A stretch of 64,000 nucleotides of DNA from assembly GCA_951804945.1 (NCBI GenBank), contig OX638152.1, positions 46,500,001-46,564,000 on the forward strand. The letters run 5' to 3'. The stretch comes from Podarcis cretensis. Its lineage: Eukaryota. The translations under genes were made by a program, and so were the position numbers. How positions within the stretch are numbered: position 1 is the stretch's first letter; each line of letters begins with the position of its first letter. Below, piece by piece: positions 1 through 64,000 of this stretch. The notes under the pieces are model-generated. The model saw only the letters and a list, made by a program, of their open reading frames with translations, made no database searches and had not been told where the DNA came from.

Positions 1-895
1 AGATTATGTGACATTCTGTGCTTGTGGGATACAATTATCACTAAACTAGTTCCATTAAATATGCTGCATGTGTTCAGTATTTGACATCACAGACACGAAA
101 ATACATTTTACTTATTTTTAAAAAACATATTAGTGGGTCACTTTTAATATCCATTTTCCATGCCTCAGATCTTCCCTGAAATTTCTGCACTGCTAGTTTT
201 TTTAGATGATAAAGGACATACTTTTTGTTTCTGTGCTCAAACAAGCTGTGCCGAAGGCAAAAAATAAGGCATTTGTATGCAGTGCATTCTACATTATATG
301 TGCATGTTCATCTATCTCAATAACTGACTGTCATCTTTGTGTGCATATGTCTTGCAGTGATAATAAGAGTCCTATCTTCCTCAAGATGTCAAGTTTTCTG
401 GGATAGATTTCTAGCTGTAGGCGGCTTTAGTGAAGCACTTCACACTGTGAACATGCTCCCTGTAGCCAATGATCATATTAGTCTGCCTAACACGGCTATA
501 TGGGAATCTTGCTTTTTTCCCACCACATGTGCTTCTGTCTTCAATCTAAATTATTATCATTTGTGATCTAAGTTCATAAGCCTCAGAGCACAGCTATGTT
601 AACTTTGTCCTACTTCTTGTTGTTCCATTGTGAAAAACATAAGTTGTCTCTTCATGGGCTGCTTCATATAAAGAGTGCGGGGGGCTGTGTGTGGTTTGAG
701 TACTTGGTAACTTTGGTAATTTAACATTAAAACATCAAATCATTATTGAATAACAATATTTATTCTAATTACTGTCTCCTGCTTCTCATCAAGTAGGGAG
801 TCATCACAGTCAATCATTTACATAATTGACAGCTATTGTATCACAGTTGGATACCATACTGGTGAAAAGGGAGTATTAGTGTTATTGCCCAAAAG

Positions 896-1146
896 CAGGG
901 GTCAGCAAACTTTTTCGGCAGGGGGCCGGTCCACTGTCCCTCAGACCTTGTGGGGGGCCGGACTATATTTTGAAAAAAATAAGTGAACAAATTCCTATGC
1001 CCCATAAATAACCCAGAGATGCATTTTAAATAAAAGGACACATTCTATTCATGTAAAAACATGCTGATTCCCAGACCATCCATGGGCCAGATTTAGAAGG
1101 CGATTGGGCCGGATCCAGCTCCTCGGCCTTAGTTTCCCTAGCCATG
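896..1146. mobile_element. Non-autonomous hAT (Charlie-like) MITE
   Basis: Ends CAGGGGTCAGCAAACT / AGTTTCCCTAGCCATG are imperfect inverted repeats; 8-bp flanks cccaaaag (888-895) and ctcaaaag (1147-1154). Confidence 0.85.
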
Positions 1147-1744
1147 CTCAAAAGGAACAGAGAAACAACTACTTCTTCATCATAGGCTTGCTGAAATACT
1201 GCTTTACAGTACTGATTTCATAAAAGTTGCTAAAGTAGATAAAACAAATGAATGCAAAGTTAGAATATCTGCAGAGTAAATTAAACAAAATTGTTTTTGT
1301 ACATATTTTGTTTAATCAGTAGGCTCAGATGATTTAACTGCAGAGTGTAGGTAGTGGATTGAATACAGAACTGGCCTTAATACACAGCATATTCGGGGGG
1401 GGGGGCAATACATTCATTGGTTTAATGATCTGGTGGAAAATAGGGGATAAGTCTAGAAAGGTTTTTAAGTGAGCTAGATACTTCTTGAAACATCTGTCCC
1501 TCTACCCTAGAAGAAGGCTGCTAAACATGTAGCTGTTGTTCTTCAGAAACACGTTTCTGAATACACTTTTTCATCATCAACAATATTGTCAGTTGGGCTT
1601 TGGAAATAGAACTGTATCATTATATTATGGTTTCTTCTTGTGGACTATTAGCTGAAACAGTTTTATTCATAATGAGAAAGATTGAATCATTATCCTTTGG
1701 TAAAATCTGATCCCTTATTAGTATTGCTGATGGTAGCCCTCAGC

Positions 1745-1863
1745 TTGTCAATATACCTCTTAAACTGTGGCACCCAGAACTGGACACAGTATTGAAGGTG
1801 GAGTCTGACCAAGGCAGGGTAGAGTGGTACTATTGTTTCCATTGATCAGGATGCTATACTTCT
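1745..1863 (-). mobile_element. CR1 LINE ORF2 fragment
   Basis: ggcacccagaactggacacagta...gtctgaccaaggcagggtagagtgg resembles the antisense of the CR1 YCVQFWAP region. Confidence 0.7.
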
Positions 1864-2071
1864 CCTGAACTGTTTGGGCTGTGTTGTATAGTACAAATCA
1901 CATGAAAATGGGTGGAGTGATCTTGCACAACTGTACAACACTGCACACACTGTTCAGAGGGTGCATGAACTCACAGGAGAAAAGCAAAAGTAGGTGTGTG
2001 AATTGTATTCTGCTTACACAACCGTTTGAGACTTATTATTACTACTAATTATTATTATTTTCTTGTTCTAG

Positions 2072-2215
<144 letters not shown>

Positions 2216-2694
2216 TAGTAGCATGATATAATGTAAAAAAATAAATACGGACTCCAAAGCTAAATATTGCCTTAAGGCTGGGTAAATGCATATTTTGATC
2301 ATGCCAAAAAGGTAACATTTCCTAAGTACCCTTGATTGCTCCAGCATAGACCATGGGACATTGGTCCTAGAACATTTGTTCTGTGTTTCTGCTTGCTAAC
2401 AAGGAAAAGTATATTGGGATAATAGTAGCTAGCCAACATGTAGGCAATTTGTCTATAACTTGGCAGGTTTCCTACTTATGGGTACTTCTCTTACGTATGG
2501 TATTTTTGTTTTAAAATGCCCGTAAAACAGGAAGGGGGATAAAGCAAATTCTCATTATTCACCCCAAAAATGTAAATGCTGCCCCTGCAGGAAAACTACC
2601 GCAACTTTCCTTTTAGAATTTGGCATGCATTGCATGTTTCATGTCCCCATCCTTTCTTTCACTCTAACCTGTGCTGCCCATTTGTTTCTTTCAG

Positions 2695-2833
2695 AAAGAC
2701 CATCATTTGTGAAGAGACCAAGTAATTTGGCAGTAACCGCAGATGACAGTGCAGAGTTTAATTGTGAAGCGCGTGGTGATCCAGTGCCAACAGTAAGGTG
2801 GCGGAAAGATGATGGAGAGCTACCTAAAGCAAG
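2695..2833 (+). CDS. ROBO1: ROBO1 exon, Ig3 first half ([47 protein letters not shown]), 139 nt, phase 1-2
   Basis: tttcag|AA acceptor, AAG|gtgcag donor; inside ORF 2625-2849. Confidence 0.96.
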
Positions 2834-4531
2834 GTGCAGCAGACTTTAATAATCTTCTACAAGAAATTGTGGTTTTGGTTTACTATGTGCTTGGAGTGAA
2901 ACAACCATAATGATGCCAGAAGAGCATGCCTAATAATTGATACAAGATTGTTCTACAGTAAATTGTGCACACTCTCTCATCTTACAAGTTTGAACTCCAC
3001 ACATAATTTAGCATGCTTAAAGTTGTTTTACTAATTTCACAAGAACATTTTATTCTGTTACAAAAAACAGTGGAACCCTAGATACCTCTGCGGTCTTTAT
3101 TATTGATTGAAATTTTATCTGGTATCATGTTTTAGTAAATGTGCTGTGGTCTTAAAGAAAGCTTCATTATTCTCTACTCTGTAATCCCAGGACCTAAGAT
3201 TTAGGTTGAAAGGCAGGTTATAAATTCTTAAGTAAATAAATTTAATTAAAGAAGCTTTAACCATTTCATCATCAGATGGCTAATCTGTTAATCTTTAGTC
3301 TGTTTAATTAATTTCATATTCATTTAATAACATCTTTCGAAAAGGCTTTCTTGACTTTCCGAGCCAGGGAAAATATAAGGGATAGAGCAATCCTGTTAAG
3401 TGAAAGATACTCATCTCCCACAACTTTCTGCCCTGCCCCCAAGATCATGCAAATTGTCTTGGTCCATTTTTACTTGTCAGCTTGATATTATGTTTTGAGA
3501 TGCTGTGTGATCAAGTGTCTTACTAAAGGCAACTCTGACATCCCTGCATTCCTTGAACAGAGCGTTCAATTAGTTTCACCCTTTGATTGCAGAGATTCTC
3601 GGTAGTGACCCCTTAAACACAGTGAAATGCATTTGTGCATAAAGATAGCATACTTAGGAGCTGTGAAAACTTGACACGAGGCTCCTGATAGTGTCCTATG
3701 TGAACTAGGAGGTACATGTGTGTTTCTAAAAAAAGACAATTATTCCTATTATCTCTTCATACGCTTTGACCAGTGTTAGTATGCCACATGCTTAGGTGAT
3801 GGAGCATAGCAAGTGAGTCCATGGTTGGCTCTATAGAGCCACTGATGTGTCTGTAAAGTATGCGAGAGCGCCCCCAAACATCTGGTGCGCCAGCAGCTTC
3901 TTCACTTCTGGCCATGCTAGCTGAGGTTCCAGCTGGAGAGAGACACAAAGTGTACACCAATCATATTGCTATAGTTGCAGCCTGAAGAATAGGCCACCTG
4001 GGGAATAACGAAAGCAGTGTATTTTGCTTGCCACTGTTAAGAAGGAGGGCTGCTCAAGGGGAGTTTCTTAGTCCTGCCTTGCCAGACTTATTTCAGAAGG
4101 AACAGAGAACAGGACTAAGCACATGATTGCTTCAGGAGTCAGAAACCAGGAAACTTTAAAAAGGTGCGCACGGTACATAAAAAATAGAATATATTAACTG
4201 ACCCTTGCATATTTAATCAATTAATTTCTTTGATCAAACAGTTTTAACTGTTTAAATATCTTCTTCTTCTTCTTCTAGATGATTAATGTTCTCACATAAA
4301 AAAGGAATGGTCATATCAGCATGAGAAGAAATATTAAATATATTTCTGTATACTGTATTGGACAAAAAGGCTGAAGGCTTGTTATGGTTCTCCATTTAGC
4401 TGAAATAGAATCATTGATGCCAATGCATATACCCTTGATAGCTTACAGTTATCTTGTTGGAGAAATCAGCCCTGCTCCACTCTCATATATAGCAGTATGA
4501 CAAATCAGTCTAATAGATTATTTCTCTTTGA

Positions 4532-4816
<285 letters not shown>

Positions 4817-4825
4817 TGAACTATT

Positions 4826-5032
4826 ACATATTAGGAAGAACTTCCTGACAGTAAGAGCTGTTCGACAGTGGAATTTGCTGCCAAGGAGTGTGGTGGAGTC
4901 TCCTTCTTTGGAGGTCTTTAAGCAGAGGCTTGACAACCATATGTCAGGAGTGCTCTGATGGTGTTTCCTGCTTGGCAGGGGGTTGGACTCAATGGCCCTT
5001 GTGGTCTCTTCCAACTCTATGATTCTATGATT
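4826..5032 (+). mobile_element. 5'-truncated CR1 LINE 3' end
   Basis: attaggaagaacttcctgacagtaagagctgtt...ggggttggactcaatggccc...ttccaactctatgattctatgatt with the CR1 (ATTCTATG)n tail. Confidence 0.9.
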
Positions 5033-6417
5033 TCAAATATCATTTTCTTTCGTGTGAAAAAAGTTATGCTTCATCATGGAAATGGAAAATGAAGGCATTT
5101 TGTATCCCAGTTGTCTGAGAAGCATGCTGTCTGTAATGCTAATGCTTTTAGAATTAAAAGGGATAAAACTTTTTCCGTTATATCCTCCTCATCATTCTAA
5201 ATGATTAAGTTCAAAAAAGAGGGGTTTTTTTATTAGTGGTGTCCAGTGTATTTTATTGAATGTAGTGCAGTTGCTAGAACAGTATCTTTCATACAGCTAA
5301 TGGAAACACAGGCTTTATTGATGCACTTCTACTTCTTAAAGAACACAACCTTGTTTTAGTATATCAAGCTGATTAATATAGTTATTCAGTCATTTCAAGT
5401 ATTAATGTGTGAAAACAGGTCACAGATGACTGTTTCTACTGCACTGTGAAATTCTAGTGGAACTCAATGAATGAGTATGTGTGAAAATCTGTCATTGGTT
5501 TTATATATACATTCCAGATGTTGACTCTTCAGATAATCCCTTGCTTCCCTTCCTGGCTAGAAGGCAGGCAATGATGTCATACCGTTTTGCCCGTCAGTTT
5601 AATATCTGTGATCTTCTGTCTTATTCCCGGTTCTTTGTATGATAGTCTCTAGTCTCTGATGTATCTGGACTTCAGTATTTCTTAAAACTTATTTTGATAT
5701 TTTTTTATTTCAGTACTGTGCCTATTTGTTGTTGTTTTGCTTTGTGGTTTACACTGAGTTCATTGTTCACTTGACTGTGCATAAAAATGCATACTTTCTA
5801 GACTGGGTTTTTTATTTCTCAGGCTTTGATGTTAAATTGAACAGCTTAATGCTAGAACAATAGGTCCCATTTTAGTTGTAAGGTGGGAAAACTTTTATGA
5901 GTCATTGCAACAATTTGATTTAAGAATCATTCTATACTTTATCTACTGTCTGCTTATTGCGGTCTGAAGTTTAAGGGAGCACAGACTATGTTTCATAGCA
6001 GAGAACTATATAGTCTTTTGATTCCTGCATGTGGTTCTTTGCTTTGTATATGAAGAAAACAGATGTGTAACAAAGCTTTACCATAAGATTACTGCCCTCA
6101 AATTTTCCTTCATTTGCAAATATTTTCTACAAATCAATTTGAATTGATAAAGTTTTCCAGTACGAAGATCTGGTTGTCTTTTCAGGAATAGCATGCTTGG
6201 ATACTTTTAAGAGTTTCCTTTGCTGAAGCATAAATTTGTAATTACATGAAGACATCTGAAATAAAAAATCTGCAAGTAGTTTGGATGCCATGAAATCCAA
6301 AAGGCATACTTAAGCGAAACATAACTTTTTATGTACATGTCTGTAGACTAGGACCAAAGTTTCTCAAGTTCTAAAGTGATTTGCAATGGGGCATAAACCA
6401 GAATATTTAATTAAATC

Positions 6418-6528
6418 AAGAACGGGGAATCTGTGACTCTTCGGATGTTGCTGGACTACAACTCCCATAATCGCTGATCACTGGAAATGCTAGCTGGAGT
6501 CGGAGTCCAGCAACAACCAGAGGGCCAT
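6418..6528. mobile_element. Degraded copy of the short palindromic hAT MITE
   Basis: gatgttgctggactacaactcccat...agtccagcaacaaccagagggcca, related to 15958-16093. Confidence 0.6.
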
Positions 6529-6816
6529 TGATAATATTGGTAGGCCAGTATATCTGTGAATTTGGTTTTCAGTTTGCAAAGCTAAGGTATGATAAAAGTA
6601 AAAAAGAATTAGAAATTTCATGTGTTGTTGTTGCTGTTTTTGGAAGCGGGGGAAATGTGATTGTAGGGGACCTGAATTGTATCTCATATAGTTTTCTCCT
6701 AGGCAAGCATAAACATGTCAAAGGATGTAAAATATGCATAAAGTTAGGAACAGCTTAAAAAACCTTTCTGCCATTAAGAGCAATGGAGCAATTTTTGTTC
6801 TTAGAAGGGACTTGGG

Positions 6817-7063
6817 CAGGGCTGTAGCTAGGGGGTGGTGAGGTGGGCCCCCGCCAGGGGTGCAGGCAAGGGGGGGCACAAAATTGGCTAGAAATATATC
6901 TATAAATAAAAATATTGATTAGTATGTGAGGAATTGAAATTGAATGGGTGGAATGGGGGGGGGGTCGGAGGAGAGGTGGAAAGAAAAGCTAATTTGTCTG
7001 TGGCTAGTGGGTGCAATCTGGACAGTTCTGCCAAGGGCACAGGATCACCTAGCTATGGCTCTA
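6817..7063. mobile_element. hAT-type MITE with G-rich interior
   Basis: Inverted ends CAGGGCTGTAGCTAGG / CCTAGCTATGGCTCTA; 8-bp flanks gacttggg and cacctggg (6/8 identical). Confidence 0.7.
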
Positions 7064-8642
7064 CACCTGGGAAAACTCAGAAGGCACTCACTCAGTGGGC
7101 AAAGGGAACTGTACTGAAGTTATTTCCTGGCAGTGAAGTGATCAAAGGATCCTTGGGGACAAACTGGACTTGGAAATGAGCATCTTACAAATTCAGTATT
7201 GTCCAATTGCAATGATCAGTGTCCTTGCTTCAAGGATTGGGTACTGGCACAGGAGAGAATTGGAATCGAGGAAGTAATACAGTGAAGCATTTTCTTCCCA
7301 TTGAAAACGTGCTATCAGCAGTTTAGTACCAATGGACAGTTTACTTGCTCACCTACCATTTCCCCCCTGAAGTCACTGCATGGGCTTATGCTAGGCTGAA
7401 TGTGAACTTGACTTGAAATTATTTGTAAAATTTCAAGCAACTCTAATGACAGAGCTGTATGCTTGTCTTTAAATGGTAGTAGTTTTTTTCTTATTTGCCA
7501 TGAACAGTTCTCTAGTTTCTCTTAGTATATAAATTCAAAGAGTTATAATCATTTTGGACCTAGTTCCTTTCCAAGTAAATTTCTATATCGAAGAAGAAAA
7601 TGATTGTATCTCGTTATATGAAGGATTGAAAATGGATTTCCATCTTTAATCTATTTGCCAAGCAATCAGTGGTTATCTAAAAAAAACAAACCCAAGCCAT
7701 TAAAAAATCTAAACCCACTCTTGTTTGTTTTTGTCTTGATAACACATAAAAGGTATCTAAATCCATTATCTTTTCTTAGAATTTGTTTTTGTGTGGACAG
7801 TTTACAGCTTTCAGTATGCATTGCAATTTCTTATTAAGGGAAAGGTCTCTTGCTGAATGTTACAAATGGCATCTTCTCTGTTTAAAACAGGTTTATGAAC
7901 TGCTGTTCTACTCTGGATTATAACTGAGTACTGATCTTCATTTTATAGACCCAATATAAAGTCCACCAAAATGTTTCGGCATGGCAGCTTTCCCACAAAA
8001 TGGTTGTAAAATGTAGCACGGCTTAGTACATGGGTTCTCTGCAGCACATAGAGAGTCTCCACTCCTCCAATTCAAGGTTTATGGAAGCAGATGGTACTTA
8101 CATGAAGAATCTGAAAAATGTGGAGAACCCCTGTGTTAAACAGTTCTACAAGCCACAACCTCTATAAAGAGAAACAGCCATATGGAAGCATTTTTCAGTG
8201 GTTTCACCTTTCAGGGTTTCATATTTTAATCTGCCTTCAGAGGGAATGTAGAGCAAAAGACTACCCAGCTAGACCCAAGCAAATCCACCACAAACTGGAA
8301 TGAGAGCTTATTCAAGTGTTCACATGATACGTTTCTCACAGCGGTGCAGCTTATATTATACACGGGTTAACCCCCCCCCAAACAAAATTACCTGCAAACG
8401 CATAATTAACAGGTTGGAGAAACAGGCAGCGTAGCCCATTTCTCCGATACACTGCCCTTCCATAAAGAGGCTGTGGTTGCTTGCAGCATTGGGTCATAAG
8501 CCATAGTTAGTCAAAGTAGCCTATGCAGGAGCTGTGTAATGGTGCATGTAGCACAAGCAGTCCCAACTTTGCTCCTCCCTTTCTAGAGTGAGGAAGTAAA
8601 CCACAGAGGAGCTGACTGAAAGTTAAATGTGCTAACCAGCAC

Positions 8643-8815
8643 ACATAAAAACACCAAGAAAGCCTTGCCTGATCCTGAGATCCTGATCCAGCATCCTGTT
8701 CTCACAGTGACCAACCACATATGCCTCTGAGAAGCTTGCAAACAGCCGAGAGTACAATATCACTCTCTGCATTTGTGATTCCCAGCAACTGAAGTACAGA
8801 GGCATATTGCCTCTT
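8643..8815 (-). mobile_element. CR1-family 3' UTR fragment
   Basis: tccagcatcctgttctcacagtgaccaacc...cccagcaactg...agaggcatattgcctct; antisense to 20070-20304. Confidence 0.7.
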
Positions 8816-8890
8816 ACATTGGTTTCTCTCAGAATAAGCCACAAGCTGAAGATAAGGTTTGTTCTTGGATTACTACTACCACTTGTGGCT

Positions 8891-9027
8891 TCATGGAATG
8901 GCAGTGCTGGATAGGACCCAGAGGGTCATCTAATCCAACCTCCTGCAATGCAGGGATCTTTTTGCCAAATGTGGGGTTCAAACCCACAACACTGAGATCA
9001 AGAGTTTCATGCTCTGCCCACTGGGCT
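8891..9027 (-). mobile_element. tRNA-Lys-derived SINE with CR1-like tail (lacertid P.s.1/SINE type)
   Basis: Reverse strand reads agcccagtgggcagagcatgaaactcttgatctcagtgttgtgggtttgaaccccac (tRNA-Lys-like, A/B boxes) then ggttggattagatgaccct...attccatga (CR1 tail). Confidence 0.8.
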
Positions 9028-12000
9028 TTCAGTCAGGTGTGAGTTACAGAAACACACCACGGGTGATGATTTGCATGTAATGCTAAGCTAGCCACTTCAC
9101 AGTTGCCACTCTAGGGGATAAATTGGAGGAGAGAGTATGTTATGCACAGGGAAACAAATCAAAAATAATTTTTTCACATAGACATGAAGATGGTATAATT
9201 GCACAGTATCTGTACCACATGCTTCTTCTGAGTGCTTGAATTCTGCATTAGACATGTGACCCAAATGAAATTAAACTTAAGGGATGAGGTTTCAGGCAAT
9301 ATTTCAAAGAAGCATATTAATTAAGAACTTGCAAGGTATATCAGTTCTGTGTTCCCTCCCCAATATTATTAGCTCTGCCTTCTCTGTAAGGAAAGGTGTG
9401 CTAGCCTTTTGATTCTGCTTCTTTCCCCCCTCAACCCTCACAATGCCTAAATTCCACTTGTGTAAGCTCCAAATGAAATGGATATATATTCCCCATATGC
9501 TACTATAACACCTTGATTTTCTCTTCCTATATATCTGTTTTAATGTGTTTAGGATTACAGTAGATATTTACCTTCTTCAAATTCCATGGAGGTTTATATT
9601 TTATTAGCTAGAAGTCACTTTCCTATCCAATAATCAGCATTAAACTCTATACATATTCCTTTGATGGGAAAGATCAAGAGCTTATGTATTACATACACAC
9701 ACTACTTTGCAAATTTCAACTAATTACACAGAACATTTGCATCTTGAATTGCTTGTAGAGACAGAAGTTGCCAAGGAGCAGTTTCAAACTCAGTAGGTGG
9801 AGAACCATTTGTTAACTAGATGTGAGTTCAAAGATATGGGACATTTCAGCTCACATTCTTCCCATTGCTTTTCTGTGATTCAATTTTCAATAAACAATTT
9901 GTAATAAAAGTTTTCATATGCAGAAATCAGTGAACTGCTTAATTAGTGTCTGCCTTATTCTTTCTTGATAGAACTGCTTTGTTGAGGAGAAAATGGAATG
10001 GGCTTTTATTTGTATGGTTTTGAATTCATTTTATTTTATTAAAAACACTTTGCTCTTTCTGCCATAGCCAAGATTTGCCAAATAAGATTTGCATTAAAAA
10101 CTTCAATTACAATATGGTTATTGAAAACTGAATCAGAGACAAGAGATTAAAAGAATGTGAGATGAAATGCATCCCTGACTACTACCTCAAAGCACATGGT
10201 CCAAGAGAGTTTTGACAAGCCATAGTCTACAAACTCTTTCCAAAAGGATGGATCTTTTGCATCTATGAGGAAGACAGAGTTTCATAAGTTGGTTACACAC
10301 ATTTCTTTTATTTTGTGTTGTTTAACAAAATTTATATATCACTTACTCAACAGAAAATCTGTAAGTGGCTGACAAAAATACAAATTTTAAAACAAAAAGC
10401 AAACGTAAGTTGACATTTTTCTTTCAAAATATAAATAAAATTAGCAATTTTAAAACAATTATACTTAATAAAATTGATGCTATGGTTACATGACCAGAAA
10501 GGCTTCCCAAAACAAAAAAGTTCCTGTAAAGTTCAAATCTTATTACTATACTTAATTTATTTACATTACTGGTTGCTTTATAAATTGGCAGCCTTTCTAT
10601 GCCATTTGCCAAGTTGTCTTTATTGCCAACGTGTCGGTTTTTTTGTAACCTAAAAAGGCAGTCAGTGGAGGCAGGTGGGGGCTAGCTGAGGGCCCCACCA
10701 ACTTCAATATGCCCTCAGCCAGCCCCTACCTGCCTACCTTCCTGTTTACTTCCAGCCCAAGGGTAGAACTGCCTATCAGCTTCCTCCTCCATAATCTCAG
10801 GGTTGCCCTCTTAGAACTTAGCAGGCAGGAGCAAAGGGATAAAACACGAATTAGTTGGCTGCTCCTGTAAGTGGCTATGGATCACTTCTGCACTACCAGT
10901 CGCAATGGGCACCAGGCAGTACTGTAGACACCTGACTATCCAATCTTAAGTGTCACGTTGCGACTTGAAAAGCATATTAAACTTAACAACTGATGTCCTT
11001 GTACGTTTTACTGTAGTTCAGGGTAACTTCTTGGGATACTGATAAAATCACTAACCTGGACTCTTTGTGAGGCCTTCCACACAAGATTTCTCACCTACAT
11101 TAATTTTCTTATAATGGGGCATTTTTGTCCACCTCTTTAGGGTGCAAGTTCTTTCCAAGCCAGCTGGCTTCAGTCATAATTACACTTAGAAAAAGAAACT
11201 CCTAAGGGTGAAAAAAGCCCCAAAGGTATAACTTTCAAGCAAATGAGATCTTTCACAAAGAGATTTTCCACATGGAAACTATTAACACCTATTTAACACA
11301 ATTAAAGCATTATTTTCCAAAATGGCTTAACAGATTGGGGCTGTTGGATGATTACTGCAGAAAACTCCAAAGGTTCATATTTTAACTCATTCAGGTCAGA
11401 AACCACAATGTTGTTGTAGTAGTAATCTACTATAGTGTTGTAGCAGTTAAAACTGTACCATGGAGAGAATCCCCAAAGAAAAGCTCTAAATTTAAACACC
11501 CACCTTTAGAAAGCTAGTATTTATTTATTTACAGGCAGTCCACTGGTGGACTGTGATTTGGAAGGCTGCAACTGTGATAGTCACTAGAAACTGTCACAAA
11601 CAAGATCTGTTTTGGGTTTTGGTTTTGTTTAAAAAGGCATTTTAATAACATACCTTCCCACTCAATACATTGCCAACTGCTCTTGAGTTTGAAATCTGGA
11701 GTGGTATATGAAGGGCTGCTCAAAGCAAACATACTCCAAAGTCCTGTTGGGCATGCAGAATTCCTGATATTTACCTAACTGAGCACTGTGTATTGCAAAC
11801 TAACATCATACAAGCACCATGTGTATATGGATCACCTTTGTGTGAAATGCCACTGCAATACTCTTCTGAAAGCTCTGTCCCCTCCTTTTTTAATTAAACG
11901 ACATCCCTCTTGGGTTCCAATGGAAGCAGATGAGACAGCCCTTGGTGACAGATATATTCCATACCACACACTGGCTTCAAAATTTGGCACTTCTTTACAG

Positions 12001-14261
12001 AAAAATAAATGATGCAAAATACCTTTTTGGTTGTGCATCTTAAAGGAAGAACCATTTTACCTTAAATGACTGCTACAAACCATGACAGTACTTTAGATTT
12101 CTATCAATGATCTTAGAAGTCTGGCAGCTCCCTCCCTCTTACAAGCAAACTGATAAAAATCTTTAAAACTAATGAAATAGAAAGGTAATTTTATGAGCTC
12201 AGTTTGATGAATAGAGAACAATTGGAAGCTGGTGTGTTTATGAAGACTTATGGAGGATTCAAAAGCCCCCAAAGGAGCTATTTTTCTATTAAGTGTAGAG
12301 TACAATAGATTATTTTTCCTGCGGTTGCTAAAAATTCAATAAAAGAATTAATATTGAGTAGTTGATCAATGTTTTGTAACACAATTTGTAAATACATTGA
12401 AGCTGTTAAAAGCTTTCACTGATAAATAGCATCAGCACATTGAAGTAGATCTTCATGCAATGCCTTACATAAATGTGTGGGTGTTTTAACTACAAACATG
12501 GCTCCTTTGACACAGCTCAGAATTGTTTTTTCTTTTCTTTTTTTGCTCTCAGGTGGTTAAGGAAACAACCTATGGTCATAATTATTTGTCTTGGAAAGAC
12601 CACTAAACCTGAGAAAGCTTCCTCTTAGCACTCCCCTTGATAAAGGGAAGAATGGCTGTCATCAGAGAGGCTAGTACAGGTTTTCACCCTGATCCAAGAT
12701 TTCTGTGTAAGGTGTAGACCAGGGATATGTAGCCTTTTGGGAAACCTAATTGTTGTGGACACTACAAAATAACAATTTCGCTTAAGAAAACCCAGTAGTA
12801 CTCAGAATCAACCCCTCCCCACCACAATAGAAAAAGTTCACATACACACTAAAAACAAATAAAATAGATTAAGAAATGGGCAATACAGCTTTAAAATAGG
12901 CAACACAGAGACCCTCCCCAAAACATCAGAAAAGCCAAAGTCCTCTATTCGTATTTTTTTTAACTGGCACTAGGCCTTTGCAGGCAACAAGTAGAAATAT
13001 CCAAATACGCTACAGTCCCCACAGGTAGTACACCTGAGCTCCTCAGTTGTAGATACTGGTAATCTCTTCCTAGAATGCTTAAGATTGCCTCTGTAGGGAA
13101 TCCACTGCTACAGAGGACCTGAGAAATGGAGTTGCAAATGTTTCCCATCTTAATCAGCCTAGATTAAACATATTGGGAATTGTATTTGCTAGGGCTTCTG
13201 GTGGCAGTCTTCACTATGCTGGGAGGAAACGTACCAGCATCTAAACAAGTGCTCTTGGAGGCTGAGAGAAGCCCACAACAGCTTTCACTGAAGATATCCC
13301 AGTTTCTCCAGTTTGGCTGCAGTGTAGGGATGGGTGAATCTCTCCATTTTGGTTTTTCTCTATTTCCGTGCTGAAGCGGAGGGGCAGATGGAGAAATCTG
13401 TATAATGAATGATTTGTATAATATTTCTGCTTCAATAATTGCTGATTTTTGTGTAGGGATGTATTTTTATTGTTGTGACCTGTCCTGAGATCATTCTGAG
13501 GCTGAAGGATAGGACCTAAGCGTTCCAAGTAGAAATAAAAAGTACATTTATAATAGTGCAGAGCTAATGGTAGTTACCCACAGTGTCACAAACATGAAAC
13601 ATGCCAGGTTTTCAAGAGCATCACATACACATTGATCAACATGAACATTAAGGTTCTGTAGTAGCAAGACTAGTCACTGTTTCTACAGTGTCTAAAGCAC
13701 AGTTTGCACCAAACAAATGTGAATAATAACCCTAATAACGATAAAGTTACATATATTTTTGCTCTAACCCTATAGAGAAACAATCAAAAATTCTTATGCA
13801 GTATGTTAACTTTCCAGATAATGATGGTTTCATAAGTTCTGGCCCTGCCAGTGCATACTGAATACTCCAGTAAGTTTGTGGTTCATCTTTACTTGAAAAG
13901 AAATATGAAACAACTTGCAGTAGTCTGCCATATGTGAGCTTCTGAATGCAAAGCTCCCTAGTCCACATTTCTTTTGAAACTGTATCTGTTTCAGCCTATG
14001 GTGATCATTCTTAAGTATCACAAGGACTACTAAAGGTCAAAAATCACTTCACTCTAATGATTTATTGAATACGCTTGATTTCATTGTTTGGTAGCCATTG
14101 ATCAATGAATTATTGCTGGTCTTGCCCACAGATTTAATTTATTATCTATAGTTTTCCTTGAAATTTTACATTTCAGACTACAGTTTGTATGTTTTTTGTC
14201 AAGGAACAAAGAATGTATTTACTGCAAGGGGCACAGCTATGTAAAAAAGTATGCTGTAGAC

Positions 14262-14701
14262 CAATGGTTCCCAAACTCCCAACCCCCGCCCAGGACCACA
14301 TGAAAATTGGTGATAGTTTAGGTGCATTTTGTAATGATTTTTCTGCCTGTTATAGCCATTGTAACATGCTGTGCTAGATGCTGTATGATTTTAATTGTAT
14401 TTTAACTGATTCTTTTGTTTCTTATATTGTATTGCATTTTGAATTCCATCCTATGCAAAATAAAATAAGCAATGAAGATACATTTAAAATCCAATGTGAA
14501 ATTAAAAAACAACAACTGAATAACCAAAACAGACAATACACATGAAGAGAAAAACAATAACAGAATAATATAGAAAAATCAATGTGAATATTTAATGGAC
14601 AATCTGAATGAACTCTTAAAACTCATTATTTTTCTCTGTAATCTTTGCACACCTTAATCTGTACTCAGTTGCAGCACAGTGAGCTTTGTTGGAAACCCCA
14701 G
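14262..14701. mobile_element. Degraded hAT non-autonomous element
   Basis: Left end CAATGGTTCCCAAACT after ctgtagac; right end gttggaaaccccag; TSD not recovered. Confidence 0.45.
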
Positions 14702-15547
14702 TACTAACTGTGAATTGTTCACTTCAGATTCTTTATCTACCATAACCTAGATATACAAGTGATTCACTGAATTGTAGCCAGTGTTTTTTAGAAACATGTA
14801 ATTCCTTGAAACATTTTAAAATTATGTTTCACCCTGGAATACATCTCCCTGTCCCCAGCAAGGTGGCACTCCATAGATCAATGTTTAGGAGATCAGTATT
14901 TGTAATGGTGTAGCCCTGGGGTTATCAACCCAGGACCTGAGGGTATCATGGCCTTTGGAAATACATTAATTAACTTCTCCAGGGGGCCCTAAACTCTGGA
15001 CTTTTTTTAAAAAAGAAAGTCTCTGGTTCTGGAAAGTTATGAAGCAAGATGTGCAAGTAACCTAAGAGATTACTGTTAATTCAGCCAGTCTAAGCTGCTC
15101 CCAGCTATCAGTGCTTTTAGCCAGTGAGTATAACTTTGTTGCACACCAGGCAAAGGGAATCCCTGGGGTCCAAAAGAGATATTTCTCCCTTCCACTGAGT
15201 GCATTATATCTTCTTTTTCTGTCTTCACTCTTTTCTAGAAATCCATGTAATCTCCATCGTTTGCCCTCCTTTCCCCCCTAGCAACCAGGAAGCACCTTCC
15301 CTATGATTCATTTGTCTGAGACCAAGTACGCCCTAGAAGTTAATTTCTATTAATAGTACTACACAATAAGGGTGGGTGTTAAACAAGCCCATCCAAAATG
15401 GCAACTGCAAAATGTGGAAACTTTGCAAAAAGTCCCCTACTGTGCAGAAGCTGGTGTCCAGGCACTTATTCACTGTACATTTAGCATACAGTACAGCAGT
15501 ATACATGTCTACTTCAGAAGTAAGCTGTATATGTTTAATGGGGCTTA

Positions 15548-15905
15548 AGTAAAGGTAAAGGTACCCCTGCCTGTACGGGCCAGTCTTGCCAGACTCTAGG
15601 GTTGTGCGCTCATCTCACTCTATAGGCCGGGAGCCAGTGCTGTCCGCAGACACTTCCGGGTCACGTGGCCACGTGACAAGCTGCATCTGGCGAGCCAGCG
15701 CAGCACACGGAACGCCGTTTACCTTCCCGCTGGTAAGCGGTCCCTATTTATCTACTTGCACCCGAGGGTGCTTTCGAACTGCTAGGTTGGCATGCGCTGG
15801 GACCGAATGACAGGAGCGCACCCCGCCGCGGGGATTCGAACTGCCGATCATGCGATCGGCAAGTCCTAGGCGCTGAGGTTTTACACACAGCGCCACCCGC
15901 GTCCC
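15548..15905 (-). mobile_element. Full-length Sauria SINE
   Basis: Reverse strand starts GGGACGCGGGTGGCGCTG, B box GTTCGAATCC, (ACCTTT)n tail; perfect 14-bp TSD tttaatggggctta at 15534-15547 and 15907-15920. Confidence 0.95.
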
Positions 15906-15957
15906 TTTTAATGGGGCTTACTCGCATTTATATGGGTATAGGATGGTAGGCTTAGGC

Positions 15958-16093
15958 CAGACATGGCCAAATTTGGCCCTCCAGTTGTTTTGGGACTACA
16001 ACTCCCATCATCCCTAGCTAACAGGACCAGTGGTCAGGGATGATGGGGATTGTAGTCCCAAAACAGCTGAAGGGCCAAGTTTGGCCATGCCTG
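15958..16093. mobile_element. Short palindromic hAT MITE (136 bp)
   Basis: Near-complete fold-back CAGACATGGCCAAATTTGGCCCT...AGGGCCAAGTTTGGCCATGCCTG; 8-bp TSD gcttaggc / gcctaggc. Confidence 0.9.
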
Positions 16094-18604
16094 GCCTAGG
16101 CTTTGGTTTATGGCTGGTTTGGGGGAAAACAGGGTTATTGTGCCTGTAACAGCCATATAATCTACAATCGGGATTGGCAAGATATACTGTGGTTGACTTC
16201 CAATGGTAAACATTAGATGTTCTGGCAGGGGATGGGGTAGAGGCGAGAATTAGCAATGACTGTCTTCCCTTTAATTTTGTGTTAGGCCATGCCCCCACGG
16301 CAGTCTTGTTGTGCTATTCCAGGCTCTTCATTTAAAACATTTTGTGACTAGCACCTACAGCCTCCTATCAAAAATTGAAATGCTCCAGCTAGTCTACAGA
16401 GTTTGGTGACCCCTGGTGTAGCCTGTTACTACAGTATAGGATTGAATTACATTCACTGCTGATGCTCATCATATTCAAGGATCAGTATTTTAAAGAATGT
16501 ACATCAATACTAAAAAACAAAAAACAAAACCCACTTGCACAGTTCCAAAAATGTAACTATTTATTAAAGTCTAAACATAGTCATTGTGATTTATGGGTGT
16601 ACGAGCTAAAATATGAGATTTGAGAAATGAGTGGATCCCTTGAAATTCACAGTACTAATTCCAGCTGAGCTCAGAAGAATTGTAGGAGGCAATAATATAT
16701 CCCTATGTTGACTACTTTGAATTCCTGAGGACACCACACCCTTGTTCGTAAGTGAATCTTTGCAACTCATTACTGAGTAAGTGTACTGAGATCATAGCCA
16801 AAGAGTAGAATTATGGAGGCATTTGTGCCATAGAATTATACAAATAACATTGTGAAAGGCCTAATGGTAAGATACCATATAATTATGTGTTAATTTAAAA
16901 GCCCAAATTTGAAGACAAAGATAAAGCTGATTAAATTTTAATGGAAACTGAATTTATTTTTTTAAAAAAAATAAATAAATAAAATAAAAAATACTGTAGC
17001 AATAATAGGGAAACATTTATGCCATAATTGATCATTTATAACTTGCAACAATAGTTTTGAAGTGTTAATTTATCTTTTTGTAACGAGGATAAGCAAGTTT
17101 TACTATTAACATTTCCTAAATAAACATACATTTCATATGAATATCCATTTTGCAATGAATGTATGGATTTTAGTTCCTATTCTAGATACTTATGCTATTT
17201 TGCAGGATAGCAGCACATATTGTAATAAAAAATGAAAGCTATGACACATTCAAATGTACCCTGAGAAGCTGACCAAGCTCTGAAGTCTGACTCTGTTCTT
17301 AATTGCAAGGCTTTTTTTTTTATAAAAGGAGACTAAATGCAATGGAATCTGAAGTCTACATACACTTCTTTTGGGGGGAAATGGAGAATGAACTATTTAG
17401 AAACTAGACGTTGCATACAGTTAGGAAAAACTATATCAAATATGGTAGTCACTTTTCTAAAATCTGAAAGAATTATTGCACATTTAGATGGCATGGGCAT
17501 ACATATTTTGCCTCAGGAAACTTAAAGAGCCATCTTATTTAAGGTTTCTGAATAAATGTTGCACTAATATTAGGGGGAAGATGTAGATTAATAGATACTG
17601 CCTTCTGTGGGGAAAGGAAATTGTCAATTGTCTGGTTTATCCAGTACTATATGGTCTTTTCTCTCTGCTGTGTGGAGGGCCTGAAAATGTGAGAAATGGG
17701 TCATTGAAAGGACACAACCACCACCACCCTCAAGGAAGGAAGGAATGTAAAAATAACTGTTATGCACAAAAAAGGCATACAGTCTGAGGTCACACACATT
17801 TGCTCAGAAAAGCAAAAATATGTTTGCTGAAAAGCCCCCCCCCCCCATTACTTGGCCAGTTGCTAGACCTTTTTGAGCGTTGTTTGTTTGTGAGGTGGTT
17901 TCAGCATGTAGAAGTAAAAATTTTCCCTTTTCCCAGTGGCTGCCATTTTATACAAATGCACCTTAGAACACTGTTATACGACAATGTCCCCTTGTTCTAG
18001 AATCATGTAGGAGGAATAGTATTGGCCTTATCCTTCCACAGTAGCAAAATTAGTGGTGGAAGGCCAAAGCAGAGGCAAATAATGAAAACGGTAGGCTTAC
18101 CTTGCCCTCCTTCCCCCACATCCTAAAATTCAAGTGAAAGATCTCATTCAGCATAATCCTAGTTATAATCTTGTCCCACTATGTTCAATGGGACTTAGTA
18201 AATAACACAATTTTGCTGGCCACAAACTCTGCCTTCCCTAAGTGAGTGGAGTCTTGCCTATAATGTCATGCTGGAAGTGGTACGTTGCTGCTGTAAGCCC
18301 AACCCAATTGTAAGACAGGCCACTATCTTCCTCGGAGCTTTACTGAGCTGCACACGAGTGGCAAAGAAACTTGTAAACCAATTATATGTCTCAGTGCTTT
18401 GCAATCCCTTTTATGGCTCAGCATGAGTCAGATTTCCCTTGAACTTCTCCACAAACTCTGTAAGGATGGTGGGGATTTCTCTTGACTCTGAGCTGTGGAT
18501 ATCCTTGGAATGCAGTTAAACATATTGCTGATTTTCAGCCTCTCTGTGGCTCAGTATGAATTGGAGAGATTCTCCACACCCTTCTCCAGAGCCTGAAGGG
18601 AATA

Positions 18605-18846
18605 TAGTGGTACCTCGGGTTACAGACACTTCAAGTTACAGACGCTTCAGGTTACAGACTCCACTAGCCCAGAAACAGTACATCGGGTTAAGAACTTTGC
18701 TTCAGGATTAGAACAGAAATTGTGCAGTGGCGGCACAGCGGCAGCAGGAGGCCCCATTAGCTAAAGTGGTACCTCAGGTTAAGAACAGTTTCAGGTTAAG
18801 AACGGACCTCCAGAATGAATTAAGTTCTTAATCCGAGGTACCACTG
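18605..18846. mobile_element. Tc1/mariner (Tigger-like) MITE
   Basis: TIRs (c>t)AGTGGTACCTCGGGTTA / TTAATCCGAGGTACCACTG flanked by TA; internal ttcaggttacagac repeats. Confidence 0.9.
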
Positions 18847-19225
18847 TAAGGGTGAGACAATCCAAAGGGTCCATTAAACTGGTGACAAAACATATTCCTT
18901 TCTCAGTGTCTCTTGTCATGATGTGTTCCAGGGAGTATCAGCAAAACAAAATACCAAGGGCTGACTAGTACCAACTTGGCATTTTTAGATCCTGGATTAC
19001 TTCCACATAAATGTGCACAGGATGACACTATTTAAGTAAGGGAGAAGGAGAATGGAGGGGATAAGAATCCTAGCAAGAAATGGTACTAAAGTGTGCAGGC
19101 AAACAGCCCAGCTACTTGTAACTTCAATAGCCCACCACTTTCAGGAAGACAGATGTCCAATGGGTTTTATGTTTGCCACCTTTGATGGGATATAAATTTA
19201 TTAAATAAGCAACACAAAATATTTT

Positions 19226-19258
19226 GGTTGTTTGTTGTTGTTGTTTAGTCGTTTAGTC
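19226..19258 (-). mobile_element. Extremely truncated RTE/BovB-type 3' tail
   Basis: ttgttgttgtttagtcgtttagtc is the antisense of the gactaaacgactaaacaacaacaa terminus. Confidence 0.55.
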
Positions 19259-20018
19259 AATATCAACAGTGCCAGAAATTCACTCTCCTTGTCTCATCCA
19301 ACTCACCATTCTCCTGCTGTCACCTTGGTGTTAAAATTAGTGCACATGAGTTGACAATGAAGAGTCGCGCTTCTCCCCAGCCCCACTTCTCCAGCTGCTG
19401 CACAAAGAAAACATTGTCAAGCTTGGCAAACGAGGGCAGGATTTTACTTAGTTTTATTGTCAACGGCTTCCTTCAGAGGGGGAAGGCCAGATAATTGCCT
19501 CCTGTAACCCTGCCTAATTCTTGTGGGTCATTTTGGCATGGTGGAATTGTTTTTTCCACATTCAGGCACTTTCACAAATTCATTACATATGAACTGAGGG
19601 GAAATTTCACATTGCAGTAAATACTAAAACCATTAAATCATCAGTATACAAATCTTCCTTCAGTTGTAGCAAAGTTAAGCAGATTTTGGGGTAGTGATGG
19701 TTGCCGCCCCCCGGAAAAAAAAACTATTTAATTATTTAAGTCATCAATAGACCTCTTACTAACAGTAGAACTTGAAGTGCTTTATATTTTTTAAAGCCCA
19801 AATATATTGTATATTTTAAACACAATCTCAATCATTTTAAGGAGGAAATTTGTGTACATAGAACCATAAGACAACACAATATCCATATACATGATAATGA
19901 TATCTATAACCAGACTTTTATGTTATTTCAATATTGTGTTTCCAGAAGCTCAGAGCAGTGCTCTCGAACCCAAACCCCAAAAACTAAATTAATATGCTAT
20001 TGAAACCTACTGCTTAGT

Positions 20019-20070
20019 AATCATAGAAATGTAGAGTCATCTAGTCCAATCCCCTGCAATGCAGGAATCT
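20019..20070 (-). mobile_element. CR1-tail/SINE 3' fragment
   Basis: aatcatagaa...gtcatctagtccaatcccctgcaatgcaggaatc, matching the tail of the 8891-9027 SINE. Confidence 0.65.
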
Positions 20071-20304
20071 TTAAAAGAGCGTTAGACAAATTCATAGAGG
20101 AGAGGGCTATCAGTGTCTACTAGCCATGGTGGTGGTGACAATGCTTCTGAATTGATGGAAACTGCAGGAAGGGAAACAGTGCTTCTGTGCTCATGCTCTG
20201 CTCCTAGTTTTCCCACAGGCATATAGTTGGCCACTGTGAGAACAGGATGCTGAACTCAATGGGCCACTGGGCTGATCCAGCAAGCTCTTCTCATGTTCTT
20301 ATGT
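20070..20304 (+). mobile_element. CR1-family LINE 3' end
   Basis: ttagacaaattcatagaggagagggctatc...ttggccactgtgagaacaggatgctg...ctcatgttcttatgtt tail. Confidence 0.8.
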
Positions 20305-22799
20305 TACTTGTACTGTCTAATGTTTACTTGAGCACAAACCCATTCCCCCCTGAACTAATGAATTTTGGCAGATGGAATATTATTACTCTTCTTAGTGCAT
20401 TTTATTGGAGACTAGCATACTACAGGTGTTTACCAGCTAATTATGGAAGTGTACTCATGCTTAACAGTAGTTAATTTTACTCTATTTAAAAGGCTAAAAC
20501 AAAAATGAGAGCACCATAGGGCTTGAGATATGCAGAACATCCCTTAAAAACCTTAATGCTTGACATTTACTACTTATGACTCAAATGTTACATTAATTAT
20601 TCTGCACTCGAATTAGTCACTGAAATAATAGATGGCTGTGTAAAAATGTATGCCATTAGTTTTTAATGTTTATATAATGCAAAATATGTATGTGTGTATA
20701 TATACATTTTCTGTAGTGACATTAGCATTCTTTGTAAACTTGCTTATAGGTTTGCAGTAGGATTTTGAAGCAGTTTTGTTTGGGGTGACCTGGTGTGAAA
20801 AGAGATTTTAAGCTCAGCCTTGCTTACTGGGCAAGGTCTACTCAGCACACCAACTCTGGGAGTGCTCTGTCTGTCTCCTCCACGAGCCGCCTTACAGTGA
20901 TTCCTTACAGTGAAGTGACTCCAGGGGTTTGGCTATATACAATTTGTGTGTATACACGTAACCCTTGGAACCAAACCCCAACAAAAGATGAGGCATTACT
21001 TTACCCAGCTTCCCACCACCACCCTGCCCCTGAATTAAGCAGTAGCTGTCCAAAAAAATACATATTTAAATATCATTTGTTTCCCTGGGAGCTCATGGAA
21101 CCCTGACTTTTTTTGTGTGATGAGCATGGTAGCAAGCCACAAGTTTGCCTCTGCCCCCACATGACATGGAAAGCATATTGCATGAAATATAATCAATGAA
21201 CATGAAGGCCTCACCCATACATAAGGCAGAAAGGGCAGTATTCATATAAAGTAATAAAACATTAAATATAAATTCCAAAACAACAACTAAAAGGTTCTTT
21301 AAAAAGTATGGTGGAATAAAAGCATCTTTGCCTGGTATCGGAAAGGGAAAGTCCTTAGGCACTACTGTAGGTGAGTATCCTTGGGGTACCACATTTGAAA
21401 ATGCTGTCACCCTTGTCTCCACCTGCCTGGCTTCAGATGGTGGGGGCAATCAAAGGAGGCTGTTATCAGTTGAACACAGTACACTGGAAGCTAAATGCAG
21501 GAGCAGGTATTCCTTTAGTTGCAAGGGCCCCAAGTCATATAGACCTGGTGCAGAGGCCACATGTGAACTATGCTGTCAGTGACCACACTCCCACCCTTTG
21601 ATTAACAAAGGCATACATATCTACAATTTTCTGTCTCCAAATTAAGGAAGACAACACTCCTTCCTACCCTACTAAAAAGGTTCGAGTGCCCACATACATT
21701 GGATAGGTTCCTTTGTACACTGCTACAACTGAAATTTATGACAGGCAAGAGAGCTCTCTCCTCTTCCTCATAGATTGTGGGCATACTTGTTTAGAATTTT
21801 CTGTTATTAAATTAAGGAAGATCTCTGTTTTCCTTATCAATAAATGAAACACAGCCTGCAGATTTTTTTAAAAAAAATGTATTCAGATTGCAAGGCAGAC
21901 AGTATTTTCTTAGCAGCATAGGTAACACTGTCTGTTGTATCAATATCCTTATGAATATGTCAGGCTTGGATTAGGGTCACTGAGGCATCTAGGTCCCATT
22001 GTGGTTCTGATAAATTAGTCAGAGTGCAGCAAGTTACGTTTTGATTTAGGAGAAGCCACTCAATACCGAATGGTGTTTTTTAATGTTATATTCCTTGATA
22101 TTTTATGAGAGGGTAGTATACACTTTTATAAACAAATAAAAAACCACTATTTTTTACTGGTCTCTGGATTGATATCATTTCCAGCTTTCCACATTAGTAT
22201 GCTTACAGAAGTGCTCTTTGTTAATAAAAATAAAGGTATAGTTGGATAGCAAATGCATGTGTGACAGGGAATTACCTTGGTTCTATTCAAACAGAGAGGA
22301 AAGGGGAAAGGCCTTGCTCTTCCCAGCAAACTAAGTAATTTTTACCCTACCAATCCTGTCTAGGTATATTGAGTAGCTGTTCATCCCATTTTGCTTGCAG
22401 GGAGTATAATCGCCTTGAATACTGAAGCTGATTATGAAAATTACTCCTAGATTACATTGCAAATGGAACATCATAATTCACTTTTTATTCTGCTTCCCAG
22501 CGTGCAGTAGGTGATGGACAATCCCCTCGCATCTTATAGTAGGTTGGGGGTGGCGGTTCTCTGAATATGATCCCATCACTCTGCTCAGCAGGCGGATAGA
22601 TCCTTTTCACACTGTAGCACATCTCTTGTATCTCCTTCATTCTTTACACTTCACATCTCCAGGTTTGGAATTGAGCTTTTTCTACTGCTAAAAAAGAACA
22701 ATATATTCAATAAGCCATCTGTTTCATGCTGTTTTCTTGTATATCCTAAATATGTTTTGTGTTTCGATAAGATTGCTGTACATTTTATTATTATTATTT

Positions 22800-23105
22800 T
22801 TATACCACTTTTCTGAAAGAATACCATACAAAGCAGTGTATAGAATTAAAAGCATATTCATTTTACTTTTGTTCCATTTTATGTTCCAATTTATTTATTC
22901 CATGTTTTCTTTTCTTTTTCTTTTGTTTGTAGTTGTATCTGGTAAGTTGAAATTTTATTGGCCATCTTCTAATCATCGTTATCCCTGTGAACGGAACATC
23001 TCTCCCTCTTTCCATCCATACCCCTCCATATTCGTCAACAAATCAGCTTCCATCTTTCACTTATAATTGATTGGACAGACTGCAAAGAGCAGAGTCTGCA
23101 TGAAG
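22800..23105 (+). promoter_or_regulatory. Splicing-regulatory region around the 9-nt microexon: YCAY (NOVA) clusters and TGCATG (RBFOX)
   Basis: About 5 YCAY in 22805-22903, 7 YCAY in 22962-23060, TGCATG at 23097-23102. Confidence 0.7.
22933..22941 (+). CDS. ROBO1: ROBO1 9-nt alternative microexon in the Ig3-Ig4 linker (orthologue of mammalian exon 6b), adds V-V-S
   Basis: Long T-rich tract + tgtag|TTGTATCTG|gtaagt (consensus donor); phase 1-1; same intron and size as the mammalian VGS microexon; flanking YCAY clusters. Confidence 0.9.
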
Positions 23106-24519
23106 TATGGGTAATTTTTGTGGCAAGCATCAAAGGTAATGGCTTGCTTATTTATATCTGTTTTAATTATGTTTTTTTCTTATTTCTAAGTTGTGCGTCT
23201 GGTCCATTCTCACCTTGATACATTCCAAGTGCACTAAGGTGTGCAAGTCCTTGATAGTAAAAAAAAAAAATGTTGCACATGAATCAAAGGAGTAAAATTT
23301 TGTTTTTGAATCTTATACTTCATTTTTTCATATCCGCTGTTCAAGAGATTTTTTTAAAAATAAATACTTTGCATTCCTTTCTTTTTATTGCTAATATTGA
23401 TAACAACAGTTAGGGTTATTAAATTTAAAAATGTAGTTTAGTTGACTAAAGTTTGAATCGGAATTTAAGATGTTTCATGAGCTTGAAGGCGGACTGCAGA
23501 GGCAAACCATATTCATCGTCCCTGTACCACCCCTTGGAGAAAACTGCCTAATCTTCTAGCTGCCTTGAAATCTAGCAGAAATAATGAGTTTGTATTTTTA
23601 ATAGTGGCATCACTGTGATGTTGCTTGAACTATAACTGAGGGTAATGCCTGAAACATATCTGTACAGCTTTTAAGGTTTTGGTTATGTTGATGAAATGTA
23701 ATGAATTGATCAATTTAAAGCCTAATGAAGTAAAATATTTTTCATTATTTTGCAGCTCTTACAATAACAGCAGAGTGTATCTGGGCCCATTCCAACAGTT
23801 ATAGTCACCACTTTATGGTGCCTGCAGCATTAAGTATAGCAAAAGTGAGAGTTAAGGAAATAGCTGCAGCATACATTGCTGTGCACTTCAGAATTCAGTA
23901 AATGCTAAAGCACTTTGAATTATGATATAATTACTTGTTGGATAATGTTAATGGAGCTTTGGCGGTAGTATAAATAGTTGCTAAATGGATTTGTTGGCAA
24001 TTGCATCAACAGAAAAGGCAGCCAACTTAATGAATTGAGAATGTGGATATTAATCCATACTTTCAGACATGAATGAAAGTGGTCGTATGGTTTCATCACT
24101 GTGCATCCAAATTGCAATTCTACCGTATTCTTTTATTGCACCACCACATTCTAAAAATGAACAGAGCAATACATATACCCACCCACACACCCCTACCTCT
24201 TTTGAGGTATGCTGGATTCACGTTGTTTAAATTACATTCAGTGCAGGTTTGGAGAACTAGTAATGTGCTCCTATGTAAGTGTTGCTGATGATCATCTGCA
24301 TGCTTGTCAGACTACTACTTAAACATAAAGCTTTAATGAAAGAAGCTAAATGAAAGTATCATCATGACAGAAGATAAGTGTAAAAAATTGTGCATGGAAA
24401 GGCAAATTCTCTTTTAAAGTCATCCAAGTTAGTGGTCATTGCTGCCTTCTGTGGTGTAACTATGTGCTGTGTGAAGAAGCAATTTATTTCATCCAGCAAA
24501 TGCTGTTCATGAGTTCTGC

Positions 24520-24522
<3 letters not shown>

Positions 24523-24572
<50 letters not shown>
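24523..24572. repeat. (GA)n microsatellite, about 25 units
   Basis: Direct reading. Confidence 0.98.
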
Positions 24573-24576
<4 letters not shown>

Positions 24577-25068
24577 CTCTCCATCCACTTTCAAAGTGAC
24601 TTAAGGTATCTCTGAGTAGACATGCGTACAATTGTATTGTTAACAATACTGTGAATTTTTAATGAGTGCCAGGACGTCAGCTCCTGCACAGCAGCAGGCA
24701 TGCTTAAATCTATTTGCAAAGATTTCACATTTGCCTTTTGTGGGAGGGGGAGAGGGAATTCTTTAACATTTACCCACATTTATTGTGCTGTAATATTTAC
24801 ATAAAGTAACTTATAGGGAGCTCCTGATTTCAGATGAAGCCACCACAGGAAAGATGCATCCTGGTTGCTGGTGATAAAGGAAGGCAAAACTATGGCGATA
24901 CCAAAGACAAAAACAAAGGAAGGGAAAACGGCAGCTCTTTAGGGCCATAAGAATTTGTATTTTCTGGTGTCCAAACAAATCACTTATCAATCAATTCTCT
25001 GACTTCATTCATTGGCTATAAAAACTCAGGTGGGAACAGCCAAGCTGGCTCATTTCACAGAAATCACT

Positions 25069-25235
25069 TACCGTATTTTTCGCCCTATAGGACGCACTTT
25101 TTCCCCTCCAAAAATGAAGGTGCGCACCGACCCCTCTCGCTCTCCAGGCTTCAGGAAGCTATCCGCAAGCCTTGGGAGCCCGCGGGAGTTCCCTAGGCTT
25201 GCAGATAGCAGCCTGCACTCTGAAGCCTGGGGCTG
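25069..25235. mobile_element. Tc2/pogo-like MITE fragment
   Basis: TA + CCGTATTTTTCGCCCTATAGGACGC terminus; internal hairpin ccaggcttcag...ctgaagcctgg; right terminus not found. Confidence 0.6.
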
Positions 25236-27099
25236 CCCTCCTACTTGGAAGTGCCAATGGCCACTGTTCCAGGCACCATGGTTCCCAAAGTCACTGTGTT
25301 GTTGACCCCCATTTTAGAATCTACCTTGTCAGAAGATTTTTAATCTTTAAAGTATCACAAGCCTCTTTGTTCCTTTTGAAGTTACAGGCTAACATGATTC
25401 ACTCCACGAGGAGAAATTCCTGATGTTAGTTTAAAAAGTTTTGGACAGTTAAAGTTCTGTAAATCTCGGTGGTCGTCCCCTCTTTCATTCGTATGGTTCT
25501 GTAACACAAATGTGCAAATATTTATCAAGAGAGGGATTGCTACATTGACATTATTACAGCAATTTAGCCTTGAAAGTAGTCTACATTAAAGTGTATAGTC
25601 TCTTAGTGAGAAGCTGGTACAACTTTGTGAACAGAGGAGCATTGTAGATCGTTCCTATCTTAGCGGACCAAAAATTCCACTGACTAGCATCACTTTTCAT
25701 CACTATTCCTAACACCCAAAACCCTCCACAAACAATAAACCTCAATATTACTAATCCTTGTTTGCCTTGTTAGTACACGTTCCATATTCTTTTGTAAGAG
25801 TTTATAAATATAAAATCATATATTTTCCCACCACCACACGATTTCCTCGGGCATCCACAGAAAACTAATTTGCTTGCACTAACCAAAAGACTTCATAAGG
25901 CAATTTTGTTCTTCAGAAGTCAGACTTTTAATACTTAACATAAATCTGATAGTCTAGAATCAATTTACCTAATGCTGAACTTTAGACAACCTGGTTTTCT
26001 GTGAATCTCATCACAATATAAGCTATTTATACACTTAAAAAAACAACAACACCCTGCCCATATCTTCCCTAAAAGAATTTCAAGTTTTGTGATTCCTTGG
26101 CATTCATGCTACAGGCAACTATAACAAAATACCAACAATATAAAGTGTTTTTGGATAAATAATGATGGGGGGGGGGTCTTAAAAGCCCAACCTACATTTG
26201 ATTGTGAGATGCCTCATCACAATTAGTAAGGGTTGAGAAAAATTCTTCTTTTAAATAGTAGAGTGAAAGATCTGAAAAATATAAATCAGCAATATCTCAT
26301 TTAAGCCATTGTTTCTGCAGCATAAGAGGGTAAGCTGAAACAGGGTTTTAAAAAGAATATTTTCTACTCTAGTTCAGTCACTGTGCCTAATATACTTAAC
26401 TGCCATAGCTTAATGCAACTGACATAATTTTTGACGTTCTATTTACTGCTAGATGAAGTGGCCATTTAAGTCTGTATAAATCAAACAGTTTGGACAATGC
26501 TGGCAGTATTTATAATGTCACGATGAGCAGATGTTTCAAATTTGCCTTCATTTACATATATATTTTGTTTGAACATGCCCTTGCCTATGTAAATGAAGCA
26601 GGCATTCTGCTTCACCGTTGCTTTAAATTCATTCCTCTTCAGTAATTGCATTGAAGATTTTTAAATGGTTATAATTTACTCAGTAGCAATCCTAGGGCTT
26701 TTGAGTTAAATTGAATTTTTTTCTTGAGCATTTCATCCTACATCAGAAATCAAGCCTCTTATGGAAGCTATTAAATGACTTCTGAACTACAGTAAATCAA
26801 AGATGATGACTTTTGTGTATCTAACCCCTGAATTTGCAATCATTTTGTGGTTTTTACTTTAAGAGTACATAGTACAGTGATGTGAGGGAATTTTTCTTTT
26901 CTTATGCTGTGACTGATAAAAATGCCTTCAACCTTTTGTCCTACCAGCACTTTACCACCAACATCAGCCCTTGTTAAAACAGTGTTGAACCTGAGCACTA
27001 GTCTTTATTTTAAAAAGGACCTTTCTGTGTGTGGTAGATGTAATGCACAAGACCCTTAACAGAAAACCATTCACCTCAGCTACGAATTAATCGGTGTAA

Positions 27100-27255
<156 letters not shown>

Positions 27256-28798
27256 TGAACTTTCTGAAGCTTTGCCAAAGCATCTAGATAACACAAGGCC
27301 CGTTTTTGTCTGCTAGTGCCCGATGCTCTCCTGCACCCACATCATCCAAATGCCTGTTGGATGACTGGCTATGCTCTTTTGATTCTTTTCAAAATATGTG
27401 TGTAGGCTCTGCCTACGTTCCTGGTTGTTGTAAAAAGTCAGGACTAGTAAAAAGTGTTTAATTCCTTGGCAAACTCAATATACATCCTGGCTTTACACAG
27501 ACCCCTCTGTTCCCTGTCAACCACATATTGTCCCATGCAGGATGAAAAACCAGGAAGCTTCTCCAAAAAATTGTAGGCTGTACTACATGCTTCAGGACTG
27601 TGTACAGTTCAAGATATTCCAGTTAATTTTTTAAAAAATATAGCATGTGGCCCAAGACAGAATTTTCAGTCAAGCTGAGGGGGGATTTTAAATCAACTTT
27701 GTTGAACAGGTGCCAATGGGTAGCAAGAAAATGAGAAGGAAACCATGATAAGGATCTGTTAGTGCTTAGCATGAAATGAAACACAGTGTGTACTATTTGT
27801 TTGGAATATAAAGTTTAATTGGAAGAGAAAAGTACTAAAAGCCCTCCTCTATGAAATGAAGCATTTAAATATATTTTAGTTAGACACGGAAAAGTGAATT
27901 TGGCATTTGATTCCAAATGTATGTAAAATTCTGTTCAGAACAATTATGGTAGCACAATTTCTTTTTTGTTTCATCTGTGGTTTGTCATACAGTGTATGTC
28001 ATGGATACAGGAAGGGAGGTTACTGTACTACAAGAATGTCCAAAACCCCATTGGGTATCGAGAGTTAAATGCATGTCAAGGCAAAGAGGAGGAAAACAAA
28101 TAAAAAATACAAAGACGTGGTTTTTTTAAAATGTGAGAATAAAGATAATAATAAATGGTAGTTTCTTTCAACTGCCAGAAGTCTACTATTTCATTTACTA
28201 TTAAGCAGACAGCATTTTGTTAGTGTTTTTAGTAAGTTTATACTACGAAAAAGAGCTTGACATATATTTGAAATTGTAATCCATATATTTGCATTCTTAT
28301 TACATGTGGTTTTACTCGTATCATATGTGATGATTTTTTAACTCTTATCATGTGTGATGGTTTTGTTCCAGAGGTCTATGCATAAATGCAAATAACATGT
28401 AAAGTCAGGAACCTCCAGAGGTGATCCGCCCCCCCGCAAGGTGGAAGGCTGCTTACCAGGACCTCCTGCTGCCTCTCCAAAGCATAGAAAGCCTGCAATC
28501 ACAGCAGTGTACTAGTGAGAGAGGGAAATAAATAAATGGAAAATGTGTTTCCTCCTCTCTCCATTTACTTATTTATTTCTCCTCCTCCTGTGTGCAATCA
28601 CATAAGTAAACTTAGCATAAGATGCAAGTTACCTGTATATGATAGACATGTTTGATCATGTTTGCATGAAACGGGACAGATGGTTCAGTTCCTCTAGTCC
28701 AGTATTCTGCTAACAGTGGTCAATGAAATTGATGGCCATTCTCCCTAGCACATAGTACTCATACTGTCCCATCTGAATAGTTTCCATATAACTATTAT

Positions 28799-28931
28799 CC
28801 GTGCTTTTTTTCTGGGGGGACGCAGGTGTACACATATCCCTAAACATTTTGTGAATCTAAGTTTGGCCTCCTTGAGGGGCAGTATTTCAATATGGGTAGG
28901 AAAATGAGAGCACCCCTAAAAAAAAGCACTG
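28799..28931. mobile_element. hAT MITE, apparently inserted in an older CR1-like remnant (about 28665-28965)
   Basis: Ends ccgtgctttttt / aaaaaagcactg; 8-bp flanks actattat and acaattat. Confidence 0.8.
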
Positions 28932-29479
28932 ACAATTATGGACATTTATTCCACAAAAATTGTCTAAAAGGAAAATAAGATACACTCTCCTATATAAAAA
29001 TAACAGTCTCCCCCAGCTCATGAAGAGAATTACTATATGGCTTTAGATCAAAACCCTACCAAACTGCAGCAACAAAGCACTTGCTATGGCCTATCTATAC
29101 TGGTTCTACCTAATACCATCCTTCCCTTAAATATATTGGCACTTTTAAGTTTATGTTCACAGCTGTACATTGCAAACATCTGGTAATTAGCACTGGGGCT
29201 GCATTTATCCTTGAGTATTGAATCAAAAAGAAGTTCAATGGGACATCCCCAAATAAGTGTGGTTAGCATTGCAGTCTTAGATATGTTGTTATAACCAATG
29301 TATTATTTGTTGTTGTGGCCCATGGGAATCCAAGTTTCAGCGTTTAGTCACATCTATCTTGAGTGGTGGACTGTGTTACAGCATCACTTTTGTATCTGAA
29401 AAAAGGTCCTATAACCTTCATAATATAGGGTATTCTGAATTTTAAAGTTGTATATATCTATGAAGGCTAATCCATCTAA

Positions 29480-29707
<228 letters not shown>

Positions 29708-30004
29708 TAACGTTGCTTATAATGTAGCAGAATGGTAACTCTAGCGTGGTAACAACATGATTTTGAGTTTATATGCTTTCTACTATATAAGGTGTTTATT
29801 AAGGTGAAAATGCATTTGATTGCACTACACAGAAGTATGATTTAATGTGGGAGAGACATTACTTGATAAGATTAATGTGTTTTTGGCTTAGGCAATTGTA
29901 ACTTAAATTTACCTTTCAAATTATCAAGCACTCATAGTGTGTTGAATCTGGATGTCTTGAAATGAGCTGTGTGTTCCTCTTCTCACAGTTCAGTCTCCCT
30001 TCAT

Positions 30005-30195
30005 GTGCCTTATACATCTTCTGGTAAAGATAATCTGGTTTCTTAAACCACAATTTCTCATGATATCTGGTGGTAAAATGTAGCATAAGAAAACCTGGAT
30101 ATAAAACTAGGATCAGATCCTGGTTAATTAGACATGACAGGAAAATGTGGTATTGAAAAACAGAATATCTTCACTATATGGGAAACGTGTGAGAC
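30005..30195. mobile_element. Old palindromic MITE-like remnant
   Basis: aaagataatctggtttcttaaaccacaattt is approximately the reverse complement of aaaatgtggtattgaaaaacagaatatcttc. Confidence 0.45.
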
Positions 30196-30839
30196 GTGGC
30201 TTTTCCTAGTCCAAAAAAATAGTTTATTGGGCTGAATTTGTGACCTCTGAACTGCACCTGTTAAGTTTTATTGTGACATTTATTTCACTTCAAAGGTATC
30301 CTTCCAAAACAGTAAGAACGCTGCAGCATCAGTCAGAAAATATAGAGCTTTTTAAGTGGAGCTTAAATAGTGTTGCATAATAATTTTGATGAAATCTAAT
30401 AGTGGTTTGCACACATATCAAGAAACAAATCAACCAGCTGATCATTGAAAAAGTTAACTCATTAATGGCATTAGAAGAATCTAGATGAAGGAGGCTGGAC
30501 TAGAGAAAGGGGCATCTTTCAAAGAAGGTGGGAAACTTTGTCAGTTGTTTTCTCTTCTAAGGTTGTTGGAGCCAAGCACATGTCTGGAAGAGTCAAATGC
30601 AGGGAACTGCCTTTTCTCCTTAAAAAAAATATTGCTTGATATTAACACATATTCTGTAGTTGAACACCATATTATTGTCCCCTGAATATTGCATGCTTTA
30701 CTTTCATTACTTATTTAATTATCTTTAGATTCTTGTAAAGCCTGAAGCAACTACTGTTGCTTAGATGATTAGAAAATCGCTTCCAGTTGCAGAAAACTTT
30801 TCTCCTTCCCTCTCCCTTTCCTGTTGTTTCTTCTGCCAG

Positions 30840-31045
30840 TTATTGCCGACCGGCCTCCTCCTGTCATTCGACAAGGTCCTGTGAATCAGACTGTTGCTGT
30901 GGATGGTACTTTAGTACTCAGCTGTGTGGCTGCAGGCACTCTAATGCCAACAATTCTCTGGAGAAAGGATGGCACACTCATCTCCACACAGGATTCCCGG
31001 ATCAAGCAGCTGGAAACTGGTGCATTACAGATTCGATATGCCAAG
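30840..31045 (+). CDS. ROBO1: ROBO1 exon, Ig5 first part ([33 protein letters not shown]...ALQIRYAK), 206 nt, phase 1-0
   Basis: tgccag|TT acceptor, AAG|gtagtt donor; ORF 30824-31054. Confidence 0.96.
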
Positions 31046-32296
31046 GTAGTTTGAAACTGAAACCAAACAATTCTTTTTAACTTTGCTTCTCTTTGGTGCT
31101 TGCCTTGAGGCCCTGAACATTGCAGCCTCTAATTTTAGAATTAATGAAATGTTAAATAACTGTATTAATATCATCTTTATTTGATTCTTCGTGTCTTGAG
31201 ATAGCTTATTCTGCATTCCCAAAGTACCTTAGATTATAACAGAGCCGCTGGCAAGTTATTTCAGTTTTCCTAAGTAAGATTCTTCTAAGAAGAATTAATT
31301 TATAAAACTGTTTAAACATAGAAGATGGGATGGTGGTACAGCAATACATAGGAATCTTCTTTGGCGATCGCTTATAGCCAAGTAAGATTGTCTTCCATGA
31401 ACACGGTCTTAACAGTGAGTCCATAAGTGACTGTGGAGGCCAATTCTGGATCCACGTGTCCACAGTGGGGATATAGGTTTCCGGGTGGGAATTGATCATG
31501 GTGAGGGGCTGCCATATGTGCCTTCCTATTAGCTCATTTCTCCCTTTAGTCCTGGTTGTAACCATAAATGTTTTGAATCCGTTTCACTTGCTAGCAGGCA
31601 TGTGAACAGTAAACAAGCTCCAGCGTTTTCGCATAACATGAAAGCTGTACGATATTGTTTCAAAATATTCTCTACAGTTCATTTACTATAATTTCTCTAC
31701 TAGCAGTTATCCCTATTGTCCTTGTGCTTCCTGTCCATTTTTTTTACTACCTATACATACGCAGGAAAGATTATTAAGATTAAAATAACTGAATACAGAG
31801 CTGGCTTCCGGAGGGTTTATGGAAGCATGCTTGGTCAATGTGTTATTCCTTTGAGACAAGTTGTAGCAAAATGGTTTGCGTTTTTCCAAGGAATATGAAC
31901 ACCTGTTTTTACTTGCTAGGTGTTTTGCCTTAGGATAACTTGGTTCATGTAGTTAGGCCAAATGTAAAGACATCTTTTCATACAACACATTACCTGAAAC
32001 CATGTAGTTACCTGCCCATGCAACTCTTTATGCCAGCACAGAATTACTGAACTCTTCCATTTGGCAGTGGTGTTTTTTTAACTTTTAGATTGACCTTTTT
32101 AGAGTGGTTTAATCTTTAGTTGTGTGTATTTAGAGGAAGTTTCAGGTGGGCTTTGCCTGGTGTTTGACATCAGGTGATTATACTATATGCTGTCTGTGTT
32201 ATCCAAATCAGTTCCAAAAACATTTTCAGCTTCAGCTGTGGACGTTAAAATCTTCCAATAATTCATATTCACAAGCAAATGGAGCAAAAACTAACA

Positions 32297-32339
<43 letters not shown>

Positions 32340-32340
32340 T
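32297..32340. repeat. (TTA)n microsatellite
   Basis: Direct reading. Confidence 0.97.
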
Positions 32341-32554
32341 CTATTGTTTTTTTATTATTTTACGGTGGAACTGTGATGAAGTCCTCACTTAGTTTCTTTC
32401 CTAGCATAGTGACTCAATGGTGTTTTTTCTCTCTGAAGAAACCTGTGATATAAGCAATTTTGGGGGCGAAGGGAAGCCCCTAATTCTCCTGTAAGCAGTT
32501 TCATTGATTAAGCATCTTTCTTACCTTTTAATAAAGAAGGATGGGATATCATAT

Positions 32555-32975
32555 GGAATGGAGCGGGCAGCGGTGGAATTAGTCTTCCCCGGGTGTGCCG
32601 GGGCCAAGGAGCATGGAGGGCGACATGAGGATGCACCAAGAGGGCAAGCATACAAACTTCCAATCAGTCTGTTTAGCATGTGCTGGAAGGGTGACATGGG
32701 AAAGCAGCAGAGCAGGCTCATGCCCTTCCAATCAGCGCAAATGGTCTGATTAGAAGGCTGCATGCCTGTTGCATTCTCCTGATGTCCTGATTGGAAGGGT
32801 GCATGCCTATTGTGTTCTCCTGATGCCCGGCTAGCCCCGCACTGCTTTGCAAGGCTGGGATGTGGGATCGGACTCACAAAGCTGGAAAAAACGTGCACCC
32901 GGGGCAATAGGCCCCCTCACCCTGCACATGCTACGCCTCTGGGTCTTGAGGTCATCTCCCAGCCCGCTCCATGCC
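32555..32975. mobile_element. GC-rich DNA-transposon remnant with internal inverted CCAATCAG/CTGATTGG units
   Basis: gctacgcctctg terminus-like motif near 32930-32941; catgcccttccaatcag versus ctgattggaagggtgcatg. Confidence 0.55.
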
Positions 32976-35900
32976 CAGAAACTGCAATTCTTTTATTCAC
33001 AGGAATAAAAATGACATTCAAATAATTTGTCCTTTAACTTCATATGCAAATGGATTGTTGCATTGTCCTTGTAGTAGAGTCATATCACACTCTCTTTTAG
33101 CAATAGTTAATATTCCTGTAGGGTTTTTTCTGCAGGGTTTACCTAAAAAATTTCACAACTCAGCATTTTAAAGCTTGGCAAGATTTACTTATACCATTGT
33201 TTTCTAAATGGAACCTAACCTCTAGGAAATTATAATCCTTTATCGTTTCCTGTAGCAAACATAGCACGTGCACACCCTCTTCTGGGAACTACTGCCTGTT
33301 TACTAATGATAATAATAACTTAATGGAGCTCATAGAAACAGAAGCTATCTCACGGGATGTAGAGGGGGATGGGAATGTCACAAGGCTATGCAATTTTGCC
33401 TCTGCATCACCAGAGAAGTAATTTTTCTAATTAATTTTTGTTAAAGATCTGATACAGCTTCTGTCTACAGGCAATTTAGGATCTGACCCTATGTGTTAAA
33501 AGGCCACATGTTAGAGAGAAGCTACATGGACATTAAAGTTTCCTAAGTAAACATCCAGTAAGCACTGTGAAGTTAGCCGTAGTGCTTGGAAATATACAAA
33601 AACAACATGAAGCATGTAGTTTCCAGAGACATATATAATTAGGTACACCAAAATGATTTTCTGAGCCTGGTAAGCTCTTAGGAGAGAAAGTAACATACAA
33701 ATATAATGCAACATTCACAGACCATGTAAAGCAAAATAAAGAGGTACAAAGCCAGTAAAGCAGCTCTCCCCACTTCAATTGCTTTAATTTTAACATTCCA
33801 CATTCCTGATATTTAACAGAAAAACAAAAGAGAAGTTTTCCAACCTTGAAAACAACAAAAACAAACAAATATTTTCTGTGCATGTGCAATTTTGCAACAT
33901 TGGTTACTGAACCACCTCTCAAGCCTAACCTATCTCACAGGGTTGCTGTGAAGCTAAAATGCAGAACTCACAGACTATGTAGAGAGAAATAAACATGCAC
34001 AGAACCGGGAAAGCATATCCCATGCTTTAACAGCAAAATTGTACAGTTCTGATATTTTATAGCAACCCCCCAAGTTTGACAACCTTGATAAACAATCAGA
34101 ATTACTCAGAGCACAAGCAGTTCCTAAAAACAACAAAGCAGCAAGGGAATCATATGAGGGAAATATTTTGAAGTACCCCCACTTCTGTCTTCAGAACTCC
34201 TGGGTTTCAACTCTATAGTTATCCTGAGTATGAGTCAGTGGTGGTTGCTGGTGCTTCCATCCCCTCTTCTGGAGGCTGCAGCAGACTTTTTACGCACACA
34301 CAGTAACCCAAGCAGGTGCCTGCAGCCACTGATCAGGCACCTGTGAGCTTCATGTATTTGCTATGCACCTCTACCAGCAGTCTTTTTTCTTCTTCCTATT
34401 TGCTGGCTCACTCCTTCAACATGTTGTCTGACTCCTTACTGCTTCATCATTCCAGCTCCTTTCCAAAAGCTGAAGCACTGCAAAACAGCTTCCTTTTGGA
34501 TCATCATATGTCCACATCTAGCACAGCTGAGAGCCAACTTTTTGTCACTGAGACCAGGCAGTCTACTCCAAAGCAGTAGCTCTGCCTAGTCATGGCCAGC
34601 TGCTGAGGCCTGGGCACTGGAGACAGGCAGCTTCTCAGTATCGCGCTCTTCCAAACACTGGACCTGCACAGCTGTACCAATCTCTTGGTTTTGCTATTAA
34701 TATGAAACTATGGAGGACATTCTCTTATGTTACTTTAAACCCCCATCCTGCACTGCTCTTTTCTACTAAACAGAGTGTCACACATATATACCTTTTTGCA
34801 ATCAAGCTGTATATAAATTTTATATGAAATAAATCATTTTATCCCATTCATACGTCCCCCACCAAACACACCATATAAATGTTGTTCCTCTCATCCAAAC
34901 ATCACTAAAGACCCATTCATATACATAGTCACATGTCTCACATATCCTACCAGATAATACACACCCACTGAGCACCTCACATCTCCATACACAGACACAT
35001 ACACAGAAGCATCAATATAATGTGATGAATTTCCCTGAGAGAAATTTCCCATCCCTGTCTCAAGTGCTTGGAGCGGACATGTGAAATAGAAATGAAGATG
35101 GATATGTCAGAAGCTATATAGGAAACATGATTCTGGGTAACTGTAGGGTCTTTCCCTAAACCACTTCTAGAGATCATATTTAGAGCAAAGGTGGGGAAAC
35201 TGTGGCCCTCCTGCTATTGCTGGACCACAGTTGCCATAATCTCTGACTATTGGCCATGCTGGTTTATGGGCTATCCATATAGAAAAACATAAAAGTTCGT
35301 TTCAGTCTCTGTATCTAAGAAGGCATATCATCTGCCAGGAGATCAGAAATAGGTTGTAGATAAAAGGGGATGATAAAATAAGCCTGCTTAAAAACCTTGC
35401 CCTTTTATGAGCTTTGAAAATTTGAGAGAGAGCGATCTCCCTGATGTCTTTGTGAAAGAAGCCATGGAGAGGAACTGAGACTACTGTCAAGATTGCACCT
35501 GCTGGCAGAAGCCTGATGTGAGCAGGGAGCCTGGAACCAGTAGCTATGTGTGACAGAGCAAGTAGTTAGGACCAAACTAAGTGAAAGAATTAATAAGCGA
35601 TCTAAAAATAAGGACCAAAGAATACAGCAGAAGTATGTGAGAATTCAAGAAGACCTTGTTACTTGACCTGGAATAGGAAGTCCTCTTATAACTCTTTGTT
35701 TCCAGGAGGGTCCAATCATTAGACAGAATGGTTGGGAATCAGTCCACAGCTTGAGGACATTAAACTATCTAGGCAGATGCCACTACATGACTCCAGAAAA
35801 GAAGAATACATGTTATTGTCCCCATCAACAGAAAAAGTGGGCTAACACACCATGTCACATTGATTGATGGTGGAGAGGTATTCCCCCTAGCAACCTCTGG

Positions 35901-36148
35901 TGTATTCTTTAAAAGGACTACAAATGCGCACTGAGAAGTTGGACTATAGACCACCCATATATCCCCGCCCAATCAATGAGGTCTTCAGGGACCACAACAT
36001 AGAACATATAAAAAATATATTTTAATCCTGTATTCTATGATGAGTACAGAAGCCCAATTAAAATTTGAGCTCAACTATTGCATTTTAATTTAGTGTAATT
36101 GAGTATCACTTTCTTCTAACAAATTTTCATTTGCGGGACTTTGGGTGA

Positions 36149-36340
<192 letters not shown>

Positions 36341-36414
36341 TAGAGGAGAAACCATAAAAATAAGTAATTACAGTCTAATGGCTCTCTGATTATGTAATAA
36401 ATGATATATACTAA

Positions 36415-36926
<512 letters not shown>

Positions 36927-38322
36927 TAAGACTGAACTAAAGACAACCATTTGTTTAGATATGCTTCACTGAAAGGAAACAGAAAAGAAACACCCATTTT
37001 AGGAAATACTGTTAATACAGTATCTGCTCTTGTTCTGTATGCAACAATAGATAACAAGGCTGTCAACCAAAAAGGGGCTTAATGCTGAGGAAACATCTAT
37101 AGCAGATCCTACTGAGAAACAAACCACTTTTTAATCTAAACAGTTTATTTCTGGGCAGTAGCGTCTGTAGCTTCACATCAAATAAAAATCTGGATAAGGA
37201 CACAGTTCTCTCCGAGAAAATGTGCCAGCAGAGTTACTAGTTTTCAAAAATCATCTGTTTCTTACAATTAAAAGTTAGGTGCTATGCTAACTAAACATAA
37301 GTTGTCATGAAATCAAGTCATTCACTTGCCTTCCAGCATAACGGGGTGGGGAAAACAAGCCGAAATGCCAAAATACATTTGTGTGGCATTCAGTACCATT
37401 TTATGAGAGATAAAATATAAGCAGATGTTTTAAACTGAGTCAGATCATTAATCCATCTACCCTATAATTCTTTATTTTTATGGGCACTGGCTATCTAAGG
37501 ACTAAGGGCAGAAGTCATGGATTATTTCAGAACAGACACAGTGTTAAGGTTATACATTGAGATGAGCTACATTTTTATCTGCCAAAGATGTTTTTGGGGG
37601 TGTACCAAGAAATAGCAATATTATTTTTAATTCAGAAGATTATTCCAAACTTTGCGATCCACTAATTGAACTATATTTGACCCACTTGAAATGCTTCTCT
37701 TTGTATATAACAATATTTTTATCCACTTGGATCCAACAGGACCCTGAAAAAGTGGAAAGAACTTCCACACATGCAAGTTGCACCCCAATTTTCATGAATT
37801 CCCCTTTCCACTGCAGACGCTCAAACCACATCCATTGCTGCTCCAATTATAATGGCTTGGAAATATGGAAAATGTAGGAGTACTGAGCATTACTAGAGAG
37901 TAATGTTGCAGGCACAGAAGCTTGTCTCTTTGCCTGCCAGATAGTTGGAGCTCCAACTGCCTAGCAGGTTCAGAGGCAAAGAAAGACAGCATGCCCTGAG
38001 CTGGAGGAAGATGACAGATAGAGGCACTTCAGTTCCTCCTTGGTTCTGTGTTTATTTCAAAACTGCAGCGGAAGATCAGATGCAAGACCCCAAACCTTGG
38101 GAGAGGGGAGTATCTTGGCAATCACAAACTTGATTGGCCACCAAAGCCATCCAAAATAATTCCCAACCCAATTTATTGACCCTTGATTTATTTCTTGATT
38201 GTGTCCCCATTCTATCTTGGATGCAAGGCAAAATATACACTTAGTGGTACAATCAAACCTGTTTTTCAAGTCTCTGTCATATATCTTTTAAGGTTAACAT
38301 TAGTTTGTTGAAATTGTTACAG

Positions 38323-38444
38323 ATGTTCCACCTACAAGTCAGGGTGTGGATCACAAACAAGTACAGCGGGAGCTGGGTGATGTTGTTCTACATCTCCATA
38401 ATCCTACAATCCTTTCTTCTTCCTCAATTGAAGTTCATTGGACA
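38323..38444 (+). CDS. ROBO1: ROBO1 exon, start of FN3-2 ([41 protein letters not shown]), 122 nt, phase 1-0
   Basis: ttacag|AT acceptor, ACA|gtaagt donor. Confidence 0.96.
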
Positions 38445-38711
38445 GTAAGTAAAGCAAAAGTGCTAGTAGCCTAAAAAAAGAATTTTCCCAACAGCATACA
38501 AAATACAACAACATACTCATGATAAACTCTGAAGAGATGTTGATAAGCTGCCTTGGAGGCATTAGTAGCATTAATTACTATTCACTAATAAGCAGGCTAT
38601 ACACACGTGCACACATACACTTGTTGGGTTGCATTCTGATGTCATGTTCAAAGAAGGATCATTTGCAGTTTCTTCTTTTTAAAGAGACTTTAGTGATTCT
38701 TATAATAATAA

Positions 38712-38770
38712 AATCGTAGAGTTGGAAGGGACCAAAGGGTCATCAAGTCCAACCCCCTGCAGTGCAGGAA
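38712..38770 (-). mobile_element. CR1-tail/SINE 3' fragment
   Basis: aatcgtagagttggaagggacc...gtcatcaagtccaaccccctgc. Confidence 0.75.
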
Positions 38771-39328
38771 TGCAGGATTCTTCTTCTTAGAATTTGTAAG
38801 TGGACCAGAACAGGGCAGCCTTAAACAAAAAAACCCAGAAATGTGGGTTTTTTTTAAGTGTGTGGTGAGGGGAGCATACAATAAGATTGAAAATAAAAGC
38901 TTTGGGAATAAAAAAAAATACAATGCATGTCTCTTTAACTTAGATCTCTTATGTTTAATCCAAACTCTCTGCCCATGTCTCAGGGTGCTTTAAATTTCTA
39001 TTGTCCAATGTGCAACAAGAAAAACAGTTTTTGAAATGAAAGGGATTTTCAACAGCAGATTGCAATATGTCACGAGGGCCTACTGTTCAGAGAAAAATAA
39101 ATAAAATCCCACTGGGCAAGTGCTATCACTTCAGTGTTTTTAAAGTAGCCTATTAGACCACAGTCAAACAGAGCTGTGTTGCCATTTGAGGTTAGTAGTA
39201 TTAAACTACCTAGAAACAAATGAGCAAGCTCCATGGTTTTCTGTGACTGCTAACATGTATTACCTAAAACTGTTTACACTTGATGCTTACTAATGTATTA
39301 ATATGGCTGTTCTATCTCCACGTTTAAG

Positions 39329-39560
39329 GTTGACCAACAATCCCAATATATTCAGGGATATAAAATTTTATACAGGCCAACAGCTGGTTCTCAAGGAGAA
39401 TCTGAGTGGTTGATTTTTGAAGTAAGGACACCAACAAAAAACAGTGTTGTGATTCCTGAGCTCAAAAAAGGAGTGAACTATGAAATCAAAGCTCGACCTT
39501 TTTTTAACGAGTTTCAAGGAGCTGATAGTGAAGTGAAATTTGCCAAAACTCTGGAAGAAG
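39329..39560 (+). CDS. ROBO1: ROBO1 exon, FN3-2 ([17 protein letters not shown]...KFAKTLEE), 232 nt, phase 0-1, GC donor
   Basis: tttaag|GTT acceptor; the frame joins the next exon only through AAG|gcaagt. Confidence 0.94.
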
Positions 39561-41036
39561 GCAAGTAGCAGCATGGCTGTCTTCATATTATCTTTTTGAA
39601 TTACTTTTTTGCCTGTTTCCCCCTGATGTATTTATGGCTTGATGTTCTTTGAAGTGCATTTTTTTTTTTTTGGAACTCAGCCCTCTGCCATGAAAGAGAA
39701 CTGTCAATGCATAGGGCTGATCATTATGTGATTTGTTGTTGACACAGAAGTAAATATTCAAAAGCATGTGAATGGGAAATCCCCTCAAAGACATAATAGG
39801 AACTGTGATGTTCCCCTCCGTCTCTTTCTGTTGAGTTCATGGTCTGGTCACAAATGACTTTGTGTCAAATTCAGACACTTGAAAATCACTGTCTAGAGTA
39901 GATGGCAGACACTGCTGTAACCATGAAAGAGCTGCGGTTTACATATTAGGGGACTTCCTATCTTTACTAGTTACAATAAGAGATTTGAAGATCATGAATG
40001 AAGACAATAAGCATGAGTTAAATTAGCAACACTTAGCCTCCTTCCTATTGGTATGTGTTATATATAAATATGCTCAACAAACCCCCTCTCCCCACCCCAC
40101 CAAATGTGATTACACCTCTGTGGATGCCAAACATAATGCCTGATATAGGCAGAGCTAGAGTATGTGGAATTCTAAGTGCTGAGTGGAAAGTGGTTGATTG
40201 TGATGGGTCTTCTGAGCCCATGGATCTGGAAAACAAAACTTTTGATGTGTGGAATGGGTCTGTGTAAGACACAATGCCCTTCTCCCCCTTCAGTTTTTGA
40301 TGTAGTATTTCTCTGCAAGGTACATTCTTCTGCACTTGAACCCTTTTCTAGTAATTCCAGGGGCCAACAGAACAATTTCCTTATTGATCATGGAATATTC
40401 ATTCTATATGAGCCCAAAGTCATTTTGTGGTTCTTCTGTTCTTTCCTTTTGTAGGTCTGTCCTTAGACCAAGAAAAAGAATGGGCACCCACAGCTAAATT
40501 GCCTGCCTGTTTTGTTTTGCTTTGTTTTGGGGTCAGTTCAAATATTTAATTGGAAAGCTTATCTTGTATCCAAACACAAACCACCAACATATGAAGGATG
40601 AACAGTGTGGATTTTCTTGTACAGCTCATCATGTGCACACTGGCAATTTGTGATCATTAGTAGCTGGTTCATCACATTAAACGTCTGTGACCACTGTTTG
40701 TGCACTTGGTTTGTTTTCTTTTCTTATACAAACTCCAAAGCATGAACAAAGCTATAGACATTTTAAATAGGTCTCAGATGTTGTATACTCTTTCTTTGAT
40801 TTACAGAAACTCAGTTAATATTTGAGGTATTTGGATCATCATGTGTTCACTTTATCACATCAACCTTTGGGAAATAGTTTGTTTTAAATTATCCCCCTCA
40901 GAAAATATTATCAAGGCATCTTGTTGAAGAAACTTTTCAAAACTAGTATTATATCTTCAAAAGCCCACTTGACCAGATTCTCTGATACCACGGTACAAAT
41001 ATTCTTCATGAATCTTCTTCAGTCACTTATTGTAAT

Positions 41037-41172
41037 TACCATACTTTTCCATATATAAAACTTTAAAATAAGGTTAAAAATCTGGGGGCGTCTTATACAT
41101 GGATAGTGCATATGCCTATTTCTAAATTTGGGGTCCCCAAAAGAAGGGGGCGTCTTATACAGAGAAAAATAC
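41037..41172. mobile_element. Tc2/pogo-like MITE
   Basis: taccatacttttcc left end; two gggggcgtcttatac subterminal repeats; gaaaaatac right end. Confidence 0.6.
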
Positions 41173-41296
41173 ATCTGCGTGTTGCCAAATCAGTTTTGTC
41201 TGCATCCTTAGCTGTAGCCTATTAAAAGCACTGCTCAGTGACAATGAAACGGAAAAAACAGCTTTAATCACAACCACCCTTTCTTCCCACAAACAG

Positions 41297-41418
41297 CTCC
41301 AAGTGCTCCTCCACAAAGTGTTTCAGTAACTAAGAACGATGGAAATGGCACTGCGATTGTAATAACATGGCAACCTCCCCCAGAGGAGACACAGAATGGG
41401 ATGGTTCAAGAATACAAG
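41297..41418 (+). CDS. ROBO1: ROBO1 exon, FN3-3 first half ([41 protein letters not shown]), 122 nt, phase 1-0
   Basis: aaacag|CT acceptor, AAG|gtaata donor. Confidence 0.96.
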
Positions 41419-42476
41419 GTAATATCTAGTTCTAACCTGGCAAATTATTGGCAAGCTATTGACAGAGAACTTGTTTGTGGTTTCTTGGCTCCATCTGGTG
41501 GTAAAAATCAAACCATAATAAAAGGATATGCCCGTATCTTTTAAGTCTGTTCGTTTAAAATTTTCATATATGCATTTGTGTTGTACAAGTAAATAAACAT
41601 ATTGATGTGCAATCAGAAACCTATAAAGTATGCTAATTCACTCTCAAACTGCTCACCACCTTTTACTTTATAAGAGAACTGCAGGCGTAAATTAAAAGAG
41701 AATAGTGTCTGTGTACAAGCATATTATGACACCAGTAAGTTATCATAAGAAATGGACATACATAAGAGTAAGCCAAGTGTAAGATTTTGTCATTTTAGGA
41801 ATATGGGAAATGTACTAATTTTACTTCTAGTTTTAAAAAATTCTTATTGATAAGAACATAGCTGATGTGAAGATTTTTGGAAGCACTGTTAGGAAAACAT
41901 AAGAGTAATTTCTATCATGTTACATTCTTTACATTTGCCACTGTGAAATAATATAAAACAATCTATCATATTTCTAATTTGATTTTATCTTACAATGTTT
42001 TCAATTTATTTCCACTGCTGCCCTCCATCCCTTCTAGTCAACTTCCTTTCTCCAGGTCAGGTATTCTCTCCTCATACTTGTATCCTGCCCTTCCTCCCAG
42101 TAGGAACATGGAGCAGCTAACAATGCTGTACTATGTACACATAAGGACATAATTATATATATATATAATTTAAAACATTATTACACAACTAGAAATGAAA
42201 ACGTAATAGAAACATCATTAGTAGAGAAAGTAAAAGTGATAGTCAGCGAGAAAAGTTGGTTGCCTTCCAAGCACATGAGAAAGGTTTTTTTACCTTGTGC
42301 ATATTAAAACACTATTTGGAGAAATGCCATGGTTGGTTTGTTGGTCTCTGGCTTAGCATTTTGTGTTAACCAGATCAGTGCCTGAGACGCTAGCAAAGAC
42401 ATATACAGGCTTTTAGAATGGAGTGTAACAACTTATTCACTTAGTGTTTCACTAGTCAAATGACTTGACTCTAGGG

Positions 42477-42611
42477 CAGTGACGGCCAAACTTGGCCTCC
42501 AGGTGTTTTGGGACTACAATTCCCATCATCCTTGACCACTGGTCCTGTTAGCTAGGGAAGATGGGAGTTGTAGTCCCAAAACAGCTGGAGGGCCAGGTTT
42601 GGCCATCACTG
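42477..42611. mobile_element. Short palindromic hAT MITE (same family as 15958-16093, opposite orientation)
   Basis: CAGTGACGGCCAAAC...GTTTGGCCATCACTG; TSD ctctaggg / ttctaggg. Confidence 0.9.
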
Positions 42612-42780
42612 TTCTAGGGGGTACATTTTAAAAATGAACTATCTAGAAATTCCTCCAGAATTCTTTGCCCACAAATCCAGAAGTCTCCACACCAGAATTT
42701 TTTGTTTTCAAGATTTGCCACTAGTACATTATATGCCAAAAAAGGAAGGACACCTATTATTCAGAAATGTATAAGGATGT

Positions 42781-43428
42781 AAGATGAAGGTCTACCAGAC
42801 TTGCATGTTGAGCGAACTACTTTATGGAAGTGAGTCATGGGTAACTAACACCTGCCAAGAGTGATGTGTCAGTGCCTTCCATAAGCACTACATCAGGAAG
42901 CTTTTAGGCATCACATAGCAACTCTCAAAGATATGCTCTCCCAAGCCCACATTCCCAGCAAGTTTGCACTTCTGTCTCAGCAACCTCTGTGCTAGTTTGG
43001 TCACGTACACAGGATGGAAGATGGCAAGACCCTCAATGATGTGCTCTACAGGGAACTGGCTTTAGGCACTAGGCTTGTTGGCAGATCAACTCTGTATTAC
43101 AAAGATGTCAGCAAATGTGACATGAAGGCTGGCAGCATCAACCCCTTGCAGACGATAGCAGCACCTGGAGACAGACAGGTTGTGTATCTACAGCAGTGAC
43201 CAGAGAAGGAATGATGGCTGGGAGGAGTGCAGAGGGATGAAACACCATGGCGCACCTGTAGCTGCAAAACCGGACGCCTTCATCTGCCCCAACTGCAGTA
43301 AACCATGTCTCTCCCAGATCATTCTCTACAGCCACAGCAGGCGTTGTAACCCTCCAACAGTTTGACTTTACCACTGAAGTGGTACACTCTTACATTGTCT
43401 CTCGAGACAGGCAGATGTGAACAACAAC
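42781..43428 (+). mobile_element. Decayed RTE-clade LINE 3' fragment
   Basis: Remnant peptides KVYQ..LLYGSESW, GHVHRMEDG..LYREL..G.R..GR..YKD, C-terminal CPNC-x12-H-x3-C knuckle, (CAA)n tail; stops and frameshifts present. Confidence 0.85.
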
Positions 43429-43713
43429 TTAAGGACAAAGCAATCTCAGATGAGAATTCAAAGTCTGAGATCATCCTTGATTATAATAAAACTAAAGATT
43501 TTTTGATCACCTGTGACCAGATGGTTTCTACATACCTGATCAAACAGTGGCCACTTATGGGTGGTTGTTGTTCTCCCCCCAGGTATAATTGCCTGCTTTT
43601 TTAAGAAGCTGAACATAGCCAGCTTTCCAAGGATGTCAAGAGCCACAGCCTCAGGTCTGTTAAAGCCTAAAGCCCACCACAGCAGACACCAAGAAAAGGA
43701 ACAGGTTTCATAT

Positions 43714-44200
43714 TAACATAAGAAGAGCCTTGCTGGATCAGGCCAAAGACTCATATAGCACAGGATCCTGTTTTCACAGTGGCCAATCAGACACCTATGG
43801 GAAGCCTGCAAGCAGGAACTGAGTAGAACAGCACATTCCCTGGTATTAGTACCAGCAACTGGTATTAGTAGCTGTTGTCAGGGAGGCATTGCTCACCTGT
43901 CTTCTGAACATCCATGTGTTCTTTTGAATGCCGAGCACCCTGAGAAAGGTGAGGCGCAGGGAGTTCAGCGCAATGCAGGAGCACTGCCACCATGCCTGAC
44001 TGTGCTGAGCTCTTCGTCCATCTTCGTCCCTCACCCCTGAGGAACCAGGAGTGACACTCAGTGTTCAGAATGCAGGTGAGCTATGCTGTCCTGCCTGTGC
44101 CATGTGCCACAGAGAGGCATACTTCCTCCAACAACAATATAGTTATCATGCCTAAGAGCCTGTGGAAACATTACCCTCCATGAATTTGTCTAATCCTTGA
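43714..44200 (-). mobile_element. CR1-family 3' end interrupted by an inverted-repeat insertion (about 43867-44112)
   Basis: aacataagaagagccttgctggatcaggcc... cagcaactggtatt [insert] agaggcatac...ccatgaatttgtctaatcc. Confidence 0.75.
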
Positions 44201-44599
44201 AGGGTGTGAGTTTAAGGAAATAAATTAATGTGGTATATCCTTATAAAGAATGTTGTTCATTCCTGTTTGAGTCTGTTTAGAGTGTTACAGATGAAATTGT
44301 ATTCTCTGCATACTAGGCAAGGAGTAGAATAACAGTTTACTAATGCAATGGACCTTGGGGGAAGCCATGTATTATTTCCCACAGTTGTAGACTATTGAAT
44401 GTTGCTGCATTAATACTTACCATATGGACAGTTTTGAAATTTCAAAAATAGAACAAAAAGTGTTGTATATTATCAGGTAACCTTATTCAGATAGTTATTC
44501 AGATGGCTTGTTTTTAATAGTGTTTATATCAGTTTATTAACAGCTTTTACAACAGAGCTATTAACTTAGCTAAATGCAGCTTGCTATGTAAATCAGTAA

Positions 44600-44857
<258 letters not shown>

Positions 44858-45039
44858 TGATTTGTAATAACTTCCTGCTTTGTTTTACATTCAGTGTTCG
44901 ATGCAGGGCAGGGGAAATCCAGATGTTCTGCATTGTTTTAATCAGATGAGGCAAGAATCACTGAGTGAGTTGAATTTGCTTCTGCCAATAAAACTCTTTT
45001 CATTTTGGAAGTGTTGCAGAAACTCTTCTTCCCATCCCA

Positions 45040-45520
45040 GCCCATTATTAGGCCAAATTTAAAGGCTGCTTATAACCTTTAAAGCTCTGAATGCCTTGGG
45101 ACCAGGCTAGCTTCTCCCATATGTATCTTAGCTGAACCTTAAGATCCTGTTCATAGGCCCTGCTTTGTGTAAAACCCTGAAGAATGAAGTGAGGCAATTA
45201 ACCACCAGGGAAGAGGGCCTTTTCAGCAATGGCTTCAGTAGTGGAATGATCACTCCAATGAGGCTTGCCATGCACTATCTTTATGATCTTTTCAGGGCAC
45301 TAGAAAACCCTTTTTTAAACACCCAAGCCTTTTAAGCCTATTTGTCTAGGCTTTTGTTTTTTATATCTACTTTCAATTTTGAGGATGAGACAATTTTGAG
45401 GATGTTTTGTTGCTTTAATACTGTATCTTCATCTTTAATTGTTTTGCTATTTGTTTTCCATTTGTTTGTTTGTTTTACTCATTTATTGTAAGTCACCCAT
45501 AGAAACTGGTGTTATGGGGG
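45040..45520 (+). mobile_element. Decayed L2-clade LINE 3' fragment
   Basis: aatttaaag...acctttaaagctctgaatgccttgggacc...agggccttttcag... tgtaagtcaccc, the usual order of L2 ORF2-end and 3' UTR motifs. Confidence 0.65.
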
Positions 45521-47171
45521 AAACAGCCTGATAGAAGGGTAACAGCTTCCCCACTTCAGCACAAATAAAAAAGCTATTAGAAGGCTGATCACACAACTCC
45601 CAGTGTCTTGCTTAATTCAATTCAGATTGTCAGTGACTTTCTCCCTCTGGAGAGGCATGAGACCTATTAAAATTGAGGCAGAGTTGTGTTCCAGACAGTG
45701 CTGGGGTCTCTTCTGGCGGATGGATCTGGTGATGCTTCAAACCCTGACTGATCTGTGGAGCACAAGTGCTCACTTCCAGTTTGTTGAGCCCAGGTCTATT
45801 GCAGAGCTGAAAGCAATGAAGCAGGTTAGAAGATGGCTGGAACACTAGTGGAAGAAGATTCCAGATTAACACAATGGGACATAAGTGTGTGCTCATTGTT
45901 GAGCCTTTGCTGTGGTGGTGAAGGCATTGAAAAATACTTATCTTTATGCCTCTATTTATAGAGTAGTACATACCCTTTCACTTAAAAAATACACAACTTG
46001 CTTGTAAATTGTTTGGTGACTTTTATTAATGGGAAGTGATATAAATTTAATAAACCTAACCTGAACCTCACTTAACATCATCTTCAGGTGGGCTGCTGCT
46101 ATTTGTTAAAAAAAGGTAAGCACCCACCCACCCACAAAAAACCCACAAAAACATTTTAAATGAAATGTGTTGCACATTGATCTAATTACAATTTTGTTTG
46201 GCACTCATATTTCAAATGACACACAGTTGCTTTTTAAAAACCTGGAAGAACTGCTCCAAGTCACTTCAGTATTGTCACAAACGCCAACCTATGCATACTG
46301 CGAAAATTGCCTTTTAGCAGCAAACTGGAAGGATTGGTTTCCCCTGAGGCTAATCTTGGGGAGGCGATTGTGCTTCTGCCAAAAATGCTGTGAGTACCCT
46401 TCCGTAGCTGGGTCATCACTAAATTATGTACATTTGGGTGCACCTATAGAGAATAGTAGATGATGCATTAAATAACTGATTGCCAATTGATTTCCTGTGG
46501 CTCTTTCAGTTTTGTGCACCAGACAGGTCTTGAGGCACCTCATTTTGCCGATAAATTAATGTTTCTCATAAACATATTAACCTGTGTGAATACACATCAT
46601 GCATTTATGAGAAGCTTCACTCAAATAATTATAAATGTTAAGTGTATTATTCATGCCTTAGACATCCCAAGAGAATGAATACAAGCAACTCTCCTTGAAC
46701 TTTTATTGCTCTAACAGCTCCTATTATGAGGTGTGATTTGTGAACTAATTAGCATGCCTTTCATGATGATCTGCTAGCAACTGCAAGTATCTGTACTCCC
46801 TGATGTTCTTTTGTACTTAAAGTCACAACCCCTGCACTGGACTGACTGTACGGAGACCCACTGGTGATGTTGCAGGGGGCTTTTTTGCCCCTTGTTCCCT
46901 GGGTGACTGTTAAGAGTTCAATTGTGATCTTTTATACAGTTTCCACATTAAGTTATTGTGAACATAAGAAATGTTGAATAGTCTATATTGATTGTGTTAC
47001 AGTCCTGAAAAAATTCCAAGCAGAGGTATTCCAAGCACATTTACAGAGAGTATATATCTGTTTTTGGCTTGGATATGTTGCATACATGTGTATTTGTATT
47101 GCTGTTATCCTACAATAAGCAAGCTAAAGATTGTTGGTGGGTTTCTAATGTTGTACACTTTATAATTCAGA

Positions 47172-47228
47172 AGTGTTGTTCTGAGACCTCCGGGTATAGG
47201 GCGGTATATAAATTCAATAAATAAAATA
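47172..47228 (+). mobile_element. L2-type 3' tail fragment
   Basis: ctgagacctccgggtatagggcggtatataaattcaataaataaa. Confidence 0.65.
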
Positions 47229-47569
47229 GTAAGTGCTCTCCCCACCAAGAGTTGGATTCTGAGATATAGTTGATAAACTGAACATAAAAACCCTGAGATA
47301 CAGGAAGATTGCATACATATCATGTTCTTCATAAGGTTCAGTGAATATCTATTTGTTGAAGATTATAAATTGTGGAATATTCAATGTACTATGAAGTTTA
47401 TGTGTCAAGCCAAACAGGCATGGCTTTTTTATTAGTGTGTCCAGAGAAAACTATGCACACTCCCAGAAATGAATCCTGGAGAACCAATTGAATACATGGC
47501 AGAATTACTTTCTAGACTTCATCTGACGAGGGAAAAGCTCAAGCATCATGTAGCATTCAAATCCTATGA

Positions 47570-47836
<267 letters not shown>

Positions 47837-49107
47837 TAATCTGAAGTATTTGTTATTTAATTGAATTTATAACGTGATAGCAAGCATTGGCCTTACTCAG
47901 AAGAGACCCATATCTTTCATTGGGTCTATTTTGAGTATGATTTAGTTGGATATCACACACAGTCTCTGTCAGATACAGAATGGTTAACAATAAATGAAAA
48001 ACCAAATTAATAACTATCCTGTGAGATTTGATACAGCTTTTAAAACTTTACATTTTTAAAACTTCTTGAAAAATGCTTTCATGTATTAGGTGGTTGTGGG
48101 ATTTTTATTACTACATAACAATTCTGAAGAATGTACCCTGCCTATCCTAATTTCAGCACACAGTGTAATTTATAGAAGGTTCTTTTAAATAATTGGACAG
48201 GCTGTGATGGCATGGATGAGAGAAGACATCTTATAGGTATCTTTAAATCTAGAGTTAATAAATGTATAGGTCAATCTTTATAGCAACTTTATTTCTGCCT
48301 GTAAGGCAGTGCTGATCACCTCACGCGTTTCAAAAGATGCTTCTGTTTTAGCTGAAGCTTTTAGAAAGTCATCAAGTGCTGCATGTTGAAGATATTATTG
48401 GCCTCAACATTGTGAAGCAGAATGACAGTTAAAATTGATGAAATAGGTCAGAGTCTTCTCACTGAATGGAAGTCCTCAAAATATTCCTGGGTGCCACTGC
48501 TATGTGAAGAGTCAGATGATGCAATGTACTTAGTTTTCCAAACCTCACTGGACGTTTAAACCAGGCAAGCTTGGATTCTCTTAATGACAGGTGTACTCAT
48601 TTGTTAAGAATATGGAATCTACCAGCATTACTTGTGTTGTATTAATTTGGTATCTAGAAGTTTGTGCAAAACCAGTCCTCAGCCCAGGGCCACACAGGGC
48701 CAACAATATTATCTCTGAGAAGTAATGAAATGGGTGCATTTACCTTAATGATGAGATGGATTTCCATGTGTCGGTACCATAGCTAATGGTGAAAACCAGA
48801 TCAGCAAGAGCCTATACTTCAGGTCTCCAACCTAGCACCTGTAGGTGGACACCTTGTATGCCTGCCAGAGTCTTCTCTGTCACCAACAAGAGGACCTGAA
48901 CCCACTGAAACAAAAACTGGAAGTCTGGAGATGGTTTTATTGTTCTTGTTCTCAGAGCAGTTCCTCTTCAGTCACTCTACAATGTTTAGTTCCTCTGCAC
49001 AATTTCTCTTCTCAACCCTATCTGAAGAAGAGGAGGCAGTAAGCTACAGAAAATGGGCTTGCTAGAGACAGAAAAATAGGAGATGGATGAAAGTACAGGT
49101 GGAGAAA

Positions 49108-49362
49108 AGAAGCCAGTGTGGTGTAGTGGTTAAGAGCGGTAGTCTCCTAATCTGGGGAACCGGGTTCGCGTCTCCGCTCCTCCACATGCAGCTGCTGGGT
49201 GACCTTGGGCCAGTCACACTTCTGTGAAGTCTCTCAGCCCCACTCACCTCACAGAGTGTTTGTTGTAGGGGAAGAAGGGAAAGGAGATTGTTAGCTGCTT
49301 TGAGACGCCTGAAGGGGAGTGAAAGGCGGGATATCAAATCCAAACTCTTCTTCTTCTTCTTC
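49108..49362 (+). mobile_element. tRNA-derived Squam3-like SINE (L2-type tail, (CTT)n end)
   Basis: A box TGGTGTAGTGG, B-box-like GGGTTCGCGTCTCC, core gctgggtgaccttgggccagtcac, tail aaggcgggatatcaaat + (ctt)n. Confidence 0.85.
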
Positions 49363-50244
49363 AGTGCCACCATGATACAAAAATATGTATCCAATATGTA
49401 TCCTCATGATTTTTACAAGGGATGCATCCCAGCCATCATCAATGGATTGCACTGTAAAAACCACCTATATAGCACATGCCAGAGATACTATGGCATATGG
49501 ATTCACTCCACAATCCATGTTTTGTGACAAGTGCTGCTTCTGCGATTTGGAAACAGATGCAATTTGACGGTGGCTTGGGGGAAATCCTGTCTAAAGATCA
49601 TGCAAACACAAGAGGAACCATTTTAAAATCTTCTTTCTCCACTATTCCCTTTTTCATGCCCCACAGCAGCCATTTTGTGACTGGTATGCACAACCTTTTT
49701 TCAGAGTGCTACATGTGCCCAAAGAGCTCAAAATGTTGACAACCCCTGGACTAGAGGTGCAGTCGCAACCAAGGATGCCTGAAGATGCAATGTGACCACT
49801 TTGTTAAACAGAGATAGGCAGTAATTACTGATTTTTTTTCATGTAGTTTGGTTTTTAGAGCAGAGGTCAATCAGCCACAGATCGGAAGCTGTTTAACACC
49901 TTGCCTTTTTGAATACTTAATATCCTCATCCACCAAATGATCCAGATCCTTCTTATTAATGTTTAAAAGGTTTTATTCGCACTGTCTGGTAGCCACTGGA
50001 CACAACAAAGTAATGGCCTTGTTCAGCGTGCTTACGGTCTACAGATCTTTCAGTAGTCAAAGTTCTGAACATGGTCATTAAATGAAGGTAACATTTTTAA
50101 ACAACTTTAGCAAAAGTAGTGTGGGTTTGAACACTTAAGAAACTCAGTGTCTCTTAGCACGCAGAGTCTTGAAAACAGGAAGATCCAAAAAAATAGAAGT
50201 AATAACTAGTGGCATCATTGTGGTCCAATAAATAACACATGCAG

Positions 50245-50369
50245 GAACAAGGGTTGTGAGGAAGTCCAAAGATGAATATGAAATGTGGATTTTGGAAAAG
50301 ATTGTGTTATTATCTATGTATTTTATTGTTAAACTAAAATTTAATAAATATTATAAAAAAATAAAATAA
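50245..50369 (+). mobile_element. Severely 5'-truncated L1-like insertion with A-rich tail
   Basis: Perfect 18-bp direct repeat aataaataacacatgcag at 50227-50244 and 50370-50387; AATAAA and A-rich end. Confidence 0.8.
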
Positions 50370-52290
50370 AATAAATAACACATGCAGACAAAATGAAGCT
50401 GGGACTGAAATTACAGTAACTTGTGTCTGTTAATACACCTCTGGGAAAGTTAAGTGAAAGCCTTTGTGCTGTTTTAACCAGTTTTCTTTTAGCTTTACTA
50501 ATTGCATGGTGCCATGCCATCTCTTATAAACATTTCTAATAGACTAATACTGTTGGATATAAAAGAAGCTAAATCCACAGCATGGAATGTTAAAAAATCT
50601 GATATTTTGTTGTTTTATGCTGTTTTCAGTCTTGTGTGTCTTACAATGTCTGTAATGACTCCGCAATTTTTTATTAACTTTCAGAATGAATTCATTAGTA
50701 AAGGTTCACCAAAACAAGGTTATTAAACACACTTGAAGGGAAACATCATCTTCAAGGAAATGTAAATCATTTAAAAATAATAATCTGTCAATATACAGAG
50801 CATGAAGTCAGACATGTCACCATAAAAGCTGAGGATCAGTGAACTTCATTAATTCATTTCCCCCCTTTTTGAGCATCTAACTTGAGGCTTTGACAACTGT
50901 TAAAATATTTCTGTATTCACACATACATACATATTGCATTAGCGCCAGTGGGCACAATAAGCAATTTTATCAACTAAGCTTTGATAATTAAGTTTTTGTG
51001 TGAGATATGAAGATTTCACTTAGATTGACTTTTGTTTATTTTCTTACAGAACAAAATTATATTGAGTATTTAGTTCACAGAAAAATAATGACAAGAACCT
51101 TTCATCTTTTTCTATTTCTTTGTTGTTGCAAATTGATGTAGAGCTGATGTAGTCATTCACAAGCAACGCTGTTTTAAAATGCACTACTTTGTGTGTTTGG
51201 TGGAAATCCTTATTACTGTGGCTCTGTATTTCCTTTCTTAATGATACTAAATTCCATTGACTATCTGAAAAGAACCAGCAGAAAGAGATCGCAATAGGAT
51301 CCCTGTGATAAAAATAGCACTGCTGCAAATGAAGGCCAGTGCTTAAATTGTTTGGATTTTTCTTTCCTTTTTTCTCCAGCACAATATTCCTAGAAATAAA
51401 GTGACCTGATAAGAACAGCGACACATATGCAGCGTGTTCTAAATTAGGCTTTTCTATGTCCTTAAAGACTTAAGGACCCTAGATCCTAATATAAAAAAAC
51501 CAGATCTATAGGAAGAAAAAAGGGGAGAAAAAGGCTGTTGATGTGTCTATATCTCAGCCATTCCATCATCCCTTTGTGGTCCGCCTGCTAACCTAAATTT
51601 CAAGGCCAAAACACATTTAGAAACGATTGTGAAGCTTTTCTTGCATTTCATTGTTTTGCTCAGAATTAAGGAGCATTTCATGGCTTCCTTCTTCCCATTA
51701 GCAGTACAGAAAATATATTCTATTGTTCAAAGAAGAGAGAAGTGTGTGCTGGGGGGGAGGGGGGACTGAGTAGATGTTGCACTGGAGGTCTGCTGTTTGA
51801 TTAGAGGCCTTATTGATTAAATTAAGATCTATAGGGGCTGTGAAAATGAAGATTTTTCCCCTGTGAGAATTATTATATTCTGAAACTTTTTATTTAAACT
51901 CATAGGCTCGTGAGTCAGGAAAGATTACTACAGCAGGTAATCTACAGGGCAGATTAATATTAATAGGTTAAAATAACAAAAGCATCTCAAAAACTGAAGA
52001 ATAAAAAAATCCTAGTTATTGTGTGTTCTATATTCATTACAGTTAGTTTTTTTAAAAGGCTGTGATATTGAGCAGCTGTTACAATAAAGCACAACACACT
52101 TTTAAGGTGCAAGTAATGGAAAATTAGCACATTTTCATAATACTTTGTTACTCCTAGAAATAGCTTACTCTTTGCTTAAATGCTTAAGTGTCCTTATTGA
52201 TCCACTTTACCAAGCATTTGCATGATACAGTGAATATAAGAGTCTAGCAATATCTTGATGATACTGGAGAAAAGTAACCATTACTCTTCT

Positions 52291-52296
<6 letters not shown>

Positions 52297-52330
<34 letters not shown>
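52297..52330. repeat. (AT)n microsatellite
   Basis: Direct reading. Confidence 0.97.
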
Positions 52331-52333
<3 letters not shown>

Positions 52334-52646
52334 TAAATAGTGTAGGGTTTTTGTTTGTACATGGATTTGCAGCAAAACATAAAGCAGTAAAAAGAAGGTC
52401 ATTTAGAGGCTAAACCACACTCTATTTCCCTCAAGAGCACACTATACTAGAATGTTATTCTTCTTCTGTGGAGACAAGTCACCTTTTTAAATAACAAATT
52501 TTGTTTTATTCACATATTGGTATGTCTTGGACATATTTACTCTTACTTTTATGTTCTGTTCTTGCCCTGATTTATACTAATGTTGTGTGGTCTCTTTTTC
52601 TTTCTTCAGCTTAATAACCAATTTTTATTGTGTTTTGATTTTTCAG

Positions 52647-52673
52647 TCCCGTCTTTTACCTTCACACCAACAG
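52647..52673 (+). CDS. ROBO1: ROBO1 27-nt cassette microexon (VPSFTFTPT), phase 1-1
   Basis: tttcag|TCCCGTCTTTTACCTTCACACCAACAG|gtatat; peptide matches the ROBO1 juxtamembrane segment. Confidence 0.94.
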
Positions 52674-53515
52674 GTATATATTTGCACTTTTCCCTTGTCT
52701 GATTGGCATGTGCCTGTGTGATACTGTGTCACTGTCTCTTTTTCTTCTTCCCTCATATAACCAGGCACAATATTACACAGCGAGTAGTATGAGTAGTATT
52801 CGTTACGTATCCTTATTGTTAGTATCATTTTACCAATTTGGCAGATCTCACACTGCTGTCCTAAGTTTGAGTTTTATATCCATTGGAAGACTACATGAGA
52901 TCCTATCATCTTCTATGCTAATGTATAGCATGGTTGGGTGGTTTTTGCTTTTTTGTTTTTGCTAATTTTGTATATTGTATAGTTGTTCATAATGTTCTGC
53001 TCTACCAAAATGCGCCGTAGCCACACAAAGGACTCTGCATAAAGGCAAGCAGCATTCCCTTCCAATGATTCTTAATGGAACATTACTTAACACTTAAATA
53101 GAAAGACATACAAAGGATTTCATTTTTATAAACCGGGAGATGTCTATATGTGTTGTATCCAACTTACAGTAAGACTTCGATCATCAGAACAATAGATTGG
53201 AAAGCTCTATGCTTTAGGACATGCCATTAATAGAAGATGCCATTAACGTGAAAGCAATGCACACATGCTGTTGAGTGTAGCCTGGAATTCTGTGTGAACC
53301 TTAACATTATAATAATAATTATACCCTATACCATACAGATCTGAAAGCATGAGAATGAAATGCTTGTCAGTTACTCTTGGTTATTGAAAAGAATACCAAA
53401 AATAGACAAAGGGTTACATTAAAGGAAGTTTTACCAGTAACACAATGACTTTCCCTCGCTCTCCTTTCCCCAGTGCCACCCCCTAATCTGTTCTGTGTTC
53501 CCACCAATCCTCCAG

Positions 53516-53629
53516 AGCAAATTCGGGGGGCGGACAATGAGGAGATGAAGTCCTGCTGCATTGGTGGAACACCTTGCCTTAACAGGATAGCTTTGTTATC
53601 TAGAACCCCAATAATCAATGTTAAATACG
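53516..53629 (+). CDS. Candidate additional in-frame ROBO1 cassette exon (EQIRGADNEEMKSCCIGGTPCLNRIALLSRTPIINVKY), 114 nt, phase 1-1
   Basis: CCTAAT branch point, pyrimidine tract, tccag|AG acceptor, TACG|gtaaat donor; 38 codons with no stop in the required frame; no transcript evidence available. Confidence 0.55.
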
Positions 53630-54757
53630 GTAAATGCCAAACTCCCATTTAAACATTGTTCTGTCAGCACATTTCTGCCGAAGATAGTATGTACTCAAAT
53701 TGTTTTGTGAATAAACACATTTCAATAATATTGCTGATGGAGAGAGAAAATTACTTCATATTCTCAAAAAAGAATGAATTCCTTCATGTTTATAAAAATC
53801 TTCTGTAATTCTAATAAGCTGTTATTTCAACTTTTAAAATAGTTTTTGTCCTTGTTTCTCATTCACTTTTAACATATATTAATATGGAATCTGCTTCAGC
53901 ATTAGTTTAAACATTCAGATATTTTCCTCATACAGAATCCATGTTTTTAACAACTGGGCTGTACAGAGAAAATAATTTATGTACATTATTAGTGTTGCTA
54001 AGTTAATTTGCAAGCTTAAATTTAAGCATGTTTATGCTTGGTGTCAGATTTCTCACAGGAGCCAAGTTTTTAGAACTGTGAAGACAAAAATATTTTAATC
54101 AATACTTGGCACAATACATGATAGCTGTACAATAGACAACAGGGAAATTTGACAAGGAGTCATTTGAAATGCGGACTGTATTTAAAATTTAAAACTTTTC
54201 TGTTCCATAATTCAGAATCCAACTACTTTAGTTCCACTGAATTTAAATGGTAACAACCCCTCATCTTTAGCAACACTTTCAGCAAAAGGCCTATGTACCA
54301 TTGGCTGCTACATTTTAATCCTGTTATTGTAATCGCTGCAAGCGGTTATCTCTGCCTTGCAGAACCCCACTTTGGAGTTCTTCTAACAAGCAGAATTTGG
54401 CTGCCTTTTAAAACACATTCCTAGTTTGGGAAATGCATAGCTATGGAATCCATCGCCACTTGCACTGAGGTTAATCTTCTTAACTCTTTGCTTAACCTGG
54501 GGGTGGTAGCTGAAGTACAGCAAGTGTATTTGGGTCTGGGCATGTTTAAAACACATTTTCAGGCGCGAGTCTTTATGACATACTTCCCAAAATATAAATA
54601 TATTTGGAAACACCTATCTGTTGTGTTTTACATTCCATTTTGTAAACAACAGCACACACATCAGAAAATACTGCTTCTGAGCAATATCTATTTTATGTTT
54701 TGAAAAATAAACAACTAAAACTCCAGTGGCTTTTAGGTGGCAGTATGGTTGTATAGA

Positions 54758-55120
54758 GGGACGCGGGTGGCGCTGTGGGTAAAAGCCTCAGCGCCTAGGG
54801 CTTGCCGATCGAAAGGTCGGCGGTTCGAATCCCCGCGGCGGGGTGCGCTCCCGCTGCTCGGTCCCAGCGCCTGCCAACCTAGCAGTTCAAAAGCACCCTC
54901 GGGTGCAAGTAGATAAATAGGGACCGCTTTCTAGCGGGAAGGTAAATGGCGTTTCCGTGTGCAGCTCTGGCTTGCCAGAGCAGCTTTGTCACGCTGGCCA
55001 CGTGACCCGGAAGTGTCTCCGGACAGCGCTGGCCCCTGGCCTCTTGAGTGAGATGGGCGCACAACCCCAGAGTCTGGCAAGACTGGCCCGTACGGGCAGG
55101 GGTACCTTTACCTTTACCTT
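54758..55120 (+). mobile_element. Full-length Sauria SINE
   Basis: Starts GGGACGCGGGTGGCGCTG, B box GGTTCGAATCC, (ACCTTT)3 tail; perfect TSD tatggttgtatagag at 54744-54758 and 55121-55135. Confidence 0.95.
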
Positions 55121-55276
55121 TATGGTTGTATAGAGTTGGTAGTAGGAACTGCTTATACCGACAGTAATCTAGCCACAAGGAAATAAATACATTTTAGCAT
55201 TTTTCTTTCTAGGATCCAACAGAAGCACATTCAGAGAATTAACTTAACTACTCTATATTTTCATTTTATATTTTAG

Positions 55277-55319
55277 TAACCTATCAAAGAGGAGGTGAAG
55301 CTGTAAGCAGTGGAGGCAG
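55277..55319 (+). CDS. ROBO1: ROBO1 exon (VTYQRGGEAVSSGGR), 43 nt, phase 1-2
   Basis: ttttag|TA acceptor, GCAG|gtaaga donor. Confidence 0.95.
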
Positions 55320-55783
55320 GTAAGACTGTATACAGGTTTCCTACATATAATGCAAAATGCAGACTGAACTGTAGGATATGTTGGGTAAAGCTGCATCTCT
55401 GAATGCAAACAGCAGAGGGAGCACTTTGACTTCAAACTAAAACTCTTGCTGCTATAAGGGGATGATTAAAGGGAGCTAAAGTAGCTAAATTGTGGCATTT
55501 AAGGAGATTAAACACTTAGTAATGATAGCAAAGAGAAAAACCTTAAATTGGAAACCATGCTTAAAGAAAGCTGCCTCTTAGGTGATTTTTAAAAACAGAA
55601 AACAGAAACGGAATAGTGATCATTACTGGTTGGGAATTGCAAATTAAAAGTACAGATAAATCCGGGTTCTGAGAAATGAATGCAATTCCATCTTTAGACT
55701 ATAGCTAAGTCTTTAGTTAATTGGTCAATGGGGAATGATTCTCTTCTCAAACAAATGACAGTGTTTCATTAATACTGACGTCA

Positions 55784-55936
55784 CTGCAATTCTACCTGGA
55801 TGGCGTTGGGTGGCAGCAAGGTCAGGTGTGTGTGGACACATCAGCAGAGCCAGTTGCGCACTCACACTGGTGTGTCTGCATGGCCCTGACTTCACTGCCA
55901 TCTTGTGTCACCCCAGTGCTGTCCAGGCAACTGCAG
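55784..55936 (+). repeat. Imperfect 153-bp palindrome (hairpin)
   Basis: 55811-55844 pairs with 55867-55900; 55795-55810 pairs with 55912-55927. Confidence 0.85.
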
Positions 55937-57815
55937 CAACTCCCCAGCGCAGCAGCTGCTTCTTAACAAGGATTTCAGCCAACCAAGGTGCCTCTAAAAC
56001 AAAGCTATACGGAGGTATACAATCACTGTCATGTCAAATACAAGTCAGGCTATACAGATGATGGTGCAGAGCCAAAATGATGCATAGCAACTGCAGTCAA
56101 GCCACCCACAAAGAAAGAAAAGTTATGAAAAGTTATGTCACACAAAATGCTAAGATTAGCAAATAGGTCAAACAGTGGCTTCTGCTTCTTTTCCAAATGA
56201 GGTTTTTTTTTTAAAAAGGTGTTTAATGTATCGTGTGTGTGAACAAGGAACCGATTTATGCAGAGCTCTGAAACTGGCACCCGTGGCCACTTTCTGGGCT
56301 ATGCAGTACCTGTCCCTGTACTCAAACTGGCCTGATTCACACATAATAACAAACCATGTTTACTTACTATATGAATGTGCCTTGGGATTATGTTCTTGCT
56401 TCCTTGTACACCCTCCCTCCATGCCATGTCTTGCAGGACACTGGATTGTGACAAAAAATCCCCAAACATTTGGATTAATTGGGGTGGGCACGTTCCCTAA
56501 AATGAGGTCTGCTGCTTTTAAAAAACATGGCTAGCTAAAATCATTTTAGGAAGGATGGATGCCTGATGCAGGGGGCGGAGTGGAAATCTTAAATAGTTTT
56601 TTTTAAAAAAATAAAAATAAAGAAAGAGGGAAGCACAGTAGACAACACTTTTAAAAGGGCAAAAGGGAGTGAAATGTAAGTTTTCCCCTTCCCACAGCTG
56701 AGTTGTTACAGCTCCCCTACCCACTTTTTAACCTCCTACAAACTAGTTTTTTGCCGTAGTTTTCAGGACAAGCACAAACCATTGTATGCCTGTTCAGTAC
56801 AACACCAAATTGTGATTTCTCCACAAACTACAAAGGGCAGCTTTCACAGCATATGAAGAGAAGAGAGGAAGGGGTGAACAAGCCCTAAGTCCACTCCAGG
56901 CTTCTGCACATGTTACCAAAACATTTTGATGTTGCATCTGAATAGAGCTATTCTGAGTTATTGCTGTTGATCCAGATGAATATGAGTTCCACCCAAGTTA
57001 AGGCAAGACAGTTAAAAAGGGAACATTCTGCACCACCTTTTAGGTATGCCCTCAGCTGTACAAAGGGAATAGAGCTGGAGATGCCATGCTTACATAAAAT
57101 ACAGTATTTTCTTAGCAGCTGTTTTTTTCTGATCAAATTGGTATTTTTCCAAGTAATCCATTCAGAAAGCATTTGTAACTATTAGTTGATTCCAGTTCAC
57201 TGAGCATAATGTACTTTGCATAATGAGAAACACTTTTGCTTAGTATTTATAGTTGTTTTTTTAACGTTCTCTGTAACTTTAATTTCCAAGAATTTCAACT
57301 AAGCTGGAAATGTGGGGAAATGTGGCCTGTATCCAAAGAACTGCAGGAGTTTTTCTGCATACCAAAGAGAGCTTTGGCCATGTGTCAAAGAGCAGTCCCC
57401 TATGCTGCATGGCCCACCTAATATGAAATTGAGGAAAGTTTCACAAATAGGTCATATGGCGTGTCTGTTATAAACATTGTAGGAAAGAAAGGGAGGATAG
57501 TGTTGTGCTTGCACTCTGAAATAAAATATGTGTGTGTGATTATTTGGAGATCAAACATGTTGTTAATGACAAAATTGTTAGGAGTGGTTTATTTTAAAGG
57601 AGTAACATGCATGTTGTCAGCGGTCCAATCATAAACCCAACTACTTTATGTTGGTGCAATGGAGATTACTATGAAAGGCAGGAATGGAATGTCACCATGA
57701 ATTTAATAGTGGGTAACAAAGAAGGTCCTAGAAAATGTCCACAGATCTCTGTATATAAGAAAGGCTTTTAATGCTATCTTGGGAGCATTAAGGGAAGGAG
57801 TGGGAAACACTGATA

Positions 57816-58065
57816 CAGTGGTACCTTGGTTGTCAAATGGCTTAGTTGTTGAACAGATCGGCTCCCGAATGCCGCAAACCCGGAAGTGAGTGTTCCGGTT
57901 TGCGAACTTTTTTGGAAGCCGAATGTCCAATGCGGCTTCTGCGGCTTCCGATTGAGTGCAGGAAGCTCCTGCAGCCAATCGGAAGCTGCACCTTGGTTTT
58001 CGAACCGTTCTGGGAGTCAAACGGACTCCCAGAACGGATTAAGTTCGACAACCCAGGTACCACTG
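57816..58065. mobile_element. Tc1/mariner (Tigger-like) MITE
   Basis: TA|CAGTGGTACCTTGGTTGTC ... GACAACCCAGGTACCACTG|TA. Confidence 0.92.
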
Positions 58066-58588
58066 TACTTGTGATGGTTAAGGGAGGAATAGTTGGTTCA
58101 ACTCTTAAGTTGTTTTCTTACCCAATAAAGATGTACTATTTTTTTAACCAAAAGCCGTAGATAGAGAGTTAGTAAAATGCCTAAGAACATTAAAAGTCTC
58201 CTTAACTGAATGGTAAAATACGCCTGATGTATGTTCATACACAGCTAATTCCAAATCTGCAGCAACACTGCTTGGGGAATCTTTGCTCCACACCTAAAGG
58301 TTGTTACAAGTTGTTATGAAGGGACTCCTAACAAGGCTTCTCCAACAGACCTGAAGGAACAGGGAAGCCCATACAAGTCAGCACATAGTTGCTTATTTAA
58401 AGCTTTCCCTCTGCCAGCTAATTTCATTTAGCAACTGTTCATGTTTCCAGTATCACTAGGAAGAATAAGTAAATTTCCAGTACAATCAATCTTAATTGCA
58501 GTCAAAGACCGGACAGATTTTCAGTACTTCAATGTGAACTTTGCTTTTAAGATGACATCTTATGATAATTAGTAATTCTGTGTTTTGA

Positions 58589-58768
<180 letters not shown>

Positions 58769-59652
58769 TAACTTAATTTGAACTTAATTTGTATTGTTTC
58801 CTGTTTATTTGTTTACTTCCTATTTGTTTATTGCTGTCTATATCATCTGGGCATGTTACTGCTCAAAGTTATCCTATTGCCATTACGTATGCTACTGTAC
58901 CCACACATTTAGAGCCTTTTGAGAGAGTTCCTGCCTCCTGTCCAAGTACAGCTTCTTTGGGTGCTTAATCCCCTCGTCATTGTTTCTAGATTATATTAAT
59001 CCTTATCCAACATCCTGTAGAATATATAAAGTGGCAGCAGGTGTCCCAACATATTCCTGCATCTTTCGGGGAGATGGCTCACAAACTAATCCATTTTATG
59101 CCTCATTCCTTCTCTTTTATGATCTGTTACCCACAGCATTGTCTCACCCATATTCCACTCCCAGGCACAAACTTGTGTCTATAAAGATTCCAGGAGAACT
59201 AGTCACTTCTGCTTTTTGTACTCACAAACACATAGTTTTATTTATGGAATTAAATGTTGTATGACTCATAAGCAAGCTAGTACAACTTTCTCTGGAATGT
59301 ACAGTGAAGTGCTGCAGGTGGGTATTCAGGTACCAATGCTACTTAGTTAAGAACAGTATTTAGCTATAAATTTAAGATCAATTCTGCCATCAAGGGCCTT
59401 GCAGAAGGAGATTACCTGTGTAAAAAGAGAAATGGAGGCAGAAGAGTTGGGGACTCCTATATGAAGGGTACACCTTATAGTTTTGGACCTATGGAACTAA
59501 GCTGCAATTTTACTATAGCTAACATTCTGATTTAGCTTCTGTTCATCTAACTATTTCTGCTTCAGAAAGCCAAATCACGTAGGCCAAAAAGCACCTAAAA
59601 ATAGTCTTCTAACTGAACACAATTTTCCCTTTTCCTTTCCTGCTGTGGTTAG

Positions 59653-59988
59653 CTGATTGTATAGCAAATTACAACAATCAGCTGGAGAACAAGCAAACAA
59701 ACCTGATGCTGCCTGAGTCAACAGTTTATGGTGATGTGGACTTAAGCAACAAAATCAATGAAATGAAAACTTTCAACAGCCCAAATCTAAAAGATGGAAG
59801 ATATGTCAGCCAACCAGGTCAGCCTACACCTTATGCCACCACTCAGCTCATCCAGTCAAACATCAGCAATAATGTTAACAGTGGCAGTGGTGATTCAAAT
59901 GAAAAACACTGGAAGCCATCTGCACAGCAGAAACAAGAGGTTGCGCCAGTTCAGTACAACATTATGGAACAAAACAAATTAAACAAAG
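59653..59988 (+). CDS. ROBO1: ROBO1 exon with CC0 ([10 protein letters not shown]) and CC1 (PTPYATTQL) motifs, 336 nt, phase 1-1
   Basis: ggttag|CT acceptor, AAAG|gtaaat donor; ORF 59706-60086. Confidence 0.96.
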
Positions 59989-61830
59989 GTAAATCACTTC
60001 ATGTATCTCCCCCACGCACCCACCCACACTTCTCAATGCACTGGAGATTCCATAAACCCCTCCTTTCAGGGTCTCAGCTTGTGTAAATGAAAATAACTAC
60101 ATATATTTCTTTCTATCTGTCCACTGATCTGATAATTGGTTACTGCAGTGTGGAACTTGTTAGGATGAACTGAACACTATGGAACAATCTAAGCTCCTTT
60201 GTAGATTTAGAAATTCCCAATTAACAGTGTCAAAGAGTTAATTAGCACTACAATAATCTGCAGAAATTGAATTTATTCTAACAAATAAGCAGCTGTATCT
60301 TAAAAGAGAATTTAATAAAATATATTTTCATATGGCTTTGAGCTTAATTTAAATTTAATAACAACAAATGAGTGATTGGCTGGTATTGAGACATCTTTAA
60401 TTCATAAAGGAGATGCAAGGTGCAGGCATTGCAGTCAAATTTTAAAATAGGTCATTCCATTCTTCTAGTGGTGAATGGAGTCTAATTAACCTACATATCA
60501 CTGTAAATTACTGGAATGTTGCATATAAAATTTTGTATGATTGTATTGTGGGTTTTGCTAAAAATGGAAACGAACTGATCTGATAAATTTTAGACTTTCT
60601 TTGCATTCACCGTCTTGCATTCAGTTCTGGATTAAAATTACTGCTTTAGATCTATAACCTTAAAATGAATTGATTTCAGTGTTAACTTGAAATATCAGAA
60701 TGTGCTTTCTGGCCTTAAGGGCACATTTCTCTAATGTAGTGTGTGGGCTATAGAAAACGAAGTGATGCGATTTCTTGCTAGTCCTTCAGGCTACCATGCA
60801 GCTTGCTTTAATAACACGATTTGCAAAACGCTATCCCTAGGAGCTGGCCCTGTTCTATCTTTGAACTTTCTGAGCACATTGTTGTAGCTCTCATGGTCAC
60901 CTAGTGATATTGAAAAGGTAAAGGACATGTTCCATTACAAAAGGTTGATTCAATCTATTTACTACCTGACCTACTTATCTACAGAATGGTTCAGAGGCCA
61001 CATAAATCTGGCATGAGTGTCTAGCTGTTTGCTATAGCAGTGACAGTTTTTAATTATATTTTTGCCTTGAATTTTTCTGCATGTTTTATGGGATTATTAT
61101 TATTTTTTGTCTCACAACTTAGGGTTTTCAAATCCAGAAAAAAATATTCTCTCCATAAAGTTCTGGATAAAAAAATTAATTACCTAATACAAATGATTTA
61201 AGAATTGAGGATTTAGAAAATGTGTTTTACTTTTATAGAGGAGTGAAATATTCATCAGATAATACAATAAATTTTTACTGAAGAAATATCTGTAAAGTAC
61301 AAGAATATTACTAGGAGCTGACATTCATTTAATGGAACAAATAAAAGCAAATCATAAACAGAGCCATGGGATGTGAAATAGGAATGATAGAGCACAGTGC
61401 AGAACTCATCAAAATGGTTATTTCTCGTTACACAGGCTAGAAGTAAATTGTCAGAAAGATAGTTTTGTCTTAGAAAATAAGAAAGCGAATGGGAGAATAC
61501 TGATCTTTTTTTAAAAAAACCCCAATGTATAGAGAATCACGTCTGCGGTAGATACGCTTCCTTAATGATAGTGTAAAGTGCTGAAAAAGGAAAAGAGGTC
61601 AAAATGGTAAATCTCAGATCAGACTATTTTGTTCAACATTTTCCCAGTCTTCCATTACATAGTCTCACATGCCACACATTTAAACACAGCAAAAAACAAA
61701 TCAGCCTTTCACACTAAGAACACAGATCTGTAACCAGACAGTAAGTTAAGGCTTAACTGTAAGCAGAACATTCACAGTACTATACTCAAGCAGCATATGC
61801 ATGCAAATTCAAAGTCTGTTTTAATTGCAG

Positions 61831-61935
61831 ACTACCGATCAAATGATAATGTTCCAACCATCCCATACAACCAAGCCTACGATCAGAATACAGGAGGGTC
61901 CTACAACAGTTCAGATCGAGGAAGCAGTACATCTG
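61831..61935 (+). CDS. ROBO1: ROBO1 exon ([35 protein letters not shown]), 105 nt, phase 1-1
   Basis: ttgcag|AC acceptor, TCTG|gtgagt donor; ORF 61797-62057. Confidence 0.96.
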
Positions 61936-62802
61936 GTGAGTATGAACTACTGCTGCACCTAATCTCCAATTTCCTCAAATATTTTTCTCCCTGGGAAAGA
62001 GGCTCCCGTTTTGTTTTATTTTGGCCTCTTTTGCAATATGCTTTAGAATTTCTTTAATTTTGGTGGGTGTGAGATTGCGCCTACTTTATCACTGCAAGGT
62101 GATTGTGGCAATGTGTGTTTTAATTTCCATTTCTCTAACCCATTGTAGCCTCCCCAACAGTCTGTGCTTCCTGATCTAAGACCAATCCATGGGGGGAGCG
62201 AACCTCATGGCACCCTTCCTTGAGCTTTAGCGCACACATTGCGAAGTTAGTTTATTGAGCATCTGAGATTAATGTGATCGCTGTTTTTGTTTCTAAGGAA
62301 TGATATTCCTTTTACCTGAAACAAAAAAACCTAATCACATCAAGCTACTTAAAATCAAAAAGACTTTACTCTTAAAAACAACAAAACAACAACAACCAGC
62401 TATCAGGCATACACTAGGCAGCCTCTCTCTCTTTGTATACAGCTGGACCCAAAAGGGCATTACAGGCACTCCCAGTCAGCTGAATGTATAAATCCCTTTG
62501 CTTTGAAGCCCCAAATATCATCTGATTGCCCAGGCTTCAAAGCACAGTGCAAGGCTATCTGCAAACCCTGGTAATCAGTTGCAGTTGTTCCCTTTTGGAA
62601 ACTTCTTAGTGCCAAGTGGGCTAGAGAATGTGGCTTGGATTCAGTTGATTGATCCTGAAAGCACATCTTGAAGAGAGGTTACTGCAACCACCGAACAGCA
62701 GTTATAGTGACTTGAACTTTCACAGGTGGCAGTCATATGATGTCATGTGATTGACAGATGGGCAGACTGTCCACTTTCAAAGTTGGCCTGCAGAGGTTAG
62801 GG

Positions 62803-63623
62803 GACCGTCTAGAGGGGCTGGGAGCTGGAGGCACTGTTATATAGTGGTTCTGTTCCTTCCTCCTGGGCCGTGTTCAGAAAGTGGTGGGGGGGATGAGTGT
62901 TCAGACCCCTGGGCTCTCCCCTGGGTTTTGTCCTCTCCCCCATGCTTTTCAACATCTACATGCAGCCGCTTGGAGAGATCATCAGGAGTTTGGGCTGGGT
63001 GTTCATCAGTATGCAGATGATACCCAGAGGGATCATTAGGAGGTTTGGGGTGGGTGTTCATCAGTATACATATGATACCCAGCTCTACCTCTCTTTCACA
63101 TCAGAACCAGTGAAGGCACTCACACAGCTCCTGTGTGAGTGTCTGGAGGCAGTTGGAGGGTGGATGGCGGCTAACAGATTGAGGTTGAATCCTGACAAGA
63201 CAGAAGCACTGTTCTGGGGGGACAGGAGGTGGGCAGATGTGGAGGACTCTCTGGTCCTGAATGGGGTAACTGTGCCCCTGAAGGACCATGGGCGGAGCCT
63301 GGGAGTCATTTTGGACTCGCAGTTGCCCATGGAGGCGCAGGTCAATTCTGTGTCCAGGGCAGCTGTTTACCAGCTCCATCTGGTACTCAGGCTGAGACCC
63401 TATCTGCCCGTGGACTGTCTCGCCAGAGTAGTACATGCTCTAGTAATCGCTTGCTTGGACTACTGCAATGTGCTCTATGTGGGGCTACCTTTGAAGGTGA
63501 CCCAGAAACTACAACTAATCCAGCATGCGGCAGCTGGACTGGTGACTGGGAGCGACCGCCGAGACCTACATTGGCTCCCAGTACGTTTCCGAGCACAATT
63601 CAAAGTGTTGGTGCTGACCTTTA
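62803..63623 (+). mobile_element. L2-clade LINE ORF2 reverse-transcriptase fragment (defective)
   Basis: LSPMLFNIYM.PLG, YADD/YTYDTQLY, WMAANRLRLNPDKTE, LDYCN..Y.GLP, LHWLPVRFRAQFK; frameshifts, deletions and an internal duplication. Confidence 0.92.
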
Positions 63624-64000
63624 ATTTTTTTTTTTTTTTTATAATAATTTTTATTAATTTCCACACATATAATAAAGAACAATTTAAAACAGTATCACAT
63701 CATACTCATCGGTTCTTACCCTTCTTTCTTTGACTTCCCCATACCTCCCCATCCCTGCATCCTTGTTTAATAATTCTTTAGCAACCCTTAAGTCCATTGT
63801 CTTAGTTCCCTTTCGTAAAAGTTTCTTAAGTTTTTTTGTTTACTGCTGCAATTCTTTACTTCTTACCCCCTGACATCCTAACATTCCTCAATTTTACAAT
63901 TATTTTTAAGATATATTTTGAAGTTCTTCCAGTCCTCTTCCATTGTCTCTTTCCCCTGGTCCCGGATTCTGCCCGTCATCTCGGCCAGTCCCATAAAGTC
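63624..64000 (-). mobile_element. L1-type LINE 3' end (ORF2 C-terminus, 3' UTR, poly-A), continuing beyond the window
   Basis: Poly-T at about 63625-63640; reverse strand 64000-63878 reads DFMGLAEMTGRIRDQGKETMEEDWKNFKIYLKNNCKIEEC-stop. Confidence 0.8.

What the first reader, a model, noticed from the sequence alone, without database searches (positions are those of the whole stretch)
53455..53635. Candidate unannotated in-frame 114-nt Cys-containing cassette exon in the ROBO1 juxtamembrane tail
Seen: between the 27-nt exon and the 43-nt exon is a complete exon architecture. It has a CCTAAT branch point (53482-53487), a pyrimidine tract, tccag|AG at 53515/53516 and TACG|gtaaat at 53629/53630. 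The length is exactly 38 codons, phase 1-1 as this intron requires, with no stop. It would give ...TFTPT-EQIRGADNEEMKSCCIGGTPCLNRIALLSRTPIINVKY-VTYQRGG.... The segment is GC/CpG-richer than its AT-rich surroundings and resembles no repeat I recognise. Knowledge: canonical ROBO1 as I recall joins TFTPT directly to VTYQRGG. Inference: a regulated insert that places a CC pair plus a third Cys near the membrane (possible palmitoylation) and lengthens the spacer between the TM helix and CC0.
Basis: partly seen in the sequence, partly recalled or inferred. Interest (0 to 1): 0.8.

Follow-up and report, generated by a model that had tools for sequence, protein, structure and literature searches.

The report
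Unproven splice-ready pseudo-exon in lizard ROBO1
An intron of a lizard's ROBO1 axon-guidance receptor gene holds a stretch that looks like an in-frame extra exon, but it has no relatives, no coding signature and no RNA support, so it is most likely a silent or rarely used pseudo-exon.

Summary
There is an AG at 53514-15 and a 114-nt stretch (53516-53629) that is open in phase 1. TACG|gtaaat follows, and CCTAAT lies 29 nt upstream.

At those site strengths the architecture is about what chance gives: roughly 0.8 such frame-open pseudo-exons are expected in this 7.5-kb interval.

A much stronger acceptor lies 42 nt upstream (ttccccag|TG, exon start 53474). It gives a 156-nt exon that is also in frame, and that combination is rarer (about 0.05-0.1 expected).

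Nothing else supports a coding exon:
- Codon usage and GC by codon position look intronic, below all 14 real ROBO1 exons in the window.
- The peptide has no hit among 1.84 billion representative proteins, short-ORF searches on both strands, Pfam, PDB or metagenome contigs.
- No run on record as RNA holds it.

The decisive tests could not be run. 

The cysteines would sit about 41-55 residues from the membrane, so they are not juxtamembrane.

Verdict: most likely a pseudo-exon (about 0.55). A real lizard-specific cassette exon remains possible (about 0.2).

The parts
53516..53629 (+).
   Evidence: Acceptor PWM 5.6 bits and donor 5.8 bits.
53474..53629 (+). Longer 156-nt version using a much stronger upstream acceptor (ctcctttccccag|TG). 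It is also phase 1-1 and open, and adds VPPPNLFCVPTNPP before EQIRG...
   Evidence: The acceptor scores 12.1 bits, the 99.7th percentile of all AGs in the window.
53482..53487 (+). CCTAAT, a possible branch point for the 53516 acceptor. The branch A is 29 nt upstream of the AG. The motif lies inside the 156-nt version.
   Evidence: No AG lies between it and 53514.
53630..53635 (+). Candidate donor gtaaat, the same hexamer as the real donor at 58746
53650..53652 (+). Stop codon reached 7 codons after the donor if the donor is not used (...NVKYGKCQTPI*). AATAAA follows at 53710-53715.
   Evidence: Read directly from the sequence.
53367..53648 (-). 93-aa ORF on the opposite strand covering the whole candidate. 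It has no relatives.
47619..47816 (+). ROBO1 transmembrane exon, ending ...STYAGIRK + G (phase 1)
52647..52673 (+). 27-nt ROBO1 microexon.
55277..55319 (+). 43-nt ROBO1 exon (V)TYQRGGEAVSSGG(R)
58591..58745 (+). Next ROBO1 exon (PGLLNINEP...TTYSRP). It holds the constitutive CC pair.

Best explanation
The segment is a splice-competent pseudo-exon in the ROBO1 intron between the 27-nt microexon and the 43-nt exon. It is a C-rich tract with two in-frame AGs (exon starts 53474 and 53516), followed 114-156 nt later by a moderate GT donor. The frame happens to be open. It is not an old, selected coding exon. Shown here: the sequence anatomy, the chance rates, the intron-like coding statistics and the lack of relatives. 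Inferred: that it is not appreciably used.
For:
- Codon-usage log-likelihood is -0.08 to -0.09 bit per codon. The 14 real ROBO1 exons score 0.02-0.53 (mean 0.25, leave-one-out). Open intronic stretches average -0.185 with sd 0.17, and 28% of them score at least as high as the candidate.
- GC at codon positions 1/2/3 is flat (0.45/0.49/0.47). In the real exons it is 0.53/0.47/0.35.
- The opposite strand is open too.
- phmmer of the peptide against 1.84 billion representatives gave 0 hits.
- No short ORF relatives on either strand, none in metagenome contigs, none in Pfam or PDB.
- No similarity to the downstream CC-containing exon, so it is not an exon duplicate.
- No listed holder of the exon's words is on record as RNA.
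- No paper found describes an insert at this junction.
Against: - With the 53474 acceptor the site pair is unusually good. Only 5 pairs on the + strand reach the same summed score (2 of them, 43583-43654 and 59165-59317, match no exon I mapped in the window; the two in the unmapped first 20 kb may be real exons) and none on the minus strand, so about 0.05-0.1 are expected in this interval and phase.
- Of the three such pairs that lie in the mapped part and match no mapped exon (this candidate plus those 2), this is the only one open in the phase its intron requires.
- Local GC is exon-like.
- The exon's words are held by several small runs (80-153 Mb) of a related organism. That could mean a captured or conserved locus, or RNA.
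- The splice-site matrices were approximations written from memory, not MaxEntScan.
- No read-level or orthologue-level test was possible.
Confidence: 0.55

Rival explanations
1. It is a genuine alternative cassette exon of ROBO1, specific to lizards or squamates. It is 156 nt from the 53474 acceptor, or 114 nt from 53516 as a tandem alternative. It inserts 52 or 38 residues between ...TFTPT and VTYQRGG..., which lengthens the linker between the TM helix and CC0.
For: - Complete architecture: a very strong acceptor, plausible branch points, and a donor identical to that of a real neighbouring exon.
- Length is 3n and the frame is open in the required phase.
- The combination is rare on the control strand.
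- GC is raised, as in exons.
- This part of ROBO1 already has a 27-nt alternative microexon (established knowledge).
- Other notes on this genome report real unannotated exons. Those are leads only.
Against: - No coding signature.
- No protein relative, not even among 1.84 billion representatives.
- No run on record as RNA holds it.
Confidence: 0.2
2. It is a conserved non-coding intronic element, for example a splicing-regulatory or enhancer block serving the neighbouring microexons. Its open frame and AG/GT are incidental.
For: - A GC-richer island of about 200 nt sits in AT-rich intron.
- Both strands are free of stops.
- The same partial share of words (0.63) appears in five small runs from two studies of a related organism. 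That pattern fits target capture or reduced-representation loci.
- A CU-rich tract sits upstream, of the kind bound by PTB-type factors. This last point is inference.
Against: - No cross-species alignment could be made, so conservation is untested.
- No RBFOX (TGCATG) site lies within 500 nt, and YCAY density is unremarkable.
- No Rfam match.
Confidence: 0.15
3. It is a composite terminal exon. The 53474 or 53516 acceptor is used, the donor is ignored, translation stops at 53650, and the message is cleaved after the AATAAA at 53710-53715. The product would be a truncated ROBO1 with ectodomain and TM helix but no CC0-CC3 motifs.
For: The stop codon lies 7 codons past the donor, and an AATAAA lies 60 nt further on. 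Intronic polyadenylation that truncates receptors is a known mechanism (general knowledge).
Against: AATAAA is expected about once per 1.2 kb in this AT-rich DNA, so it is close to a chance find. There is no read evidence.
Confidence: 0.05

Closest known systems
Intronic pseudo-exons (cryptic exons) of vertebrate genes
   Same: AG and GT sites of realistic strength at exon-like spacing inside an intron. Composition is intron-like, and there are no relatives.
   Different: This one is frame-preserving, has no stop, and has an acceptor in the top 0.3% of AGs in the window.
The 27-nt juxtamembrane microexon of ROBO1 (VPSFTFTPT), a known alternative exon in the same part of the gene
   Same: Same phase (1-1), same linker between the TM helix and CC0, and in frame.
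   Different: The microexon is conserved across vertebrates (established knowledge). The candidate has no detectable relative and no coding signature.
Conserved 9-nt e6b microexon of Robo1/Robo2 (Johnson, Junge and Chen 2019; recalled from memory, not read here)
   Same: Regulated in-frame insert in a Robo receptor.
   Different: It lies in the ectodomain, is deeply conserved and is NOVA-regulated. None of these properties was shown for the candidate.
Juxtamembrane S-palmitoylation motifs of single-pass receptors
   Same: A CC pair plus a third Cys on the cytoplasmic side.
   Different: The first Cys would lie 41 residues after the TM helix with the 114-nt form, 55 with the 156-nt form, or 32 if the 27-nt exon is skipped. 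Such sites usually lie within about 10 residues (general knowledge). ROBO1 already has a constitutive CC pair further downstream.

Membership tests
Functional alternative cassette exon of ROBO1 | AG acceptor with pyrimidine tract and branch point, plus a GT donor | tested here: met
   Acceptor at 53516 scores 5.6 bits, acceptor at 53474 scores 12.1 bits, donor scores 5.8 bits.
Functional alternative cassette exon of ROBO1 | Length is 3n and the frame is open in the phase of the host intron | tested here: met
   Both the 114-nt and the 156-nt forms qualify.
Functional alternative cassette exon of ROBO1 | Junction-spanning RNA reads | not testable with these tools
No holder on record as RNA.
Functional alternative cassette exon of ROBO1 | Splice sites and frame conserved in orthologous introns | not testable with these tools
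Protein-level searches found no relatives.
Functional alternative cassette exon of ROBO1 | Coding signature (codon usage, GC by codon position) like the gene's other exons | tested here: not met
   The candidate scores below all 14 real exons and sits inside the intronic null.
Juxtamembrane palmitoylation site | Cysteine(s) close to the cytoplasmic end of the TM helix | tested here: not met
   By counting, the first Cys is 41 (114-nt form) or 55 (156-nt form) residues after ...SIWLY.
Recursive-splice (RS) exon of long neuronal genes | Acceptor AG immediately followed by GT, regenerating a donor | tested here: not met
   The junctions read ccccag|TGCC and ctccag|AGCA.
Exonised transposable element | Other copies of the sequence, or terminal repeats or target-site duplications around it | tested here: inconclusive
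   No other copy in the 64-kb window. No convincing flanking repeats. No genome-wide repeat library was available.
Tandem exon duplicate of the downstream CC-containing exon | Significant similarity to exon 58591-58745 | tested here: not met
   Local score 29, and 28 of 300 shuffles reach it.

The most novel reading that the evidence does not exclude
Wall-lizard-type ROBO1 carries a real, regulated, lineage-specific cassette exon (156 nt from 53474, or 114 nt from 53516). It inserts a 52- or 38-residue Cys-containing segment between the TM helix and CC0, creating a receptor isoform unknown in other vertebrates.
Probability: 0.15. Interest if true: 0.45.

Novelty: not a real feature. Interest (0 to 1): 0.15.

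Why it matters
If the exon were real, it would add a lineage-specific isoform of a major axon-guidance receptor, in the linker that positions the CC0-CC3 signalling motifs. It would also show how a new coding exon arises next to a conserved microexon. As it stands it mainly illustrates a caution: a full exon architecture with an open frame is expected about once by chance in an intron of this size. Splice-site strength, coding statistics and read evidence have to be weighed before calling a new exon.

Tried and rejected
- Read evidence. One run search found the exon's words only in DNA-like or unlabelled runs of three coded organisms. Local scripts did read the whole window file for splice-site statistics, and one search printed the splice-site context of that exon on the closed machine only.
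- Orthologous DNA.
- Relatives of the peptide. All searches were blank: 1.84 billion representatives, short ORFs on the + strand and the - strand, metagenome contigs (a first try failed because the query was too short), Pfam and PDB.
For that reason full-length annotated isoforms could not be screened for the insert.
- Rejected: small RNA (Rfam), exon duplication, a repeat within the window, a recursive splice site.
- Literature. Three searches and two papers were read in part. None describes an insert at this junction.

Full report
**What is in the sequence**

The window holds the middle of a ROBO1 gene on the + strand.
- The transmembrane exon ends at 47816, reading ...[40 protein letters not shown] plus one base.
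- A 27-nt exon lies at 52647-52673.
- A 43-nt exon lies at 55277-55319 and reads (V)TYQRGGEAVSSGG.
- The next exons are 58591-58745, about 59655-59988 and 61831-61935.

In phase 1 the stretch reads QIRGADNEEMKSCCIGGTPCLNRIALLSRTPIINVKY without a stop. That canonical ROBO1 joins TFTPT directly to VTYQRGG is my recollection as well. It could not be checked here.

**Is it more than chance?**

I scored splice sites with simple position matrices written from memory (approximations, not MaxEntScan).
These are similar to the real neighbouring exons.
- Pairs at least that good, 30-300 nt apart, 3n long and open, occur 9-13 times per phase on the + strand and 5-9 times on the minus strand of the window. 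That gives about 0.8 expected in the 7.5-kb interval 47817-55276 in the required phase.
- The minus strand carries a 93-aa ORF across the same place, so the open frame is weak evidence.
- GC is raised (0.47 against 0.30-0.37). CpG observed/expected (0.54, three CpGs) lies within the range of neighbouring windows.

Forty-two bases upstream, ctcctttccccag|TG (exon start 53474) scores 12.1 bits. That is the 99.7th percentile of all AGs in the window, against the 92nd percentile for 53516. It is also in frame and open, and gives a 156-nt exon that adds VPPPNLFCVPTNPP before EQIRG.
- Pairs with the same summed score number five on the + strand. Two of them (43583-43654 and 59165-59317) match no exon I mapped, and neither is open in the phase of its own intron. 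Two others lie in the unmapped first 20 kb and may be real exons. There are none on the minus strand.
- That puts the chance expectation for this interval and phase near 0.05-0.1.
- If anything is spliced here, the 53474 acceptor should dominate.

**Coding signature**

I built a codon-usage model from 14 real ROBO1 exons of the window (758 codons) against intronic trinucleotides.
- The candidate scores -0.08 bit per codon (156 nt) and -0.09 (114 nt).
- The real exons, scored leave-one-out, give 0.02 to 0.53 (mean 0.25).
- Open intronic stretches of the same length give -0.185 with sd 0.17, and 28% of them score at least as high as the candidate (earlier versions had a frame slip in one training exon).
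- GC at codon positions 1/2/3 is flat (0.45/0.49/0.47), against 0.53/0.47/0.35 in the real exons.

The candidate therefore looks like intron, not like an old coding exon. A newly recruited exon would look the same.

**Relatives**

All of the following were blank:
- phmmer of the 37-residue peptide against 1.84 billion representative proteins gave no hit at E<=0.001.
- The word-indexed search found no candidate for the 67-residue open stretch and none for the minus-strand ORF. These searches see only proteins of similar length.
- A metagenome scan found nothing.
- Pfam and PDB gave nothing.
- The peptide is not significantly similar to the downstream exon that carries ROBO1's constitutive CC pair.
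- There is no second copy in the window, no clear flanking repeats and no Rfam match.

Full-length annotated ROBO1 isoforms could not be screened. So 'already annotated in lizard gene models' is not excluded.

**RNA and other genomes**

The run search found the exon's sampled words in 12 runs from four studies. These were small runs (80-153 Mb) of organism A and 1.3-1.6-Gb runs of organisms B and C. Five of the organism-A runs hold an identical share of 0.63, a sixth holds 0.25, and the B and C runs hold 1.00. None is on record as RNA. The identical partial share in small runs fits capture or reduced-representation DNA as well as it fits RNA.

I took no contig for human.

**Function as proposed**

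By counting residues, the first Cys of the insert would be the 41st after the TM helix. That is 18 residues of the TM exon tail, 9 of the microexon, and 14 of the insert. With the stronger acceptor it would be the 55th. This is not juxtamembrane in the sense of known palmitoylation sites. The literature searches found no description of an insert at this junction.

**Verdict**

Its best-supported reading is a splice-competent pseudo-exon (confidence about 0.55). The rivals are:
- a real lizard-specific cassette exon, about 0.2;
- an incidental open frame in a conserved non-coding block, about 0.15;
- a composite terminal exon using the stop at 53650 and the AATAAA at 53710, about 0.05.

Earlier notes on this genome say it is a lizard of wall-lizard type and that other hidden exons there proved real. 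I used them only for the organism's identity.

Noticed in passing
window 43583-43654 and 59165-59317 (+): Two other strong AG..GT pairs with open 3n stretches on the gene strand (72 nt, acceptor 14.2 and donor 6.3 bits; 153 nt, acceptor 10.3 and donor 11.3 bits). Neither is open in the phase of its host intron, so inclusion would bring in a stop: they are possible poison exons or just pseudo-exons.
   Followed up: partly
It could hide the 53516 acceptor in a hairpin, or it could be chance.
   Followed up: no
window 54700-55100 and 55750-56000: Two blocks of 56-61% GC sit in an otherwise AT-rich intron, the first just upstream of the 43-nt exon. I suspect transposable-element insertions, but ARAGORN and Rfam found nothing.
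   Followed up: partly
window 62897-63730 (+): A 278-codon open stretch with a partial reverse-transcriptase domain (Pfam RVT_1, E 2.6e-08): a LINE fragment in the ROBO1 intron.
   Followed up: partly
window 53650-53715 (+): If the candidate donor is ignored, the frame stops at 53650 and an AATAAA follows at 53710-53715. On paper this is a truncated, tail-less ROBO1. The signal is expected by chance about once per 1.2 kb.
   Followed up: no
(runs X1-X6): Five small runs (125-153 Mb) from two studies of a related organism hold exactly the same 0.63 share of the exon's sampled words, and a sixth (X6, 80 Mb) holds 0.25. That suggests the locus is a fixed target of a capture or reduced-representation design. 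An EcoRI site lies at 53775-53780.
   Followed up: no
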